64,000 nt of DNA from a virus (taxonomy: Duplodnaviria > Caudoviricetes). The stretch is from IMG/VR virus record IMGVR_UViG_3300005512_002353. One strand, given 5' to 3'. Each line of letters opens with the position of its first letter. The first letter of the stretch is position 1. The position numbers and the translations under genes are program-made. The notes beneath the pieces are model-generated. The model was given only the letters and a program-made list of their open reading frames with translations. It ran no database searches and was not told the origin of the DNA. Positions 1 through 64,000 of this stretch are shown here, one piece after another.

Positions 1-281
1 GGATAACTTCTTTGGTAGTCTCTATAGTCTTCCAAATCAACATCATAGTTGTATTCTTCTAACACGGTGAGTATCTCGGGCAGTAGGTTAATGTATGTTG
101 ATCCACCTAGTTGAAAGAAACCAACTTTGCCATCCCAACGACCTAGCCTGACTGCTGGCATGTAACGGGCACCAGGCACTTCAAACTTAAATTTATTGGT
201 TAGGGCTTTGCGGACATCAAGATCCAGTCCTTCTATCTTGACGTTTACTTCATCAAGAACGTGTAATAAGGCTTTCTTCAT
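1..281 (-). CDS. uvsW: UvsW-like DNA helicase, N-terminal part (truncated by window edge)
   Basis: Manual translation MKKALLHVLDEVNVKIEGLDLDVRKALTNKFKFEVPGARYMPAVRLGRWDGKVGFF matches the T4-like UvsW N-terminal FxVPGARxMP..GxWDGK motif. Confidence 0.8.
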   Translation of the reverse strand, partial: MKKALLHVLDEVNVKIEGLDLDVRKALTNKFKFEVPGARYMPAVRLGRWDGKVGFFQLGGSTYINLLPEILTVLEEYNYDVDLEDYRDYQRSY

Positions 282-341
282 ATATTTAATTATACACTAA
301 AAGGGGGAAGTGGGCCAACTTTTTGACCCACTTTGGTAGAA

Positions 342-1148
342 TTACCTGCGTTTCATACAAGTAACTTCTGCTAACTCTCTCCAGTTTGATGTTGACACTT
401 TTCTAAGATCAGCAATCTTAAGTGCCATGCGTAGACTAAGTTCATTTAGTTTATCAGCGTTAGTGTCCATGAACTCTAACATTTCTTCAACTTGATGTCC
501 CGTAAAGTCATAGTCTTGGTAAAGAGCACCCGTGCCAGCGATCTGTTTGATACGTAATAATTTATCACGTGCTGTGTCAAGTGTAAGATCTAAGTAGTGG
601 CAACGTGATTGAACTGCTTCTAAGTGATCCTGTAATTTCTTGCTCTTAACATTTTCAAACTTGACGTTAGTGATAAAGATCGCTGAACCCTCAAAGTTGA
701 ATGTGTCAGGAACGCCCTCGTTACGTAGTTTGTAACTGTCTGTGTTCCAACATATCTTACGAGTCTTTTTTGAATCAAGTGCGGCCTTTAAGATATTCAG
801 TGATAGTTCATCTTGTAATACACTATCACAATCGTCAAAAACTAGGACGTTGTCCTTTTCCTTGTAGTTGAACAGTTTGCAGTATAGACCAATCGCTGAC
901 ATAGCACCTTTAACAACATCATATGGTTTAGGTCTTGAACTAAGTTCTGTATATACACCTGCTTTTTCTAACTGGCGTTCAACACCATATGATTTACCAA
1001 CACCTGGAGGGCCTACTACGATCATAGCTCTCACGTCACCATTGATACAGGCCTTGGTCATATCATCTAAGATATCGAAACGTTTACCGATACGTTCCAT
1101 TATCTGTTCGTCTGTTTCTTTTTTAAATTTGATTGTTTTTGCTACCAT
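342..1148 (-). CDS. AAA+/P-loop ATPase
   Basis: Walker A GPPGVGKS, Walker B VLVFDDCD, sensor FITN, arginine finger SRC. Confidence 0.8.
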   Translation of the reverse strand: MVAKTIKFKKETDEQIMERIGKRFDILDDMTKACINGDVRAMIVVGPPGVGKSYGVERQLEKAGVYTELSSRPKPYDVVKGAMSAIGLYCKLFNYKEKDNVLVFDDCDSVLQDELSLNILKAALDSKKTRKICWNTDSYKLRNEGVPDTFNFEGSAIFITNVKFENVKSKKLQDHLEAVQSRCHYLDLTLDTARDKLLRIKQIAGTGALYQDYDFTGHQVEEMLEFMDTNADKLNELSLRMALKIADLRKVSTSNWRELAEVTCMKRR

Positions 1149-1178
1149 AATACCCCCGTTATCTAAGTTAACAGTAAT

Positions 1179-1207
1179 ATTATAGCAAAAATAGATTTAT
1201 TGGTCAA
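1179..1207 (-). promoter_or_regulatory. sigma70-type early promoter
   Basis: TTGACC-N17-TATAAT upstream of the ATPase. Confidence 0.75.
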
Positions 1208-1385
1208 CCAAAATATCATCTAACACTGCCATTCTAACCTTGTCATACAGTGTTTCTGATACGTCGTCTGTGAGTGCTATGCCCTTTTCTGCCAGTTGCT
1301 TTTCCAAGTAACCCACAGTGTCTATGGCAATATCATCTATATCTTCGTATAAGTGAGGATTAATGTTTTCTAATTTCCAAGTCAT
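1197..1385 (-). CDS. small acidic hypothetical protein
   Basis: 62-aa ORF whose ATG lies 6 nt after a consensus -10 box. Confidence 0.6.
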   Translation of the reverse strand: MTWKLENINPHLYEDIDDIAIDTVGYLEKQLAEKGIALTDDVSETLYDKVRMAVLDDILVDQ

Positions 1386-1391
1386 AGTAAT

Positions 1392-1420
1392 ATTATATGA
1401 TCTTTTGATTTTTTGGTCAA
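1392..1420 (-). promoter_or_regulatory. sigma70-type early promoter
   Basis: TTGACC-N17-TATAAT. Confidence 0.75.
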
Positions 1421-1421
1421 C

Positions 1422-1444
1422 AAAAAACCCGCCTTGGGCGGGTT
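1422..1444 (-). terminator. rho-independent terminator
   Basis: AACCCGCC-CAA-GGCGGGTT stem followed by T-run on minus strand. Confidence 0.8.
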
Positions 1445-1466
1445 AGTTAGATTTCTCTAAAATATT

Positions 1467-2102
1467 TTACGCAACCTTAACAGTTTTCTCAGTGTCCATT
1501 GTCCAAGTATATGTCAACGCATCGCCGTCTGCTAAGATAAAAATATTACCTTCGCCCATTGTGTCTGCGTCCCAGCTCGGCCAGGGCGATCCATTAATTT
1601 GTGGGTTAGTTAATGTTTCTGTAGCATACTTATAATCATTAGACCAATCAGTAAATTTATTAGCATTTGCTATTGCAGTATTTTGCTCTGCTGTTGGACT
1701 TGTAAGTGTGCCGCCAGTTAAGGCATTGTATAATGTTGTGCCTAAGTTTGCTTCGCCAATTGCCGCCACTGCTGTTTGTTCGTCTGCTGTAAGGTTTGCT
1801 GTATCTGCGATAGAATCTGCATAATTAACACTAATTCTATAATCGGTTCCGCCATTTGTTACAGTCCTGCCCCAACATAATTCGCCACCTGACACAGTAA
1901 CTGACACTGATAAGTTTGTTACCGCTTCATCTAAATCAAATGATAGCAACTGTGTGCCACCTGCTGGTGCTCCATCTCGCGGAGTGTTTGATGTTGTAAC
2001 ATTACCGCTGAATACCTGTGATCCGTTTACTGATACTGTTGCAGATACGCTACCGCTTGGTGCGTATGCTTGTCCGTAAACTTTAAAAGTTCTGTTTGCC
2101 AT
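1467..2102 (-). CDS. hypothetical protein, possibly virion-associated
   Basis: 211-aa S/T/G/A-rich ORF, AGGAG RBS, upstream ATAAATA late-type motif. Confidence 0.55.
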   Translation of the reverse strand: MANRTFKVYGQAYAPSGSVSATVSVNGSQVFSGNVTTSNTPRDGAPAGGTQLLSFDLDEAVTNLSVSVTVSGGELCWGRTVTNGGTDYRISVNYADSIADTANLTADEQTAVAAIGEANLGTTLYNALTGGTLTSPTAEQNTAIANANKFTDWSNDYKYATETLTNPQINGSPWPSWDADTMGEGNIFILADGDALTYTWTMDTEKTVKVA

Positions 2103-2140
2103 TGTGAGAAATCTCCTTAAATCCTACTTTTATTTATCAT

Positions 2141-2890
2141 TTAACGCCAATGCTTTTTTACATCATCGTCAGTTATTTCGTGTGGTTTAGGTAATCCGTG
2201 GAAGATAACTATGCTTAAATTCTCAAATATCTTACTGCGATCCTTGCCTTTGTTTGGATATGTCCTATATACAGGATCTATGCCGCCGTCCATGACTTGC
2301 CAACGGAAACTTTTAATGTATTCCCAATTTAGAAATCCTTTGTCTTCTTGTGGCACTTCAACGTTAACATAATCCTGATCACCCATATACATGTTCATTA
2401 TTGAGTGTGGATCACGTTTAAATTTCTTCCATATTCCAGAATACTTTCCTGTGTTAAACACCATGACACTCGAGTTAAACAACCAACTACGTGATTTGCG
2501 CCACAAGTATTTAAAATCTCTGACGGCCCAGAATTTATCTTCACTTAATGATAACATCCAATCTAAATTTGCCGTTATGATAACATCTAGATCAAAGTAA
2601 AATATTCTACCATTGTATTCTTTGGCATTAAACAACTGTGTCTTATACCACCATGATTTCTTAGGACCTTTAACGCCTAGGTCTCTCAATTCGTGTTTGA
2701 TCATGTGTTTAGGAACTTCTCTGGCGGCTTCTGTCCATACATGGAAATGTATTGGATAGGAGAAATGACGTTGTAGACTGTTGTATAATTTCTCAACATA
2801 TTCCCACTTGTAGTAGTCACCGTGTATCACGCAACCACAGTGGATACCATTCTGCTCATAATACTGCCTTGTTGTCTTGTTCAAACCCAT
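2141..2890 (-). CDS. glycosyltransferase, GT-A fold (GT8-like)
   Basis: YFDLDV DxD motif, FNSSVM, GDQDY, IFHGLPKP motifs. Confidence 0.75.
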   Translation of the reverse strand: MGLNKTTRQYYEQNGIHCGCVIHGDYYKWEYVEKLYNSLQRHFSYPIHFHVWTEAAREVPKHMIKHELRDLGVKGPKKSWWYKTQLFNAKEYNGRIFYFDLDVIITANLDWMLSLSEDKFWAVRDFKYLWRKSRSWLFNSSVMVFNTGKYSGIWKKFKRDPHSIMNMYMGDQDYVNVEVPQEDKGFLNWEYIKSFRWQVMDGGIDPVYRTYPNKGKDRSKIFENLSIVIFHGLPKPHEITDDDVKKHWR

Positions 2891-3699
2891 TGTTCCAATC
2901 TATCCAGCCATAGGCCTCTCTGTATCTCATCCACTAGATATTCCGTATGACATATCTCAGTTAGCCATTGATCCGTGGCACGGTTCTTCATCTTTCTTAT
3001 CTTATTGATGTTGTTACTTATAGCGTGTGCTAGACTTAACTCACTAGTTATAACCGGTGTGCCTTGTATAGCGGCCTGTATTCCGGGTCCACTTGAATAA
3101 TTTACCACACAGTAGTAACGACTATCAAAATTGTAGTCATCATAGGTTCCTGTGATCTTCCTAGGTATCTCACTGGGTATCTGTAGAGGACTGCGTGGGT
3201 GACTTCTTATAATGATATCTCTGTCTGTTTGATCTTGTATGATCTTAACCTGCTCCTGGATCCACTGTTCCTGTGATGCCAGGTGTTGTAGTTGTAGGCT
3301 CTTGTGATGCTGTGCCGCGATTAATATCTTGCCATTGTTGCCCTGTTGCTGTTCCAACTTGATGCCTAGTTTCTTTGGTCTATCCCAGTCTAGGTTCTCA
3401 GTGTGTCCGTAGTGTCCCTCTGTGGTGATGTTATTGACAGCGATCTTCCAAGTCGTATTTCTCTTTAGGGCACCTGCTTCTAATATGATCACGGGCTTAC
3501 CCTGCCTACGGTATTCCTCATATATGGCCTTGTTGGGTAGCATACGGCCGTTCCACAAGCATGACCATATCATTGCCACGTCAGCATCCAGCCTACCCTG
3601 TTTTATCTGATACTTGCTACGTGCTGAATCCAAGAATGCCTCTAGGACAGGTTTAGAGTTTCTCGCGGTCGAGTTAGGAAAATATGCCAGCGTTTTCAT
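2881..3699 (-). CDS. KpsC/KpsS (capsule synthesis)-like GT-B protein, paralogue 1
   Basis: IRSHP and VNYSSGPGIQAAIQGTPVI motifs. Confidence 0.6.
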   Translation of the reverse strand: MKTLAYFPNSTARNSKPVLEAFLDSARSKYQIKQGRLDADVAMIWSCLWNGRMLPNKAIYEEYRRQGKPVIILEAGALKRNTTWKIAVNNITTEGHYGHTENLDWDRPKKLGIKLEQQQGNNGKILIAAQHHKSLQLQHLASQEQWIQEQVKIIQDQTDRDIIIRSHPRSPLQIPSEIPRKITGTYDDYNFDSRYYCVVNYSSGPGIQAAIQGTPVITSELSLAHAISNNINKIRKMKNRATDQWLTEICHTEYLVDEIQRGLWLDRLEQWV

Positions 3700-3703
3700 T
3701 GGT

Positions 3704-3711
3704 TATAAATA
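3704..3711 (+). promoter_or_regulatory. T4-type late promoter TATAAATA
   Basis: Exact TATAAATA upstream of the two plus-strand genes. Confidence 0.55.
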
Positions 3712-3740
3712 TATGCTATTATAATAATTTATCCGAATCA

Positions 3741-4562
3741 ATGAAGCACACCTTAATAACTACATTTCATCAGGCAGGTATGGAACAATACGGCCAAAGG
3801 ATGATAGACACCTTTGAACAGTATTGGCCAGATGAAGTTGATCTAGTTGTGTATACTGAAAACTGTCAACCAACAAAAACAAAGAACAATGTTCGCTTTG
3901 TCGACACACTGGCAGTCAATCCCAACCTAGTAGAGTTCTTAGCGAGACACAAGAACAATCCATTGGCACACGGCCAGGCAGGACCTCCAGAAGTATATCA
4001 ACCCAACAAGCAGTTCCGTTGGGATGCCGTTCGTTTCTGTTGGAAACCTTTCGCTGAAAAACACGCGGCCAACAATATAGACACTGATTGGTTAACTTGG
4101 TGTGATGCTGATACACTTACTCATACTCCAATTGACGTGGAGTTCTTTAGACAGGCATACCCCGGCAATGAATATATGTTGACCTATCTAGGTAGGGGTG
4201 ATCGTTATCATCCTGAATGTGGCTGGAAGGGCTACAACATGCGACATCCAAACACCAAGATGTTCATCAATGAGTTCGTGGCACAGTATGAACAGGACAA
4301 GATATTTGATCTTAAAGAATGGCACGACAGTTATGTTTGGGGCGAATTGTTAAAGCGGTATCGTGAGGACAACAAGGTATACAATCTAAATCCCAAACCT
4401 GATCTCAAAGGATTCGCAGGACATCCCTTCATTAATTCAGTAATAGGTAGGTATATGGACCACGTAAAGGGAAAACGCAAGGAAGACGGCCACAGCACAG
4501 CGAGAGACATACAGACACACGAAGATCATCCCTATTGGAACACAGTTAGGAGTAAAAGATAA
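3741..4562 (+). CDS. putative glycosyltransferase (GT-A, DxD)
   Basis: WCDAD motif, WDAVRF and EWHDSY segments; likely start MKHTLIT at 3741. Confidence 0.6.
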   Translation: MKHTLITTFHQAGMEQYGQRMIDTFEQYWPDEVDLVVYTENCQPTKTKNNVRFVDTLAVNPNLVEFLARHKNNPLAHGQAGPPEVYQPNKQFRWDAVRFCWKPFAEKHAANNIDTDWLTWCDADTLTHTPIDVEFFRQAYPGNEYMLTYLGRGDRYHPECGWKGYNMRHPNTKMFINEFVAQYEQDKIFDLKEWHDSYVWGELLKRYREDNKVYNLNPKPDLKGFAGHPFINSVIGRYMDHVKGKRKEDGHSTARDIQTHEDHPYWNTVRSKR

Positions 4563-5206
4563 TGTATCAAAAACACGGTTGGTATTTTCCTGATTATGAC
4601 ACACACTTCGCTGAGATGCTGGACAAGAACATAGCCAAGGGCAATCAGCCAGTATATCAGGAACCTGTTCGCAAGAAGTCATTTGAATTTGTCAAAGACA
4701 AGGGTGTTGCCCTGGACATAGGTGCCAACGTTGGACTGTGGGCATTGGACATGTCGCAAGAGTTCCGTAAGGTCATTGCCTATGAGCCCGTGGCAGACTT
4801 CCGTGAATGTCTTAAAATGAATGTGCCCAATGACAACATCATGATAGAGTCCTGTGCCCTGGGCAACGAGAACACTTTCATCGACATGATCATCACGGAA
4901 GAGAACACGGGGCACAGCCACGTCAATCCTGAGACAAAGGGACAAGGCAAGATACCAATGTATCGCTTGGATGACTTGGCACTGCGTCAAGTCGACTACA
5001 TCAAGATAGACTGTGAGGGCTATGAATATAATATCCTACAGGGTGCTGAACTGACCATAAAAGAATTCAAACCCGTCATCGTCATAGAACAGAAGTTCCA
5101 CAAGGATGTGGGCATCAAGGATGAGGGACAGGCCTATGATCTGTTAATGAGTTGGGGTATGCGAGAACTTGCCCGTGTCCGTAATGATGTTATTTTAGGC
5201 TTTTAG
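4562..5206 (+). CDS. FkbM-family SAM-dependent methyltransferase
   Basis: LDIGANVG, YEP, IKIDCEGYE motifs. Confidence 0.85.
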   Translation: MYQKHGWYFPDYDTHFAEMLDKNIAKGNQPVYQEPVRKKSFEFVKDKGVALDIGANVGLWALDMSQEFRKVIAYEPVADFRECLKMNVPNDNIMIESCALGNENTFIDMIITEENTGHSHVNPETKGQGKIPMYRLDDLALRQVDYIKIDCEGYEYNILQGAELTIKEFKPVIVIEQKFHKDVGIKDEGQAYDLLMSWGMRELARVRNDVILGF

Positions 5207-6112
5207 ATAACTTTCAAAGTGCTTATACACTAACCCCTGTCTCAGTTCCTCGTCACTCCAATGGCAAGCCGCAAGATCCCATAACCATTGTTCCCTATCT
5301 GGTAATCTTGGTGCAGTATCAATATTCGATAGATCAGTGTTAGCAACCTTGTATGTAACAGCATCCTCATCAGAGACATATACCGGAATACCTTTCAATA
5401 TGGCCGCAACTGAACTTGATGAATTATAGAACACTGCGGCCCAGGCTCCCTCTAGATCAGCATCAAGTGTGCTACCTTTGACTGACTCGTATACGTTAGG
5501 AAATCCTTTAACCTTGGCTATGGTTTCCTTCATTGGTCGTTTGGGGTGTGGTCTTACCAGTATTGGCCTGTTGCTCACTGCTCTGATCTTCTTGACTGTC
5601 ATTATCAACCAACGTTCTAAATCCTCGCCTTTCATATTCCATCCGCCATCTCTCTGTAGACAAATTAATATATGATTGCCATCCTGTCTCCAAGGTAACA
5701 TATTAGGTATGCGTAGATCATGCCTTATCTGATTCCATTTATTAGGAGAACTGTTCTTGTTTGCATATTCATGTTGATTGTAGAATACACCATCTAAACT
5801 ATAGCGAACATACATCGATTTAGGATCAGCAAACTTAAAGCATGACCCATCTATAGGCATGACATGATTGCCAGTTCGCTGTTGCCTCATGATGACATTG
5901 TTGCGTAGGTGTATGTGTGGTCCTTTGAAAGTCTGTCCTACCCAGCCGATCATTACTGCCAGTTTACAGTCAACAACCTGTTGTTCTGTTTGATCTAACA
6001 CACGCAGACCTAAACGCTTACAGCCTTCAGAGAACGCCCTCATGATCTGAACCTTGCGATCATGATCTGCTATACGAGGTAAACTAGAGAAATATACTAC
6101 GACATCATACAT
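5195..6112 (-). CDS. KpsC/KpsS-like GT-B protein, paralogue 2
   Basis: VRPHP, FYNSSSSVAAILKGIPV, REQWLWDLAACHW; likely start MYDVVVYF at 6112. Confidence 0.6.
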   Translation of the reverse strand: MYDVVVYFSSLPRIADHDRKVQIMRAFSEGCKRLGLRVLDQTEQQVVDCKLAVMIGWVGQTFKGPHIHLRNNVIMRQQRTGNHVMPIDGSCFKFADPKSMYVRYSLDGVFYNQHEYANKNSSPNKWNQIRHDLRIPNMLPWRQDGNHILICLQRDGGWNMKGEDLERWLIMTVKKIRAVSNRPILVRPHPKRPMKETIAKVKGFPNVYESVKGSTLDADLEGAWAAVFYNSSSSVAAILKGIPVYVSDEDAVTYKVANTDLSNIDTAPRLPDREQWLWDLAACHWSDEELRQGLVYKHFESYLKA

Positions 6113-7214
6113 GATATTTCTCCAATATATCAACAGCAGTTCCGTCCATAAGCTCATCATACTCAAATTGACTGTAGCTCAATTGACATAACCAATTGCC
6201 TATATCACCACGATAAAGATCGTTTACATCACTGAGTTTATTCCTGCTAACTGATTCAGTGATGTGTTTGCCCAGGGTGATCACAGGAACTCCTGCCCAT
6301 ATTGCCTCAGTGCCTGCATTTGAATTATAATGAACCACGCAGTATACAGATTCGTCTTCCAGCAAATCAAGATATAGATTGCCTCGAGTCTTGCGTGTGC
6401 CTTGTTTTTCTCTCCACACTATTTCCTTATCTGTGTGTTTTGCCAGTTCCTCTTTGACCTCTTTGCGCCATGCTGTTATTCTTATTCCATAGAGTTGACA
6501 AATATATTTGCTAGGTTCAACAACTAATATCTTGTCGCCACCCGTCCTCCATGGTTGCGGAAAACTATCAAACTTAACCAGTCTGTCTGCCGGAAATGTG
6601 TTGCTGTTACTTCCGTGATGCAGATCATTCCTCGTGATCCTATGGAAACGCTTGTTGCCACCATGTATGAAATTGTTATATCCTGAGTCAACAAACCAGA
6701 AAGGTTTGTGACTTCTCATTCTGTGTTCAATGATATCCTCATTGTGTAGAATGTTACGTATGAACACGTCATTAGCATCCTCATACTCCCTAGGAAATTC
6801 ATATTCAGCGTTGGGTAATAGTTGTCGGCCCAACGTCTTAGAAAATCCTGGTTTCCTGCCCTTGTCGATAATCTTGTATAGGGTTCTACGTCCTGCATCT
6901 TTGTTACCTTTTCCTATCTGTTTATCCAATACAGGCACCTGATCTTCAATGACATGGCTCAACTGTTGGAAGTTTGTTTTTAGATATTTGATCCATTCAA
7001 CCCAAGCTGATAGATCCTTGCTTACACATTTATATGCCCTGTTCCAAAGTTCTCCTGGAGTAGTATCAATTTCTCTATTCTCAGAATAGTAGTCTCGATA
7101 TAGTTTTCCTACCTTGTTCCAAACTTTTGGGCCATTTTGATAGTGCCTGCGAAAAGCATGCCAAGTAAGATGATATGCTACCTCATCGTGTCCTATTATG
7201 ATCTTATCAACCAT
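6105..7214 (-). CDS. KpsC/KpsS-like GT-B protein, paralogue 3
   Basis: VDSGY, WREK, HYNSNAGTEAIWAGVPVITLG, LSYSQF motifs. Confidence 0.55.
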   Translation of the reverse strand: MVDKIIIGHDEVAYHLTWHAFRRHYQNGPKVWNKVGKLYRDYYSENREIDTTPGELWNRAYKCVSKDLSAWVEWIKYLKTNFQQLSHVIEDQVPVLDKQIGKGNKDAGRRTLYKIIDKGRKPGFSKTLGRQLLPNAEYEFPREYEDANDVFIRNILHNEDIIEHRMRSHKPFWFVDSGYNNFIHGGNKRFHRITRNDLHHGSNSNTFPADRLVKFDSFPQPWRTGGDKILVVEPSKYICQLYGIRITAWRKEVKEELAKHTDKEIVWREKQGTRKTRGNLYLDLLEDESVYCVVHYNSNAGTEAIWAGVPVITLGKHITESVSRNKLSDVNDLYRGDIGNWLCQLSYSQFEYDELMDGTAVDILEKYHV

Positions 7215-8004
7215 TCAGTATTCTCCACGCAGTGCCGTCGATCATTTCCTGATGGGTGAACTGGCTGTATGCTAAGTGTCTTAACCACGCTTCACGTTCT
7301 TCTTCTGTGGGTATCTTAATGTTTTCAACATCACTTAACTTGTGTGTTGCTAGATGTGTAGCCGCATTGGGTCCCAGTGTGATCACGGGCTTACCTTCTA
7401 TCAATGCTTCAACAGCCGCCACCGAATTGTAGGTCACCAGACAATGGCAATCATCTGCTAGATCTTCCTGTATGGTGTCGTGATATAATCTATCCTTTCG
7501 ACTACGCTTCTCACGTATTGATATTGGCCTGTTTGTGTGATTTTTAAGCTCATTTACAGTCTGTTCTATCCAAGTGGGCTGGTCAATGTCCCAAAGCGTA
7601 AAACTCTTTGGACTAGGCGGTGCTACAATGATCCTAGAGCCCCTTGTAAAGGGTTTTGTTTGTATGTTAGCCGTCTTTAACCTATCGTCAGGACGATCTA
7701 TGATAGGTCTCGTGTCGTGTGTTGCGTTCCTTATTATGCGGAAGAATCTCTTCTGAGGATAGTTACCAAAGTAACCATTGTCAATGTAGTAGTAATTGTT
7801 GCCCTGTTGTTCTGCGTGTTTAACCGCACGGATCATACCAGCACCCCATAGCACGAAGTCATTGGGTTTGTCTTTTGCTTCTTGCCAACTGGTTATCTGG
7901 CCGTTACAGCCTCGGGCAAAGTTATTGATGAAACTAGCCATGTTATCCTTGGCAGGTTTATCTTTGAACTTACGCTGGATACAGAGTATGTCAGTGTTTG
8001 TCAT
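7207..8004 (-). CDS. KpsC/KpsS-like GT-B protein, paralogue 4
   Basis: IDNGY, IREK, TYNSVAAVEALIEGKPVITLG, LAYSQF motifs. Confidence 0.55.
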   Translation of the reverse strand: MTNTDILCIQRKFKDKPAKDNMASFINNFARGCNGQITSWQEAKDKPNDFVLWGAGMIRAVKHAEQQGNNYYYIDNGYFGNYPQKRFFRIIRNATHDTRPIIDRPDDRLKTANIQTKPFTRGSRIIVAPPSPKSFTLWDIDQPTWIEQTVNELKNHTNRPISIREKRSRKDRLYHDTIQEDLADDCHCLVTYNSVAAVEALIEGKPVITLGPNAATHLATHKLSDVENIKIPTEEEREAWLRHLAYSQFTHQEMIDGTAWRILNG

Positions 8005-8707
8005 CTAGTAGGTCAATCCGTTGTTGGCAGTATTCAGTGAACAGTCTCTCCTGATGCCAATCGTTGGCCATACCAGTGTCAGCGAACTCGTGGAAACAAG
8101 GTGTGCCTAGAGTATAGTGAACAAGTTTGGCATCAGGATTGTCATCATATTCTTCTGCTAACCAGTTCCACTCTTTAGGTAGTTCTGCCACACGATCATC
8201 TGAGGTCCAGGCAAATCTATGTAAGTGAGCACCTGTTGCTTCTTGTATGTATTCTGGTGTTAGTTTCCTACAGGGAAAATTACTACAGTTAAACACCATA
8301 ACGCTGGACCAATTCTTACGTGGATAGTCTTCGTTTTTACTACCTAGATACTTTACAGGCATCTTAGTTTTATAATCGTGTTTAACCACAGCAACATCAA
8401 ACGCCGAAAGTTCACTAGCATAATTCCAAAGCTCTGCTATGTCTCCCTTAACAATCATATCCCCGTCGATGAATATAGCACGACCCTGAAAGCCCATCAT
8501 ATAAGGAACTAGAAATCTAGAATATATAAAATGATTGGATCCATCAGTGTGTGTTTCCTTGTATCCACTCAGTAGATTAAGTGCCAGAGGGTGTATGCTT
8601 ACAGGTTGACTAGCGTGTCTTATGATTGAGTTAACACAGGTATGGAACGCTATTGCTTCTCTAGGGTCATAACCGATGAATACTGGTATAGTGTCTTGTT
8701 TAGCCAT
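7991..8707 (-). CDS. glycosyltransferase (GT8-like)
   Basis: FIGYDPRE, SRFLVP, FIDGDM, YPRKNWSS, HYTLGTP motifs. Confidence 0.75.
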   Translation of the reverse strand: MAKQDTIPVFIGYDPREAIAFHTCVNSIIRHASQPVSIHPLALNLLSGYKETHTDGSNHFIYSRFLVPYMMGFQGRAIFIDGDMIVKGDIAELWNYASELSAFDVAVVKHDYKTKMPVKYLGSKNEDYPRKNWSSVMVFNCSNFPCRKLTPEYIQEATGAHLHRFAWTSDDRVAELPKEWNWLAEEYDDNPDAKLVHYTLGTPCFHEFADTGMANDWHQERLFTEYCQQRIDLLDDKH

Positions 8708-8731
8708 ACCAATATTTATCTACGTAGTTAA

Positions 8732-9484
8732 TTAGTGATTGAAAAATGCCTCGAGGTGACCACCTAACCAACTAAGTTCTAGATCTTGCTGGCGCAGATG
8801 GCCCCATTTGTTTATTGATCGTTCTGCTGATTTAGGTAGTAGACCTTTGTCTATCAATTCATACCAAGTTGTGGTTCTCGGATCCATTGGTTTGACATCA
8901 CTTTTATACACTGCTAGTCTTATCCAAGGATCATTAACCTTTTTATAAAAGTATCCATCCTTGCAGTCCCATCCAGATACTGCTAACATATGAATTAGGT
9001 TTACTAAAGTGTAATGGTTGTAGGTAAAGTTGTCCTGTGTAAAGTCTTGTTGGTTATGTTTGATGTTTGTCGTCTGTGGAACTTGTATCACTAACATGGC
9101 ATTTGGATTTGCTAGTTCCCACCAATGTGATAATGCCTTAACAGGATTTAGTGCATATTGAAAACTATCATGGCTCCATATAACATCAAATTGTTCTGAC
9201 TTTAATCCTGTGTCCTCAAAGTCTGCCCGATGAAATTTAATATTTTTGTGTTCAACATCGACAGTATCTTTAATGTCAACAATAGTTGATTTAATGTCAA
9301 GAGGTTCAGGCTTTGGCTTGTCTTCTCTAACAGTTCTGGTTGACCACCATAAACTGTCTAGACCAACACCACCGCCCATGTCTGCTACTGTTTGTATGCT
9401 TTCCATAAAGTCATCAAACTCGTAGAGTGTGTTTAGCACCAAGGCCGAATGGTTATGGCTATCTTGTGCTGATGGAAACGGCAT
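8732..9484 (-). CDS. class I SAM-dependent methyltransferase
   Basis: DMGGGVG motif I, FDVIWSHDSFQY. Confidence 0.7.
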   Translation of the reverse strand: MPFPSAQDSHNHSALVLNTLYEFDDFMESIQTVADMGGGVGLDSLWWSTRTVREDKPKPEPLDIKSTIVDIKDTVDVEHKNIKFHRADFEDTGLKSEQFDVIWSHDSFQYALNPVKALSHWWELANPNAMLVIQVPQTTNIKHNQQDFTQDNFTYNHYTLVNLIHMLAVSGWDCKDGYFYKKVNDPWIRLAVYKSDVKPMDPRTTTWYELIDKGLLPKSAERSINKWGHLRQQDLELSWLGGHLEAFFNH

Positions 9485-9936
9485 TATAGTTGTATGTCTT
9501 CCATGCCTGCGGCACGTAATCTAACAATGTGTCCTAGCATGAAGTTCTTTGACTCAAAGGCTTTTAGTATGCCCAGCCATTGATTTCTTAGTAAGGCAAC
9601 ATCATTGATCAATGTTTCGTATTCGATAACTTCATCTTCACCATCAACATACTTTTCTGCATCACGACTTGTTAATGCACGTTGATATGCTTCTAGATAT
9701 TTTTGAAAGTGCTTACGTCTAATCTTACGTAATTGAATGTTAAGGAAGTTAAGCACTGCTTCTATTTCCTGTAACTGGTTAAACCTGTGTTCTGTTAGTC
9801 CTGGTAAGTCAGCAAGATTTTTCTCAACGTATCCATACACTGATACTTCTTTCTTGGCCGCTTCCAACTCATTACGAAAGTGCATGATACAATCAGGCAA
9901 GTTTGCAATATTGTCAACTACTTTGTTATACCACAT
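9484..9936 (-). CDS. uvsY: UvsY-like recombination mediator
   Basis: 150-aa helical protein with SRDAEKYVDGE segment; lies downstream of uvsX and gp32. Confidence 0.65.
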   Translation of the reverse strand: MWYNKVVDNIANLPDCIMHFRNELEAAKKEVSVYGYVEKNLADLPGLTEHRFNQLQEIEAVLNFLNIQLRKIRRKHFQKYLEAYQRALTSRDAEKYVDGEDEVIEYETLINDVALLRNQWLGILKAFESKNFMLGHIVRLRAAGMEDIQL

Positions 9937-11179
9937 TATTTTCTTCCATAATATTTACTAACCAAGGAAAAGAGTTTTTCCAATTTGTTTCTCTTCTTCT
10001 ATCCATCTCATTTAAAAATAATAACATCTTTTTAAGTTCTTGTCTATCAGTTTGGTGTTTTGCAACTAAAGCAAACATTCCCTTAACTGTAATTAGAGCT
10101 TGTTTGTCATTTAATTTGGATAATATCTTTTTTTCTATTTCTTTGATATTATCATGCCCTAAAATTTTTAGTTCTAAGAAACTGTGTGTTCCGTGTGGAT
10201 TGGATACAAACTGTGCTATCTCTCTCTGATGTTTTTGACGTTGTAAATCTATGTAGTCAATCAGATCAGGCATGGACATTACTGTAAGAGATGTCATCAC
10301 TTGATGGATGCTAAGTTTGCACCAATCTTGTTTAGCAAAATATTCAAAATTTTCTTTCCATGTTGACAGATCTAAATTAGATCTTACATACTCTTGTTCT
10401 GGTCCCCAACAATCAACACTAGCCAATAGCTCAAATCTACCTACACGTTTCTCAGCAACTAGTTTTTTTATTTTTTCACAGTTTTGATTAATCTTCTTCT
10501 GAGGTATTGCTAGATTTGATATTATTTCAAATTCTAACCTTTTGTTTGTTCTTTCTAGCATGAAATCCAATAGTTGATCTAATTCTTTCTGAAAAAATGG
10601 CTCTCCTCCCACTATTTCTAATCTTCTAAGTTTTTCATAATTTTGATCCAACCAATTCCAAAACTTTTGCATCAATCCTGAGTTATCTTCAGGTATTTCC
10701 TCTAATACATTTTTTATCTGCACGCCGTCTTTATTAAAAGATCCAAATTTACGATTTTCAGTATATATCTGACTACTGAATTGATCTCCACAATATAGGC
10801 ATTTTAGATTGCATACATTATTAAATCCAATGGTTAGCACAGTTGGTATTACAGACAAGGATGTTGGATCAGTGTATAATTCCTCTGGTATCTGATCTAA
10901 GAGCTTGTTATGAAACTGCCTATAACTTTCACCCCCCGCATCTTCAATCTCCCAACAGAGTTCGCATCCTCGTCCTGGACGTTTGCCGTCAACCATTTGT
11001 TGTCTCTCATTGAGATATATAGGAAGGTTATGGAAGTTATCAAACTCTTCTTCTGTAAAACTAACAGGTTCAACCTTGCAACAATTGGACGTTTTTCCTA
11101 CTTGTAGATTTAGAGCGTTGTGAGACCATTTTGCCTGACAGGCTGAATCTGATTTAATAGGGAAATACTTTTCTCCCAT
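9926..11179 (-). CDS. radical SAM protein with N-terminal SPASM/twitch-like Cys domain
   Basis: CNLKCLYC, GGEPF, N-terminal C..W...CC...CELCW. Confidence 0.85.
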   Translation of the reverse strand: MGEKYFPIKSDSACQAKWSHNALNLQVGKTSNCCKVEPVSFTEEEFDNFHNLPIYLNERQQMVDGKRPGRGCELCWEIEDAGGESYRQFHNKLLDQIPEELYTDPTSLSVIPTVLTIGFNNVCNLKCLYCGDQFSSQIYTENRKFGSFNKDGVQIKNVLEEIPEDNSGLMQKFWNWLDQNYEKLRRLEIVGGEPFFQKELDQLLDFMLERTNKRLEFEIISNLAIPQKKINQNCEKIKKLVAEKRVGRFELLASVDCWGPEQEYVRSNLDLSTWKENFEYFAKQDWCKLSIHQVMTSLTVMSMPDLIDYIDLQRQKHQREIAQFVSNPHGTHSFLELKILGHDNIKEIEKKILSKLNDKQALITVKGMFALVAKHQTDRQELKKMLLFLNEMDRRRETNWKNSFPWLVNIMEENNVV

Positions 11180-11181
11180 AA

Positions 11182-11451
11182 CTAATAGTCCTCATCATCC
11201 TCTTCGTCATCTAACTCATCGCCCCACTCATCTAAGCCTTCATCCTCATCACTATCTTCTATTAGGTCAAGATCTGATAAAACATGTTTGATATCTGGAT
11301 CTGTTATAAAATCACTTTCGCTGATCTCTTCACTGCTATATCCAAGATTGTCTATTAGACAATTAACCACATCGGCCGCGGCATCACTGGGGTATTTCAC
11401 CTGATCCTTTAACGTTGACCACACCTCAAATGCTGTATTAAGTTCTGACAT
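11182..11451 (-). CDS. small highly acidic hypothetical protein
   Basis: 89 aa with D/E-rich C-terminus. Confidence 0.65.
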   Translation of the reverse strand: MSELNTAFEVWSTLKDQVKYPSDAAADVVNCLIDNLGYSSEEISESDFITDPDIKHVLSDLDLIEDSDEDEGLDEWGDELDDEEDDEDY

Positions 11452-12961
11452 TTTTTATTTTTTCCTCTGAAAATCGTTTTATTACCTTAGTCATTTCTTC
11501 TAAGTGAATTGGAACTCGCCCTGGACGCTGATAGTTTAAGTTTATTAAAGTTTTTTGAAACTCTATATATCTAGAAAATCTCTCTTTGATATCAAGTTCA
11601 GGATTTGATTTAATATCATATGTTAAATTATTATATTCATCTCTGTCATGGCCTGTTATTCCGAGTTCATCCACCATATCATATAGTGGTGTGTTTTTTA
11701 ATAAAATTAGTGGTAAACTTTCACTAACATCAACTACGGTTCCGTCTATATGATACTTCTGATACTTTTTAATCATGTTTATTGTATCTTCAAAGTCTTT
11801 TCTAGTTTCTGTTGGATATGCAACTAGCATCAAAAGATTATTCATGATACCATATTTACTACACATTTCCATATGATAGTCTATGTCTTCGTTAGAAAAT
11901 TTCTTTCCCATGTGTTCTCTAACCTTATCACTCCCTGACTCTATCCCAGTATCTAATTCGATAACTCCACTATCTCTCATTAGTCTATAATGTTCTTCTT
12001 TGTGAAACTGCTTAGGTCTAACGATATATTGTCCGTTTATTTTTAGCCCCGGCATTCCGTTATGTTTTTGTCTAATCTTAATTATATGTTCCATCATGTC
12101 ATGAAACATTTTTAAACTACCATTGATAAGACTGTCAGTGAAGAAATAAGAAAGACTGCCTGTTTCTAAATAATGCTTTTCTATCTCTTCTGCTATGCTT
12201 TTACCATTGCGAAATCGAAACTTTTTCCAATAATGTCCAACATCACAAAAGGTGCATCTTCTAACACATCCTCTACTTCCTGTCAGTGATATTCCTGTTC
12301 CTTGTTCTAAACGTTGATACTCTCTAAGAGTAAATTTACTATAACTAGGAATAGGTGTTTGATCTAAATCTTCTACCTGTATTGCCCAACTATCTGTTTT
12401 TACATCTTTACTGTTTATTCCTAAGGCAGTATTGCCTTTAAGAAACTCGTCTAATACTTGATCTCCTTCGCCTAGCACATAGTAGTCTATTAGTCCTTCA
12501 TTGGCCCTGTGCCTTGCCCAGGATTGTCCGTCTGTTTGTGGCACAGCAATACCACTTCCACCTACAATAATAGTTGCTTGTATGTTATAATGCTTCAATC
12601 TCTTTAGGAACTGTTCAGCCCATACATTCTGATGGTAGGTTAATACTGTAAGCATTATAAGATCAGCACCACTATTTTTTATGTCAACACATACCGGATC
12701 AATCACAGTGTTAATAAGGTTGATAGCATCAGCATCTGTCAATGGATAAAACGGAGTTACTTCTGCTAGTCTAGCATATTGATCTTCAGTTAGTATTTCC
12801 AATGCTTTTAAATTAAGATCACAAATGTCATGATCTAAATCGTGTTTGTCACAAACTCCACTAAGAAACGCTAGTCCTGGTGGTGGTCTATCTAGATAGA
12901 CCTGTGCAGATGCTACACAGTATGCTTTCTTAAATATTAAGGGAGTTGATGTCATTCTCAA
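11438..12961 (-). CDS. B12-binding-domain radical SAM enzyme
   Basis: PPPGLAFL and IIVGG (B12-binding domain), GEGD, SRGCVRRCTFC, GIESGS; true start uncertain. Confidence 0.85.
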   Translation of the reverse strand: MRMTSTPLIFKKAYCVASAQVYLDRPPPGLAFLSGVCDKHDLDHDICDLNLKALEILTEDQYARLAEVTPFYPLTDADAINLINTVIDPVCVDIKNSGADLIMLTVLTYHQNVWAEQFLKRLKHYNIQATIIVGGSGIAVPQTDGQSWARHRANEGLIDYYVLGEGDQVLDEFLKGNTALGINSKDVKTDSWAIQVEDLDQTPIPSYSKFTLREYQRLEQGTGISLTGSRGCVRRCTFCDVGHYWKKFRFRNGKSIAEEIEKHYLETGSLSYFFTDSLINGSLKMFHDMMEHIIKIRQKHNGMPGLKINGQYIVRPKQFHKEEHYRLMRDSGVIELDTGIESGSDKVREHMGKKFSNEDIDYHMEMCSKYGIMNNLLMLVAYPTETRKDFEDTINMIKKYQKYHIDGTVVDVSESLPLILLKNTPLYDMVDELGITGHDRDEYNNLTYDIKSNPELDIKERFSRYIEFQKTLINLNYQRPGRVPIHLEEMTKVIKRFSEEKIKNVRT

Positions 12962-13445
12962 ACTTATCTAATAATCTTAAATAATTTTCTTTTTTCTTTT
13001 CTGACCAAAGATCATAGTGATCACCGTATTTTTCCTCAGTTAATCGATGTTTTTCTTTAAGTATCCAATCAATAATAGGTGTTGAGAAATTCCATAACCA
13101 CTGCTTATTGTTTTCGCCCCAGGTAAGACAACTAGGTTGCTGGCCGTATGTTCCTGAGTATTTAAAATTATCCGGAAGTTTTACATTATCAACGAATATA
13201 TTTTCTAAAGTAACTAATTGGTCTTGTATTATCTGTTGATCGTTAACCACTGTGCTACTTTGAGATTTACCATATATCTCTATAGCAAGAGTATGGTTGC
13301 CATCTAATAGATCAATTGGAATACTAACACATTCATGACTTGAGGAAAACTTATATTCTTGATAAATGTCATCATCAATTGACATTCTTATCTTTGGCCA
13401 ACCATTGCACTTGGTTGCCTTAAACTCAAATCCTAATTCATTCAC
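12930..13445 (-). CDS. hypothetical protein
   Basis: 171-aa ORF, ATGA overlap with the uvsX stop. Confidence 0.6.
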   Translation of the reverse strand: MNELGFEFKATKCNGWPKIRMSIDDDIYQEYKFSSSHECVSIPIDLLDGNHTLAIEIYGKSQSSTVVNDQQIIQDQLVTLENIFVDNVKLPDNFKYSGTYGQQPSCLTWGENNKQWLWNFSTPIIDWILKEKHRLTEEKYGDHYDLWSEKKKENYLRLLDKFENDINSLNI

Positions 13446-14569
13446 TCTTGTGTATCTTCTACTATATCGTCGGTTGCTGTCATTTCTGCTTCAACTGCGA
13501 TGTCTTCCATAGCTTCTACGTCAGATTTACTTATCTCTTCCTCACTATTTTGATTGGCGTATGCTACCATTAGTTTGTCCAGGCAACCATCCTCATTTGA
13601 TTCCCATGCTTTACGGAACATCTTGATAGCATCCTTGTCATCTGCCTTGCCATAGCGTAGTCTGTTGCCATCTTTTTCTAACAAGCCAGCTTTCTCGGCT
13701 AGATCAACAAGTCCTGAATATGGATTCATGCCTGTCTCATAAGGAATCTTGACCTGCACTGACTCAAATGGTTTGGCATATCTAGTCTTCATGATCTTAC
13801 AGCCAGCTCTGATACCCTTGACCTCTGATATCTTGTTACCGTCCTCGTCCTCTTTCAATTTCATTTTCTTCATAGCAACAACAATTGATGACGCATAGAT
13901 AAAGCCTTGACCACCTGATATCTTATCATCTGGATCAAACATGTCCTGTGATGCGTAGGTATGGTTAGTTGCTACAAGCCCGACGTTGGCTGAACCAAAC
14001 ATGTTAACACAGTTACGGACCAGTGCCGTCAGTGCCTTAGGCTTACGACCCATGTCGCCTTTCATGTCGCCTTTTTGGAACTGGTCAACATCTGTAGGAG
14101 TTAGCAACATACCAAGTGAGTCAATAACGAATAGAACCTTAGGACGATCATCCTCTGGCATTGCCTTATATTCATTCATGAAATCATTGACTGTCTTTGC
14201 TACATCATCAATCATGGCCATGTTGAGTTTAAGCAATTTTTCTTCTGAAGTATCTACACCTAGTGCATGTAACCAAGCTTCATCTAGTGCGTTTTCTGAG
14301 TCAATCAATACAACAAACACCCCTTGTTCCTGTGCGTGTTTAACGATGTTACCAGAACAAATATATGATTTACCTGCACCACTCTCTCCTGCAAACACAG
14401 TTACTTTGCCTAGTGGAATGCCTTTGTTAAAGTCTCCTGATATCAAATAGTTTAAGGCATAGTTGCCTGTTGATACCCAGTCTGTTGGATCGTTAAACCC
14501 TATTGATAATCCAGCAATACTTTTAGTAATGCTCTTTCTAAATTTGCTTACGTCAAATGGTTTGGCCAT
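13442..14569 (-). CDS. uvsX: UvsX/RecA-like recombinase
   Basis: GESGAGKS Walker A, IDSENA, VIDSLGML, SGGQG. Confidence 0.92.
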   Translation of the reverse strand: MAKPFDVSKFRKSITKSIAGLSIGFNDPTDWVSTGNYALNYLISGDFNKGIPLGKVTVFAGESGAGKSYICSGNIVKHAQEQGVFVVLIDSENALDEAWLHALGVDTSEEKLLKLNMAMIDDVAKTVNDFMNEYKAMPEDDRPKVLFVIDSLGMLLTPTDVDQFQKGDMKGDMGRKPKALTALVRNCVNMFGSANVGLVATNHTYASQDMFDPDDKISGGQGFIYASSIVVAMKKMKLKEDEDGNKISEVKGIRAGCKIMKTRYAKPFESVQVKIPYETGMNPYSGLVDLAEKAGLLEKDGNRLRYGKADDKDAIKMFRKAWESNEDGCLDKLMVAYANQNSEEEISKSDVEAMEDIAVEAEMTATDDIVEDTQE

Positions 14570-15590
14570 GCTCTTCTCCTAGTTCTATGTCAAAGTAGTC
14601 TCTGTAACTTATATTGCGTAGTTCATCTTGTTTCGTTACAAAGTCTACCAATTCGTTAGTGTTATTATACTGTGATGCTACCAAACTTGCAAGTTGTTTG
14701 AGCAACAATATGTCCGATTTCTCAAAATTCTCTCTTGCCTGTTTAGTAAATTCGTTCTCGTAGCGTATGCTCATCTGTTCAGGATATTCTAATACTCCGT
14801 AACTAAATCCTATTCCTACTTGATCTGCATACCTTAACATATTTTCTAGATCATTGATAGTAAACACATTTAAGGTGCTCCAAAAACCTAATTCTAAATT
14901 ATTATATTGGTCTGCTAAGTGTTTATACTCTCTTACTACCCGATCCCATTTTTTCCATTCTACTGGATATCGAGCATACTCATGAACCTGTTTAGTTCCA
15001 TCAAAGCTCAATGTTATGATTACTTTTATCTTTTGTTTAAGTAGTTCTTCTAAGTTATCAATGACTTTTGTTCCATTGGTATTAATTCTAACTATTTTAA
15101 CATTAGGTGGTAGGTTCTCTAATAATTTCTTATAGTTTTTACTATAACTTGGTTCGCCACCGTTGATGTCTAATTCTATTATTCTGTCTTTAGGTAGTTG
15201 ATCAAACGCTGAAACATTTTCTAATTTAATTACGTTCTTTTTTAGACTGCCTATAGTAGTTGATAGTCCTTCCCAACAAAACTGGCATGCTGAGTTGCAT
15301 ACGTTGTCTAAGACGCCACCTATGACTAGGTAATCTTTGTTAAATGACTTCAATAACTTACCTCTGCGTATCGCATCTATCCGGATGCTAGTGCCATTGG
15401 CTAATTCAGTTGTTTGGCATCTAACACATTCTTCAGGACATTCTTCTGTTTGCTTTAACTTTGTTGTCCACTCACTGGATTCCATTTCTTCATAGGTATT
15501 GAAACGAGGTGCATTGACCATGTGACCACAGCGACTAACTGTGCCGTCCTCGTTTAGTCTAGCAAAATGTTTATATCTAGGGCAATACAT
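14553..15590 (-). CDS. radical SAM protein with N-terminal SPASM/twitch-like domain
   Basis: CNSACQFC, NGGEP, INTNGT; N-terminal YCP..DGTVSRC..CVRC. Confidence 0.85.
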   Translation of the reverse strand: MYCPRYKHFARLNEDGTVSRCGHMVNAPRFNTYEEMESSEWTTKLKQTEECPEECVRCQTTELANGTSIRIDAIRRGKLLKSFNKDYLVIGGVLDNVCNSACQFCWEGLSTTIGSLKKNVIKLENVSAFDQLPKDRIIELDINGGEPSYSKNYKKLLENLPPNVKIVRINTNGTKVIDNLEELLKQKIKVIITLSFDGTKQVHEYARYPVEWKKWDRVVREYKHLADQYNNLELGFWSTLNVFTINDLENMLRYADQVGIGFSYGVLEYPEQMSIRYENEFTKQARENFEKSDILLLKQLASLVASQYNNTNELVDFVTKQDELRNISYRDYFDIELGEEHGQTI

Positions 15591-16194
15591 TTGCTACGCT
15601 CATTCCTTTGAACACTGTAGAGTATGCCATTGCGTCATCTTCTCTTAATTTTGTTAATATTTCTCTAGGGGTCCAGCCCTGACCACTCATTTCTGCCCAC
15701 AGTATATAATCCAATCTCAGAGCTAGTTCCAACCATTCGTTGTATGGTGCTTCTAAGTCTGACTTTTTAGGTCGATGTCTGCTAGGTGCATAGTGGACCA
15801 ACATCTCTAAGCGATGGATGTGTATCTTTGCATCCGGATCCATATACCTCATTAGATTTAACAGCCAATTGAGCTGTGGTAGATAGTGTCTATCTAACGT
15901 AAATCCTTTTTGTCCAAGCAGGAATACTGTTTGATAATCTAATTCAAAATTATTATGTAAAAATGTTTGAAACCCACTGCGATATCTTTCTTTTGGATTA
16001 CGTAGGAAAACATCTATGTCTGACAGTTTCTTAATCTGCTCGTTGATTACACTTTTATATCCTTCACTGTCTTTTCTCTGATGTATAGCAGAACTTCCAT
16101 TCTTAAAGATAGGATATATGTATTTGTCGTGGTCGTCAAAATATATAACTTCTACCTTGCTAGGATATAGTATATCATCTAATCTTGTAAACAT
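15577..16194 (-). CDS. sulfotransferase-like protein
   Basis: PIFKNGSSAI (5'-PAPS-loop-like), RNPKERYRSG (3'-PB-like), HYLPQ. Confidence 0.5.
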   Translation of the reverse strand: MFTRLDDILYPSKVEVIYFDDHDKYIYPIFKNGSSAIHQRKDSEGYKSVINEQIKKLSDIDVFLRNPKERYRSGFQTFLHNNFELDYQTVFLLGQKGFTLDRHYLPQLNWLLNLMRYMDPDAKIHIHRLEMLVHYAPSRHRPKKSDLEAPYNEWLELALRLDYILWAEMSGQGWTPREILTKLREDDAMAYSTVFKGMSVANVLP

Positions 16195-17327
16195 TCATAT
16201 ACCTCTGGAAATATTGTTTTACTATCTAATCCTCTACGCTGATCCATTTCATTTAAATTTTTAAATGTTGATGCTAACTCTTTAGTGAATGGAAGCCTAG
16301 CATGTCTCATCATATTCTTGTAACTTTCTTCTAATAGATACCCAGGATTTTGATCTAGTCTAGACTGTAGTGCTATATTAATGTTGTCTAACTCATCATC
16401 GGGTAAATTTCTAACATCTAACCAGTTTGGTCCAAGTATAGGTCCTATAACAAAACTATTGTTATGATATCCTCGATCTTTAAGAAAATCTACACAGTCA
16501 AATATTGATCTATAGTTTAATACAAACCATAACATGTTAAAAGATATCTTGTGATCTAAAGTTGTTATTCTATCTAGGTTTTCTAAAAAGTCAGTCCAAC
16601 AACCACCATAACGTATATATTCAAATTCTTTGTCTAGTGTTTCAACACTTACTGTCCAATGCACATTACGAAACTCACATATTTTATCAAACACAGGAGT
16701 TCCTGTCTTACTTAAATTTGAATTCACTCTTATGTTAACATCAGGATTACGTTCTTGTAATATTTCAAGCAACTCTAAATTCTCTTTCATTAGTAAGGGC
16801 TCGCCACCTGCAAGGTAAACATGTTTGAGTTTATGTGCATTGTCAAACACAAATTGTTTAAGTTCTTCTACACGTTCTTGCGATGGTTCTGCTACTTTAA
16901 TTTTTAATTCTTTAGCCCATTTACTTGAATAGTCAGGTCCACAGTATACACAACCAAAGTTACAACTATTTGACCATCGTATGTCTATCTTACGTAGATC
17001 AAATGTATCTATGTTGTCATACGTATTCAATGGAACGTCTTTTAATTCTTTAAGATAAAATACACGATCACTGATAATATCAAAACTATTTTTACCTTGC
17101 TCTAAATCATAACACACTGAACAACCTTGTCCTGATAGACCGACGAGCATGTTCTGTTTGGTCACTGTGTTTTCTGCTAGTATGTCGTGTATGCTTTGGT
17201 CTTTAAGATTACCAATGGGGCGTTGACTGCGGATACAATTCAATACATCTCCATTTGAATTATACATGAATCCTGTCCATGGTATAGGACAAAACATTTT
17301 ATTTTTTAAGTAGGTCTTACTGTCCAT
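16179..17327 (-). CDS. radical SAM protein with N-terminal SPASM/twitch-like domain
   Basis: CNFGCVYC, AGGEPL; N-terminal CPIPW..GDVLNC..CSVC. Confidence 0.85.
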   Translation of the reverse strand: MDSKTYLKNKMFCPIPWTGFMYNSNGDVLNCIRSQRPIGNLKDQSIHDILAENTVTKQNMLVGLSGQGCSVCYDLEQGKNSFDIISDRVFYLKELKDVPLNTYDNIDTFDLRKIDIRWSNSCNFGCVYCGPDYSSKWAKELKIKVAEPSQERVEELKQFVFDNAHKLKHVYLAGGEPLLMKENLELLEILQERNPDVNIRVNSNLSKTGTPVFDKICEFRNVHWTVSVETLDKEFEYIRYGGCWTDFLENLDRITTLDHKISFNMLWFVLNYRSIFDCVDFLKDRGYHNNSFVIGPILGPNWLDVRNLPDDELDNINIALQSRLDQNPGYLLEESYKNMMRHARLPFTKELASTFKNLNEMDQRRGLDSKTIFPEVYECLQD

Positions 17328-17802
17328 TGATAAGCCCTACTATTAATTTAACATATTCATTAACATCCTGAGCGTCAGGCGATGAATCAGGCTGTGTTGC
17401 TATTGCTCCAGGTCTAATAATCTCTAACTTAGGTAGTTCTGATCTTAGACTTAATAGATTGTTTGCTTGTTCTAATGTTTTCTTTTGTATTAGATATTCG
17501 TCCCAGTCTTCTCTAGGCGGAACATCCATAGTGACCATCTCTGTGCTTATGTTAAAGATCTTTTTATCTTGTCCCCGCCATAAACGCCAGACAGCAAACA
17601 GTAAATCAGTTTGAGCAAAATGCGACTGTGCATTGTTAATGAATATGTCACAGGGGTCAATTAATTTTGATATCTTTGGGATATTATGTATGTTATGGCC
17701 GTAACGTTTACTAAGACCAATAACTTCGTGTCCTTGTTGTTCTAATAGACTAGCCAAAGCACGTCCTATACCCGCTGAGTGTCCTGTGATAGCAATCTTC
17801 AT
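17317..17802 (-). CDS. short-chain dehydrogenase/reductase (compact)
   Basis: TGHSAGIG, FINNA, YLIQK (YxxxK), RPG; likely start MKIAITG at 17802. Confidence 0.75.
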   Translation of the reverse strand: MKIAITGHSAGIGRALASLLEQQGHEVIGLSKRYGHNIHNIPKISKLIDPCDIFINNAQSHFAQTDLLFAVWRLWRGQDKKIFNISTEMVTMDVPPREDWDEYLIQKKTLEQANNLLSLRSELPKLEIIRPGAIATQPDSSPDAQDVNEYVKLIVGLINGQ

Positions 17803-17850
17803 AATGGTAGTTATCAAGGCAGTGTTGCCACTGCCCGATAATCTAATATA

Positions 17851-18864
17851 TTAAGACTTTTGTCTGTTACGGATCATAGCAAGAATGTCTTCTGCCTTAG
17901 ATCCACCTGCTGGTGCCGGTTCTGCCGGAGCAGGAGCCGCTTCAGCAACTGGTGCTGGTGCAGGTTCTGGAGTAGGTTGTGGTGCAGGCTCTGCTGTCGC
18001 TGTCGGAGCAGGTGCTGTTTCTTGCACTGGTGGTGCTACTGTGGCATCACTTGTTCCTGATGTTGCTGGTGCCATCATACCTGCTGGTCTGTAGTATGCA
18101 CCCCAACGATCTGGATCATATGGTCTACCATCCACTGATGCTTCAAACATCTCTTTCATGACCTTGAGCTCTTGCTCACTTGGCTTCTTAGGTAGGAACT
18201 CGCTCAGTGTATGAAGTCCGTGTGACTCAATGGCCGCTTGTTCTGCTTCTGTCAATGCAGTTTCCTTACGTGCCCATGTTGAAGTAGTATAGTCAGCATA
18301 GCCACCTTTTGATGTCTTGACAATACGGAAGTCTAAACCTCTGTTGTAATCTGTCGGTAGTTCTTCCATCTCTGGATCCATTAATGCTGTTTTGATGATG
18401 TTAAAGATCTGAGGACTCATAATGAATCTACGGATTGGATTAGCAGGAGTTGTATCATCTGCTAATGGATTTTCTCTAACGAAACCTTGGAATACATATG
18501 AACGCTTCTTCCAATACTTACGACCCATTTCTTCCAATGATGAGTCTTTGAACCATGTTCTAACTTCTGCTAGGATAGGACATGACTCGCCCCACATCTC
18601 CACGCAAGGAACTTGGACCAATTGTTGTTTGTTATCCATTTCACCTTTGATACCATTGAACGGTAAACGTATCATGTTACGCTCTTGCCAAAAGAATGAG
18701 TTGTTTGGATCTGCGTCTGGTAAGAATCTAATTGACGCCTGTGAACCTTCTGAGATGTTCCAGTGCGGATAAATTGCGTTGTCACCGCCACTTGTTGAAC
18801 GATTGTTGCTTTGGTTGTTTTCCGCCGCTTGTAGTTTAGCTCTGATATCTGCTAATGATGCCAT
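17851..18864 (-). CDS. gp32: single-stranded DNA-binding protein (T4 gp32-like)
   Basis: IRFLPD, CPIL, KYWKKR, KGGYADY; Pro/Ala-rich tail ending EDILAMIRNRQ. Confidence 0.85.
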   Translation of the reverse strand: MASLADIRAKLQAAENNQSNNRSTSGGDNAIYPHWNISEGSQASIRFLPDADPNNSFFWQERNMIRLPFNGIKGEMDNKQQLVQVPCVEMWGESCPILAEVRTWFKDSSLEEMGRKYWKKRSYVFQGFVRENPLADDTTPANPIRRFIMSPQIFNIIKTALMDPEMEELPTDYNRGLDFRIVKTSKGGYADYTTSTWARKETALTEAEQAAIESHGLHTLSEFLPKKPSEQELKVMKEMFEASVDGRPYDPDRWGAYYRPAGMMAPATSGTSDATVAPPVQETAPAPTATAEPAPQPTPEPAPAPVAEAAPAPAEPAPAGGSKAEDILAMIRNRQKS

Positions 18865-18928
18865 AATATTTCTCCTTTATGTGCCATAATAATTTGCCTT
18901 AATGTGTGTATTATCATACAACGTTAAC

Positions 18929-18957
18929 ATTATATGATACTTTATTTAGTATTACAA
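18929..18957 (-). promoter_or_regulatory. gp32 promoter: sigma70-type with embedded late TAAATA
   Basis: TTGTAA-N17-TATAAT; TAAATA at 18943-18948. Confidence 0.55.
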
Positions 18958-18991
18958 CGATTATATTGGTGTATTTCACCATTTCAGCCAC

Positions 18992-19019
18992 AAAAAAAGC
19001 ATATAGATAACTATATGCT
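18992..19019 (-). terminator. rho-independent terminator
   Basis: AGCATATAG-TTAT-CTATATGCT stem followed by T-run. Confidence 0.75.
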
Positions 19020-19041
19020 GATTTTGCCAACCTGTCAAGTA

Positions 19042-21600
19042 TTACATACCTGCCAAATGCTTGATTCTGTCCAATTCTGACTCTTTGACTTGGTAAACTT
19101 TACCATCTACCTCAAACTCTTTCTTGTTTTGTGCTTTTGCCTGTGCCAGTGCTTGTGTAAACTCATTGCCTTCTTCAACGTCATCTTCCATGATGCCGGC
19201 CGCTCTCAAGAAACGTTCTCTGTCAAAACGAGGGTTTTGTTTTGAGAACATGTCAGCATGGTGATGTGCTAGATCCTTTTTCTTTTGTGGATCATCAACT
19301 GACTTCAATAGGTCTGCCACCATTTGGAAGTCCTTGCGAGTAGGTCCTTCTGACACTGTGTCTTCGGCCGCCAAGTCGCCTGCAACTGATTTCATTTTTT
19401 TAATGTATGCTGGTTGATCTGGATCCATTCTTAAGTCCTTGTTCTTAACTTCTTGCCAATCTGACTTCTTGCTTTGATACTTTTTCTCAAACTCTTCGTC
19501 TGATAGTTCTTCCATGTCCAAAGCCAGGCCTTTCATTTTACCTTCGTTTACTGACTCAGTATATAGGTTATTGCCAAATTTAATAAGTTTTCTTAGAGGG
19601 TCTGTTGAGTTTGAATACCAGTCTTGAAAGTCTTCCGCTTTTTTCCAATGAATAACACCGCTAACCTTTCGTTTTGCTCCATCGGTCCAGGTCGCCCAAA
19701 GATTTTCAAAGGCTGATTCTCCCCTTTTATACAAACTTTTTGGATCTAAGCTACCAAACTCCGAAGCAAAAACAAGTTCATTGCCTTTTCTTAGTAAAAT
19801 AGCATCATTGCCATCCTGATATCTAGTCCAACTAAGAACTTTAATTGATCCCTTATAATCTTGTATAAGTTGTTGAAGCTCAGGATCATTTGTTTTTGCT
19901 TTTAGGGTCACTGGGCCATAACTAAATGGTTTATCCTCTTTTGGAGCAGTTATATCAACACCAATCCTGATATGTTTGTTGGCTAATGAAGGGTTATCCT
20001 TATACCATTGAACAAAATCATCTTTGCTTGTCCAATGATAGTATCCTTGTCCTGGAGCGATTTTTGCTTCTTTTGTAAATTCGTCCCAAGCACAGGTAGG
20101 ACCACATTCCCACCAACCATAATAGTCCATATTAGCCAAATCGGTGCCTAAAGCAAATTCTTGGCCTTTTCTTAGTAAAATAGCGTCAGTCTGACCATAG
20201 TTTGTGTTGATCCAACTAGCAACTTTAATGCCACTGTCGTCTTCTTTTCGGAGTTGATAAATCCTGTCATCAAATTCTTTAACAATTTCTTTATTAACAG
20301 TGTCTTCCATAGCAGGAACATCAACGTCACGCTCTTGCCATTGTTCGTCAGCATCTTCTTGAGCGGCTTGTAATGCGTCTTGATGATCACTACCACCTGG
20401 TCTTACCATGTCAGTGCACCATTCGTCTGTTAGTTTGTTGTTACCATCGCCACGGCACCAACCTGTCAGTGATGCTGGATCTACCACCGGACGACCATCA
20501 ATCACTTTAGCAACATAACGGACACCACCATAACCTGGTTCGCCATCATCGCCTGCGTATTCCCAATTCATTTCGCCTTCAAATTCTTTAGGATCAAAGC
20601 CTTCGCCTAGATCTAACTGAGTGGTTTCGTCAGCCCATTGTTCAAATTCGTTAATTTCTTTCATTACAGAGTCCCTCGCCTCTAATTTGTTTAATACTGG
20701 AATCGCTTGTTCAATTCTAGTGTCTAGTAGTGTCTGTGTGAACATCTCTCTGATCTTGTCAGTGGTTTCACTATGCTCTTGTTCTTGTTGAGGACTAAAT
20801 GCGTCTAGTTCCTCTCTATATCCACGACGGCTGATCATTTTCTTGACTTTCTTTTTCAAGTTAGCCAAGTGTCTGATACCTGTTTCAACCATTAGATCAG
20901 CACCTGCGTCTGTCCACTCCTTACCACGAGCTGAACGTAAGAACTGTTCTAATACCTTGATGTCATCAACCATCTCTGAAATGTAAGCACCAAACTCATC
21001 ATAAGGTAAACCACCCTCTGAACAGTGTCTTGCCATGGCACGACCTGCGTATAACTTAGTGAAAGGTAACTTGAATCTCTCTCCCTCTGCTGTCTCAACA
21101 TAAAGTTTTGCCACGTTTCTATAACGGGCATCACCTTGTTCCTCGTCGATTGGCTTAGAATGAACGATCTTAAGTTTTGCTTCTTTGGTTGGTTTCGTGT
21201 ATGATGTGTTCTTGTAACCGTAGTATTTGCCTTCTGTAACTGCGGCCATAGTCTTCATTGCGTGTTTTAGTTTGTTCATATGTTTGAGTTCAAACTGTAA
21301 CATATTTCTACGACTAAAGTGTCTCAATTGATACAGGAAGTCATACCAAGTTGTTTTATGATCTTTATCCATTGAACGACCCAGTCTGTCACCGTAGAAC
21401 ACTTCCAACACACCCTCAGGAGTGATAGTGATAACTACTGTGCCATAGTTAGTGTCGTCCATCTTGTAGTCAAATGAGAATAGGTCTGCGTCTTTGGCAT
21501 CACCTGTTTCTTTACCTTTTGAATCTCGTGTAGTTACATCAAAGTTTTTGACTGCTAATAGGTCAAATAAGTTCTGTCTAATTTGGTCTGTGGATATCAT
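19042..21600 (-). CDS. large modular putative head/structural protein
   Basis: 852 aa; late promoter; Glu-rich linkers, internal duplicated domain, C-terminal RIKHLAGM. Confidence 0.6.
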   Translation of the reverse strand: MISTDQIRQNLFDLLAVKNFDVTTRDSKGKETGDAKDADLFSFDYKMDDTNYGTVVITITPEGVLEVFYGDRLGRSMDKDHKTTWYDFLYQLRHFSRRNMLQFELKHMNKLKHAMKTMAAVTEGKYYGYKNTSYTKPTKEAKLKIVHSKPIDEEQGDARYRNVAKLYVETAEGERFKLPFTKLYAGRAMARHCSEGGLPYDEFGAYISEMVDDIKVLEQFLRSARGKEWTDAGADLMVETGIRHLANLKKKVKKMISRRGYREELDAFSPQQEQEHSETTDKIREMFTQTLLDTRIEQAIPVLNKLEARDSVMKEINEFEQWADETTQLDLGEGFDPKEFEGEMNWEYAGDDGEPGYGGVRYVAKVIDGRPVVDPASLTGWCRGDGNNKLTDEWCTDMVRPGGSDHQDALQAAQEDADEQWQERDVDVPAMEDTVNKEIVKEFDDRIYQLRKEDDSGIKVASWINTNYGQTDAILLRKGQEFALGTDLANMDYYGWWECGPTCAWDEFTKEAKIAPGQGYYHWTSKDDFVQWYKDNPSLANKHIRIGVDITAPKEDKPFSYGPVTLKAKTNDPELQQLIQDYKGSIKVLSWTRYQDGNDAILLRKGNELVFASEFGSLDPKSLYKRGESAFENLWATWTDGAKRKVSGVIHWKKAEDFQDWYSNSTDPLRKLIKFGNNLYTESVNEGKMKGLALDMEELSDEEFEKKYQSKKSDWQEVKNKDLRMDPDQPAYIKKMKSVAGDLAAEDTVSEGPTRKDFQMVADLLKSVDDPQKKKDLAHHHADMFSKQNPRFDRERFLRAAGIMEDDVEEGNEFTQALAQAKAQNKKEFEVDGKVYQVKESELDRIKHLAGM

Positions 21601-21612
21601 ACGAGTATTTAT

Positions 21613-23181
21613 CTAAAACATTATAAAGGGCATTGGCTCTACATCTACGTCTGTGTGATCAGTCATATTCTCGCCAAGGTCTTTGTGATACTGCTGTATC
21701 TGTTGCATCATACGAACTACCAACACTGTGGCCATGACTAGATCATCGTGTTCGCCGGGTTTGGCCGCATAACTGGTGCCTGATGCTACAAAGTTCTTGA
21801 GCTCACTGATTAGAGGTTGTGATTTGATCTGTAGTCTACCTGTTTCAATTAAAGTTTTTAATTTTGAGCAGGCCGCAATCTTTGACTTGTTTGTTGTGTT
21901 AAAGCCTTTACGGAATCTTCTGCCTTGTCCTGCTTTCTTATCTTCACTTAAGAACAAACCCTGTATGTTTTCCTCGCCAAAGTCTGCTATTGATATTAAG
22001 GCCGCTTCACCTATGGTGTTGTTCTCAACTGAAAAGTAGATGTTGTTTTGATCCACACCTTTGTCTCTTAAATGTTTGATAATGTCTGAGAACACACGCA
22101 CCTGTTCAGGTATTGTAGTCTTATTGTGTTTCCATTCTGCTATCTGTGTCATTGATGTGGCATCAAATATTTCCATGGCCGAGTAGTCACCGCCTGTTCC
22201 TAGACTAGGATCCCATCCTACTGTGTAGATATGGTCTGCTACTATTTCATTATACCAACGAACCTGTCCTGTCTTGTTCACGGGTTCGATGCCTTTCATA
22301 TCCAAGAGGTGTATTGGTGCTATCAGTGTCTCATCGTTGATGATAAATTCACAATCCATTTCACGACGGAAACGTTCATCACCTAGTTTGCCACGTTCTT
22401 CTTCTGCCCACTTCTCATCTCTGTCTGGATGTTCTTTCCAGTATGATCTGTATGCCTTGAATCCGTTAACACCTACTTCTGTTTGATTGCCGTTGGCATC
22501 TTCACACTTATTAGCACCCTTCCATAACAAGGCAAACTGATCCTCGTCTGAGTTAGGTGTCGATGTGATAATGGCCTTACCACCTGTTGCCAGTGTAGGT
22601 GATATTGAAGTCCAGAACTCACGGGCAATGGTAGGCCTCACAAAAGCAAACTCGTCACAGTATAGCATTGATATAGACATACCTCGACCAGTGTTTTCAG
22701 TTGTCGTCTGTGCTACAATTCGACTGCCGTTGTCAAACTCCAGTGATCCCTTGTTGTAACTGACAGCACCTGCACGGATATGATCTGGACATGCTTCGTA
22801 AGCATAACGGACACGTTGCATGATCTCTTGGGCGCCTGCGTATTTGTGTGCGGCCACCAACACTGTTGAGTCTGGAACAAACATGGCGAACCATAAGAGG
22901 TAACCCGCGGCTGATGTTGACTTACCCGTCTGCCTGGGCATCATTGATATTGAGTAACGATAGTTGTGATATGTATCTATTAGACGTTCTTGATATTCGT
23001 ATGGATCATATTTGATGCCACCACGAGTTGGGTGCTGGATATGGAAAAAGTTTTCCATGAAATATCTCGCACCCATTTTGGGATCAGCACATTTCTTAAA
23101 TTCCTCTACTTGTTCTGCCGTATAGGTAACTTTAGCGTGTGCTTTTTTAATTAATACACCGTCTAATGATTTTGCCGCCAT
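21613..23181 (-). CDS. gp17: terminase large subunit (T4 gp17-like)
   Basis: PRQTGKS Walker A, LYCDEFAFV Walker B, TSTPN, HDDLVMA nuclease motif. Confidence 0.95.
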   Translation of the reverse strand: MAAKSLDGVLIKKAHAKVTYTAEQVEEFKKCADPKMGARYFMENFFHIQHPTRGGIKYDPYEYQERLIDTYHNYRYSISMMPRQTGKSTSAAGYLLWFAMFVPDSTVLVAAHKYAGAQEIMQRVRYAYEACPDHIRAGAVSYNKGSLEFDNGSRIVAQTTTENTGRGMSISMLYCDEFAFVRPTIAREFWTSISPTLATGGKAIITSTPNSDEDQFALLWKGANKCEDANGNQTEVGVNGFKAYRSYWKEHPDRDEKWAEEERGKLGDERFRREMDCEFIINDETLIAPIHLLDMKGIEPVNKTGQVRWYNEIVADHIYTVGWDPSLGTGGDYSAMEIFDATSMTQIAEWKHNKTTIPEQVRVFSDIIKHLRDKGVDQNNIYFSVENNTIGEAALISIADFGEENIQGLFLSEDKKAGQGRRFRKGFNTTNKSKIAACSKLKTLIETGRLQIKSQPLISELKNFVASGTSYAAKPGEHDDLVMATVLVVRMMQQIQQYHKDLGENMTDHTDVDVEPMPFIMF

Positions 23182-23378
23182 TACTTGTCTCTAGGCATTG
23201 GATTCTCACCTGTTAAGTGAGGTTGTGAAAACCACAACTGAAACCACTCTTTATCACCTGGTCTAATATTATGTTTACGTTGATAGGCCGCCTTTTCAGA
23301 TGCCGTGTGAGATATGTTCTCACCCATGTCAGGTGTGTCCTTAACGCCTGCTAGTCTTTTTAAGTCTTTGATGTCCAT
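23181..23378 (-). CDS. small hypothetical protein with LKRLAG motif
   Basis: 65 aa, coupled to gp17; IRPGDKEWFQLWF. Confidence 0.65.
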   Translation of the reverse strand: MDIKDLKRLAGVKDTPDMGENISHTASEKAAYQRKHNIRPGDKEWFQLWFSQPHLTGENPMPRDK

Positions 23379-23382
23379 ACAC

Positions 23383-24030
23383 TTATTTAACTGCGAGTGT
23401 GGCCTTTTTCTTTGCTAGTATACAGTTATATGTGTCCTGTGTCGTTTTACCTGTATCATTGTGTGTAATAGGTATCTGTGCGTTGCGATACCATTCTATT
23501 TCAAAACCTGCTCTAGTAACTAAACTCTGTAGCATGATCTCATTCATTATACTATAATGATTATCCCAATTTTCATACATTCGAGCATTATGTGGTGCTG
23601 GGCATTCAACATATAGTTGTCCACCTTTCTTAAGTAGTCTATTATATTCGATTAATGCTATCATTGGAAACGGTGAATGTTCTAGTGCATGTCTACAGTA
23701 TATAAAATCATACTTGTCGTCATCGTCTTTGACAAAGTTAATGTCACCTTTGATGACTTTGTGTTTCTTTTCTTTTAGTGCTTTGAGATCACCCTCGGTC
23801 CAACTAACTCCTGTGACATCTTTATAGCCTAAGTCTTTCATCTGATCAAGGAAGTATCCTACACCTGATCCAATATCTAAAATCTTTGCTGTCTTTTTTA
23901 GTTTTAAAGGTTTAATGAAGTTCTCAATAATCTGTGCAGTGAGTTGTTCTACTTCAGGAACTTCTCCCTCGTCACGCATTGTGTTGAGACAGAAGTCATA
24001 GTATAGTTTTAGTTTTGCCGCGTCAAACAT
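23383..24030 (-). CDS. class I SAM-dependent methyltransferase (type 11-like)
   Basis: ILDIGSGVG, YDFIYCRHALEH, LLKKGG. Confidence 0.85.
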   Translation of the reverse strand: MFDAAKLKLYYDFCLNTMRDEGEVPEVEQLTAQIIENFIKPLKLKKTAKILDIGSGVGYFLDQMKDLGYKDVTGVSWTEGDLKALKEKKHKVIKGDINFVKDDDDKYDFIYCRHALEHSPFPMIALIEYNRLLKKGGQLYVECPAPHNARMYENWDNHYSIMNEIMLQSLVTRAGFEIEWYRNAQIPITHNDTGKTTQDTYNCILAKKKATLAVK

Positions 24031-24062
24031 TTGTTTCTTTCCGTGTTAGTTGTTTGCTTTAC

Positions 24063-24683
24063 TTATACGGCTTTTTCTGTGTATTCGGATTTTTCCCAAC
24101 CAAGGAGATACTTAGCCTTCCAATCGTTTTGTGTGAATCCTTTGAGATGTCGCCATTCGTCCCTGGCTCGCCATATCCGTCTCGCTGAGTCCTCGAAATC
24201 CATGCGATTGATCCTATCCTCGAACTCATATAACTTGTCCCTAAACTCATTGAAGTCATTGAAATCACATTCGACATGCAGGACCTCGAACATCTCTCCG
24301 TCATCCCTCACATAGTCCATGTCAAAGTCCCAACCCCACTGTTGCTTGGTGCGTAACAATAGATCAGCCTGTGGTATCTTGGATTTCAAACCCTCTAGCT
24401 GTTCTCTGGCCTCACCCTCGAATGAACAGCGATGTAGGATCATGGCATGATCAAGCATCAAGCGAGGATGGTCTATCTGCATCCATTCTTCCTGCCACAA
24501 TCTGTGATTAAGTATGGGTTGATGTATGGGGTGTTCCTCGAGCTCATAATATTTTAGCTCAGCTTGGCAGAGCTCAAATCCATCCTTGTCATAATAACGG
24601 AAGTCTTCTCTATTGGGTGTGAAGGCCAGTGCCTTGGTGCATCGGGGATCTTGGACTAGGGGAACGTTGATCCTGGTGAACAC
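24063..24683 (-). CDS. hypothetical protein
   Basis: 206-aa ORF, GTG start with GGAG RBS. Confidence 0.6.
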   Translation of the reverse strand: MFTRINVPLVQDPRCTKALAFTPNREDFRYYDKDGFELCQAELKYYELEEHPIHQPILNHRLWQEEWMQIDHPRLMLDHAMILHRCSFEGEAREQLEGLKSKIPQADLLLRTKQQWGWDFDMDYVRDDGEMFEVLHVECDFNDFNEFRDKLYEFEDRINRMDFEDSARRIWRARDEWRHLKGFTQNDWKAKYLLGWEKSEYTEKAV

Positions 24684-24684
24684 G

Positions 24685-25998
24685 TTAACTCCTTAAGGGT
24701 TCTAACCAACCAAAGTTGCCGGTCATTGTGGTGTTGTTTGAATCTGCTGTGGCTATTAGACTTAGCACGTCAGCAGTTGTGTTCTGTCTTGACAGTTGTA
24801 GTTGTCGTAACGCTTCTAAAGTAAATGTTCCTGCCTCACCCTTGTTGACTATATAGCCCGTTGCCAGTTCAGTGCCCTGGGCTGAGACTGCCGTGTTGGT
24901 CACAGAATGATCCACTGTGCCATTGGCGTGTGTGGTAAATGACAGAGGTGTTGAGAACGTGGCATTGAGAACTAGTTTATACTGTAAGTTCTGATTGCTG
25001 TCGGTCAACACATTGATGTTGTTTGGAATAACAATATCATCCAGTCTCGATGAGTTTAATTTTAAACTGACCAAGTGATAGAATGTGCCTGCCGTGGACG
25101 CGGTATAGTATGTGAGTCCACGTCCATATTGGAAACTTCTTCCACCTGGAGCAAAGCCACCACTGGATACCACTGTTGAACAGATGTGTTTCATCTGCGC
25201 CGTTGATCCAAGTGTGTCCGTTGCTTCTGCCTCATAACGCACTGGCAAGGCCGCCGTGGTCATGTATGTTGATGTTGATAGGTTAGCGTGATGGAACTTG
25301 TGTGCGAAGACAAAAGCGCCATTGATCACGAAGCCTGCTCTTACCGTGCCCACGCCCAACCACTCAATGTCTATGAACAAGATCTGTGATTTAGTTAGAT
25401 CTAGTGTTAGGTCACTGGGACCGTTGCCATCCAGTGTGTCCGTGTTCCAGTCTGCTTGTGCCACTCTGGTCTCTACCACAGAACCTGAGGATTTAGATCT
25501 TAGCACTAGGTAAACATCACTGCCATCCTGTTCTAGGAACACACCGTTTTCCGTGCCAAAGTATCCCACACGCTGACGTAAATTGGTCTGTGGTGAATCC
25601 ATTGTAAATGTGGCAAATATCTCTAGGGCCTTGCCTGGCTGATATGGAAATACCTTTGTGGTTTCCATCACGGCCTTGCTACCACTGGTCGTGGCCAAGT
25701 TCATATTAACCACACTGGCGTTGGCATCGTGTGCTATTGTAGCACCACTGGCCGTTGAGGTCCAATACTTGTCGTTCTGTGCGTATCTATGTTGGCTGTC
25801 AAATAAGGTGTAAGGTTGTGCCACCTGCTGGCGACCAAATGCGTCAATGCCGTCCGTGGCTGATGCTGATGTTGAACCCGTGACACGTATGATCGGTTGA
25901 CCAAGAGCATTATACTCCATGGCCTTATGAATATTAAAGAGGTTACTCTCCTGTGGATGTTCGTAGGCTGTTGAATTATTATTTGCTCTATCTACCAT
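24685..25998 (-). CDS. putative virion structural protein (beta-rich)
   Basis: 437 aa, DAFGR motif, YQPGK, EWLGVG, S/T-rich. Confidence 0.5.
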   Translation of the reverse strand: MVDRANNNSTAYEHPQESNLFNIHKAMEYNALGQPIIRVTGSTSASATDGIDAFGRQQVAQPYTLFDSQHRYAQNDKYWTSTASGATIAHDANASVVNMNLATTSGSKAVMETTKVFPYQPGKALEIFATFTMDSPQTNLRQRVGYFGTENGVFLEQDGSDVYLVLRSKSSGSVVETRVAQADWNTDTLDGNGPSDLTLDLTKSQILFIDIEWLGVGTVRAGFVINGAFVFAHKFHHANLSTSTYMTTAALPVRYEAEATDTLGSTAQMKHICSTVVSSGGFAPGGRSFQYGRGLTYYTASTAGTFYHLVSLKLNSSRLDDIVIPNNINVLTDSNQNLQYKLVLNATFSTPLSFTTHANGTVDHSVTNTAVSAQGTELATGYIVNKGEAGTFTLEALRQLQLSRQNTTADVLSLIATADSNNTTMTGNFGWLEPLRS

Positions 25999-26001
25999 CT
26001 A

Positions 26002-26253
26002 CTAGTCGCCTGAATACGTTATGCCAGAGCCTGCTACTGGAAACGTTTCTTCGTAAGCTGAATTACCTGATGAGTTTGCTTTCCAATCTGCTAACCAGGA
26101 CGCATAGGCCAGTTTAGTTGTTGCTCTATCTGCTTTAGTGTCTCCAGGTGATGCTGTATTGGTAGCGTGTGCGATCCCGTTAGGGTCTCTTGGATCGTTA
26201 GGTCTAGTCAATGCTGACTGATCTGGATTTGATGATGATAGTGTTAGTGCCAT
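26002..26253 (-). CDS. hypothetical late protein
   Basis: 83 aa, TAAATA-N5-ATG. Confidence 0.6.
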   Translation of the reverse strand: MALTLSSSNPDQSALTRPNDPRDPNGIAHATNTASPGDTKADRATTKLAYASWLADWKANSSGNSAYEETFPVAGSGITYSGD

Positions 26254-26270
26254 AACACTATTTATCTAAG

Positions 26271-26690
26271 TTAGGAAGTTCTGTCCTTGTCGTCTATGGC
26301 TCCGCCACTCACCCATGCTGAGCATGATCTAGTGCCGGCACATTTAAAATGTAGGAAGTTGCAGTAACCAATGTCTGCTTTGTGTATAGTTGCCATAGCA
26401 TCTGCTGACTTTTCGTCACCCTGTATGCCTGACTCTATGCAAGACCACATTTGATCTGAAACATCAAATGCTCCACAGTTATTACACTTCATAGTCTTTG
26501 CTGTTGTTTCTTTGATGTCCCAGCGTTTAGCCGCATCCTTCCAATAGTTCTCTGGTTGATCAGGATTTGCTGGACCGTAGTGATATTCGTCAATGGCCTT
26601 CTGTCTATTCTTGAGATTAACATCAATGTCCTGTGTGGCAACCGGACATCCTTTTACTGCGGCCTCTACTATGTTGATATAATTTCTCAT
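26271..26690 (-). CDS. Cys-containing putative head protein
   Basis: N-terminal MRNYINIVE tag; CNNC...GYC....FKC...RSC..W metal-binding-like pattern. Confidence 0.6.
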   Translation of the reverse strand: MRNYINIVEAAVKGCPVATQDIDVNLKNRQKAIDEYHYGPANPDQPENYWKDAAKRWDIKETTAKTMKCNNCGAFDVSDQMWSCIESGIQGDEKSADAMATIHKADIGYCNFLHFKCAGTRSCSAWVSGGAIDDKDRTS

Positions 26691-27175
26691 TTCTTATACT
26701 TGTTGGTTACGTTCTTAGCCTTACCACGTCTTTCTTTGTTTGGATCTTTTCTACGTTTTCTACGCACTGCTTGTGCTATTGCTTTTTTACCACCCTTGGC
26801 TCTTAGTTTAGCCGCGGCTGACTTTGATAAACATTTAGGCTTGCCTTCCTTCTCACTAGCATCGCCACACTTACCAATGCGTTCACCCTTAGTGTTGTAG
26901 CGATCCCAACCGCCACCTCCGGCTCCGCCTTTCTTACCCTTGCCAAACCAATCACGTAGATTTTCTTCAACGTCTGTTTTATCTTCTTTCTTAACACAGT
27001 TCGGAACACGTTTGCCAAACATGGTCTTCATGCCTTTCTTTTCATATCCGTCCCAACACTTCTCGTCAGTTCTTGATTTTTTAGGACTCTTGCGACACTT
27101 TACTTTCTTGTCAGTAGAACAGTAGTATTCACCATACTGACAATTAAGTTCTGTGATAAATTCTGAACTACGCAT
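26687..27175 (-). CDS. basic modular putative internal head protein
   Basis: MRSSEFITE tag; three Cys-paired basic modules separated by Glu linkers. Confidence 0.6.
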   Translation of the reverse strand: MRSSEFITELNCQYGEYYCSTDKKVKCRKSPKKSRTDEKCWDGYEKKGMKTMFGKRVPNCVKKEDKTDVEENLRDWFGKGKKGGAGGGGWDRYNTKGERIGKCGDASEKEGKPKCLSKSAAAKLRAKGGKKAIAQAVRRKRRKDPNKERRGKAKNVTNKYKK

Positions 27176-28014
27176 TACTTACTCTTGTTACCCCAATTCT
27201 TAGCACCTTTCTTGCGACACTGCACTAGTGCACCTGAAGCATACGCACTAGGCCATACCTTGTATCTTGCTTTTACCTTGTGGTAGCAGGCATCCTTCTT
27301 GGCTTCTTCATCCATCATTGTATCATCGTTCTCAATACTGTCACCAAAACGTTGTCTGTATGCGTTAGCACCCATGCTATTTCTAGAACCAATTACCTTG
27401 TGTCCTTCTCCTGCAAGTAATAAATCATACATTAATTTAATGACCTTCATAGGAGATGTTAAACTATCAACCCTATCATAGAAATAACTGATCTTTTCTG
27501 GTTTCATTCTTCTGACTGGCTTACCTTTAATCAGTTTCTTGGCTTGTGCCTTCATGGTTTCTAAGTCTCTGACTTTTTCTAAATTTTTAATGTCATCAAT
27601 GGTGAAGTTGTCTTCTTCAGTGGCATCCTCGTGCATGCCAAAGTTACCTGATGTGGGAACCTGTTTAATGCCTTTTTCTGCCGCATAGGCATCTACTGAC
27701 ATAGCGAGCTGGAAATCTAGTATTGTAAGGCCCTTAACGTCAAACGTAGACGTCTTTACAGTTACTTCTGCAACATCCTGTGTCACTTCCGCAAAGTGAT
27801 CCATGTCCTCTGATAGCTCATTGATGAACACTATCATTTCCTCTGCTTCTTGATGGTCTTGGCAGACATACATGGCATGTAGCTCTCTGTGATCTCGCAT
27901 GTCCCAATCGGGGAGATACTTATTCTTGATCTCATCAAGTTGTTCGTCGCTAGGAACGAACTCTTCTACATCGTTCTCTCTGTATTTGCCTTCTTGGAAT
28001 TCTTCAAATTTCAT
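27175..28014 (-). CDS. modular protein with pterin-4a-carbinolamine dehydratase-like domain and basic C-terminal module
   Basis: LPDW...DHFAEV..V.V.TSTFDVKGLTILDFQLA resembles PCD; C-terminal DACYHKVKARYKVWPSAYASGALVQCRK. Confidence 0.6.
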   Translation of the reverse strand: MKFEEFQEGKYRENDVEEFVPSDEQLDEIKNKYLPDWDMRDHRELHAMYVCQDHQEAEEMIVFINELSEDMDHFAEVTQDVAEVTVKTSTFDVKGLTILDFQLAMSVDAYAAEKGIKQVPTSGNFGMHEDATEEDNFTIDDIKNLEKVRDLETMKAQAKKLIKGKPVRRMKPEKISYFYDRVDSLTSPMKVIKLMYDLLLAGEGHKVIGSRNSMGANAYRQRFGDSIENDDTMMDEEAKKDACYHKVKARYKVWPSAYASGALVQCRKKGAKNWGNKSK

Positions 28015-28427
28015 AGTGTTACCTTACCTTCTCGCAATAGTTTTTCTCTATTAACTAGATGCTTTGCCTGTATTTCTTCTTTTGAGCCGCCAAAGTATGC
28101 TACAGCGTGACCTTCTTCTACTAGAACGTCTGTTGCCATGCGTCCATCATTGGTAGTAAAGTCACCCAGGACACGACCAAACTTACCTTTGGCATCGTAT
28201 TCCTTGCATACTAACACTGCTTCTTTACCCAGTATTTCTTTTAGTCTTGCCTTACTTGCTAGACCAAACTTCTTTTCTACTTTGTCTCTTGTTCTTGATT
28301 CCGGAGTGTCAATGCCCATGATTCTAACACGTTCTTTTTTAAGTATAACGCCAAATCCTAGATCAATATCTACGTCAACAGTATCTCCGTCAACTACTCT
28401 CTGTATGTAAACTTTGTATTCAAACAT
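28011..28427 (-). CDS. thermonuclease (SNase-like) protein
   Basis: RVVDGDT, RIMGIDTPE, GKFGRVLG. Confidence 0.85.
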   Translation of the reverse strand: MFEYKVYIQRVVDGDTVDVDIDLGFGVILKKERVRIMGIDTPESRTRDKVEKKFGLASKARLKEILGKEAVLVCKEYDAKGKFGRVLGDFTTNDGRMATDVLVEEGHAVAYFGGSKEEIQAKHLVNREKLLREGKVTL

Positions 28428-28429
28428 TA

Positions 28430-28573
28430 TTAATCTCTTGCGTCAGTGTTATCGCTGTATTTTATTGTTGTAACATCTGTCTCACATTCATGACAATGAC
28501 AGTCTGGACAGTTCCAACAGTTAGTGCAACTCTGGCCACAGTGTGAGACACAGCCACAGTATTTACATTTCAT
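28430..28573 (-). CDS. 47-aa Cys-rich metallothionein-like peptide (absent from ORF track)
   Basis: MKCKYCGCVSHCGQSCTNCWNCPDCHCHECETDVTTIKYSDNTDARD; TAATG coupling to upstream gene, fills the gap exactly. Confidence 0.65.
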   Translation of the reverse strand: MKCKYCGCVSHCGQSCTNCWNCPDCHCHECETDVTTIKYSDNTDARD

Positions 28574-28923
28574 TATTTCTTCCTTTGCCACTTGGCCGCC
28601 ATTACCGGCGACTGTTTGTTAGTGTCATCCATCTCTCCGGATGGCCCTTCTGCTTCTGTTTCTGTTGCTAGACCCAGTGCCTTGTGTGCGGCATCTATCA
28701 TCTTCTTCTCTTCTGGAGTGTATGCACCAATGTATGGTTTGGCCGCCACTGAATCCGTGTCTATGTCCGCGTCATCACCAGGAGCACGAGCCATGAGCAT
28801 ACTGGCACGATATAAACCGTAGTATCTGTCACCGTTGTTAGTGTATGCGCCAGGAGTGGCTTTTGAGTGCTGTTCGTTAGGTTTACCCTGTCGGCGTTCC
28901 GATAGGAAGTCCTTGGCACGCAT
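28573..28923 (-). CDS. hypothetical putative head protein
   Basis: MRAKDFLSE tag; C-terminal DTNKQSPV. Confidence 0.6.
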   Translation of the reverse strand: MRAKDFLSERRQGKPNEQHSKATPGAYTNNGDRYYGLYRASMLMARAPGDDADIDTDSVAAKPYIGAYTPEEKKMIDAAHKALGLATETEAEGPSGEMDDTNKQSPVMAAKWQRKK

Positions 28924-29513
28924 TATATTACCTCTATCCTAACACCCTGAGCTTTTCCCTGGGTAACCACATTGTTTCGTCTTGCTTGCCAATAGACTGA
29001 ATTAAAAGACCAATCATTATTTTTACATTCATTGACTAGCTCATTGTATCCTAATATCTTTACATTCCCATCTGGAGATGTTAATTTATATTTCTGTTTA
29101 GCATTAGAACTTGCATGTCCACCTTTTTTATGCCAGTCTGTATTTTTTTTATATTTGTGATATACCTTAGCAAACGCTAATCCTGCTCGACGTTGATGTG
29201 CTATATGTGCATCTGGGTCTTGTTTTTTTAGTTCATGTAGCCAATTGCCACCGCCATATGCTTGATTATAACTCTTTGAATCTTTTACAATCTCTTCATT
29301 AACTATTTCTTTTTCAAGTTCCCAAAGATCATCTGTCGTTTCTGCAGTTGCAATTATTTCTCTTGTGAAATTTTCTTTACCGTATTTGTTAATGGCATTT
29401 TTTATGCCCTGGCCGCTACCTAAATACCCGTCATTTAGATTATCTGTAGAATGCCTGCCAATATAATATCTGCCATTGACTTTGTTAGTGGTTTTGTAGA
29501 TGATGTGTTTCAT
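28923..29513 (-). mobile_element. GIY-YIG (Seg-like) free-standing homing endonuclease gene
   Basis: IIYKTTNKVNGRYYIGRH...YLGSG...ENF.REI...E...YN; AT-rich relative to flanks. Confidence 0.85.
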
Positions 29514-30022
29514 TAATCCAAATCACTAACTTTTTTGCCTCTGCGCCACATCGCACATGACCAGTATTTGGCTTTTGTCTTGTCCTTGGCTGACGCCTTG
29601 TCACAACCATGTCTAGCACGGAATGACTTACGTCTCTTTGGATCATCTCTCTTGATTGATAGGTTAGGATCACCAAAGCGAACAACTTTAACGTTGCCTG
29701 ACTTAGGATCCTTAACGTATACCTTGAATTTTTTCTTTGGATTCTCTGATGTCCTGATCGGATCGTTAAGTTTAACTTTTTTGCCTTGATATTCTGCCTC
29801 GTCAAACACGGCAAACTCAACACCATCATCAAACTCGCATCCACAGTGTTCCAGTATCTTCTGGCACTCTTCATCCATGATCAATGTCATTGATTCTTCA
29901 TCATGTGATTCAACTATTGATTCGATCACGGTATCCATGTTAACTATGAAGTCAACATGATCATCAGTGATTGGATTTGTCCTGGCTCTCTCTGCTTCTG
30001 CTAGATAATCCTTGAAAGACAT
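29513..30022 (-). CDS. putative internal head protein, acidic N-half and basic C-half
   Basis: MSFKDYLAE tag; EAEYQGKKVKLN...VRFGD...RKSFRARHGC...YWSC. Confidence 0.6.
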   Translation of the reverse strand: MSFKDYLAEAERARTNPITDDHVDFIVNMDTVIESIVESHDEESMTLIMDEECQKILEHCGCEFDDGVEFAVFDEAEYQGKKVKLNDPIRTSENPKKKFKVYVKDPKSGNVKVVRFGDPNLSIKRDDPKRRKSFRARHGCDKASAKDKTKAKYWSCAMWRRGKKVSDLD

Positions 30023-30023
30023 A

Positions 30024-31370
30024 TTAGTTGCCCTTGTATTTTGCGTAGAGATTCATCATGTTCTCTGCTATGTCATTCTTTGATTCCGTGTGCAGTGGAT
30101 TTGAATTTGATTTCAATGCTGACTTGTCCTTGGGACCGTTTACACCACCTGACATGTCTTTAACCTGTGCATCAACTGTAGAAGTCTTCTCACGTGGGCT
30201 ATTTGTGTATTCTGGATCACGCTCTTCTTCTACTGCTTCTGGATCACCTTCATACTCTTTATAACCATCTGAACGCATACCTGATAGTTTCATTAGGTCC
30301 TTGACCATATCAGCATGTGCATTGTTAGCATTGATATTGATAGTTTCCTGGCCCTCGTCATCGATAGACTGTGTAACTTGTAGACCTTCGTTTAATTGTT
30401 CACTGTATTTCTTCTCAAAGTCTTCCATCATTGAATCTAAGTTTAACTCTTCTGATTCTTTCTTAGGACGACCCTTGCCTCTCTTAGGAGCATCTGGATC
30501 TACCATTGGATCTTCAGGTTCTAATGATTGAACTTTAACACCTGACTTGGTATATTTGTAATGACGTTTCTTGCCATCCTTGAATGTAACAGTAAAGCCT
30601 TGAGCGCCATCTTCTGGACGATCCATTTGAACCTTGTGTCCTTCTTTCTCATGTTTGTCAACGATACCTTTAACATGGGCAGGATCATATGCTTCGTCTA
30701 ATTCAATTTCTTCCACTTCGTCAAGGATCTCTTCTTCCTCAGAAACTTTCTCGTTCTTCTCATACTGCTCTGGAGTTGTGTCTTCTTCTTTCATTTCTTC
30801 CTTGTCCTTGGCCGCTTTCTTCATTGGCTCTTTCTTGTCGCCATCTTTGTCTAAGTCTAGGAAGTCTGGTTTCGCTTCTTCGATCGTTTCCTCAACACCT
30901 TCATACATCTGAACACTTTGGACTATTGCCCCTTCGCCGCCTGCTGAGTAGTCTTCTTTATTTTCGCTCTGTAAAATATCATATGCCTTTGCTTCAGCTT
31001 CTTGTTCAGAGTTTGCTTCTACATCCATTTCATATGTAACAAGATCAGTGGCTTTTACAAACCATTCTGCTTCTGTTAACGCTTTTTCTTTTACTTCAAC
31101 TGACTCGTTTGTAGTGTCAGGAGCATCTGTTTGAACGTTTAATGTTTGGATACCTGCTAGTTTAGCATATTCCACAGGATTCTCTTCTGCTACAGGTTGA
31201 TATACTTCTTGTCCTGTTGCTGAAACTGTGTTGGTCTCTGGCATTAGAGCGTTTGTTGCAGATGGATTGGTAGGGTTGTTCATCTTCTCTGCGTTCTCAA
31301 TAGCTCTCGCCTGATCCTCATTTGGGTTTTCAATTGCTTTTAATTTTGATAATACGTCATACATTTCCAT
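30024..31370 (-). CDS. acidic modular prohead/internal protein
   Basis: 448 aa, very Glu-rich, KPDFLDLDKDGDKKEPMKKA, AT-hook-like KRGKGRPKK, two LAG/LSG motifs. Confidence 0.6.
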   Translation of the reverse strand: MEMYDVLSKLKAIENPNEDQARAIENAEKMNNPTNPSATNALMPETNTVSATGQEVYQPVAEENPVEYAKLAGIQTLNVQTDAPDTTNESVEVKEKALTEAEWFVKATDLVTYEMDVEANSEQEAEAKAYDILQSENKEDYSAGGEGAIVQSVQMYEGVEETIEEAKPDFLDLDKDGDKKEPMKKAAKDKEEMKEEDTTPEQYEKNEKVSEEEEILDEVEEIELDEAYDPAHVKGIVDKHEKEGHKVQMDRPEDGAQGFTVTFKDGKKRHYKYTKSGVKVQSLEPEDPMVDPDAPKRGKGRPKKESEELNLDSMMEDFEKKYSEQLNEGLQVTQSIDDEGQETININANNAHADMVKDLMKLSGMRSDGYKEYEGDPEAVEEERDPEYTNSPREKTSTVDAQVKDMSGGVNGPKDKSALKSNSNPLHTESKNDIAENMMNLYAKYKGN

Positions 31371-31382
31371 GGTCTATGTCTC

Positions 31383-31964
31383 CTATCTAGCAAACGACTT
31401 AACGTTTGGTAGTTTTGGTTTCACGCTACCCATGGCTGACTTATCACCCATCGGTAAATCATTCGTTGTTTCTGCTTTTGGTGTGTCGCCTCCAGCAATC
31501 TTAAATCTCGTTGGTGTCTCTGGAACTACTTTTGCTGGATCAGCATAGGCCTCACCTGCTTCTTTTGATTGTTCCTCGTAATCTTTTTCCAAGATTGGTG
31601 CCTCTTCTGGTTCAGCACCCTCGTTCTCTTCATAAGATTGTGCAAAGTGCTCACTCACGATCTTGATCTGCGACTTAGGTCTGCGTGTGCAACTCTCGAT
31701 CATGTCGTAGAGTGCGTCCTGTCCTGCAGGATAAGCGATCTCAACCTCAAACATGCAGACTTCCATGTTCTTAACACCTGGAAAGTCCAATGGATCTTCC
31801 ATAACTGGTGTGGTCTTTGGAGAGCTCATGTTGATGAGATCAAATTTTGCCAACTTGGTCTCTAATTCTTTTAGACATTCGTTATCGCAACCGCCGGCCA
31901 CTTTAACTCTGTATTTGTAAGTCTGTTCAGACTCTAGTAAATATTGATAATATGTTTTTGTCAT
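31383..31964 (-). CDS. putative head protein
   Basis: MTKTYYQYLLE tag; exact TATAAATA late promoter upstream. Confidence 0.6.
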   Translation of the reverse strand: MTKTYYQYLLESEQTYKYRVKVAGGCDNECLKELETKLAKFDLINMSSPKTTPVMEDPLDFPGVKNMEVCMFEVEIAYPAGQDALYDMIESCTRRPKSQIKIVSEHFAQSYEENEGAEPEEAPILEKDYEEQSKEAGEAYADPAKVVPETPTRFKIAGGDTPKAETTNDLPMGDKSAMGSVKPKLPNVKSFAR

Positions 31965-31985
31965 GTTTTTTCCCTACCTTGACAG

Positions 31986-31993
31986 TATTTATA
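31986..31993 (-). promoter_or_regulatory. T4-type late promoter TATAAATA
   Basis: Exact octamer heading the block of tagged genes. Confidence 0.7.
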
Positions 31994-31998
31994 CAGTT

Positions 31999-32490
31999 TT
32001 AATCTTTTGAGTCTTTATTTTTCAACAGTTTTTCCAGCATCTCGTTCCTATCTAGGACGTATCCCTCGCCTGTCTCTATAGGCTCATCCTTGCTCTTGCG
32101 TTGATCCTGTGCGGCCTTCTTTAACTGTAGATCAATCATCTTAAGTTTCTTGTTAATCTTTGCCGTCTTGGCTGATATGGCATGTCCTAACATGTTGTTG
32201 GCAACACCAAAAATTTCACTAGCAAAGCGTGAATCTACGTTAAAGCCAAGATCCATGAGGTCCTGATAACTGTTTTTAGCAAGTTCTGCTAGATCATCCA
32301 TCTCTTGATCACTGGCTTCTAGGCCTTTGACCGCCGGCAGTGCTGATTCTATCTTATCTATGTTAGCAAAAGTGTCTGCTGGCACAGGTGTCTGTGCTTG
32401 TTCAACAGGCTCTTTTAATTCGTTGTCTTCCTCTTTCTCTACAGGTTCTATAGGATCAAGGTCAAATAGCTCTTCTAGTTTCTTTGTCAT
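31999..32490 (-). CDS. putative terminase small subunit
   Basis: 163-aa helical protein next to gp4, C-terminal DRNEMLEKL; size and position inference only. Confidence 0.45.
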   Translation of the reverse strand: MTKKLEELFDLDPIEPVEKEEDNELKEPVEQAQTPVPADTFANIDKIESALPAVKGLEASDQEMDDLAELAKNSYQDLMDLGFNVDSRFASEIFGVANNMLGHAISAKTAKINKKLKMIDLQLKKAAQDQRKSKDEPIETGEGYVLDRNEMLEKLLKNKDSKD

Positions 32491-32927
32491 TATCTCGCAC
32501 CACTTCTAAAAATATCTTCTTCGGTTACCACACGGAATGTTATGCCGTTGGCCTTACACCACTTAGCGGCCTGTTCCCATTTAGCGTGATTGAGAGCAAC
32601 TGTCTCTCGGAGGCGACGGTTTTTGTTCTTGCTCTCCACTATGCTTTGGTCCTTAGGTTTGATTTCCACCAGCTCTGTAACTAATTTACCACTTTTGTTC
32701 TGGTATTGGACTAAAAAGTCAGGTATGTAGTTACGGTTCTTGCCAGTGAATGGATCTTTGTATGGAATTTTTACGGACTCACTTGCCCACTTGACCACGC
32801 TTGGATGTGTGTCACAGAACTTCATGAAAGCATGTTCCCAACCTGAACGATACGTGGGTGCCTTAACACCAACATACTTGTCAGGATTCATTATTGTGAA
32901 CTTGCCTTTAGCCCACTTGCCTGCCAT
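32490..32927 (-). CDS. gp4: head completion nuclease (T4 gp4-like, TnsA fold)
   Basis: NPDKY, YRSGWE, WASE, YIPDF, VEIKP, KWEQA. Confidence 0.9.
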   Translation of the reverse strand: MAGKWAKGKFTIMNPDKYVGVKAPTYRSGWEHAFMKFCDTHPSVVKWASESVKIPYKDPFTGKNRNYIPDFLVQYQNKSGKLVTELVEIKPKDQSIVESKNKNRRLRETVALNHAKWEQAAKWCKANGITFRVVTEEDIFRSGAR

Positions 32928-33289
32928 TATGGCAATACGTTACGGGCCGCGTAGTAATTTGGTTGCTGAACAACGCTTACGCCAACTAGAGTTGCTTTTG
33001 ATCTTAATCCATTTAGATAATATGCCACTGTTTGATCTATCTGGATAGGATTGTCTACTTCTCTAAACTTGGCCAGTAACTCCTCTACTGTAATTTTGTA
33101 ACCATTAACAATTTGGAAGAATACTGATGTAAAGTCGTCTGCAATAGATGAATCTGAATAATATTTTCTAAAGAAACTGTTGACAATGTCATAGTCAGCC
33201 TGACTAATAACTAATTCTTTTTCGTAGAATTGGTCAAATATTAATACAGTCTTGTCCGTATTGTTTTTTGTTACGTTAACTGAACTCAT
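32927..33289 (-). CDS. hypothetical late protein
   Basis: 120-aa ORF, TAAATA-N5-ATG. Confidence 0.6.
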   Translation of the reverse strand: MSSVNVTKNNTDKTVLIFDQFYEKELVISQADYDIVNSFFRKYYSDSSIADDFTSVFFQIVNGYKITVEELLAKFREVDNPIQIDQTVAYYLNGLRSKATLVGVSVVQQPNYYAARNVLP

Positions 33290-33304
33290 AATACTATTTA
33301 ACCT

Positions 33305-34483
33305 CTACTCCGAGGTGCCAACATTTTGTCCGTTACTAGAAACTAGACTGTTTGTAGTTGGCGTTGTGTTTGTTGTTGTAGGTGTTGCTGTGTTTGTTGT
33401 TGTAGGTGTGGTTGGTGTAGAAAAGTTAAACACAGTGTTAGTCACTGCTGGAAGACCTTCTCTGATAACACCTGTTAATACCTCTTCCTTAACACTTTCA
33501 CTATTGATATCACCGTTTTCGATAACATCATACACACGTCCTGCTTTCTTGGCCGCACCTAATACATCACCTGATGCTAGATCTTCAAATATACCAACAC
33601 CTGCATCCAGTAAGCCGCCTTGACCAAACACTGTTGATCTAGAACCTGCACGACTTAATGCACTTGGTTCCTTGTCATAGTATGCAGAATTAGCAAAGCC
33701 AGGAATTGGTGCACCTGTTTCTCCGTTAAGAGCACCTGCTCCATATTTTACGGTCTCATACCTGATAGTCATCTGATGATTCATTGGATCGCTACCATTG
33801 GAATAATCAAATTGATCATGTCTAAATTCTGTAATCACTGGATTGATCAATGTATAGTTAACAAACTGATGTTGATTAAATCCATAGATTGTAATATCTT
33901 TAAAGAAACTTGGTTTACTGCCTTGAGCATAACTTGGTGTTTGAGCACCATCTTCGCCTATATAACCCCAATCATTACCTGCTCTATTGGCACTGTAAGT
34001 ATCTCTACGGTTATAATCAGACTTTGTGCCTGGAGCAAAATTTACCAACGCATTGTTTGCTGTCTGTGAACCATAAGGTTGGCTTGGATCTTTATAGTAG
34101 TAACTGTAATATTTAAACCAAAGGTTACGAACTAGATCAGCACCATCATCGTGGAACTCAACTGATACTGGTTCGTAATTGATTTTAGATTGGACTAGAC
34201 GTTTGCGATTATATTGATTTAAAGTATCAACGTCTATAGTATAGTTTGGCAGTTGTATATTCTTGACCAACAGGCTTACCCTAGCCTGGTCGTCTACACT
34301 AAAAGCACTCCTTAAACCTGGCAACTCCGTAACATTCAAGTTAAAATACACATGAAATAAAAACTTGTGTCGCGGATGCAGGTCCATACCAGCTGACCTA
34401 AAGGTCTTACTAGCATGTCTGTAGTCTTTTAGATAGTCACTTCCCAGGAATCCTTTAAGGACCTGGTCAAAGAAGCCTGCCAT
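33305..34483 (-). CDS. tail tube-like / baseplate-tube protein
   Basis: gp19-like fold motifs (LP.Y, NQYNRKR, I.YEPV..EFHDD); adjacent to tube gene. Confidence 0.6.
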   Translation of the reverse strand: MAGFFDQVLKGFLGSDYLKDYRHASKTFRSAGMDLHPRHKFLFHVYFNLNVTELPGLRSAFSVDDQARVSLLVKNIQLPNYTIDVDTLNQYNRKRLVQSKINYEPVSVEFHDDGADLVRNLWFKYYSYYYKDPSQPYGSQTANNALVNFAPGTKSDYNRRDTYSANRAGNDWGYIGEDGAQTPSYAQGSKPSFFKDITIYGFNQHQFVNYTLINPVITEFRHDQFDYSNGSDPMNHQMTIRYETVKYGAGALNGETGAPIPGFANSAYYDKEPSALSRAGSRSTVFGQGGLLDAGVGIFEDLASGDVLGAAKKAGRVYDVIENGDINSESVKEEVLTGVIREGLPAVTNTVFNFSTPTTPTTTNTATPTTTNTTPTTNSLVSSNGQNVGTSE

Positions 34484-34488
34484 CTATA

Positions 34489-35106
34489 TTAGCCTGTAAT
34501 TACTGAGCCTAAAGTTCTACCTACTGAAGTGCCTAGACCTGAACCAATTGGTGTTTGAACAGCATTATCAAATCTAATTGTTAATGATACTGTTGCCGGT
34601 GCACTATCAGCGTATGTTAAATCGTTATAGTTAACTGTTGTTAGGTAGCAACCATAAAGTTCCCATGTTTCTAACACTGTTGGTTCGTTAGCACCATTAC
34701 CACCGTCTAACACTTCGCAACGTGTTACAAATTTATAGTCGATACCTGATGAAGCTGATGATTGCTCCATGAAGTCTAATTGTTTCTGTAATTGCTCACC
34801 AACTAGTTTAGCAACCGCACCCGATGCGTCGTCACGTAATTCAACAGTAACGTCGTCCCAAGTATGTTTACCTGCTAATCTTACACGTGAGTTGTATAAG
34901 TCAATAGTCATATCGTCAAATGATACGCTAGGTCTAGTAAATGTCATTACTTGTTTTGTTAACTCAGTTCTTGGTGTAGAAACACCAAGATTCTCAAATA
35001 CCGTTCTAAATCGGTATTTTAATTTGGGCATTAACAAGCCTTGGCTAGTTGCTGATTGGTCAGAAGCCAAAGGTATTGTCATTTTGCTTAATGATGAAAC
35101 AGCCAT
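34489..35106 (-). CDS. gp19: tail tube protein (gp19-like)
   Basis: PKLKYRFR, RPSVSF, AGKHTW, WELYGC, LTIRFDNA; directly after sheath. Confidence 0.85.
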   Translation of the reverse strand: MAVSSLSKMTIPLASDQSATSQGLLMPKLKYRFRTVFENLGVSTPRTELTKQVMTFTRPSVSFDDMTIDLYNSRVRLAGKHTWDDVTVELRDDASGAVAKLVGEQLQKQLDFMEQSSASSGIDYKFVTRCEVLDGGNGANEPTVLETWELYGCYLTTVNYNDLTYADSAPATVSLTIRFDNAVQTPIGSGLGTSVGRTLGSVITG

Positions 35107-35157
35107 GTGTATTTCTCCTTGTTCTTATATGTATCGTATTTATCGATCTAGAGTCAC

Positions 35158-35183
35158 AAAAAATGACACCGAAGTGCCATTTT
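35158..35183 (-). terminator. terminator with cUUCGg tetraloop
   Basis: AAAATGGCAC-TTCG-GTGTCATTTTTT downstream of sheath. Confidence 0.8.
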
Positions 35184-35201
35184 ATGCGTAGTTAATTCCT
35201 A

Positions 35202-38200
35202 CTATAAATTACCTGCCTCAATATCGCCTGTGTTTTTAATTCTTAATGGAATGTAGATGTATTCCACAGATTTTGTAGGCTCAATTGCGATATCAACGTA
35301 TAATTCGTTTCTATCAATACGCTCTGGTGTGTTGTTTGTGTCATCACATACAACTAGGTAATCGTAAATACCACGTTTAGCAGTAACATCGTTTAATAAC
35401 TGTTCACATGATTGTTTAACTTCGTTACGTGTAGTAGTGTCATTTGGTTCAAAGATATAAGCTCTGCCTAATGCTTCTAATCTGTCACGTAAGTAAGCAA
35501 CCAGTCTTGCCACGTTTACTCTATCAAGTGCTGATGGTAATGAAGCAAGTGTCTTGTTACCGTAGTTTACGATACCTGTTCCAGGTATGAATGTAATTGG
35601 GTTAACTTGGTTTTCATATAATGTGTCACGTAGTGATTCTCTAACATTAATTTGTTGGAATTCACCAGTTGACTCATTAATGTAACCTAGTGCTGACGCA
35701 TTGTCAACTGTTCCACGTAGACCACCTGCTGGTGCTAACCATGGATAACCAATTTCGTCTGCTCTCACAAATGTTCTTAATATCATGTGACTTGGTGGAA
35801 CAACCACTGTGTTACCTGCTAAGTCATTTGTTCTACCACTTGGGTAGAATGTGGCCGCATATGGATCGGCAGTAGTTAAACCGTCTTCACCATCTGTGCC
35901 TGCGCCTTGTGCATCTGATGTCCAATCAAGTATAGCTGAACCCGTGTCTGCCAATCTAAATGGTGTGTCACCAACAACAAAACCTGTGTTGTTTCTGTCA
36001 TTGTTTAATGCTACCATGTTAGATAATAGTTCTGGATAACCAGGTGCCGCTAACAAGTTAAACTGTTTCTGTTCCTCACGGATTGATGTGTTAGCATCAA
36101 TGCCTGCCTGCATCTGACCAACGATGATCTTACGCTGTGCTTTTCTGCCCATGTAAGGTGAACCGTTTGCCTTATTACCTGATGCTGTCACCCATGCATC
36201 TTTCTGCGTTGGTAATGTGTCATCTGGGAAGTCAGTTGCGTTAAAGTAGTCAACTTGGAACTGTTTAACATTGTAACCTGAACGTCTTGTGTTGAACAGG
36301 ATCATACCATCTGGATATAATGAGGCGTCTGGTGCGTCAATATCTAGATAGTTACTTGTTAATAGTGATTTTGTAGTTGCTATGTCGTCTGTTATTGGAT
36401 CTGTTGTTCCATTAGCCGCCCAACGTGCATCTGCAAATAATACACCGTCTTCTGTTGTTTGATCTGTGTTGTCAAGTAATACCCATTTATCAACACCACT
36501 TACTGCTTGCCATCTGTATAGTTTAGGATAGTTTTCTAAATCACTTGAGTCTAACCATAAGTCACCATATACAAGTGCTGTTGAGTCACTTTGTAGTGTT
36601 GGTGCAGTTGCTGAAACAATAACACCGTTTGGTGAAGTTGATGATAAGTCATAACCACGTGTATCGTTTGATACGTTTTGGTAACCTTTCCATGTAGCAC
36701 CATCGTTGATCATGATGTCAACATCACTTGCTGATGAATAATACCAATATGTGCCTTCTGCTGGATCTTGACTTGGTTCAGTTGCTGAAGCAGTGTATGC
36801 CAATGCAACATAGTTAGAAAGGATAAGATCTGAATCATTACCAGCTCTTACGTTATCTAATGCTGTTGTAATACCTGCGTCTGCTACAGGAGTTCCTGAA
36901 GTGTCTTTTAATACAATAACACCACCTTGTGTGTGTCTAATTTGAACAGCGCCGTCTGTTGTAACACTTGCTAAAGTATTAGCAACGTTAGCACCATTGA
37001 AGTCACTTACAAAGTCAGTTGCTGTTGTGCCACTCGTTGTAACAGTAACCGCTGAAGTTAATGTAGTTGAGTTCTTAGCACTTGCTTGAATTGTAAATGT
37101 TTCACTTGCTGTAAATGTTGGTGCAGTATCCTCAGATGTTACTGTTGTAACGCCTGTTGTGTATCGTTTGTATAATTTGTATGTTGCGTTGTCTGCTTCT
37201 GTAGCATCATATTGAACATATAATGTGTTCGCCGCAACGTTTGATCCACCGCCACTTGGGTCAATGTTTTTAAGTGCAGTCTGATCATTTTCATACAACG
37301 GAGCACTCACTGTTGACCATGTGTCTGTAGATGCGTTGTAAATTTTAGCAACAATTTCAGCACCTTGGTTAACTGCTGTTGTCTTGATCCATACAGAACC
37401 TGTAGGACGTGGAGCAGTGTCTGTTGACTTCCAACGTGGATTGTCATAGTGTTGAGATTGTTGTAATCTTGGATAGTAATATGTTGCCGCTGTTAGGCCT
37501 ACATCAGTTAATAGTGTTCCTGAACCATTTGCTAATGTCAACACACCTTCTAATGATGAACCGTCTGCTGAAACATCACCGTCTGCATAGATTTCTAATT
37601 TGTTGCTTACCACGGCCGCTGTAACACCTGCAATTGAAGCTGAGTTAATTGAACTTGCTAATGCTGTTACAGTAGTTCCACTTAGTGTAACTGTTGTGCC
37701 ATTTAACACAATGCTATGACCTGATGTCAAAGTAGGACTTGCTACTGTGCCTTGGATAGTTGGATGGCTATTGTGCCAATCATCTGAACCAACTAACACC
37801 CAAGCATTGTCTCGGTTTTTGTAGTAGACTGGATTATTGGCATTAGTTGCTACTACTGCATAGTCACCGATCGCACCAATTGATGTTTTTGGTATACCTG
37901 CTGTCAGGTCGTCTGTTGATGTAATAACTGTAGGAGTTTTGTGAGTAAATGCACCTGTTGATGAATTCCACTCATGAATACCCCATTCTGTATTTGCTGT
38001 GTCTAACCAGAATGAATTGTTATCTAAAGAGCCTGTTGGTCTTGTTAGGCTTGCTGAAAGTTCAGCAAGATCTAAATCAACACGCTGGATGTATGCTCTG
38101 TTAGAAACACCTAAAACTGAGTAGGCCGCTAATAAGCCATATTCGTTTAATTCGTATCCATTAATTGGTGTGCCAGCACTTGTGTTATAGAAAGTTGGAT

Positions 38201-38414
38201 TACCATATAATGTAATCAAATCTCTCTGGCTTGTAACCAAATTAATTTTGTTAGCATTGGCCGCTGTTGTGCCTGATGCTGTCGCTGTTGATGTTCCACT
38301 TGTTTTATCTTGTGCTGTTGCAATCAAGATATATGGAACAGAATTCGTTGCGGCAGGTAGGTATTGACTTTGGTCAACTACACTAACCTCTACGCCTGGG
38401 GAAACTAATGCCAT
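35202..38414 (-). CDS. gp18: tail sheath protein (gp18-like) with large insertion
   Basis: LVSPGVEV, WLAPAG..RG, NPI, GNKT, DRVNVARL, FEPND, YIYIP. Confidence 0.92.
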   Translation of the reverse strand: MALVSPGVEVSVVDQSQYLPAATNSVPYILIATAQDKTSGTSTATASGTTAANANKINLVTSQRDLITLYGNPTFYNTSAGTPINGYELNEYGLLAAYSVLGVSNRAYIQRVDLDLAELSASLTRPTGSLDNNSFWLDTANTEWGIHEWNSSTGAFTHKTPTVITSTDDLTAGIPKTSIGAIGDYAVVATNANNPVYYKNRDNAWVLVGSDDWHNSHPTIQGTVASPTLTSGHSIVLNGTTVTLSGTTVTALASSINSASIAGVTAAVVSNKLEIYADGDVSADGSSLEGVLTLANGSGTLLTDVGLTAATYYYPRLQQSQHYDNPRWKSTDTAPRPTGSVWIKTTAVNQGAEIVAKIYNASTDTWSTVSAPLYENDQTALKNIDPSGGGSNVAANTLYVQYDATEADNATYKLYKRYTTGVTTVTSEDTAPTFTASETFTIQASAKNSTTLTSAVTVTTSGTTATDFVSDFNGANVANTLASVTTDGAVQIRHTQGGVIVLKDTSGTPVADAGITTALDNVRAGNDSDLILSNYVALAYTASATEPSQDPAEGTYWYYSSASDVDIMINDGATWKGYQNVSNDTRGYDLSSTSPNGVIVSATAPTLQSDSTALVYGDLWLDSSDLENYPKLYRWQAVSGVDKWVLLDNTDQTTEDGVLFADARWAANGTTDPITDDIATTKSLLTSNYLDIDAPDASLYPDGMILFNTRRSGYNVKQFQVDYFNATDFPDDTLPTQKDAWVTASGNKANGSPYMGRKAQRKIIVGQMQAGIDANTSIREEQKQFNLLAAPGYPELLSNMVALNNDRNNTGFVVGDTPFRLADTGSAILDWTSDAQGAGTDGEDGLTTADPYAATFYPSGRTNDLAGNTVVVPPSHMILRTFVRADEIGYPWLAPAGGLRGTVDNASALGYINESTGEFQQINVRESLRDTLYENQVNPITFIPGTGIVNYGNKTLASLPSALDRVNVARLVAYLRDRLEALGRAYIFEPNDTTTRNEVKQSCEQLLNDVTAKRGIYDYLVVCDDTNNTPERIDRNELYVDIAIEPTKSVEYIYIPLRIKNTGDIEAGNL

Positions 38415-38514
38415 AATTTTAATCCTCTTTAACTGTTACGAATATTTATTAAAATCTTCCTAAATTAGGCGTTTTACAAAGCCTTTGTAAAGGTCTGTGC
38501 ATATAAATAACCGT

Positions 38515-38856
38515 ATGACCAGGCCTATTTGTGAAGCATGTAGACAGCACCACTGTGCTATTAACTATAAACGAAACGATAAAACATATTATCGCAGTCG
38601 ATGTTTGGCCTGTATCAATAGAAATCGTAAAGTAAGATTACCTGAACCTAGATGGAGATTGTCAGGTTACGTTAAAAAGAAAACCTGTGATCTATGTAAT
38701 TTCCGAGCAAAACACGGAAGTCAGATACATGTCTATCACATGGATGGAAATCTTAACAATAACGATTTGAGGAATCTGAGAAGTATTTGTTTAAATTGTT
38801 CTGCTGTTGTGCAAAGAGAAACAGCCTGGAAGCCAGGAGACTTATCACCTGATTAG
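38515..38856 (+). CDS. HNH-like zinc-finger protein
   Basis: Four CxxC pairs; YHMDGNLNNNDLRNLRSICLNC; likely start 38515. Confidence 0.65.
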   Translation: MTRPICEACRQHHCAINYKRNDKTYYRSRCLACINRNRKVRLPEPRWRLSGYVKKKTCDLCNFRAKHGSQIHVYHMDGNLNNNDLRNLRSICLNCSAVVQRETAWKPGDLSPD

Positions 38857-39441
38857 ATCTTCTACTTGTTTATAAAGATCGTCCAACGATCCATTGTTGT
38901 CTAAAGTGGCATCAAAATCTGTGCCAATCCAATCATATTCTGATCTGTGAACTTTTAGTGTTTCTAACTTTTTAGTATCGCCATCAACGGCATGTTGATA
39001 CCAAGCAGGTCTTTCTCCTCTGGTAACTTCTACACAAACAGCACCTAGATCTTTTAACATCTTAACTTCATTTTTAAATCTAACATCACTAATAATAATA
39101 TCATCATCTGTTTTACGTAATTTGTTTTCTAAACTTGCTAACCACATGTCATCGTGAAAGTGTCCTCTGATGACATCCGTGCCAACATGTTGTAAGATCC
39201 ATCTGGGTGTTAGGTGTGGCATGTCTAATCTTTTAGCCCACCATTCATCTACTTGTTCACGCCATTCACGGCTTGATTTTGAACGACCTTCTAGCATGTC
39301 TCGGTCCCATCCAAATATTTCACACATGGCATTTTTTAAATTGCCTGCAAAACTTTCTCTTCTAAACTCGTGTAAGTTAACAAGATAGTCTGCTACTGTG
39401 TCCTTGCCTGATCCTATAAGTCCGCTGATTGCTATGATCAT
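38845..39441 (-). CDS. deoxynucleoside monophosphate kinase (T4 gp1-like)
   Basis: ISGLIGSGKDT, TPRWILQ..GT, ISDVRF.NE, HRSE; start at ATGA overlap 39441. Confidence 0.9.
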   Translation of the reverse strand: MIIAISGLIGSGKDTVADYLVNLHEFRRESFAGNLKNAMCEIFGWDRDMLEGRSKSSREWREQVDEWWAKRLDMPHLTPRWILQHVGTDVIRGHFHDDMWLASLENKLRKTDDDIIISDVRFKNEVKMLKDLGAVCVEVTRGERPAWYQHAVDGDTKKLETLKVHRSEYDWIGTDFDATLDNNGSLDDLYKQVEDLIR

Positions 39442-39962
39442 TTTAGTTTGTTTACTCCAAGATGTTTGATGCATGATTGTAGCATTTCTATCTGACGTTT
39501 GCAATCATCTAGGGCATGATGGCTAGCCGATTTGACCTCTGGCATGTCCGGCCAGAGTGCGTATACTGTTCTAGCATCACGGACATTCCAAAACTTCCAT
39601 GGTAAACTAACACCAAGTTCTTTATAAGCGTGTTCCAATATGTTCATATCAAATGTAGGCCCGTTTGCCCATATCCTGTTGCTTTGCCATATCAGTTTGC
39701 CTAGTTCATCCAAGCACTCGTGTAGATCTCTGCGACCTACTTCCTCAAAGACTTCTCGCTGTGCTTCAGGCACTTGATGAGCCCACCATTCAATGGTGTT
39801 GTCATCTGTCTTACGATTTGGTTGGCTTTCGGGTGTCACCCTGGCATAGAAATGGCGTTCTGGCCAACCCGTGGATAGTGGGTCGAAGACCTGAGCCGCT
39901 ATAGTCATAATCATAGCGTCTGGGCCTGTAGCTAGTGTTTCGATGTCAATCATTAAATCCAT
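39438..39962 (-). CDS. DEDDh 3'-5' exonuclease (DexA/Rv2179c-like)
   Basis: MIDIETL, WANGPTFD, RDART, HHALDD. Confidence 0.85.
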   Translation of the reverse strand: MDLMIDIETLATGPDAMIMTIAAQVFDPLSTGWPERHFYARVTPESQPNRKTDDNTIEWWAHQVPEAQREVFEEVGRRDLHECLDELGKLIWQSNRIWANGPTFDMNILEHAYKELGVSLPWKFWNVRDARTVYALWPDMPEVKSASHHALDDCKRQIEMLQSCIKHLGVNKLK

Positions 39963-39968
39963 ACTCGT

Positions 39969-39997
39969 ATTATACTACCAATTGGATTTTATGTCAA
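39969..39997 (-). promoter_or_regulatory. consensus sigma70 early promoter
   Basis: TTGACA-N17-TATAAT, ATG 6 nt downstream. Confidence 0.85.
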
Positions 39998-39998
39998 C

Positions 39999-40403
39999 CT
40001 ATTTGCGTTTAGGTCCTTTTGGAGATATCTTCTTTAGGAAAGGTGTTTTTGGTTTAGCACGTTTTGACGTTGCTACTTTCTTAGGTTTGAGAACTTTCTT
40101 GAGTGCGTCTCTGCGTTTGAATTTGTTTAGGGCCTGCATTATACGGCTTGCCACGTTTACTTTTTTAGTTTTCTTTGCTCTGCGTGCCTGCACTGCCTTG
40201 GTTCTGGCACGGGTCTTTTTCATTTGGGCTCGTTTAGCGACGTCAACTGATGCACCGCACTGTGCTGGACTTGATACCAGTCTACCTGCACGATTACCAG
40301 TTTCGCAACGCCATTTCATTTTAACCTTGGCCTTGCCAGAAGCACCGCCCTTGCCTACACGGGCAAAGACCATACCTTCTGATATGATGTCACTGATCTT
40401 CAT
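39999..40403 (-). CDS. very basic putative internal/DNA-condensing protein
   Basis: MKISDIISE tag followed by K/R-rich body. Confidence 0.6.
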   Translation of the reverse strand: MKISDIISEGMVFARVGKGGASGKAKVKMKWRCETGNRAGRLVSSPAQCGASVDVAKRAQMKKTRARTKAVQARRAKKTKKVNVASRIMQALNKFKRRDALKKVLKPKKVATSKRAKPKTPFLKKISPKGPKRK

Positions 40404-41158
40404 TAACCAATGACCCAGCTTAGTGGCTCTGAATGATCCACGAACAGTTCTAGATCTCTGATCAATCTATCCATTTCTGCCTGTGCTTCTGCTTTTAATG
40501 CAGAACCGTTCAACGGTGTTCCGCCCTGTGGACCAGCGATCGTGGCAAACTTCTCTCTGGCCTCACCAATTATCATTTTTGATGTAGCGTAAGTGTAGTC
40601 TCTTAACCATTGTGATATTGGCGGATCTTGTAGTAATACTACTTCTGGTTTATAGTTGTAGTGCCATAATAAGACCTGTTCTCCTGAACCTTTTGGATCA
40701 CGAACGAGTGTTAGTTTCTTACTAACTGGTTCATACGTATAGTTTAAGTATCCGCCAAACATACGCATAGCCTGTTCTACATACTGTGTATATAGATCAA
40801 AGGTCGCCAAACCGCCGGCATATGAATAGTTTAACAAGTAAACATTTAGGGTTGCTGATGAAAACGGATCAAAACTTGATGAATACGGGCCTGTAGAGTC
40901 ACCCATTGTTCTACGGAAGATCTGTCTAACCGATTGAACTTCCTGCGGAAGTATATATTGATTAGTGTTTTCTGTTAATGTCAATAACGAATACGATTCT
41001 TCATAGGCATTTTGAGCTCTGGTTCTATAGGTATTCAGAGCCTTTGAATAAGCGGTTTCGTAGTGTTGTGGGTCAAGTTCAGTATCAACTATGCCTTCGC
41101 CTAATCGGTTAGCAACATAATCAAATACGTCCTGTTTTAATGTAGTTAAATCTGCCAT
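40403..41158 (-). CDS. gp13: neck protein (gp13-like)
   Basis: RLG....VDTELD, GEAREKF..IAGPQGG..LNG..LK.EA. Confidence 0.8.
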   Translation of the reverse strand: MADLTTLKQDVFDYVANRLGEGIVDTELDPQHYETAYSKALNTYRTRAQNAYEESYSLLTLTENTNQYILPQEVQSVRQIFRRTMGDSTGPYSSSFDPFSSATLNVYLLNYSYAGGLATFDLYTQYVEQAMRMFGGYLNYTYEPVSKKLTLVRDPKGSGEQVLLWHYNYKPEVVLLQDPPISQWLRDYTYATSKMIIGEAREKFATIAGPQGGTPLNGSALKAEAQAEMDRLIRDLELFVDHSEPLSWVIG

Positions 41159-41186
41159 GGTATTCTCCGTTAGCAGTATTTATCTA

Positions 41187-42320
41187 TTAGGTTGCTTTGA
41201 TAATAATAAGATTTTCGTTGAAGCGACCATTGACTGCTGTGCCGGTAGTTTTGAGGTCGTCAAACAGTTTACGACTATCCGGTTTGCCTGACATTCTTAA
41301 TTGCTTAATAGTTTCTTCTGGCTTACGCAGAGTCTTTTGACTTGACTTGTTAGTGTCAAACCCTAAGATACTTGTGCCCTTGACTGCGAACACTTTAGCA
41401 TAGTCGTCGGCAACGTAGTATTGTAGTTTACGATTCTTAACATTGTAGACCCAAAGCTCACTTGCTTTAAGAATCTTAACTGGCTCTACTGTTTCTAATT
41501 TAAACTCTGGATAGTTTCTTAGGTGTTTTAATTTCCTGACGATCTTCTCTGGAGGAACCGGTTTTTTCTTTCTTGTGCCTACTTTAGCCTTCTTACTCTG
41601 ATGATATGCGTCTAATTCTGCTATAATCGCCGCACAGTAGTTGATCATGTTCTTTTGCTGGGTCTTGGTATAACAACCATAGCCCTCGCTTAAATCAGCG
41701 TCTACGTCAGCTACAGCATCCTTGAGCTCTGCTTGTTGCCTTTCCCAATGTGTCTTGATCAGACCAACGTGCTGTGCCAGTATATTGTAATTGGCTAGAA
41801 TGTTCTGTATTCCTTCTGGCTTCTCGCTGGCCTTGATGTCACCTTCAAGGTATTTGTCCCATACAGCATCGATCTCGCCCGCGGCCTCGTGTGCCTTGGC
41901 TATCATTATTTCCTGTATGTTTGGTCTATTGGGTTTATCCTTGGCCGCTTCTTCATCATCACTGGCGGACTTCTGATGATTAGCTATTGCTTCTTTACAG
42001 GCATTGACCATGTGTTCTTTTTCATGCTCTGTAAGTTCTAGACCAATCAACGACATTCTAGCATACCATCCACTGGATATTGGAGTCCAGGAATCTTTGA
42101 TCTTACTAAAGTCTTTGACTAAGTCCTTGTGCTTGTTCAGTTCCAGCCATTCTATTAACCACTTCTTAGAAGTTTTCTTGTCCTGTGTGTAGTTATACCA
42201 ATTACATCTAGAAGCCAGTGCCATGCGTCTGTCGTCAGCTGATGGCTGTCCGTCAAACATCTTTTCGTCACCGTATGCTTTCCTGTCCTCTATAGATATC
42301 TTTGCTGGCTTTATGCTCAA
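41187..42320 (-). CDS. conserved hypothetical protein
   Basis: Long ORF ending KTLRKPEE...NGRFNENLII; probable TTG start overlapping upstream TGA. Confidence 0.6.
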   Translation of the reverse strand: MSIKPAKISIEDRKAYGDEKMFDGQPSADDRRMALASRCNWYNYTQDKKTSKKWLIEWLELNKHKDLVKDFSKIKDSWTPISSGWYARMSLIGLELTEHEKEHMVNACKEAIANHQKSASDDEEAAKDKPNRPNIQEIMIAKAHEAAGEIDAVWDKYLEGDIKASEKPEGIQNILANYNILAQHVGLIKTHWERQQAELKDAVADVDADLSEGYGCYTKTQQKNMINYCAAIIAELDAYHQSKKAKVGTRKKKPVPPEKIVRKLKHLRNYPEFKLETVEPVKILKASELWVYNVKNRKLQYYVADDYAKVFAVKGTSILGFDTNKSSQKTLRKPEETIKQLRMSGKPDSRKLFDDLKTTGTAVNGRFNENLIIIKAT

Positions 42321-42580
42321 AGTAGTGTTCCCATCGTAATCATTTTTTGATAATCTCTCAACATCTCGTTGCACTTATCTCTCGTCTCTAAGAAAGTCTG
42401 TGTAGGTTTATGTTTTCTCCTGCATTCAATTTCCGCTTTACTTAACTCAGAAATCATGGCAGAGATATTTTTGTTTATCTTCTCCAAGTCTTTTTTGACG
42501 TGAAAAGGTAGATTTTTTACTGTTTTTCGTAGTTCCGACTCTATTCCTTGCCAGTCTTCTGAAGTTTCAATTTGTAGCAT
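42317..42580 (-). CDS. hypothetical early protein
   Basis: 87-aa helical ORF behind sigma70 promoter. Confidence 0.6.
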   Translation of the reverse strand: MLQIETSEDWQGIESELRKTVKNLPFHVKKDLEKINKNISAMISELSKAEIECRRKHKPTQTFLETRDKCNEMLRDYQKMITMGTLL

Positions 42581-42587
42581 ATATCCT

Positions 42588-42616
42588 ATTATATAACTTT
42601 CCTATTTTTAGGTCAA
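42588..42616 (-). promoter_or_regulatory. sigma70-type early promoter
   Basis: TTGACC-N17-TATAAT, divergent from late ATAAATA (~42629) of gp14. Confidence 0.75.
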
Positions 42617-42656
42617 CCAAAAGGTGCGATAAATAGTTAGATAACGAGAACATAAG

Positions 42657-43820
42657 ATGCCAAGATTAAGTTTATATAGACAGAACAAGACCAACGACTA
42701 CAAGTTCATAGACAACAGAGTGCGTGAGATGTATACCGCCGGTGGTGTGGACATATTTGTTCACAAGTATCTAGGAACAAAAACAGTAGGCGATAGCTCT
42801 GTGAGAGACACAGGCGATGTAACTCGTCCAACATATGACGAGTCAGATCCATTACAGATTGAAGATTTATTGTTCCTTGAGAACAGGAACAGAGAATACG
42901 ACGATGACGTCTATGTCATGCGTGGTGTTTACAATGTCCAAGATATTGATTTTGATCTTAGCCAGTTTGGCCTTTTCCTGAACGGCGACACACTGTTTAT
43001 CACATTCCACTACAACGACATGATTGATTTCCTGGGTCGCAAGTTGATGGCTGGTGATGTGTTAGAACTGCCAAACTTAAAAGACTATCATCCATTGAGT
43101 GATGCGGCTCCAAAGGCCTTACCTAAATACTATGTGATCCAAGATGCGGCTTATGCCTCAGAAGGATTTTCGCCAACTTGGTATCCACACCTATGGCGTG
43201 TCAAGGCAACACCAATGGCGGCTACACAAGAGTTTGATGATATTCTCAACAAACCAATGGATCCAGATAATCCAGATGCAGGAACACTGGAAGATTTCTT
43301 ATCAACCAAGAACAAGAATCAAGAGATCAATGATGCTATTGTCCAACAGGCAGAGATCGAAGTCCCACGCAGTGGTTATGACAATACGGCATTTTATGTC
43401 ACAGCAACAGTAAATGACGAACCAGTCAATCCAAACGATGTATTGGTCGGTGATTCAACTACCAAAGATGGCACAACACCTAAGGTAGACGGCTACCTAG
43501 TTGGTTACATGACTGGCAATAACGTGCCACCAAATGGCTTACCAGTTACACCAGGTGTAAGTTTTCCAGCTAATCCAGGAACGGGAGACTACGCATTGAG
43601 ATTAGACTACTTCCCTAACAGACTGTTCCGTTATGATGGAACACGTTGGGTCAAGGTAGAGGATGGCGTGAGAACAGAACTAACACCAGGCGATACAGAT
43701 AACAAGACATTGAAAGAATCATTCCAGAGCAACCGAGCAACGGTGCAGACAACAGACAGAGGTAATATACCAAGTAGCCAATCATTGAGCGACTTGCTAA
43801 GACCCACAAAGGATAATTAA
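42657..43820 (+). CDS. gp14: neck/head-closure protein (gp14-like)
   Basis: MPRLSLY, DLLFLENR.R.YD, LSQFGLFL, GDVLELP; near gp13 and gp15. Confidence 0.7.
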   Translation: MPRLSLYRQNKTNDYKFIDNRVREMYTAGGVDIFVHKYLGTKTVGDSSVRDTGDVTRPTYDESDPLQIEDLLFLENRNREYDDDVYVMRGVYNVQDIDFDLSQFGLFLNGDTLFITFHYNDMIDFLGRKLMAGDVLELPNLKDYHPLSDAAPKALPKYYVIQDAAYASEGFSPTWYPHLWRVKATPMAATQEFDDILNKPMDPDNPDAGTLEDFLSTKNKNQEINDAIVQQAEIEVPRSGYDNTAFYVTATVNDEPVNPNDVLVGDSTTKDGTTPKVDGYLVGYMTGNNVPPNGLPVTPGVSFPANPGTGDYALRLDYFPNRLFRYDGTRWVKVEDGVRTELTPGDTDNKTLKESFQSNRATVQTTDRGNIPSSQSLSDLLRPTKDN

Positions 43821-45226
43821 TGGCAACCACAGTCCCATTTTTCTATGATGATCAGATAAGAAGATTCCTCATACAGTTTACGAGGATGTTCTCTAACTAC
43901 CAAGTTGAGTATGGCAAAGACGCATCAGGTGCGGCTACTCTAGTGCGTGTTCCTATCAGATACGGAGATGCATCAAGACAGGCGGCTACCATCATAGCAG
44001 ACAACTCAAGAAACAAGATGCCCAATGCACCAATGATGAGCTTTCATATCACAGCATTAGACTATGCCCGTGATCGTGTGCAGGAACCTTACTTCGTTGA
44101 CAAGAAGTCTCTAAAACAGAGAACCTGGGACGAAGCAACGCAGACTTACGAACAGACTCAGGGTAACGCATTTACGGTAGAACGTTTGATGCCTGTTCCT
44201 TACAACATGACCATACAGTTAGACGTTTGGGCATCAAACACCCAAATGAAACTACAGATCTTAGAACAGATACTTCCTTTGTTTAACCCATCAATGGAGA
44301 TACAGGCCACAGACAACTATATCGATTGGACCTCATTGAGTGTTGTGGAACTAACAGGTGTTAACTGGTCATCAAGGACCATTCCTGTTGGCACTGACGA
44401 TAACATTGACGTTGCTTCATTAACATTTAGTGTGCCTATGTGGTTAACAATGCCTGCCAAAGTTAAAAAACTTGGTGTTGTTCATAAAATTATTGCTTCC
44501 ATATACGACACAGACGGTAATGCCGCAGATGCTATCGTAGATGATGACATCTTAATGGGAACTAGACAAAAAATTACACCATTTGGCTATCAAATATTGT
44601 TAATTGGAAATCAGATACAGTTACTTGAACATGAACAAGTTGATCCAGCAGACGGAACATTGACTAAGAGTGATTTAATAGATACATCAAACCCATTGGT
44701 ATGGTCAGGATACATTGATACATTTGGTGAACTCAGAGATGGGATCAGTCAAATTAGATTATCAAGTCCTCATGTTGACACAGAGATAGTTGGCACTGTT
44801 GCTAAACATCCAACAGATGATAGAATATTATTGTTTAGTGTTGACGCAGACACAATACCAGGCAACACATTAGCACCAGTTAACGCTGTTATTGATCCTT
44901 TAGCAAGTGGTCCAGGTGCTGGTCTAGCAACTGCTGTTAGAGGTCAGCGTTATTTGTTAACAGATGCTATTGGTGATAGTAGTAATAGTAACCCAAGTGA
45001 TGCCTGGGGTAACTTAGTTGCTGAAGAAAATGATATTGTTGAATATGATGGTGGCGTCTGGAATGTGGTATGGAATGCATCAGATCAAACAGCAGACAAT
45101 TCAACAGACATCACAGACTACGTTACTAACTTAACTACAAGTGTGCAATACAAGTGGACTGGCACAATGTGGGTTAAAAGTTATCAAGGCATTTATCAAG
45201 GAGGCGAATGGAGTCTAGTCCTTTAA
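43820..45226 (+). CDS. gp15: tail terminator/sheath stabiliser (gp15-like) with C-terminal extension
   Basis: FFYD.QIRR, VPI.YG, MPVPY, QILEQI...FNP. Confidence 0.8.
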   Translation: MATTVPFFYDDQIRRFLIQFTRMFSNYQVEYGKDASGAATLVRVPIRYGDASRQAATIIADNSRNKMPNAPMMSFHITALDYARDRVQEPYFVDKKSLKQRTWDEATQTYEQTQGNAFTVERLMPVPYNMTIQLDVWASNTQMKLQILEQILPLFNPSMEIQATDNYIDWTSLSVVELTGVNWSSRTIPVGTDDNIDVASLTFSVPMWLTMPAKVKKLGVVHKIIASIYDTDGNAADAIVDDDILMGTRQKITPFGYQILLIGNQIQLLEHEQVDPADGTLTKSDLIDTSNPLVWSGYIDTFGELRDGISQIRLSSPHVDTEIVGTVAKHPTDDRILLFSVDADTIPGNTLAPVNAVIDPLASGPGAGLATAVRGQRYLLTDAIGDSSNSNPSDAWGNLVAEENDIVEYDGGVWNVVWNASDQTADNSTDITDYVTNLTTSVQYKWTGTMWVKSYQGIYQGGEWSLVL

Positions 45227-45639
45227 ACGCAGTAGGTATATGGTTCTATTCCGTATCCACTAGTAGATATCTATATCTCTTACGCAACGATCCCAAACAC
45301 CCTGGATCCTGGGGACTACCCGGGGGCAAGGTTGAAAAGAAGGAAAGTCTACTGGATGCTATGAAACGTGAATGCTCTGAAGAGATAGGATCTTTTCCTG
45401 ATACTATCAGAATTGTTCCAATAGAACAGTTTACATCAGCAGATAATCATTTCGTGTATCACACGTTCTTTGCTGTGGTAGCAGACGAATTTACACCTAA
45501 GTTAAATGATGAACATCAAGGATATGCCTGGGTAGATTCAGACACAATACCTAAACCACTACATCCAGGTCTTTGGTCCACCATCAATATTGAAGAAGTA
45601 AAAAGTAAAGTTAAAGTAGTAGAAGAATCAGTTAACTAG
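45208..45639 (+). CDS. NUDIX hydrolase
   Basis: WGLPGGKVEKKESLLDAMKRECSEEIG Nudix box. Confidence 0.9.
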   Translation: MESSPLNAVGIWFYSVSTSRYLYLLRNDPKHPGSWGLPGGKVEKKESLLDAMKRECSEEIGSFPDTIRIVPIEQFTSADNHFVYHTFFAVVADEFTPKLNDEHQGYAWVDSDTIPKPLHPGLWSTINIEEVKSKVKVVEESVN

Positions 45640-46322
45640 ATGTCAGCGTAACTAATCCACTCACCGTAGGTCATTTCTGAAAAGTTACGGCAATCTTTCC
45701 ATGCATCAGGTGTGTCTGTTCTTACCCTTCCGCCGTTTAGATTGTTTAGTGTGGATACCCTTGTGAAACGTGTTCCACGATATGTCTGCATTATTGTTAA
45801 TATCTCATTAGCAAGACCTTGGTTCTTACCTTCTTCAAAATCATACCCTAATAGGAATATTTCTTTGTGTTGATCAAATGCTGGCAACCAAACTGCTAAA
45901 GCCTGTTCACTCAACAGTGTGCTGTAGGGTATTAAGTATAGTTCTCCTGGAAACTTGAGACACTTGCCTGCTGATGAATATACCACGGTGTTGACCACAT
46001 ATTTGGATTCAACCAATCGTTGAAGTGTTTCTACGTTTTTTGATATGTAAAAGTTACATGACATCTCATCACATATCCTACCCGAACCATATGACTGTAA
46101 TCTCAATTTGCCTAATAGTCCGCCACGGTGTCCTTCAACTTTTCTTATGTCAAATTTACTGCGTGAATCACCGTCTGCTATCGCCACAGCACGGCCTGAT
46201 ATGTGTTGATTTTCAATTGGATTTTGGACCCACTCACGGTCCTGGACTTTCTTGCCGGCGACTATTCGACTGTTGGCTACAACAAACTCGCCCTCGTAGT
46301 CTGAGCGATAACGCTCATCCAT
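45636..46322 (-). CDS. hypothetical protein, degenerate paralogue of 54306-54884
   Basis: AVAIADGDSR / YGSG / IFLLGYD parallel AFVLGNGKSR / YGCN / IYFLGFD. Confidence 0.5.
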   Translation of the reverse strand: MDERYRSDYEGEFVVANSRIVAGKKVQDREWVQNPIENQHISGRAVAIADGDSRSKFDIRKVEGHRGGLLGKLRLQSYGSGRICDEMSCNFYISKNVETLQRLVESKYVVNTVVYSSAGKCLKFPGELYLIPYSTLLSEQALAVWLPAFDQHKEIFLLGYDFEEGKNQGLANEILTIMQTYRGTRFTRVSTLNNLNGGRVRTDTPDAWKDCRNFSEMTYGEWISYADI

Positions 46323-46323
46323 G

Positions 46324-46998
46324 TTACACCTTGCCTACGGCTACTTCGATTACACCTACTCCACTGTCAGTCTTTGCTTCGAGGGCTTTACCAACAACAG
46401 AACCTGGAACAAAATTTTGTGGATCCCATGCTTCAGCATGTCCCTCACTGGCTGATGTTACCAATAGATCACCACGTTCAATTGGACCCACTACCTTGCA
46501 CGGAACACGACCTGTGAGTGCTATGTCCTGGCCTTCTGACCTTTGATTCATCTTGTAAGCAGGGTCTGTGGAAACTATTCCGATGACCTTGTGATCAGCA
46601 TATGAAGAACAAGCAGTTACTTCTTTGGCTCCACCTATGACAACAACCGTTCCTGCCTCATACATGTCATCCGTGGCATATCGTTCTGCCAAGTCAGCAT
46701 ACTGTGCTGAGGTTGATTTAGCAAATACCGTATTGAATCCTACTGTTGCGTTACCAATATTACCAACTCCGTCTGCTGAACCGTTCAATGCTCCGCTGGC
46801 TATAGTTGGTGTTGTTAAGGTCTTGTTTGTTAGTGTTTGTGTAGATGCTTCACCCACCATTGGTTCTCCGCCCGCTGTGGTTCCATCATGTGCGACCAAT
46901 ACGTTTTTATCTGTGTCGTAAGATATCTCACCAGCAGAACCTGTGAAAGCATTGTTCTGTGCTGTGGTTCCTCTTCTAAATTGTAGCGTGGTAGGCAT
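46324..46998 (-). CDS. tail fibre/spike-type protein
   Basis: Mtd-N-like LQFRRGT...GE...DTD; C-terminal SAQYADLAERY...GRVPCKV.G...GD.LV domain. Confidence 0.7.
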   Translation of the reverse strand: MPTTLQFRRGTTAQNNAFTGSAGEISYDTDKNVLVAHDGTTAGGEPMVGEASTQTLTNKTLTTPTIASGALNGSADGVGNIGNATVGFNTVFAKSTSAQYADLAERYATDDMYEAGTVVVIGGAKEVTACSSYADHKVIGIVSTDPAYKMNQRSEGQDIALTGRVPCKVVGPIERGDLLVTSASEGHAEAWDPQNFVPGSVVGKALEAKTDSGVGVIEVAVGKV

Positions 46999-47038
46999 TT
47001 CCTAAATCCTCTGTATTCTTTTCGTTATTTATCTTGTG

Positions 47039-48415
47039 TTAAGCACCCACATAGGCTTCCGACTCGCCTAGGTCAATGGTCGTCGTTGTGCCAATTGGCT
47101 CCATCTGATCGTAGACCGTGCCCAATGACACTCCAAACGCATCTTGGGCACCTGACTCAAAGGGTGTCTCTACCGTGTCATCACTTGGTCCCGTTGCTAG
47201 ATCCTCGTTACCGCCTGCCGCCGGGTGTGTGGTTATGGTTGATGATTGGAAGCCTGATGCTCCGCCTCCACCACTTGCTGTTGCGAACGATAATGTTCCG
47301 GCACCGTCTGTCTGTAGGACCTGACCTGACGTTCCATCCTGTGATGGCCATTTGTATGTCACATTTGCTGTTATCGCTGTCGGAGCTCTAAAGGCCACAT
47401 AGTGACTGCCATCATTGTCAGGAAACGTTATAGTTCCTATATTACCTACAGCAAGATTACCGCCTGTGATATTACCTGATGCAACCACTGTTGAAGTATT
47501 GCCTAAACTTGCTGGTGTTGTTCCGTCTGCGGCGAACACACCCATGGTGCCTCCATCATCCTTGATGGTGATATTGCCTAGATTAATGGTTCCTGCCGCT
47601 AGGAAGATCTCATTCCACCTGTTTGTGGCATTACCTAAATTATAAGTTACGTTGACACTTGGTATTAAATTGCCCAGCACTAGACCGGTCGACAGTGATC
47701 CTGCCGTTGTGATGTTACCACCAGTGATGTTACCTGTGGCCGCAACCTGTCCTGCTGTGGTCAAGTTACCACCTGCAACGTTGCCTGTTGCTGTGACCGT
47801 GGTTCCTGCTGTGATTGAACCTGTAGCATCAATTAGGCCACCTGTTAAGATGTTGCCGCCTGTGATGTTGCCCGTGAATGTCGGAGCATCTGCTACTGCT
47901 ATCGTAAATGTGTCAGTGCCAGCATCACTTGACAGTGATATATTAGTTCCTTCTGATACTGTCAGTGTGTCGCCCACAGTGTCTGCCACCAAGCTGGTGC
48001 CGTCAACGGTCACTGTGCCAAAGCCATATGCTGATGCCTGTTCCCAATCCTGGTTAGTGGTGCCAATGGTTATCGTTCCATCAGTAGTCAGTTTCCAAAC
48101 TGAATCTGCGTATGTGGTTCCTTCCGTGACTGAAACTTGTGTGCCTGCCGTTATGTCATTGGCATCATCGGCGTCCTTGGTCCTGTTCCATGTGCCGTTT
48201 GAGCCCGTGCCAACCGTGGCCACATTATAGATACCGTTCTGTGCCTTGTTAGTCTGTCCTATGACTAGGACACGATCGCCCTGCGAGAGGCTGACTCCGT
48301 CTACCGTGGCTGGTGCTCCACCTGACAAGGTAACGTTTGATGTTGATATTGCCCTACAGGCAAACTTAAATGACGTTTCCTGTAGCTGGTGGGCTCTGGG
48401 CCTGGTTAATCCCAT
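47039..48415 (-). CDS. fibre protein
   Basis: GDRVLV..Q....NGIY domain, GNITGGN repeats, GQVLQTDGAG. Confidence 0.7.
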   Translation of the reverse strand: MGLTRPRAHQLQETSFKFACRAISTSNVTLSGGAPATVDGVSLSQGDRVLVIGQTNKAQNGIYNVATVGTGSNGTWNRTKDADDANDITAGTQVSVTEGTTYADSVWKLTTDGTITIGTTNQDWEQASAYGFGTVTVDGTSLVADTVGDTLTVSEGTNISLSSDAGTDTFTIAVADAPTFTGNITGGNILTGGLIDATGSITAGTTVTATGNVAGGNLTTAGQVAATGNITGGNITTAGSLSTGLVLGNLIPSVNVTYNLGNATNRWNEIFLAAGTINLGNITIKDDGGTMGVFAADGTTPASLGNTSTVVASGNITGGNLAVGNIGTITFPDNDGSHYVAFRAPTAITANVTYKWPSQDGTSGQVLQTDGAGTLSFATASGGGGASGFQSSTITTHPAAGGNEDLATGPSDDTVETPFESGAQDAFGVSLGTVYDQMEPIGTTTTIDLGESEAYVGA

Positions 48416-48425
48416 CTAGTATTCC

Positions 48426-48896
48426 TTAATGTAGATCTACCCAGGAACTGTTCGCGTATGCCTGGATCTTGTTCGTTGTTGTGTTATATATCAACCACCC
48501 ATTAGCGGCTGTCAGTGCATCTCTCTCTGCTGTTGTTAAGTTAGGCAAGCGGATCGGATCTTCCAGTGTGATTGCTTCCTGGCCGCCTGCTCCTAGATTC
48601 TGTATACCAACTTCTGATTCGAACTGTATAACCGAACTTGCGTCACCTCGAACAGCACCAGCTATGACTAAATCGCTGTTGATAGTGACCAGTCCGGTTC
48701 CGTTTGGATCCAGGGTGATATTACCATTCTCGTCAGTGCTGATGATTGTGTTTGATTGAATTCGTATGTTAGTGCCAACTGGACCTGCTAGGTATATCTC
48801 GTCAAAGTTATCATTGGCCTTATCAAACGAGGTGCGTAATGGATCACCTGTTCCGTCGTTGGCCGCTGTTCCGATGTTGATTGTCTGTTTTGCCAT
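48426..48896 (-). CDS. fibre/baseplate-type protein
   Basis: KQTINIGTAANDGTGDPLRTSFDKANDNF (gp9/gp10-like N-terminus); LTTAERDAL...IYNTT. Confidence 0.7.
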   Translation of the reverse strand: MAKQTINIGTAANDGTGDPLRTSFDKANDNFDEIYLAGPVGTNIRIQSNTIISTDENGNITLDPNGTGLVTINSDLVIAGAVRGDASSVIQFESEVGIQNLGAGGQEAITLEDPIRLPNLTTAERDALTAANGWLIYNTTTNKIQAYANSSWVDLH

Positions 48897-48940
48897 ATCT
48901 TTCTATTCTCCACAACTATTTATCACAATTAACAGACAAG

Positions 48941-48964
48941 AAAAAAGGCACATAAAGTGCCTTT
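48941..48964 (-). terminator. rho-independent terminator
   Basis: AAAGGCAC-TTTAT-GTGCCTTTTTT. Confidence 0.7.
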
Positions 48965-48986
48965 CTTCCTACTAGCCTTTTAACGA

Positions 48987-51611
48987 TTAGTGTTTGCCGA
49001 TCACTACTTCGATCACGCCTTCTTCACCGCTAAAGTCTTCTAAAGCCTTACCAATGACTGCACCAACTTTAGGATCTGCTTCAGCTCTCGCCTTACCATT
49101 TCCTGCTGATACCATCATGTCACCTTTAGCAACTGGACCTTGAACCTTACACGGAACACGACCTGTCAATGCTACCATTGCTGTGTGTTCTGCTTCAAGA
49201 CCGTCGTTCATTCTGTAAGCTGGGCTTGTTGATACAACACCTGCCACTTTCGTGCAGTGATCTGTATCACACTGTGACACTTCCTTCTCACCACCAAAGT
49301 GAACAACTGTTCCTGGTTCATAGTCAGCATCTGCTTCGTATTTCTCAGCCAAGTCAGCGTATTGTGCTGAAGTCGCTTTAGCGAACACTGTGTTAAAGCC
49401 TGTAGTTGCGTTACCAATATTACCAACGCCATCTGCCTGCTCGTTGATGATACCTGTTGAGTCAACACTTAATATGCCTGTGCCACCAATCGTGAACGTA
49501 ACGTCACCGCCGTTAGCCGCTGTCACATTTGTTGTGCCGTTATTGATGTTGTCAGCTGACACAGCACCTAATGAACCTGATGTGATGTCTGCTGGTGTAG
49601 TGCCGTCTGATGCAAAGATCGCTAATTCACCTGATGACTCTTTCAACTGGATCGCACCCAAGTGGATCGTTCCAGCATCTACGTAGATGTCTGTCCAACG
49701 CACTGTTGCGTTACCGATTGAGTATGTTGAGTCTGCCGCTGGCATCAAGTTACCTTTAACGTCGATCTCTGTCTCGTTATTCGCTTCAACAGTTGCACCA
49801 CCTGATGTAGATGAGATGTTAGTAACTGTTGTAGTCGTTGTGATCTTACGAACTTCGATCTTGTCGCCTGATAATGGAGCTTCTGTGAACGTCAATGTCG
49901 TTCCTGACACACCATAAGCAGTTGTTGGTAATTGGACCACACCGTTGATAGAAACGATACATGATGCTGTCGTTTGTGAATCGCTCAGTGTGAATGCCAC
50001 TGTTGAGTTGTCACCGTCAAATGTTTCTGAAGCGATAACCGTGAACGCTGGAACACCGACCGTTTCCCAACCATCACCACTTGTGTATTGCTCAAGTGAG
50101 TCCGCTGTTGTGTTGAAACGCAACATACCTACCACGCCAGTGCCTGGACGCTGTGCCGTGTTACCAATTGAAATCATAACTGAGTCTGTAGTAGCGACTT
50201 TAAATGATACGTCAGTTGTCGGAGTGCCTGTGGCGATGTTAACTGTGTCAGTGCCTGCGTCAACGAACAACATGTTAGCATTGTTGTCTGACTCAACACG
50301 AAAGTTTATGTCTGCACCTGCTTCGTTGACTGTAACCTCACCACCCGATGTTGCTGTGATATCATTGCCATCTAACGATAAGTTATCAACTGCAATCGAT
50401 GTTGCGCCTGCAATATCACCACCACTGATTGTTGCTGTGCCGTCTGTGATTGTGCCTGCTGTTACCAAGTTACCACCAGTGATGTTACCTGTAACTGAAG
50501 CAAGACCACCTGTTAGTAAGTTACCACCAGTGATGTTACCTGTTGCTACAACTGTCGCTGATACTGCTAAACTAGCCGCATCAAGTGCCGCTTTAGTTCC
50601 ACTAATAACTTCGCCTGTGTTACTTGCTTCTGAGTAGAATGAGATAGTTGATGCTGAGTTATCCCAACCCATGAACGCAAATTTCTCAGAACCGTCATAG
50701 TAATACATTGTCATACCACGGTCTTTGTTATCATCTGTTGTAAGTGGAGCATCGTCCGCACCACGACCTAACTGGAAGATTGGATCAACTAATGTTGACA
50801 CTGTTGAGTTAACAGTTGTCGTTGTTCCGTTAACTGTCAAGTCACCTGTAACTGTCAAGTCGTTGCCAATCGTTACGTCATCTGGTAAGCCGATAGTTAA
50901 TGTGTCAGTTGCTGAAACTGCTACTTCAATTTCGTTGGCAGTGCCAGCGAATGTCAAAGTGTCGCCATCAGCGATCGATTGGTTGGTAGTGCCATCAGTG
51001 ATAGTAAACACTGAGCTCAATGCATCATCAACGTATTGTTTTGTTGCCGCATCACCGTTTGCTACTGGTGCGCCAATGTTACCAACAACGTTTTGGTTCA
51101 TTTCAATTGTGCCTGACGCTAATACTGTCAATGAACCTGTTTGAGTTAATGCTGATGTTAACAAATTACCACCAGTGATGTTACCTGTTGCTGTGATAGC
51201 ATCGTCTGCTGTTAGACCACCTAGACGTAAGTCTGCGTAGTCTGTTACTGTCATTGCTGTGGCTGTTCCCGCTGATGAAGTTTCTACCAATGCAAACTCT
51301 GTTTCTGATCCATCGTAGCCCATGAATACTGAAGTGTTGTCACCTCTTTCCAGGTATAGACCTACGTCGTTCGCAAATGCTCCAGTTGCATCACTGTTCA
51401 AGACCATAATAGCATCTTCAACGGTTGTGTTTGTGGTTGAAACTGTAGTTGTAGCACCGTTAACTGTGAGGTTACCTGTGATCGTCAGGTTGGACCCATA
51501 AGTTAAGTCGTTTTCCAACTTACCAGCGGTAACAGAATTGTTAACTAGCTTACTTGACCCAACAATGGTTGCGTCAGTGATCTGATTGTTCTTAATTCTT
51601 GTGACTGCCAT
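48987..51611 (-). CDS. long fibre protein
   Basis: 874 aa, S/T-rich, LTVNGTTTTVN and TGNITGGNL repeats, DAATKQYVD, C-terminal SAQYADLAEKY domain. Confidence 0.75.
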   Translation of the reverse strand: MAVTRIKNNQITDATIVGSSKLVNNSVTAGKLENDLTYGSNLTITGNLTVNGATTTVSTTNTTVEDAIMVLNSDATGAFANDVGLYLERGDNTSVFMGYDGSETEFALVETSSAGTATAMTVTDYADLRLGGLTADDAITATGNITGGNLLTSALTQTGSLTVLASGTIEMNQNVVGNIGAPVANGDAATKQYVDDALSSVFTITDGTTNQSIADGDTLTFAGTANEIEVAVSATDTLTIGLPDDVTIGNDLTVTGDLTVNGTTTTVNSTVSTLVDPIFQLGRGADDAPLTTDDNKDRGMTMYYYDGSEKFAFMGWDNSASTISFYSEASNTGEVISGTKAALDAASLAVSATVVATGNITGGNLLTGGLASVTGNITGGNLVTAGTITDGTATISGGDIAGATSIAVDNLSLDGNDITATSGGEVTVNEAGADINFRVESDNNANMLFVDAGTDTVNIATGTPTTDVSFKVATTDSVMISIGNTAQRPGTGVVGMLRFNTTADSLEQYTSGDGWETVGVPAFTVIASETFDGDNSTVAFTLSDSQTTASCIVSINGVVQLPTTAYGVSGTTLTFTEAPLSGDKIEVRKITTTTTVTNISSTSGGATVEANNETEIDVKGNLMPAADSTYSIGNATVRWTDIYVDAGTIHLGAIQLKESSGELAIFASDGTTPADITSGSLGAVSADNINNGTTNVTAANGGDVTFTIGGTGILSVDSTGIINEQADGVGNIGNATTGFNTVFAKATSAQYADLAEKYEADADYEPGTVVHFGGEKEVSQCDTDHCTKVAGVVSTSPAYRMNDGLEAEHTAMVALTGRVPCKVQGPVAKGDMMVSAGNGKARAEADPKVGAVIGKALEDFSGEEGVIEVVIGKH

Positions 51612-51779
51612 AATTTTTTTTCCTTAAAATCTGTTTGGAGTCGCTAAACTCCGATATCTAACGTTAGATAACGGATGTGTTCCCCCCGCTATTACCAATA
51701 TTTATTTGAATATTAGAATTTTAACCTGTTACGGCCCTGTATAAACTGCTGATATTATTGAATAAACTGCGTGGTTAAT

Positions 51780-52769
51780 TTACCCTATTTTCCAGTTTGC
51801 TCCGTCGGAGTATACTGGCACGTTGTTAGCACCTCCTCCTGTTACCGTTGATGCAAATGTCGTTGCCGACGCATCAGTCACGAATGCTCTTGCTCCTGCT
51901 CCCACAGATGATGCTGATGGTAAGTTTGTTACCAACACTGGCGTGGTCTTGACATATGAACCTACTGAACTGCCCAGTGTCTTTGTCAAAAACCTAACGG
52001 TGACCTTATCACCTGATGCAGGTGCTTGTGTGAATGTTAGTGTGGTTGAGCTCACGGAGTAGGCAGTCGTTGGTAACTGTAACACACCATTGATGTCAAC
52101 TATGACTCCTTCCGTTGTTGATGCTGATGATAATGTGAATGCCACTGTTGAATCGTCACCATCAAAGTTCTCTACCAGTGTGGTGTAGTCTCCTGTTGCG
52201 TCCCATTGAGATCCATCATATACTTCCAATGCACCAGTTTCAGAATTGTATCTTGTCTCACCAGTTGATGGTGATCCTGCCCTCTGTGATGTGTTACCAA
52301 CAGGGATAACAAAACCTGTTGTTCCTGCGATTATAAATGTTCCAGACTCAGCATCTATGGTGATGTCATCACTAGCTGTTACTGATGTGATCGTGGTATC
52401 ATTGATTTCAAGATTGCCGACAGTTGAGGACTGTGCATCAACATAGGCTTTAGTGGCCGCGTCTTGTGCTGACAAAGGATCTGCTACGTTAGTAATATTT
52501 GTTGAGGATACGTCAATGTTACCGGTGCCATTCGGATTTAACACGATATGTGCATTAGCATTTACTGAAATTACTTGATTGTTTGAAAATTGTAGATTAC
52601 CGACTGTGGCATTACCCGCCACTGTGAGGATGTCTGTTGTTGATACCGTGCCGATACCAACTTTGGAGTTGCCGTAGTCAACTACCAGTGTGTTCGTGTC
52701 AAATGTTAAGTTGGTGTCTCTGGCAAGATCATCTCGCAAGAGTCTACCAGAAATTCGCCCTTGGGCCAT
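51780..52769 (-). CDS. fibre protein
   Basis: DAATKAYVD, P.G.T.QR..RYN, FDGDDSTVAFTLS module. Confidence 0.7.
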   Translation of the reverse strand: MAQGRISGRLLRDDLARDTNLTFDTNTLVVDYGNSKVGIGTVSTTDILTVAGNATVGNLQFSNNQVISVNANAHIVLNPNGTGNIDVSSTNITNVADPLSAQDAATKAYVDAQSSTVGNLEINDTTITSVTASDDITIDAESGTFIIAGTTGFVIPVGNTSQRAGSPSTGETRYNSETGALEVYDGSQWDATGDYTTLVENFDGDDSTVAFTLSSASTTEGVIVDINGVLQLPTTAYSVSSTTLTFTQAPASGDKVTVRFLTKTLGSSVGSYVKTTPVLVTNLPSASSVGAGARAFVTDASATTFASTVTGGGANNVPVYSDGANWKIG

Positions 52770-52875
52770 GGTATCTCCTCATCCTCCGTGTTTCACGGAT
52801 AACCTTGTTCTATCGCAGGTTTACCTCGGTTTGTCCCCAACACCTTGTTGGTTATGCGTTTATTTATCTTAAAAA

Positions 52876-53286
52876 TTAATCGGGAGTTTCGCCAATGCCT
52901 TGGATGACTGTGATGGTCTCTCCAGTTGGCGGTGCCTCATCAAATATAACGTCATCTGATGATAGTGTGTAGTGCGTGGTTGATTCCTGATGGACTCCAC
53001 CAATGAACACTAGTAGTTGTCCTGCTCCTGTCGGAGTGGTTGACAGTGTGAATGTTGTTGTTGAGCTGTCGCCAGTGAAGGTATCTATGGTCAGTGTCTT
53101 CTCACCGTCGAGTGCCACCTGTTTAAATGTTGAGCCATTGTAGTATTCTAATTTTCCTAGATCAGTGTTAAATCGAAATGACCCAAATGTTGGTGCGTCT
53201 GGTCGCTTGGCTGTGTTACCTGATGGTATGTCAACTGACTTTACCACACTGCTTACTGCAGGTTCTTTTAAAAATCTACCAGCCAT
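52876..53286 (-). CDS. small fibre-associated structural protein
   Basis: PSGNTAKRP..FRFNTD and FTGDSSTTTFTLS modules. Confidence 0.65.
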   Translation of the reverse strand: MAGRFLKEPAVSSVVKSVDIPSGNTAKRPDAPTFGSFRFNTDLGKLEYYNGSTFKQVALDGEKTLTIDTFTGDSSTTTFTLSTTPTGAGQLLVFIGGVHQESTTHYTLSSDDVIFDEAPPTGETITVIQGIGETPD

Positions 53287-53295
53287 TGCTTATCC

Positions 53296-53610
53296 TTAGA
53301 TAGAAGTGTATGATACAACGCAGTTGATAGCTGACGCTGTGTTTGCTGTAGCACTGATGAAATCACTGTTCTCTAACAATAACTTCTCGCCGCCCGCATA
53401 CAATTGATATGTGTCATTGGCCGCAATCTCTAAACTGTCTGCTACCAAGTTGACGTTGCCAACTGAATCACCGCTCGGCACTATGTTGATATCAACTGCC
53501 ACTGCTGATGATGTGTAGTTAGTAAACGTTGCATACGTAACTGCTGTGTTGCCACTTGATGTGTAGACCGTTGTCGCTGAGTCATTTACCTGTGTTGTTG
53601 AAATTGACAT
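53296..53610 (-). CDS. small structural protein (beta-sandwich-like)
   Basis: 104 aa; TVYT...A.T...N, KLLLENSD.I. Confidence 0.55.
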   Translation of the reverse strand: MSISTTQVNDSATTVYTSSGNTAVTYATFTNYTSSAVAVDINIVPSGDSVGNVNLVADSLEIAANDTYQLYAGGEKLLLENSDFISATANTASAINCVVSYTSI

Positions 53611-53620
53611 TTGTTACTTC

Positions 53621-54292
53621 CTAAAATATAATGCCGAATACCACGGCTTTTGATTTACTTACTAATTCATCTGCTGATGTCGTTCCTGACACAGCATATA
53701 AACCCGTTCCGCCGGACCCTGCCGCTTTGGCATAAACAGTTGTGTAACCTGACTGTCCTGTTGGATCACTTGCTTCGTTTTGTAACCTCACTGCTGATCC
53801 ATCTACGTGTAATATGCCTGATCCATCTGCGGCGATAACAATGTTACCGTTACTTGCTGACACGATGCTCTGTCCATTGACATCTAAGTCTCCGCCTAGT
53901 TGTGGTGTTGTATCTTCTACAATGTTTTCAATACCGCCATTACCTGACACTGATGTAGCAATAGCAACAACAGTTCCGTCGCCGTTGTCAATTGACCATT
54001 TGTCTGTTGACTCTACGTATACTAATCTAGCATTTGTTGACGAACCTCTATCAACCTCAAGGCCTGATAAGTTACCAGTAACTCCCGCTCCTGACTCACC
54101 GTCATTGAGGAGTATCAATCTGTCCTGGATGTTGGTGTCAGTTGAGTTGACCGTGGTCTGCGTGCCTGTGACATTTAAGTTACCTGTGATGGTAACCGTA
54201 TGTGTGGTAATACCTACGTTGCCGTCTATTGCACCCGAGGCATCGTATGTGTATATGTTGTAATCACCTGATGTTCTTTTTACTGTTGCCAT
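53621..54292 (-). CDS. structural/fibre protein
   Basis: GNLNVTGTQTTVNS, GLEVDRG, DTTPQLGGDLDVNG. Confidence 0.65.
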   Translation of the reverse strand: MATVKRTSGDYNIYTYDASGAIDGNVGITTHTVTITGNLNVTGTQTTVNSTDTNIQDRLILLNDGESGAGVTGNLSGLEVDRGSSTNARLVYVESTDKWSIDNGDGTVVAIATSVSGNGGIENIVEDTTPQLGGDLDVNGQSIVSASNGNIVIAADGSGILHVDGSAVRLQNEASDPTGQSGYTTVYAKAAGSGGTGLYAVSGTTSADELVSKSKAVVFGIIF

Positions 54293-54305
54293 GGTCCTAT
54301 CCTAT

Positions 54306-54884
54306 TTACAACTTATTTATCTTCTGTTTGAACTGCTCCATTGTGATTTCTTCAATGTTTTTCCATTTATTTTCCCACTTCACTGATGTAGATGTTGGGC
54401 TAGTTACTCTAAAGAATATTGCTTTGCGAAAGTCGTTGGCAACTTGCTGTATATGATATACCCAATTACCTGCATAGGTTGCCTTGTCGGTGTTAGGTTT
54501 GTAGAACTCTGTGCCTCCATATACATTGTTAAGTAGGCCGTCTGGTGATCCTAGATCAAATCCTAAAAAGTAAATGTGCGTATGTCCGTCTAAGGCCGCA
54601 CGACTTATAGCAACCGGTCCTGAACTCATGCCATAGTATGGTCTCTCTATCTTGTGTGACTTTGAATCTGGTAGAGGTCTACGTGTCCAATGTTTCACAC
54701 GTTCAGGTATGCCTAGTTCTTGTATCTTATCTGATATGGGCTTGTCTGTTGATATGAGGACATTAGGCATGAATTCTCTATAGATTGCATTACACCCATA
54801 GATTGTTCCTTTACCTATTAGATCCTGTTGCGGGTTTATCTCTAACCTACTTTTGCCGTTACCTAATACAAATGCTACTGTCAT
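54306..54884 (-). CDS. putative glycosyltransferase-like Rossmann protein
   Basis: AFVLGNGKSR, YGCNAIYR, SSGP, YFLGFD. Confidence 0.5.
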   Translation of the reverse strand: MTVAFVLGNGKSRLEINPQQDLIGKGTIYGCNAIYREFMPNVLISTDKPISDKIQELGIPERVKHWTRRPLPDSKSHKIERPYYGMSSGPVAISRAALDGHTHIYFLGFDLGSPDGLLNNVYGGTEFYKPNTDKATYAGNWVYHIQQVANDFRKAIFFRVTSPTSTSVKWENKWKNIEEITMEQFKQKINKL

Positions 54885-54920
54885 AAAAAATCCTCTCTCA
54901 GCTATTTACTAAGAGAGGAT
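54885..54920 (-). promoter_or_regulatory. terminator-like hairpin with late promoter in loop and RBS in 3' arm
   Basis: ATCCTCTCT-tagTAAATAgctg-AGAGAGGAT-TTTTT-ATG. Confidence 0.6.
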
Positions 54921-54941
54921 CCCTGTCGATAAGAATCTTGA

Positions 54942-55301
54942 TTAGATTGCTGTCAAGGTCAATAAAGATTCAGATGAATCGTCTGCCACTGCCCAGGTGT
55001 AAACAACATCATTATAATCAACCGCTCTGTGAGCTGTGATCTTTTTGATTGCTTTTGCTTCGCCTGCTTCATTCAATCCAACGATGGACATCTCGCCTGC
55101 CGCATGTCCGTTGATCTTGTCAACTAATATACATTCGCCCTGTAGTGAGCCTGCATCGTTTGAAACTGTGAATGTTTTAGAACCTTTTTGATTAACAATG
55201 TAACCCTCAAAATCTGTTCCGCCGATGTCTGCTCGGATTGGAATAGTTGCTGGAGCTGTGCCTGTTGGTCCTAAAAAGTATTTGTCGATTGGTCTACCCA
55301 T
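54942..55301 (-). CDS. hypothetical late (probably structural) protein
   Basis: 119 aa MGRPIDKYF; strong RBS; immediately downstream of gp23. Confidence 0.65.
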   Translation of the reverse strand: MGRPIDKYFLGPTGTAPATIPIRADIGGTDFEGYIVNQKGSKTFTVSNDAGSLQGECILVDKINGHAAGEMSIVGLNEAGEAKAIKKITAHRAVDYNDVVYTWAVADDSSESLLTLTAI

Positions 55302-55397
55302 TTTATATTTCTCCTATAAAGAAGTCCAATGCGGGTTCTATCCGCTACGCTGATATGGTTAAACAGCATAAGAAAGCACCCCATGTGCTAACACTAG

Positions 55398-55405
55398 TAT
55401 TTATA
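55398..55405 (-). promoter_or_regulatory. T4-type late promoter TATAAATA
   Basis: Exact octamer. Confidence 0.7.
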
Positions 55406-55417
55406 AAAACTTGAGTC

Positions 55418-55447
55418 AAAAAAAGAGGACTTAAAAAGTCCTCTTTT
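55418..55447 (-). terminator. terminator after major capsid gene
   Basis: AAAAGAGGACTT-TTTA-AGTCCTCTTTTTTT. Confidence 0.85.
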
Positions 55448-55474
55448 AATGTTAACAGCGTATGCTGTATCAAC

Positions 55475-56650
55475 TTATGAGAATGATAAGTTAGATACTG
55501 CAATTTCGCCAACGTAGTCACCAGCATTACCAAATGATGATGCTGTGTTTGTTAATTCTACGTAGCCATAACGTGTTAAGAATGATACTACTGGTTCAAA
55601 TGTTGATGGATCTAAAACAACACCTGAGCTCATTAATGGAACGTATGGGCAATAGAACGCCGCCGCATCTGATTCGCTTGAGCCTTTGTAACCAACTAAT
55701 ACTGCTGTTGTGTCTGAAGCGTATGAGTCAACAAAAATTCTCATAGCACCGTTTAATGTGCCAACGAATTTAGTGTTTGTTGGTGCTTCAAATGTGCCTT
55801 CAGTTGATCTTGCGAACGCTGAAGTTGTAGCAGATTGTAATACTGTTAATGCCGCTGGAGATACAACAGCCCAGTTACCTGCGCCACGACGTGTTCTTTG
55901 AGCGATCAAGTTAGCAGTTCTGTTAATTAAAACAGCAAGTGCCGCATGCTCGTCACCAACGAATGTCGCTGTGCCTGATACTGTAGATTGGTTGTATGTA
56001 AACTCTGTAGCCGCTAATGAACGTAAAGATGCTAAGATCTCTTGATCGATTTCAGCAGTAATTTCTTGTGCTAAAGCCGCCATGATCTCTGCTTCTACGT
56101 CGATGCCGTGCATAGCTTGTGCATCCTGAGCCGCTTCAAATGTCCAACGTGCTTGTAATTTACGTGTTTTTGCTTCAACAGCCTGTTTCAAGATTTGAAC
56201 TGAGATCTTACGACCGCCTGTTCCTTCTTTAGCCGCTGTTACATCGGCGTTACCGGCAGTGCCGTCACCTGAATAAGCAGTAGCAATCTTGAATGGTGAT
56301 AATGCTTCGTCGCCTGCTGTTACATCGTTAGCAGTGCCTGTAGCATTGTTTGTTTCTGCATAACGCACTCTTAATGTGTGGATTTGACCAACTGGGCCAG
56401 TCATTGGTTGAACACCAACGATTTCGTTAGCGATAACTGTTGGCATCACACGTCTGATAACAGGTAGGATAACACGGTTAAGTGTTGCTACGTTACCAGC
56501 TGTTGTTGTGCCAGCCGCTGATGTCTCCATCAAGTGCTTCTTGGTGTTTTCTAAAACAACACCCATTGCGTTTCTTTTATTACCTTGGAGGCCTTCTAAT
56601 AATGCTTCTTTAGTTTCACCCCAACGGCTTTCAAGTAGTTCTTGTGACAT
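55475..56650 (-). CDS. gp23: major capsid protein (gp23-like)
   Basis: GVQPMTGP, AKTRKLQARW..EAAQD, EIDQEI, FYCPYVPL, TRYG. Confidence 0.96.
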   Translation of the reverse strand: MSQELLESRWGETKEALLEGLQGNKRNAMGVVLENTKKHLMETSAAGTTTAGNVATLNRVILPVIRRVMPTVIANEIVGVQPMTGPVGQIHTLRVRYAETNNATGTANDVTAGDEALSPFKIATAYSGDGTAGNADVTAAKEGTGGRKISVQILKQAVEAKTRKLQARWTFEAAQDAQAMHGIDVEAEIMAALAQEITAEIDQEILASLRSLAATEFTYNQSTVSGTATFVGDEHAALAVLINRTANLIAQRTRRGAGNWAVVSPAALTVLQSATTSAFARSTEGTFEAPTNTKFVGTLNGAMRIFVDSYASDTTAVLVGYKGSSESDAAAFYCPYVPLMSSGVVLDPSTFEPVVSFLTRYGYVELTNTASSFGNAGDYVGEIAVSNLSFS

Positions 56651-56672
56651 ATCTTTCTCCTAATGTCTTTAC

Positions 56673-57764
56673 TTATAGTCCGGCCAATTTGCGTAAGTCG
56701 ATGACCTGTGTGTCTTCGTCTTTCGCTTCAACTGGCGCAGGTTTATCCCCAGTAACTTCCTTAACAGATTCTGTAAGTGTCGATTTCTTAGACTTCACTA
56801 CATTCTCGTTAAGCACCGCTGGGAGATACTTGTTAAAAGCATTCTCTAATTTCTTAGTTTGAACGCCTTCTAATAAATTACGCATCACTTCTGCTTTCTC
56901 GTCATTCAACGTTTCAAGCAACTCGTCTAACTTAGCGTTACGCTCGTTAGTTTCGTTGATAATGCGGATATCTTTTTCTTTGGCTTCGACCAACGCTTTG
57001 GTTTCGTCGAGTGCCTTGGTTGATTCCTCTAATTGCTGGTTTTTCTCTTCGATCTGTGCCATTAACTTGCGGATCTCAGCATTCTCATTTAAATGAGTGC
57101 CTGCGAATTCGCTAGCAAATGTTTCGAAGATCTTTCTACCAAAACTGTTCTCACGAGCAATTTTGATATCTTCCTGTAATTGAGAAAGTTCAGCTTTCAA
57201 GTGCTTGGCAACAGCAGTTGACATCTTCTCGCTTGATTCTGTAACGAACTTAGTTTTAAGTTCCTCAAGTTTCTCACGAGCCTCTGCAACAAGTTTAACT
57301 TTAGTCTCTACAACGTCCTGTTTATCTTGAGCAAATTCTTTGATTTCTTCTGCTAATTGAGCAACAACAAAGTTTTCCAATTTTTCCATTGTAGCACCAT
57401 GTTGTTTACGGTCTTCACGAAGATCTTTGATCTCTTCAGCCAACTTAGTAACCATGAAGTTATTAAATTTTTCTGCTGATTCTTTCATTTTGTTAACTTG
57501 GTTAACACGATCTTCTGCTAATTTGGCTTTTTCTTCTTTCATTTCAGCCATCTCAGTTTCAAGACTTTCTGTTACCATGCGATCGATTGCTTCAACCATT
57601 GTTGTTTTGTCGTGTTCATACTTCTGTGCGAATTCCTCGCGGATTTCTGCACGAACTTGATCGCGAACTTCATTTAACTTAGATTCCCACGCTTCGTTGA
57701 TTTCGTTGCGTGTATCTTCATTAACTAAGTCGCTATCGAGCAATGGTTTAATAACATCTAGCAT
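56673..57764 (-). CDS. gp22: prohead scaffolding/core protein (gp22-like)
   Basis: Coiled-coil E/K-rich, FGRKIFETFASEF; between protease and capsid genes. Confidence 0.85.
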   Translation of the reverse strand: MLDVIKPLLDSDLVNEDTRNEINEAWESKLNEVRDQVRAEIREEFAQKYEHDKTTMVEAIDRMVTESLETEMAEMKEEKAKLAEDRVNQVNKMKESAEKFNNFMVTKLAEEIKDLREDRKQHGATMEKLENFVVAQLAEEIKEFAQDKQDVVETKVKLVAEAREKLEELKTKFVTESSEKMSTAVAKHLKAELSQLQEDIKIARENSFGRKIFETFASEFAGTHLNENAEIRKLMAQIEEKNQQLEESTKALDETKALVEAKEKDIRIINETNERNAKLDELLETLNDEKAEVMRNLLEGVQTKKLENAFNKYLPAVLNENVVKSKKSTLTESVKEVTGDKPAPVEAKDEDTQVIDLRKLAGL

Positions 57765-57773
57765 GCCATTCTC

Positions 57774-58400
57774 CTATAATTTGAGATCCTTGATGAGTCG
57801 CATAACTTCACTCTTCAAGTATCTCTGCACTTTGGCGTCACCGTTAGCCTCTTTGGCCATGTCCAACACCTTATGACCGTGGTTCATATTCATGAGCCCT
57901 TCATAGATTGCTGTTGGATAAGCGTTTGGAGCACTAGGCTGTGACACTACATCGACAGTGATAATTTCAAAATCACTGACTTGTCCGTCGCTTTCAGAAA
58001 CGTTACCGCTTCCTCGGCTTGAAACTCCTAATTTAACACCAGAGGTCAACATAGTTTCCACTAGTTTACCCATTGGTGTTGGTAAAATCTTTAACTTACC
58101 GTAGCCGTTTGGGCCATCCATCCACATTTCTGTGATCATATGGCTCACTCGGTCTAGGTTAATTTTTAAGTCATCTGGGTGATCTACTTCACCTAAAACT
58201 GAGTAACCACCAGTGATCTGTTCATTGAGTGTTTTAACTGCTGTCTCAATCTCTTTCACCGGATATACTCGCTCGTTGGCGTTCTTTACACCACCCTGGA
58301 TGCAAATACCTTTCATGTAAAGGTCCTTGCCTGACTCTGAACCCTCAACGACGATGTTCGCCGCATTGTAGTTCAAGTGTTCCTTAAGGTGCATAGCCAT
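57774..58400 (-). CDS. gp21: prohead protease (gp21-like)
   Basis: KNANERVY, LGEVDHP, GVSSRGSG, DVVSQPSAP. Confidence 0.93.
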   Translation of the reverse strand: MAMHLKEHLNYNAANIVVEGSESGKDLYMKGICIQGGVKNANERVYPVKEIETAVKTLNEQITGGYSVLGEVDHPDDLKINLDRVSHMITEMWMDGPNGYGKLKILPTPMGKLVETMLTSGVKLGVSSRGSGNVSESDGQVSDFEIITVDVVSQPSAPNAYPTAIYEGLMNMNHGHKVLDMAKEANGDAKVQRYLKSEVMRLIKDLKL

Positions 58401-58415
58401 CTCAGTAGATTCCTA

Positions 58416-59219
58416 TTAGTTTACAGATTTCTTATTGTCTGCTTTATCCTGTTTCTCAGGAGCAGGTGCTGGAGCCATATTTGGCTCTGTTGTGCCATGT
58501 GGTAATTCCTTAGCTGTTGGAGCTGGTCTACCTTTTTCTGCTTCTGTTTTTGCAGGATGTGCGTCTGCTAATTTTTCTTTAGCACCGCCATTTGCTGGAA
58601 CTGGTGAAGATTTGTTAGTAGCATGGTCTTTGTTGTCTGCTTTAACAGGCTTTAAAGATACTGCTTCGTCAACTTGCTCTTCTGTTTCTTCAGCGATCTC
58701 TTCTTCAGATTCCATTGGCATTTCAACTTCCTCTTCTTCCTCGCCTTCTTCTTCAGCTTCGTCACCCATGTCCATATCCATTTCTGGCTCTTCTTCAGGT
58801 GCTTCTTCTTTGTCTTCGTCGTTCATTAATTCTTCGAATTCAGCCATTAACTCGTCTAGTTTGTCTTCTAAGTCAACTACACGGTCTTCTAAGTCTTCTT
58901 CGTCTTCGCCTTCTAAAGCAATACCTTCTTCGTCTGCTTCGATTTCGTCAACTAAGTTGTCAGCGGCATCGCCACCAAGTTCTTCGTCTGTGATTTCGTC
59001 AACGATTGACTCTTCAACAGCGTCTTCAGCAACTTCTTCAGTTGACTCTTCTACTGTCTCTTCGTCTGATTCTGTTGCTTCTTCAACAGTTTCTTCTTCA
59101 GCCATTAAGTTCTCGTAGATGTCACGAGATTTTTCCACAACTACTTCGTGGAACAACTCTTTGGCTTTATCTTCTTCATCATTAATGATGTATTCGATAA
59201 GTTGTTCAAATTTATTCAT
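58416..59219 (-). CDS. acidic prohead core protein (gp67/68-like position)
   Basis: Extremely Glu-rich, between portal and protease. Confidence 0.65.
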   Translation of the reverse strand: MNKFEQLIEYIINDEEDKAKELFHEVVVEKSRDIYENLMAEEETVEEATESDEETVEESTEEVAEDAVEESIVDEITDEELGGDAADNLVDEIEADEEGIALEGEDEEDLEDRVVDLEDKLDELMAEFEELMNDEDKEEAPEEEPEMDMDMGDEAEEEGEEEEEVEMPMESEEEIAEETEEQVDEAVSLKPVKADNKDHATNKSSPVPANGGAKEKLADAHPAKTEAEKGRPAPTAKELPHGTTEPNMAPAPAPEKQDKADNKKSVN

Positions 59220-59319
59220 TGTTATAATTCTCCATGTATGGGGCTAGTGATAGTATTTACAACTATTTTTGAATATATAGGTGTTTTTTAGCCTATTTTA
59301 GGCCAAAAAGGTGTGATTT

Positions 59320-59541
59320 TTAGAAACTTGGTGCTTCTGGTGCTGGTGCATACTGTTTCTGTATGCGAGTCAGCTTTTGTTCATGCTCAAATGCACGGAC
59401 ATCATTCATCTGACGCATCTTGCTGATCTGCTTGAGAGTCAGTTTGGTCTTGCGTAGATCTCCAAGTTTGATCTGGCCGTTGTCGTTCTCAACGTCCTGG
59501 TATCCTGGAGCGGGTCTGTCATACATTTCGTTTAAGGTCAT
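59320..59541 (-). CDS. small head-module protein
   Basis: 73 aa, RKTKLTLKQI; TAAATA-N5-ATG. Confidence 0.65.
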   Translation of the reverse strand: MTLNEMYDRPAPGYQDVENDNGQIKLGDLRKTKLTLKQISKMRQMNDVRAFEHEQKLTRIQKQYAPAPEAPSF

Positions 59542-59549
59542 AGTAATAT

Positions 59550-61274
59550 TTATGTTCCTGGAGGTGTTTCAGCACCCGGAGGTGTTTCCTCACCTGCTGG
59601 TTCAGTGATGTCTGGTGCTTCTAGGTCAGCATCTAGATCGTCAGCAGTCTCAAGATCGCCCTCAATACCGCCCGGTGATATGCCCACTGAACGCATGTCT
59701 GAACCCTGTGGTGTCAATGGTTCTGACTCTGCACGTTCTTCTGACCATAGGTTCTCATTTTCTAGTAACTCTTCTTCACTTAGTCCTAGGAATCTCTGCA
59801 TCAAGAAACGTTTACTCATGTATGGCAGTGCTTCTAACTGTCCAAACACGTTAACACGTTGGCTGTCTAGTTCTGCCTGTCTGTAACTTGCAAAGTTCTG
59901 TGGTGAATTAAACTTGATAGTAAAGATTGAACTATCAATGTTAAAGCCTCTCCAACGCAAGAACATCTTGAATTCATCGTCTAACTTCTGACTGATCTGG
60001 TTCTGCAGACGCATACAGTATTGATTAAATCTATACTCTTGGATAAGTGCTGTGCCCACACGCCCGTCATTTAACGGTGCTGGGCTGTCGTCTGGTCCGG
60101 TTGGCAAGTATGAACTTGGAACACGCAGACCTCTTGATAATTTGTTGTTAAAGTAACGCAGGTCATCAATCTCACCCAGGTTCTGTCCACCTGGTAATAC
60201 GTCAACGCTCGAACCTCTACCATCTGCTGTCGTTGGAAAGAAGTAGTCCTCGTTGATTGATAGTGGATTATATGTGGCATCCATCAAGCTACCGCCACCG
60301 CCGTTTGCTGTAGGTATTCTACGTTGATGCACTTCGTTCTTGATGCGTTCCACAAAGGCCATGGCCATGTGGCTTGGCATGTTACCCACGTCAATCTTGA
60401 ACACCCTACGCTCAGGTGCACGTTGCACCCTGTAGATCAATAGTGCGTCTTCTAACAGTTCTTTCTGTTTGAATACTTTATAAACGTTTTCCAACACTGA
60501 CATACCAAATGGCCACGAGCTATCCAATCCTTCTGATAGACTTAGATGCACCACGTGCTTGGCGTCAATGACCAATTCATTTATCGCTGTCTGGAATCTT
60601 GATCCCGCACCATATGAAGCATTGGGTGCCGTGTAGTTGTTAGGTGCTGTGTATCCGCCCTGTGTAGGAGGATTCATTGCCACATCCTGTGTGGTCTTTG
60701 CGGCTACTGTTAGGTTCTCAAAGTTTGGATTGATGTCACGGACCACATACTGCTCCGGACGCTTACCTTCTGATTCGTTGACAATAACTCTCGAAACTTT
60801 TGACATGTCAACCCAGTATAATTCAAATGTCTCTGGATCACGGATGAACACTTGATCACCATACTTGATGGTGTTGCGGAACATCTTGAATGAACGCTGA
60901 TCAAACTTGTTGAGCTTGACCCACTGCTGTAGTTGTTTCTTGACTATCTCGATCTCACGATCAGTTGGATTATCTGCGAACTCAATGTCAAATGCCGTGC
61001 CGTTCTGATCATTGGTCTGTGTCGAGAACTCTGCAATGATGTCAAGACATGCGTTGATCTCCGAGTCCATGTCCATGGCCTCATATTGGTTGTAACGCTC
61101 TACCCTGTTTGGATGTCCCGAGTATACCTCAGGCAGTCTTGATTGATAGTTACGGAATGCGAAGTCATTTTGGTTTGTTCCTCCACCCGCATAGTTCTGA
61201 TCCATGTTGATGCCACTGATTGGGCTCAATGAACCGTCCGTTCTCGCTGAAAAATTCTTTCTGTATGTTGCCAT
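59550..61274 (-). CDS. gp20: portal protein (gp20-like)
   Basis: LLEDALLIYRVQRAPERRVFKIDVGNMP, EDYFFP, LPGGQNLGEIDD. Confidence 0.95.
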   Translation of the reverse strand: MATYRKNFSARTDGSLSPISGINMDQNYAGGGTNQNDFAFRNYQSRLPEVYSGHPNRVERYNQYEAMDMDSEINACLDIIAEFSTQTNDQNGTAFDIEFADNPTDREIEIVKKQLQQWVKLNKFDQRSFKMFRNTIKYGDQVFIRDPETFELYWVDMSKVSRVIVNESEGKRPEQYVVRDINPNFENLTVAAKTTQDVAMNPPTQGGYTAPNNYTAPNASYGAGSRFQTAINELVIDAKHVVHLSLSEGLDSSWPFGMSVLENVYKVFKQKELLEDALLIYRVQRAPERRVFKIDVGNMPSHMAMAFVERIKNEVHQRRIPTANGGGGSLMDATYNPLSINEDYFFPTTADGRGSSVDVLPGGQNLGEIDDLRYFNNKLSRGLRVPSSYLPTGPDDSPAPLNDGRVGTALIQEYRFNQYCMRLQNQISQKLDDEFKMFLRWRGFNIDSSIFTIKFNSPQNFASYRQAELDSQRVNVFGQLEALPYMSKRFLMQRFLGLSEEELLENENLWSEERAESEPLTPQGSDMRSVGISPGGIEGDLETADDLDADLEAPDITEPAGEETPPGAETPPGT

Positions 61275-61358
61275 CCGTTTTTCCTAGTGTCTAGGTGTAT
61301 TTATCGACTCTATTAGATTAACGGATAAAAAGGAATGTGTCAAATTAGATTTAACCAA

Positions 61359-63296
61359 TTACGAATAGGTTGCACGGACTTGTTGTTGTCCGATCCTGTT
61401 GCCTTTGGTTAAGATCTCAATCATCTGATCCAATCTATTGACCTGTGTTTTAAGTAGATCTGTTTGCGAATTATCACTTCTAGTAGTTGTTGACATTGGT
61501 TCTGGTGCAGTCATTGTTTCAGTCACTGATGCTACACTTGCTGACATAGGTGTGTATGAGGATTTTGGTCCTGTCATGTTTTGTAGTATGCGTTCAGACG
61601 TTGATGTTGAGATCACTGATGCTGGTCCTGCTATGATCTCTGGTCCACGCTCACCTACCAAACTGATCTCTTTGGCTCCCACAGTTCCACCCAGATAATT
61701 GCTCTTTAGTTTCTCATTGATGATAGCATTTGCAATAGCATCTTGGGCAGGATTGCCAGTGTTAGCAAAAGCTCTATTTTCTTTATTTACGGCTTTAGTT
61801 GCAAGGTTGTCAACTACCAATTCTGTTGCTTTCACTTTAGCAAATTCAGCATACTCGCCCATTAATTTTTGCGTTGCACCTTCAGTTCTACCTGAAACAT
61901 CGCCTGCGGCCGCCTCAAATATCTTAGCAATTTGCTCAACGACTGCGGCCGTTGGTCCCATTCCCTCCAATACCAAGGAATCCAATGCCCTAGCATAATT
62001 TTCCAGGGCTATTTGTGCTTTGATCGCAGACTGGGTCATTTTATCGGTGGCTATGATCTGTTTGCCTTGTTCGTCAACGATCTTCTGGCCTATTTCCGTT
62101 GTCTGTTTGATGTTATTAAAGAAGTCCAATATTCCAGCGAACCCATCCGTCATTTCGCTACCGCCATCCTGGATCATACCTGCTATTGGCATTATCTCTT
62201 TAACAAATGGCTCAATGGCTGTTCTCAATTGATCAGCGGCTCTCGCTGATGTCACGGCGGCTGAATCTTGTGACTGTAGAACCTGGTCAAGTATCATCTG
62301 AATCTGATCACCGGCCGCAACCATTAATTGTCTACCTGCAGGTGTTATTGCCGCTCCACCGGTGGCGAAGATATCTTTGATGCCCTCAGCAAATCTTGGA
62401 CTTTGGGCTCCTACCGTCTGAACAAACTCCATTACACGTCTGGCGGCTTCCTCACCATACATCTGTGATATTTCTTCATATTTGGCACGGAATCTAGTCT
62501 CTGACAGTATTGCCTGTTGCTCATCTGCCAATGCCTTGCGATTGGTGCCCGTCAGTTTGCTTAATTGATCTAATTCACTGACATACTGTGCCGCGGCCCT
62601 GGACAGTTGATTTTGATCCATCCTTTGGGCTATGCCTAGTCTCGCCTGTCTGCCCACGAAGTCACCCGCAAACTCGCCAATCTCATCCACGGTCAATCCT
62701 AGAGATCTTAGCGTGTTAGAGAATTCTCCCTGATTCAACGGTGCGAGTATTCCAGTCATTGCCTGGGCACCATCAAATACAGATCCTTCTAATTTTGCCA
62801 ATGCTGACGCATTGTTCGTGATCAGCCTACCAAATCCTGTCAGGCTCATGTTTGCAACATTTGCCTGAGTTGCCAGAGTAGTAAGACCACCTGCGGCTAC
62901 ACCACCTGATCTGCTAACGTCTTGGAATGTGCCAACTGCCTGTCCCAATCGAACAACTAGGAACTTGGCTATGTCAGTTGCGGCGTCGCCTAACTTTGCT
63001 AGTCCGTCACCTGCATACGGTATGGCCGCTTGCACCAGTCCGCTGAGTGCTGATCCTAATCCTTCAACTACAGGTATCAGTGCCTCAAAACTTGCCTCAC
63101 CTGATGATAATGCCTGTGTGAAACCTTTGGCACCTTTGAGCACGTCCTTGCTACCTTGTGTAGTAGCCTGTTTGAATCGTTGCATGGCATTGCCGGCCTG
63201 TGCCAGTTGCTTTGCTGTCTCATCAGAAACCTTGCCTAGGGTTTGGACCTCCCTAGTGGCCGTCTGCAATATCCGTTCTAATTCTTGTTCATCCAT
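61359..63296 (-). CDS. tape-measure/baseplate-hub-like protein
   Basis: 645-aa A/G/Q-rich helical protein, C-terminal LVGERGPEII motif. Confidence 0.6.
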   Translation of the reverse strand: MDEQELERILQTATREVQTLGKVSDETAKQLAQAGNAMQRFKQATTQGSKDVLKGAKGFTQALSSGEASFEALIPVVEGLGSALSGLVQAAIPYAGDGLAKLGDAATDIAKFLVVRLGQAVGTFQDVSRSGGVAAGGLTTLATQANVANMSLTGFGRLITNNASALAKLEGSVFDGAQAMTGILAPLNQGEFSNTLRSLGLTVDEIGEFAGDFVGRQARLGIAQRMDQNQLSRAAAQYVSELDQLSKLTGTNRKALADEQQAILSETRFRAKYEEISQMYGEEAARRVMEFVQTVGAQSPRFAEGIKDIFATGGAAITPAGRQLMVAAGDQIQMILDQVLQSQDSAAVTSARAADQLRTAIEPFVKEIMPIAGMIQDGGSEMTDGFAGILDFFNNIKQTTEIGQKIVDEQGKQIIATDKMTQSAIKAQIALENYARALDSLVLEGMGPTAAVVEQIAKIFEAAAGDVSGRTEGATQKLMGEYAEFAKVKATELVVDNLATKAVNKENRAFANTGNPAQDAIANAIINEKLKSNYLGGTVGAKEISLVGERGPEIIAGPASVISTSTSERILQNMTGPKSSYTPMSASVASVTETMTAPEPMSTTTRSDNSQTDLLKTQVNRLDQMIEILTKGNRIGQQQVRATYS

Positions 63297-63363
63297 TAAT
63301 TAACTACCCAGTAATATACGCATATAAATATTCGTGTTATATAACTATTTATGGTATTTAAAT

Positions 63364-64000
63364 ATGGGCGAAAATAACCCCTTACAGAAGTATTTTAGAC
63401 AGCCTGCTATCTATGTTAGACTGCCTAGCGAAGGTAAGTTTTATCCACCAGGCGCACTAGACATGCCTGCTAATGGAGAACTTCCTGTATACCCAATGTC
63501 AGCATTGGATGAAATTATCACAAGAACACCAGACGCACTATTCAACGGTTCAGCCGTGATACAACTATTTCAAAGTTGTATTCCTAACATTAAAGATGCC
63601 TGGGCTGTTCCACAGATTGACGTAGACATGTTGTTGACTGCTATTCGTATTGCTAGTTATGGACACGAAATGGAAATGTCCACTACTTGTCCAAAATGCA
63701 ACGAAGCACAGGACTATGCACTAGACCTTCGTGAAGTTATTGACAAATACCATTCACCAGATTACAAAACATCAATTAAAGTCAGCGACATGGAAATATA
63801 TTTCCGCCCATTGACTTACTATCAGGTCAACGAAACGTCCAAGGCACAGTTCCAACAGCAGAAGATGATACAAGCATCTACTACCAATGAGGAAATGTCT
63901 GATGAGGATCGCATAGCGGCTATGAGTCAAGCACTGACAGAGATAACCAAAATGACTATGGAAAATCTCAGTGACAGTATTGCTGTTATTAAAACTGCTG
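63364..64000 (+). CDS. gp26: baseplate hub subunit (gp26-like), truncated by window edge
   Basis: MGENNPLQKYFRQPAIYVRLPSEGKFY...PM.ALDE...PDALFNG...AIRIASYG...CPKC. Confidence 0.75.
   Translation, partial: MGENNPLQKYFRQPAIYVRLPSEGKFYPPGALDMPANGELPVYPMSALDEIITRTPDALFNGSAVIQLFQSCIPNIKDAWAVPQIDVDMLLTAIRIASYGHEMEMSTTCPKCNEAQDYALDLREVIDKYHSPDYKTSIKVSDMEIYFRPLTYYQVNETSKAQFQQQKMIQASTTNEEMSDEDRIAAMSQALTEITKMTMENLSDSIAVIKTA

Follow-up and report, generated by a model that had tools for sequence, protein, structure and literature searches.

A block of genes with T4-like capsid-targeting leaders in a marine jumbo phage encodes probable internal head proteins and possible polyproteins

The T4 internal proteins IPI, IPII, IPIII and Alt carry an N-terminal leader of about ten residues, and the T4 capsid targeting sequence reads MKTYQEFIAE (PMC8442874). 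Targeting in T4 needs residues 4 and 7 and processing needs residues 8 and 10, with gp21 cleaving after L/I-x-E (PMC9026906). The block of genes described here has leaders of similar length with the same key positions and the same L/I-x-E end, and further shares with the T4 system an S77 protease, late expression, basic mature products and unrelated bodies that have only the leader in common. However, its bodies are dissimilar to those of T4, tagged genes are far more numerous (eight here, and 15 families in relatives), and whereas T4 internal proteins are cut once, several of the block's products are chains of exchangeable mini-modules with candidate internal cut sites. The cyanophage protein T4-GC119 ('gp114-like'; SSM1_115 of S-SM1 and SWTG_00073 of S-RIM2) possesses the same LRDWF, module C and CWxGY modules and the same junctions as the block, and lies in a like position, after gp16 and before a phrog_1645 structural protein, with matching gene order. 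Matches to phrog_727 were found for the 279-aa (E 7.8e-25) and 162-aa (E 3.6e-18) proteins of the block, and a tblastn search against S-RIM2 gave an E value of 2e-18. T4-GC119 is, however, one long protein (276-2985 nt) that opens on a module, with no short leader ahead of it, whereas in the block the modules are split among shorter genes with a leader of their own, some of them fused to PCD-like or acidic domains. Similar to the block, the giant phages phiKZ, 201phi2-1 and SPN3US have many head-internal proteins that a gp21-related protease cleaves behind Glu residues, in many cases more than once, but their propeptides are 100 or more residues long with an A/S/G-x-E motif, and they show neither a common short leader nor mini-modules. 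In adenovirus, a capsid-resident viral protease likewise releases basic DNA-associated peptides from the core precursors pVII and pX/mu, although the likeness goes no further than mechanism, with virus, protease and sequences all unrelated to those of the block.

The window, a stretch of 64,000 nucleotides of viral DNA, comes from a large uncultured marine T4-like jumbo phage with a genome of roughly 350 kb. The block (26271-31964; all features given here lie on the minus strand) is situated between a small-terminase-like gene and the large terminase. Megablast matched the block to none of 50,697 phage records, no tRNA genes were found in the window, and protein-atlas look-ups returned unnamed viral clusters only. 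Moreover, Pfam, PHROGs and NCBIfam scans of the block proteins found no match to the T4 IPI, IPII, IPIII or Alt families; the block is outside this family, though it probably shares the T4 internal-protein mechanism. The T4-type late-promoter-like element TATAAATA (31986-31993) lies 5' of the block's first gene, 22 nt upstream of the ATG at 31964 and inside a 34-nt gap. What stands of the predicted late promoter is this position, because the octamer occurs 5 times in the window, which is not above chance (3.4 expected).

Eight genes open with leaders of 8-11 residues that end in hydrophobic-x-Glu, six of them in 26271-31964 and the others in genes at 39999-40403 and 58416-59219. All eight tagged N-termini of the original prediction were found where it had placed them, and the leader starting at 40403 belongs to the 134-aa gene at 39999-40403. 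When a position matrix built from the other families only was used to rank each leader among 355 untagged genes and decoy ORFs, four leaders ranked 1st or 2nd and three more 11th to 27th, and one motif proved common to 7/8 leaders (leave-one-family-out test, combined Fisher p about 1e-7). The T4 capsid targeting sequence itself scores above all 355 of these untagged and decoy ORFs on the window's leader motif. In 7/8 leaders P3 is Leu or Ile with Glu at position 9-11, whereas in the eighth P3 is Phe and the Glu is residue 8. The T4 targeting positions are fully matched in the 193- and 169-aa families (P7 is F/Y and P4 is Y), while in the 116- and 162-aa families P4 but not P7 is aromatic, and Ile occupies the two positions in the 134-aa family. 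In orthologues of the first gene the leader reads M-K-T-Y-Y-E-Y-L-I-E. The leader at 26690 ranks 129th, falls outside the shared sub-motif and lacks the aromatic or hydrophobic P7 and P4 that T4 needs. In the 120 homologues listed for this protein (75-96% identical), [YFL]-I-x-[IL]-[VIL]-E, with A after the Glu, is retained in all 120.

Both the gp21-like protease and the capsid L-M-E site that had been noted earlier are present. The gp21-type prohead serine protease (Peptidase_S77; 57774-58400) matches phrog_207 (E 3.5e-58), PF03420 (92.9 bits, cut-off 27) and the T4 gp21 structure 5JBL (E 2.3e-14). The His and Ser of its D-H-P and G-V-S-S-R-G stretches align to Ala in the deposited 5JBL chain, which we take to be an inactive mutant. 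Among five module-bearing contigs, the S77 protease was seen in the most complete one only, the other four being 15-39% fragments, too incomplete for the comparison to inform on co-occurrence. The window's scaffold protein (56673-57764) has 32 hydrophobic-x-Glu sites against 16.7 expected, the highest enrichment in the window (z 4.8), and the major capsid protein (55475-56650) has four L/V-x-E sites in residues 1-42, among them L-M-E at residues 40-42, and one site only in its remaining 349 residues.

Across 56 related metagenomic loci, orthologues retain their leaders, even at 26-38% identity, while module-sized pieces are gained and lost. In these loci 114 of 843 ORFs score as tagged, in 15 small-protein families, and comparison with a 99%-identical relative shows indels at residues 132-233 and 38-70 that correspond to module units between Glu junctions. 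In the sampled regions of two cultured relatives, PA5oct and Vibrio phage 2.275.O, no leaders scored above spurious ORFs. Two homologues have been detected in virions. PA5oct EST35_0202, the homologue of the block's first gene, is marked ESI-MS/MS, in a paper that makes no mention of processing, and T4-GC119 of S-SM1, a 495-aa multi-module homologue, was found in virions by mass spectrometry with 13 peptide counts, yet the T4-GC119 protein annotated in Syn9 was not detected in Syn9 virions (PMC3037559 Table S8). Since the leaderless cyanophage protein was found in virions, the leader is not the sole route into the head.

Taken together, the capsid-targeting reading is well supported because the T4 determinants match (aromatic P7/P4, Leu/Ile P3 and Glu P1), because an S77 protease is present and the phage's own scaffold and capsid propeptide follow the same site logic, and because the leaders are conserved on orthologues and two homologues occur in virions. 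We therefore consider it likely that the leaders act in T4-style head targeting, and assign a probability of roughly 0.6 to the fuller reading, that the block encodes internal head proteins which are directed to the head by the leader and cut by the S77 protease. In this scheme the leader would bind the tagged product to the prohead core, and the gp21-type protease would cut after the leader's Glu and so remove it. The 162-, 279- and 169-aa products would be cut further at hydrophobic-x-Glu junctions, freeing small basic Cys-pair mini-proteins that would stay DNA-associated; leaders and acidic pieces would exit the head.

The bodies had been predicted to be strings of small modules, a description that fits the 162-, 279- and 169-aa proteins, while the 193-, 116- and 139-aa proteins look single-bodied. 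In the 162-aa protein (26687-27175) three modules come after the leader (27149-27175): C..G.YYC (27062-27148), CWxGY (26963-27061) and the basic LRDWF (26690-26962; net +23). The 279-aa protein (27175-28014; leader 27991-28014) has a Pterin_4a-like domain (27688-27942) that matches PF01329 with 55.1 bits (cut-off 26), every score against the NCBIfam equivalog models being under cut-off, and downstream an M-H-E (27628-27636), a helical insert (residues 132-233), an M-D-E (27307-27315) and the basic module C (27178-27303). The 169-aa protein (29513-30022; leader 29996-30022; F-D-E junction 29798-29806) has an acidic N-domain (net -16) and then a basic DUF5754/HVA1-type module (net +17), and charge computation shows that acidic N-domains occur paired with basic modules. 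The 193-aa protein (31383-31964; leader residues 1-11, 31932-31964) matches phrog_14802, a virion structural protein, and its family leader is kept across 21 N-terminal variants from 51 loci. The 116-aa family (28573-28923; leader 28897-28923) forms tandem paralogue arrays in relatives, and the 139-aa Cys-rich protein (26271-26690) has an I-V-E leader (26664-26690) that fits L/I-x-E. Outside the block, the 134-aa protein has its sole hydrophobic-x-Glu site within the leader, and its leader-free form of 125 aa would carry a net charge of +39.

That the multi-module products are also cut internally at such junctions is suggested by sequence comparison, and we put it just short of even. Across many marine phages, small basic Cys-pair modules have hydrophobic-x-Glu immediately upstream far more often than the 4-8 cases expected, namely in 24/27, 22/28 and 20/29 non-redundant contexts, and for the DUF5754-type module 95 of 101 distinct leaders end in it. 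Leaderless single-module genes of this type are found in three non-T4 phages (Pelagibacter podo- and siphoviruses and a roseophage). With the module-bounded indels, this is the comparative support for the earlier polyprotein claim, but only some of the junctions in the window fit the motif. Those that do are V-E-E, which precedes the third module of the 162-aa protein, and, at other places, M-H-E, M-D-E and F-D-E, whereas T-D-E ahead of the CWxGY module does not, so the notion that Glu-ended linkers are cut sites could apply to part of them. A different possibility, which we regard as unlikely, is that the proteins are targeted to the head but lose the leader only, remaining whole multi-domain internal proteins in which hydrophobic-x-Glu is a helix cap or linker forming part of the module. 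This would agree with the single cut of T4 internal proteins (PMC8442874) and with the off-motif T-D-E; moreover, as the modules are homologous, the motif upstream may be there by inheritance and its residues simply conserved, and the virion detection of cyanophage T4-GC119 carries no information on fragment size. Against it, the motif is kept although its spacing to the module and the P2 residue vary, shuffled linker residues do not recreate the enrichment, the stand-alone genes of the non-T4 phages start at the predicted cut position, and the phage's own scaffold indicates that the protease makes dense use of this motif.

Charge bears on another alternative, which we consider improbable: tagged products, namely the acidic ones and perhaps some more, would be assembly-core material that is directed to the prohead, chopped and expelled before packaging like T4 gp67, gp68 and gp22, and would not be cargo for the host. 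The 267-aa tagged protein (58416-59219), located between portal and protease in the position of the T4 gp67/gp68 core proteins, has a net charge of -77 and 16 hydrophobic-x-Glu sites, the untagged 448-aa protein (30024-31370) has a net charge of -52, and T4 core proteins are cut to fragments that exit the head (PMC9026906). These two acidic proteins may thus be expelled core material rather than cargo, and the 448-aa protein in particular may be core or scaffold-like. However, products as strongly basic as those with +39, +23, +17 and +10 cannot be accounted for in this way and have few or no internal sites, and homologues are present in mature virions. The earlier statement that the cassette is much larger than T4's three internal proteins holds for gene count, with the qualification that not every block gene is tagged and that the two acidic proteins may not be cargo. 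That the proteins are not packaged at all but act in the infected cell, their shared N-terminus being a translation-initiation context or recombination cassette, is very improbable: the modules do occur in viruses without a T4-type head and four neighbouring genes have no leader, but conservation is at the amino-acid level and exactly at the T4 targeting and cutting positions, every leader ends in Glu, known protease substrates in the phage's genome carry the same motif, and two homologues are virion proteins.

Returning to leader-directed internal head proteins, DNA binding or ejection into the host is a doubtful though possible role by analogy, and the DNA-condensing or injected anti-defence functions proposed earlier are speculative, based on charge and analogy. 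The modules are also found in podoviruses, siphoviruses and archaeal spindle viruses, and because of this their function is independent of the window phage's head system. A structure model of the DUF5754-type module (pLDDT 86) had no significant Foldseek match (best E-value 0.7); among the small DNA-binding beta-barrels (Cren7/Sso7d-like) considered as its possible fold, Cren7 rows had a probability of 0.12-0.21, and its sole VIA-wide match, at Z 2.2, was not significant. Tentatively, we suggest that marine T4-like phages may share a general address-and-cut grammar, which combines a short leader for head targeting with sites for the head protease between modules, and by which any enzyme or mini-protein could be inserted into a cassette, carried into the prohead and set free inside it. 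Before cutting, the strongly basic Cys-pair modules would be neutralised by acidic pro-domains, comparable to the anionic propieces of defensins. The freed modules, for which other viruses have separate genes, would form a library of DNA-associated or injected peptides reshuffled between close relatives. In the full-text literature we found no paper on the module motif or on marine capsid-targeting polyproteins. Should the reading hold, targeting to the head by means of a ten-residue leader would be a widespread, evolvable delivery route in abundant ocean phages rather than a T-even peculiarity, and a location and maturation route would follow for small viral proteins that are now unannotated in their thousands (DUF5754, DUF6321, DUF5872-like, phrog_727). 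It would also account for enzymes such as cytidylyltransferase in cyanophage virions, supply a simple sequence rule by which proteins that are packaged, and possibly injected, could be predicted from metagenomes, and offer natural variants of the tag with which foreign proteins could be loaded into phage heads.

Four genes within the block are untagged. The 448-aa acidic protein was considered as an orthologue of the PA5oct structural protein EST35_0203 and rejected as such, the similarity being weak and confined to the C-terminus (E 0.02). A GIY-YIG homing endonuclease (28923-29513) is an insertion carried by some relatives only. The other two are a Cys-rich mini-protein of 47-53 aa (28430-28591) and an SNase-like nuclease (28011-28427; PF00565, E 1.6e-13), which keeps the same position in relatives.

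With all eight leaders at the positions originally given, the window carries a minus-strand late block (26271-31964) of ten closely packed genes, six of which encode proteins of 193, 169, 116, 279, 162 and 139 aa that begin with an 8-11-residue leader ending in hydrophobic-x-Glu (starts at 31964, 30022, 28923, 28014, 27175 and 26690), and two further genes of this form lie outside it (39999-40403, 134 aa; 58416-59219, 267 aa). The four untagged genes encode a 448-aa acidic protein, a GIY-YIG homing endonuclease, a Cys-rich mini-protein and an SNase-like nuclease. On one flank are a small-terminase-like gene and a gp4-type head-closure gene (31999-32927), and on the other a phrog_1645 virion protein (24685-25998) followed by the large terminase (21613-23181). 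The proposed late promoter stands only in part: TATAAATA precedes the first ATG by 22 nt, yet across the window this octamer shows no enrichment. The homing endonuclease gene (28923-29513) looks like a recent mobile insertion, since it is present in the window and a 99%-identical locus (L003) but missing from four other relatives (L007, L013, L019 and L028). The SNase-like gene (28011-28427) is leaderless and keeps its position in relatives; such an enzyme is a curious find here, staphylococcal nuclease being the foreign protein classically loaded into T4 heads via the tag.

The major capsid protein, encoded on the minus strand at 55475-56650, shows 65-69% identity to its counterparts in Vibrio phage 2.275.O, Pseudomonas phage PA5oct and further jumbo myoviruses of the Rak2-like type, and the head genes follow a T4-like order of portal, two small genes, Peptidase_S77 protease (57774-58400, minus strand; identified by profile searches and a match to T4 gp21), scaffold and capsid protein. 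Metagenomic contigs bearing genes of this kind represent 15-74% of genomes of ~350 kb, and megablast against 50,697 phage records found no DNA-level relative of the block. Elsewhere in the window, ~900 bases at 5207-6104 hold neither a convincing ORF nor a tRNA gene.

To score the leaders we built a position matrix from those of seven families (orthologues of related loci) and applied it to the eighth, repeating this for each family against 355 controls. Four leaders ranked 1st-2nd and three 11th-27th, so that seven of eight outrank most of the 67 untagged genes and 288 decoy ORFs (combined p ~1e-7). The leader at 26690, from the 139-aa Cys-rich protein, does not match the shared matrix in this comparison with the 355 controls; within its own family it reads [YFL]-I-x-[IL]-[VIL]-E with A across the boundary, among homologues so close that the conservation is weakly informative. 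The T4 tag itself, taken from the literature (PMC8442874), scores 11 bits on this matrix, a value reached by 0/355 controls. Counting back from the cut, the matrix favours an aromatic residue at P7 and another at P4, an acidic one at P5, Ile or Leu at P3 and Glu at P1. For T4, targeting is directed by residues 4 and 7 (P7 and P4) and processing by residues 8 and 10 (P3 and P1), with gp21 cleaving after L/I-x-E (PMC9026906). Head targeting of the tagged proteins is likely. Leaders are retained by the orthologues at 56 related loci of IMG/VR (identities of 26-99%), where 114 of the 843 ORFs reach a tagged score and form 15 small-protein families, among them tandem paralogue arrays and a product with a putative GNAT-like motif. 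In a more distant relative (L056, 11816-14664) the 116-aa family is represented by four tagged paralogues in tandem, and behind them lies a tagged 166-aa protein whose GNAT-like R-R-G-I-A motif makes a packaged acetyltransferase possible.

While leaders persist, whole modules differ between close relatives, the pattern for which the original prediction proposed to scan related genomes. Behind its leader the 162-aa protein carries C..G.YYC, CWxGY and LRDWF modules, the 279-aa protein a Pterin_4a-like domain, a helical insert and module C, and the 169-aa protein an acidic domain and a DUF5754/HVA1-type module. A locus of 99% identity lacks residues 132-233 of the window's 279-aa protein and 38-70 of its 162-aa protein, both stretches being bounded by Glu junctions; one relative has two other modules in place of module C, and another a 43-aa gene consisting of leader and a single CWxGY module. 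Cyanophage ‘gp114-like’ proteins are built from the same modules, and one of them, S-RIM2 SWTG_00073, occupies the same position as the block genes, after gp16. In the T7-like cyanopodovirus P-SCSP1g, a Prochlorococcus phage (L143, 1459-1877), the major capsid gene is immediately followed by a DUF6321 module encoded on its own and by a further small basic gene, and the modules therefore adjoin structural genes also where the head is not of T4 type. Spindle-shaped viruses of Nitrosopumilaceae (archaea) carry the DUF5754-type module too, which is therefore a very widely shared small viral protein.

Are the junctions cut? In non-redundant contexts from 80 module-C loci and other loci, hydrophobic-x-Glu lies within 8-10 residues upstream of module C in 24/27 cases (5.4 at random positions, 8.3 in shuffled linkers), of CWxGY in 22/28 (4.5 and 6.8) and of LRDWF in 20/29 (4.4 and 7.7). 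At module C junctions the Glu is followed by Gly, Lys or Ala, with spacing and the P2 residue variable. A database search with the DUF5754-type module gave 3,862 relatives at E <= 0.001, and among the best 120 of these, 95 of 101 distinct leaders end in hydrophobic-x-Glu, some being merely a ten-residue T4-like tag. In T4-like myophages, namely the window clade, Pelagibacter phage HTVC008M (gp131), Methylophilales phage Melnitz (gene 18) and Flavobacterium phage immuto (gp099), what precedes this module is a leader or another domain with the motif at its end; HTVC008M carries a second gene of this kind, gp130. In three other phages, one podovirus and one siphovirus of Pelagibacter and roseophage CRP-901, the gene instead opens directly with the module, within one residue of the predicted cut; CRP-901 also has module C as a separate leaderless ORF. 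This comparison of stand-alone and leader-borne modules, spanning eight cultured phages, is the strongest argument for cutting. The window's own junction before CWxGY (T-D-E) does not match the motif. The proposed processing of tagged polyproteins by gp21 appears plausible and has quantitative comparative support.

The protease's expected substrates carry the same motif; in T4, Asp in place of its Glu prevents cleavage while targeting is kept. The scaffold has 32 hydrophobic-x-Glu sites against 16.7 by shuffling (z 4.8, the window maximum), the capsid protein has four in residues 1-42 and one in the remaining 349, and the sole site of the 134-aa basic protein is at its leader. The L-M-E site originally singled out in the capsid protein exists at residues 40-42, but V-L-E at 32-34 is equally a candidate for maturation because the T4 gp23 cut point aligns near residue 32; the Vibrio phage protein retains both. 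The window protease has an L-K-E site at residue 7 (58380-58400), and T4 gp21 a comparable L-I-E at residue 9, for which a role in autocleavage or targeting has been considered.

Additional data come from virions of other phages. T4-GC119 was detected in purified S-SM1 virions with 13 peptide counts (Sullivan et al. 2010, PMC3037559 Table S8), whereas the S-PM2 genome lacks it and it went undetected in Syn9; its GenBank-labelled member SSM1_115 (495 aa) strings these modules together with the same junctions. The same table lists cytidylyltransferase T4-GC190 among virion proteins, and in HTVC008M and Melnitz cytidylyltransferase-type enzymes and these modules form fusions headed by a short leader. 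PA5oct EST35_0202, which is homologous to the 193-aa protein and shares its gene order, is recorded as detected by ESI-MS/MS. These data bear on virion presence, not on processing. The T4 internal proteins share the leader and protease logic but have unrelated bodies, and giant phiKZ-like phages likewise process many internal proteins after Glu, but from long propeptides; a literature search of incomplete coverage turned up no account of marine phages with shuffled mini-module polyproteins headed by short leaders of T4 type.

The predicted pieces differ strongly in net charge: +39 for the 134-aa protein without its leader (125 aa), +23 for LRDWF, +17 for the DUF5754-type module and +10 for module C, against -16 for the acidic N-domain of the 169-aa protein and -17 for the PCD-like domain, with -52 for the 448-aa and -77 for the 267-aa protein. 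The charge of the basic pieces suggests that they may associate with DNA, and their pairing with acidic domains suggests that these may mask them until cutting. The DUF5754-type module was modelled with confidence (pLDDT 86) as a five-stranded beta portion and, after it, helices, with no significant match among solved folds and Cren7 at noise level only. The scaffold ends (56673-56700) in a short D-L-[RK]-[KR]-L-A-G-[LV] motif that also begins a 65-aa protein beside the terminase (23340-23378), and a similar I-L-R-L-A-G-V opens the PA5oct structural protein EST35_0203 (L059, 9630-9680); the motif may be a shared docking element.
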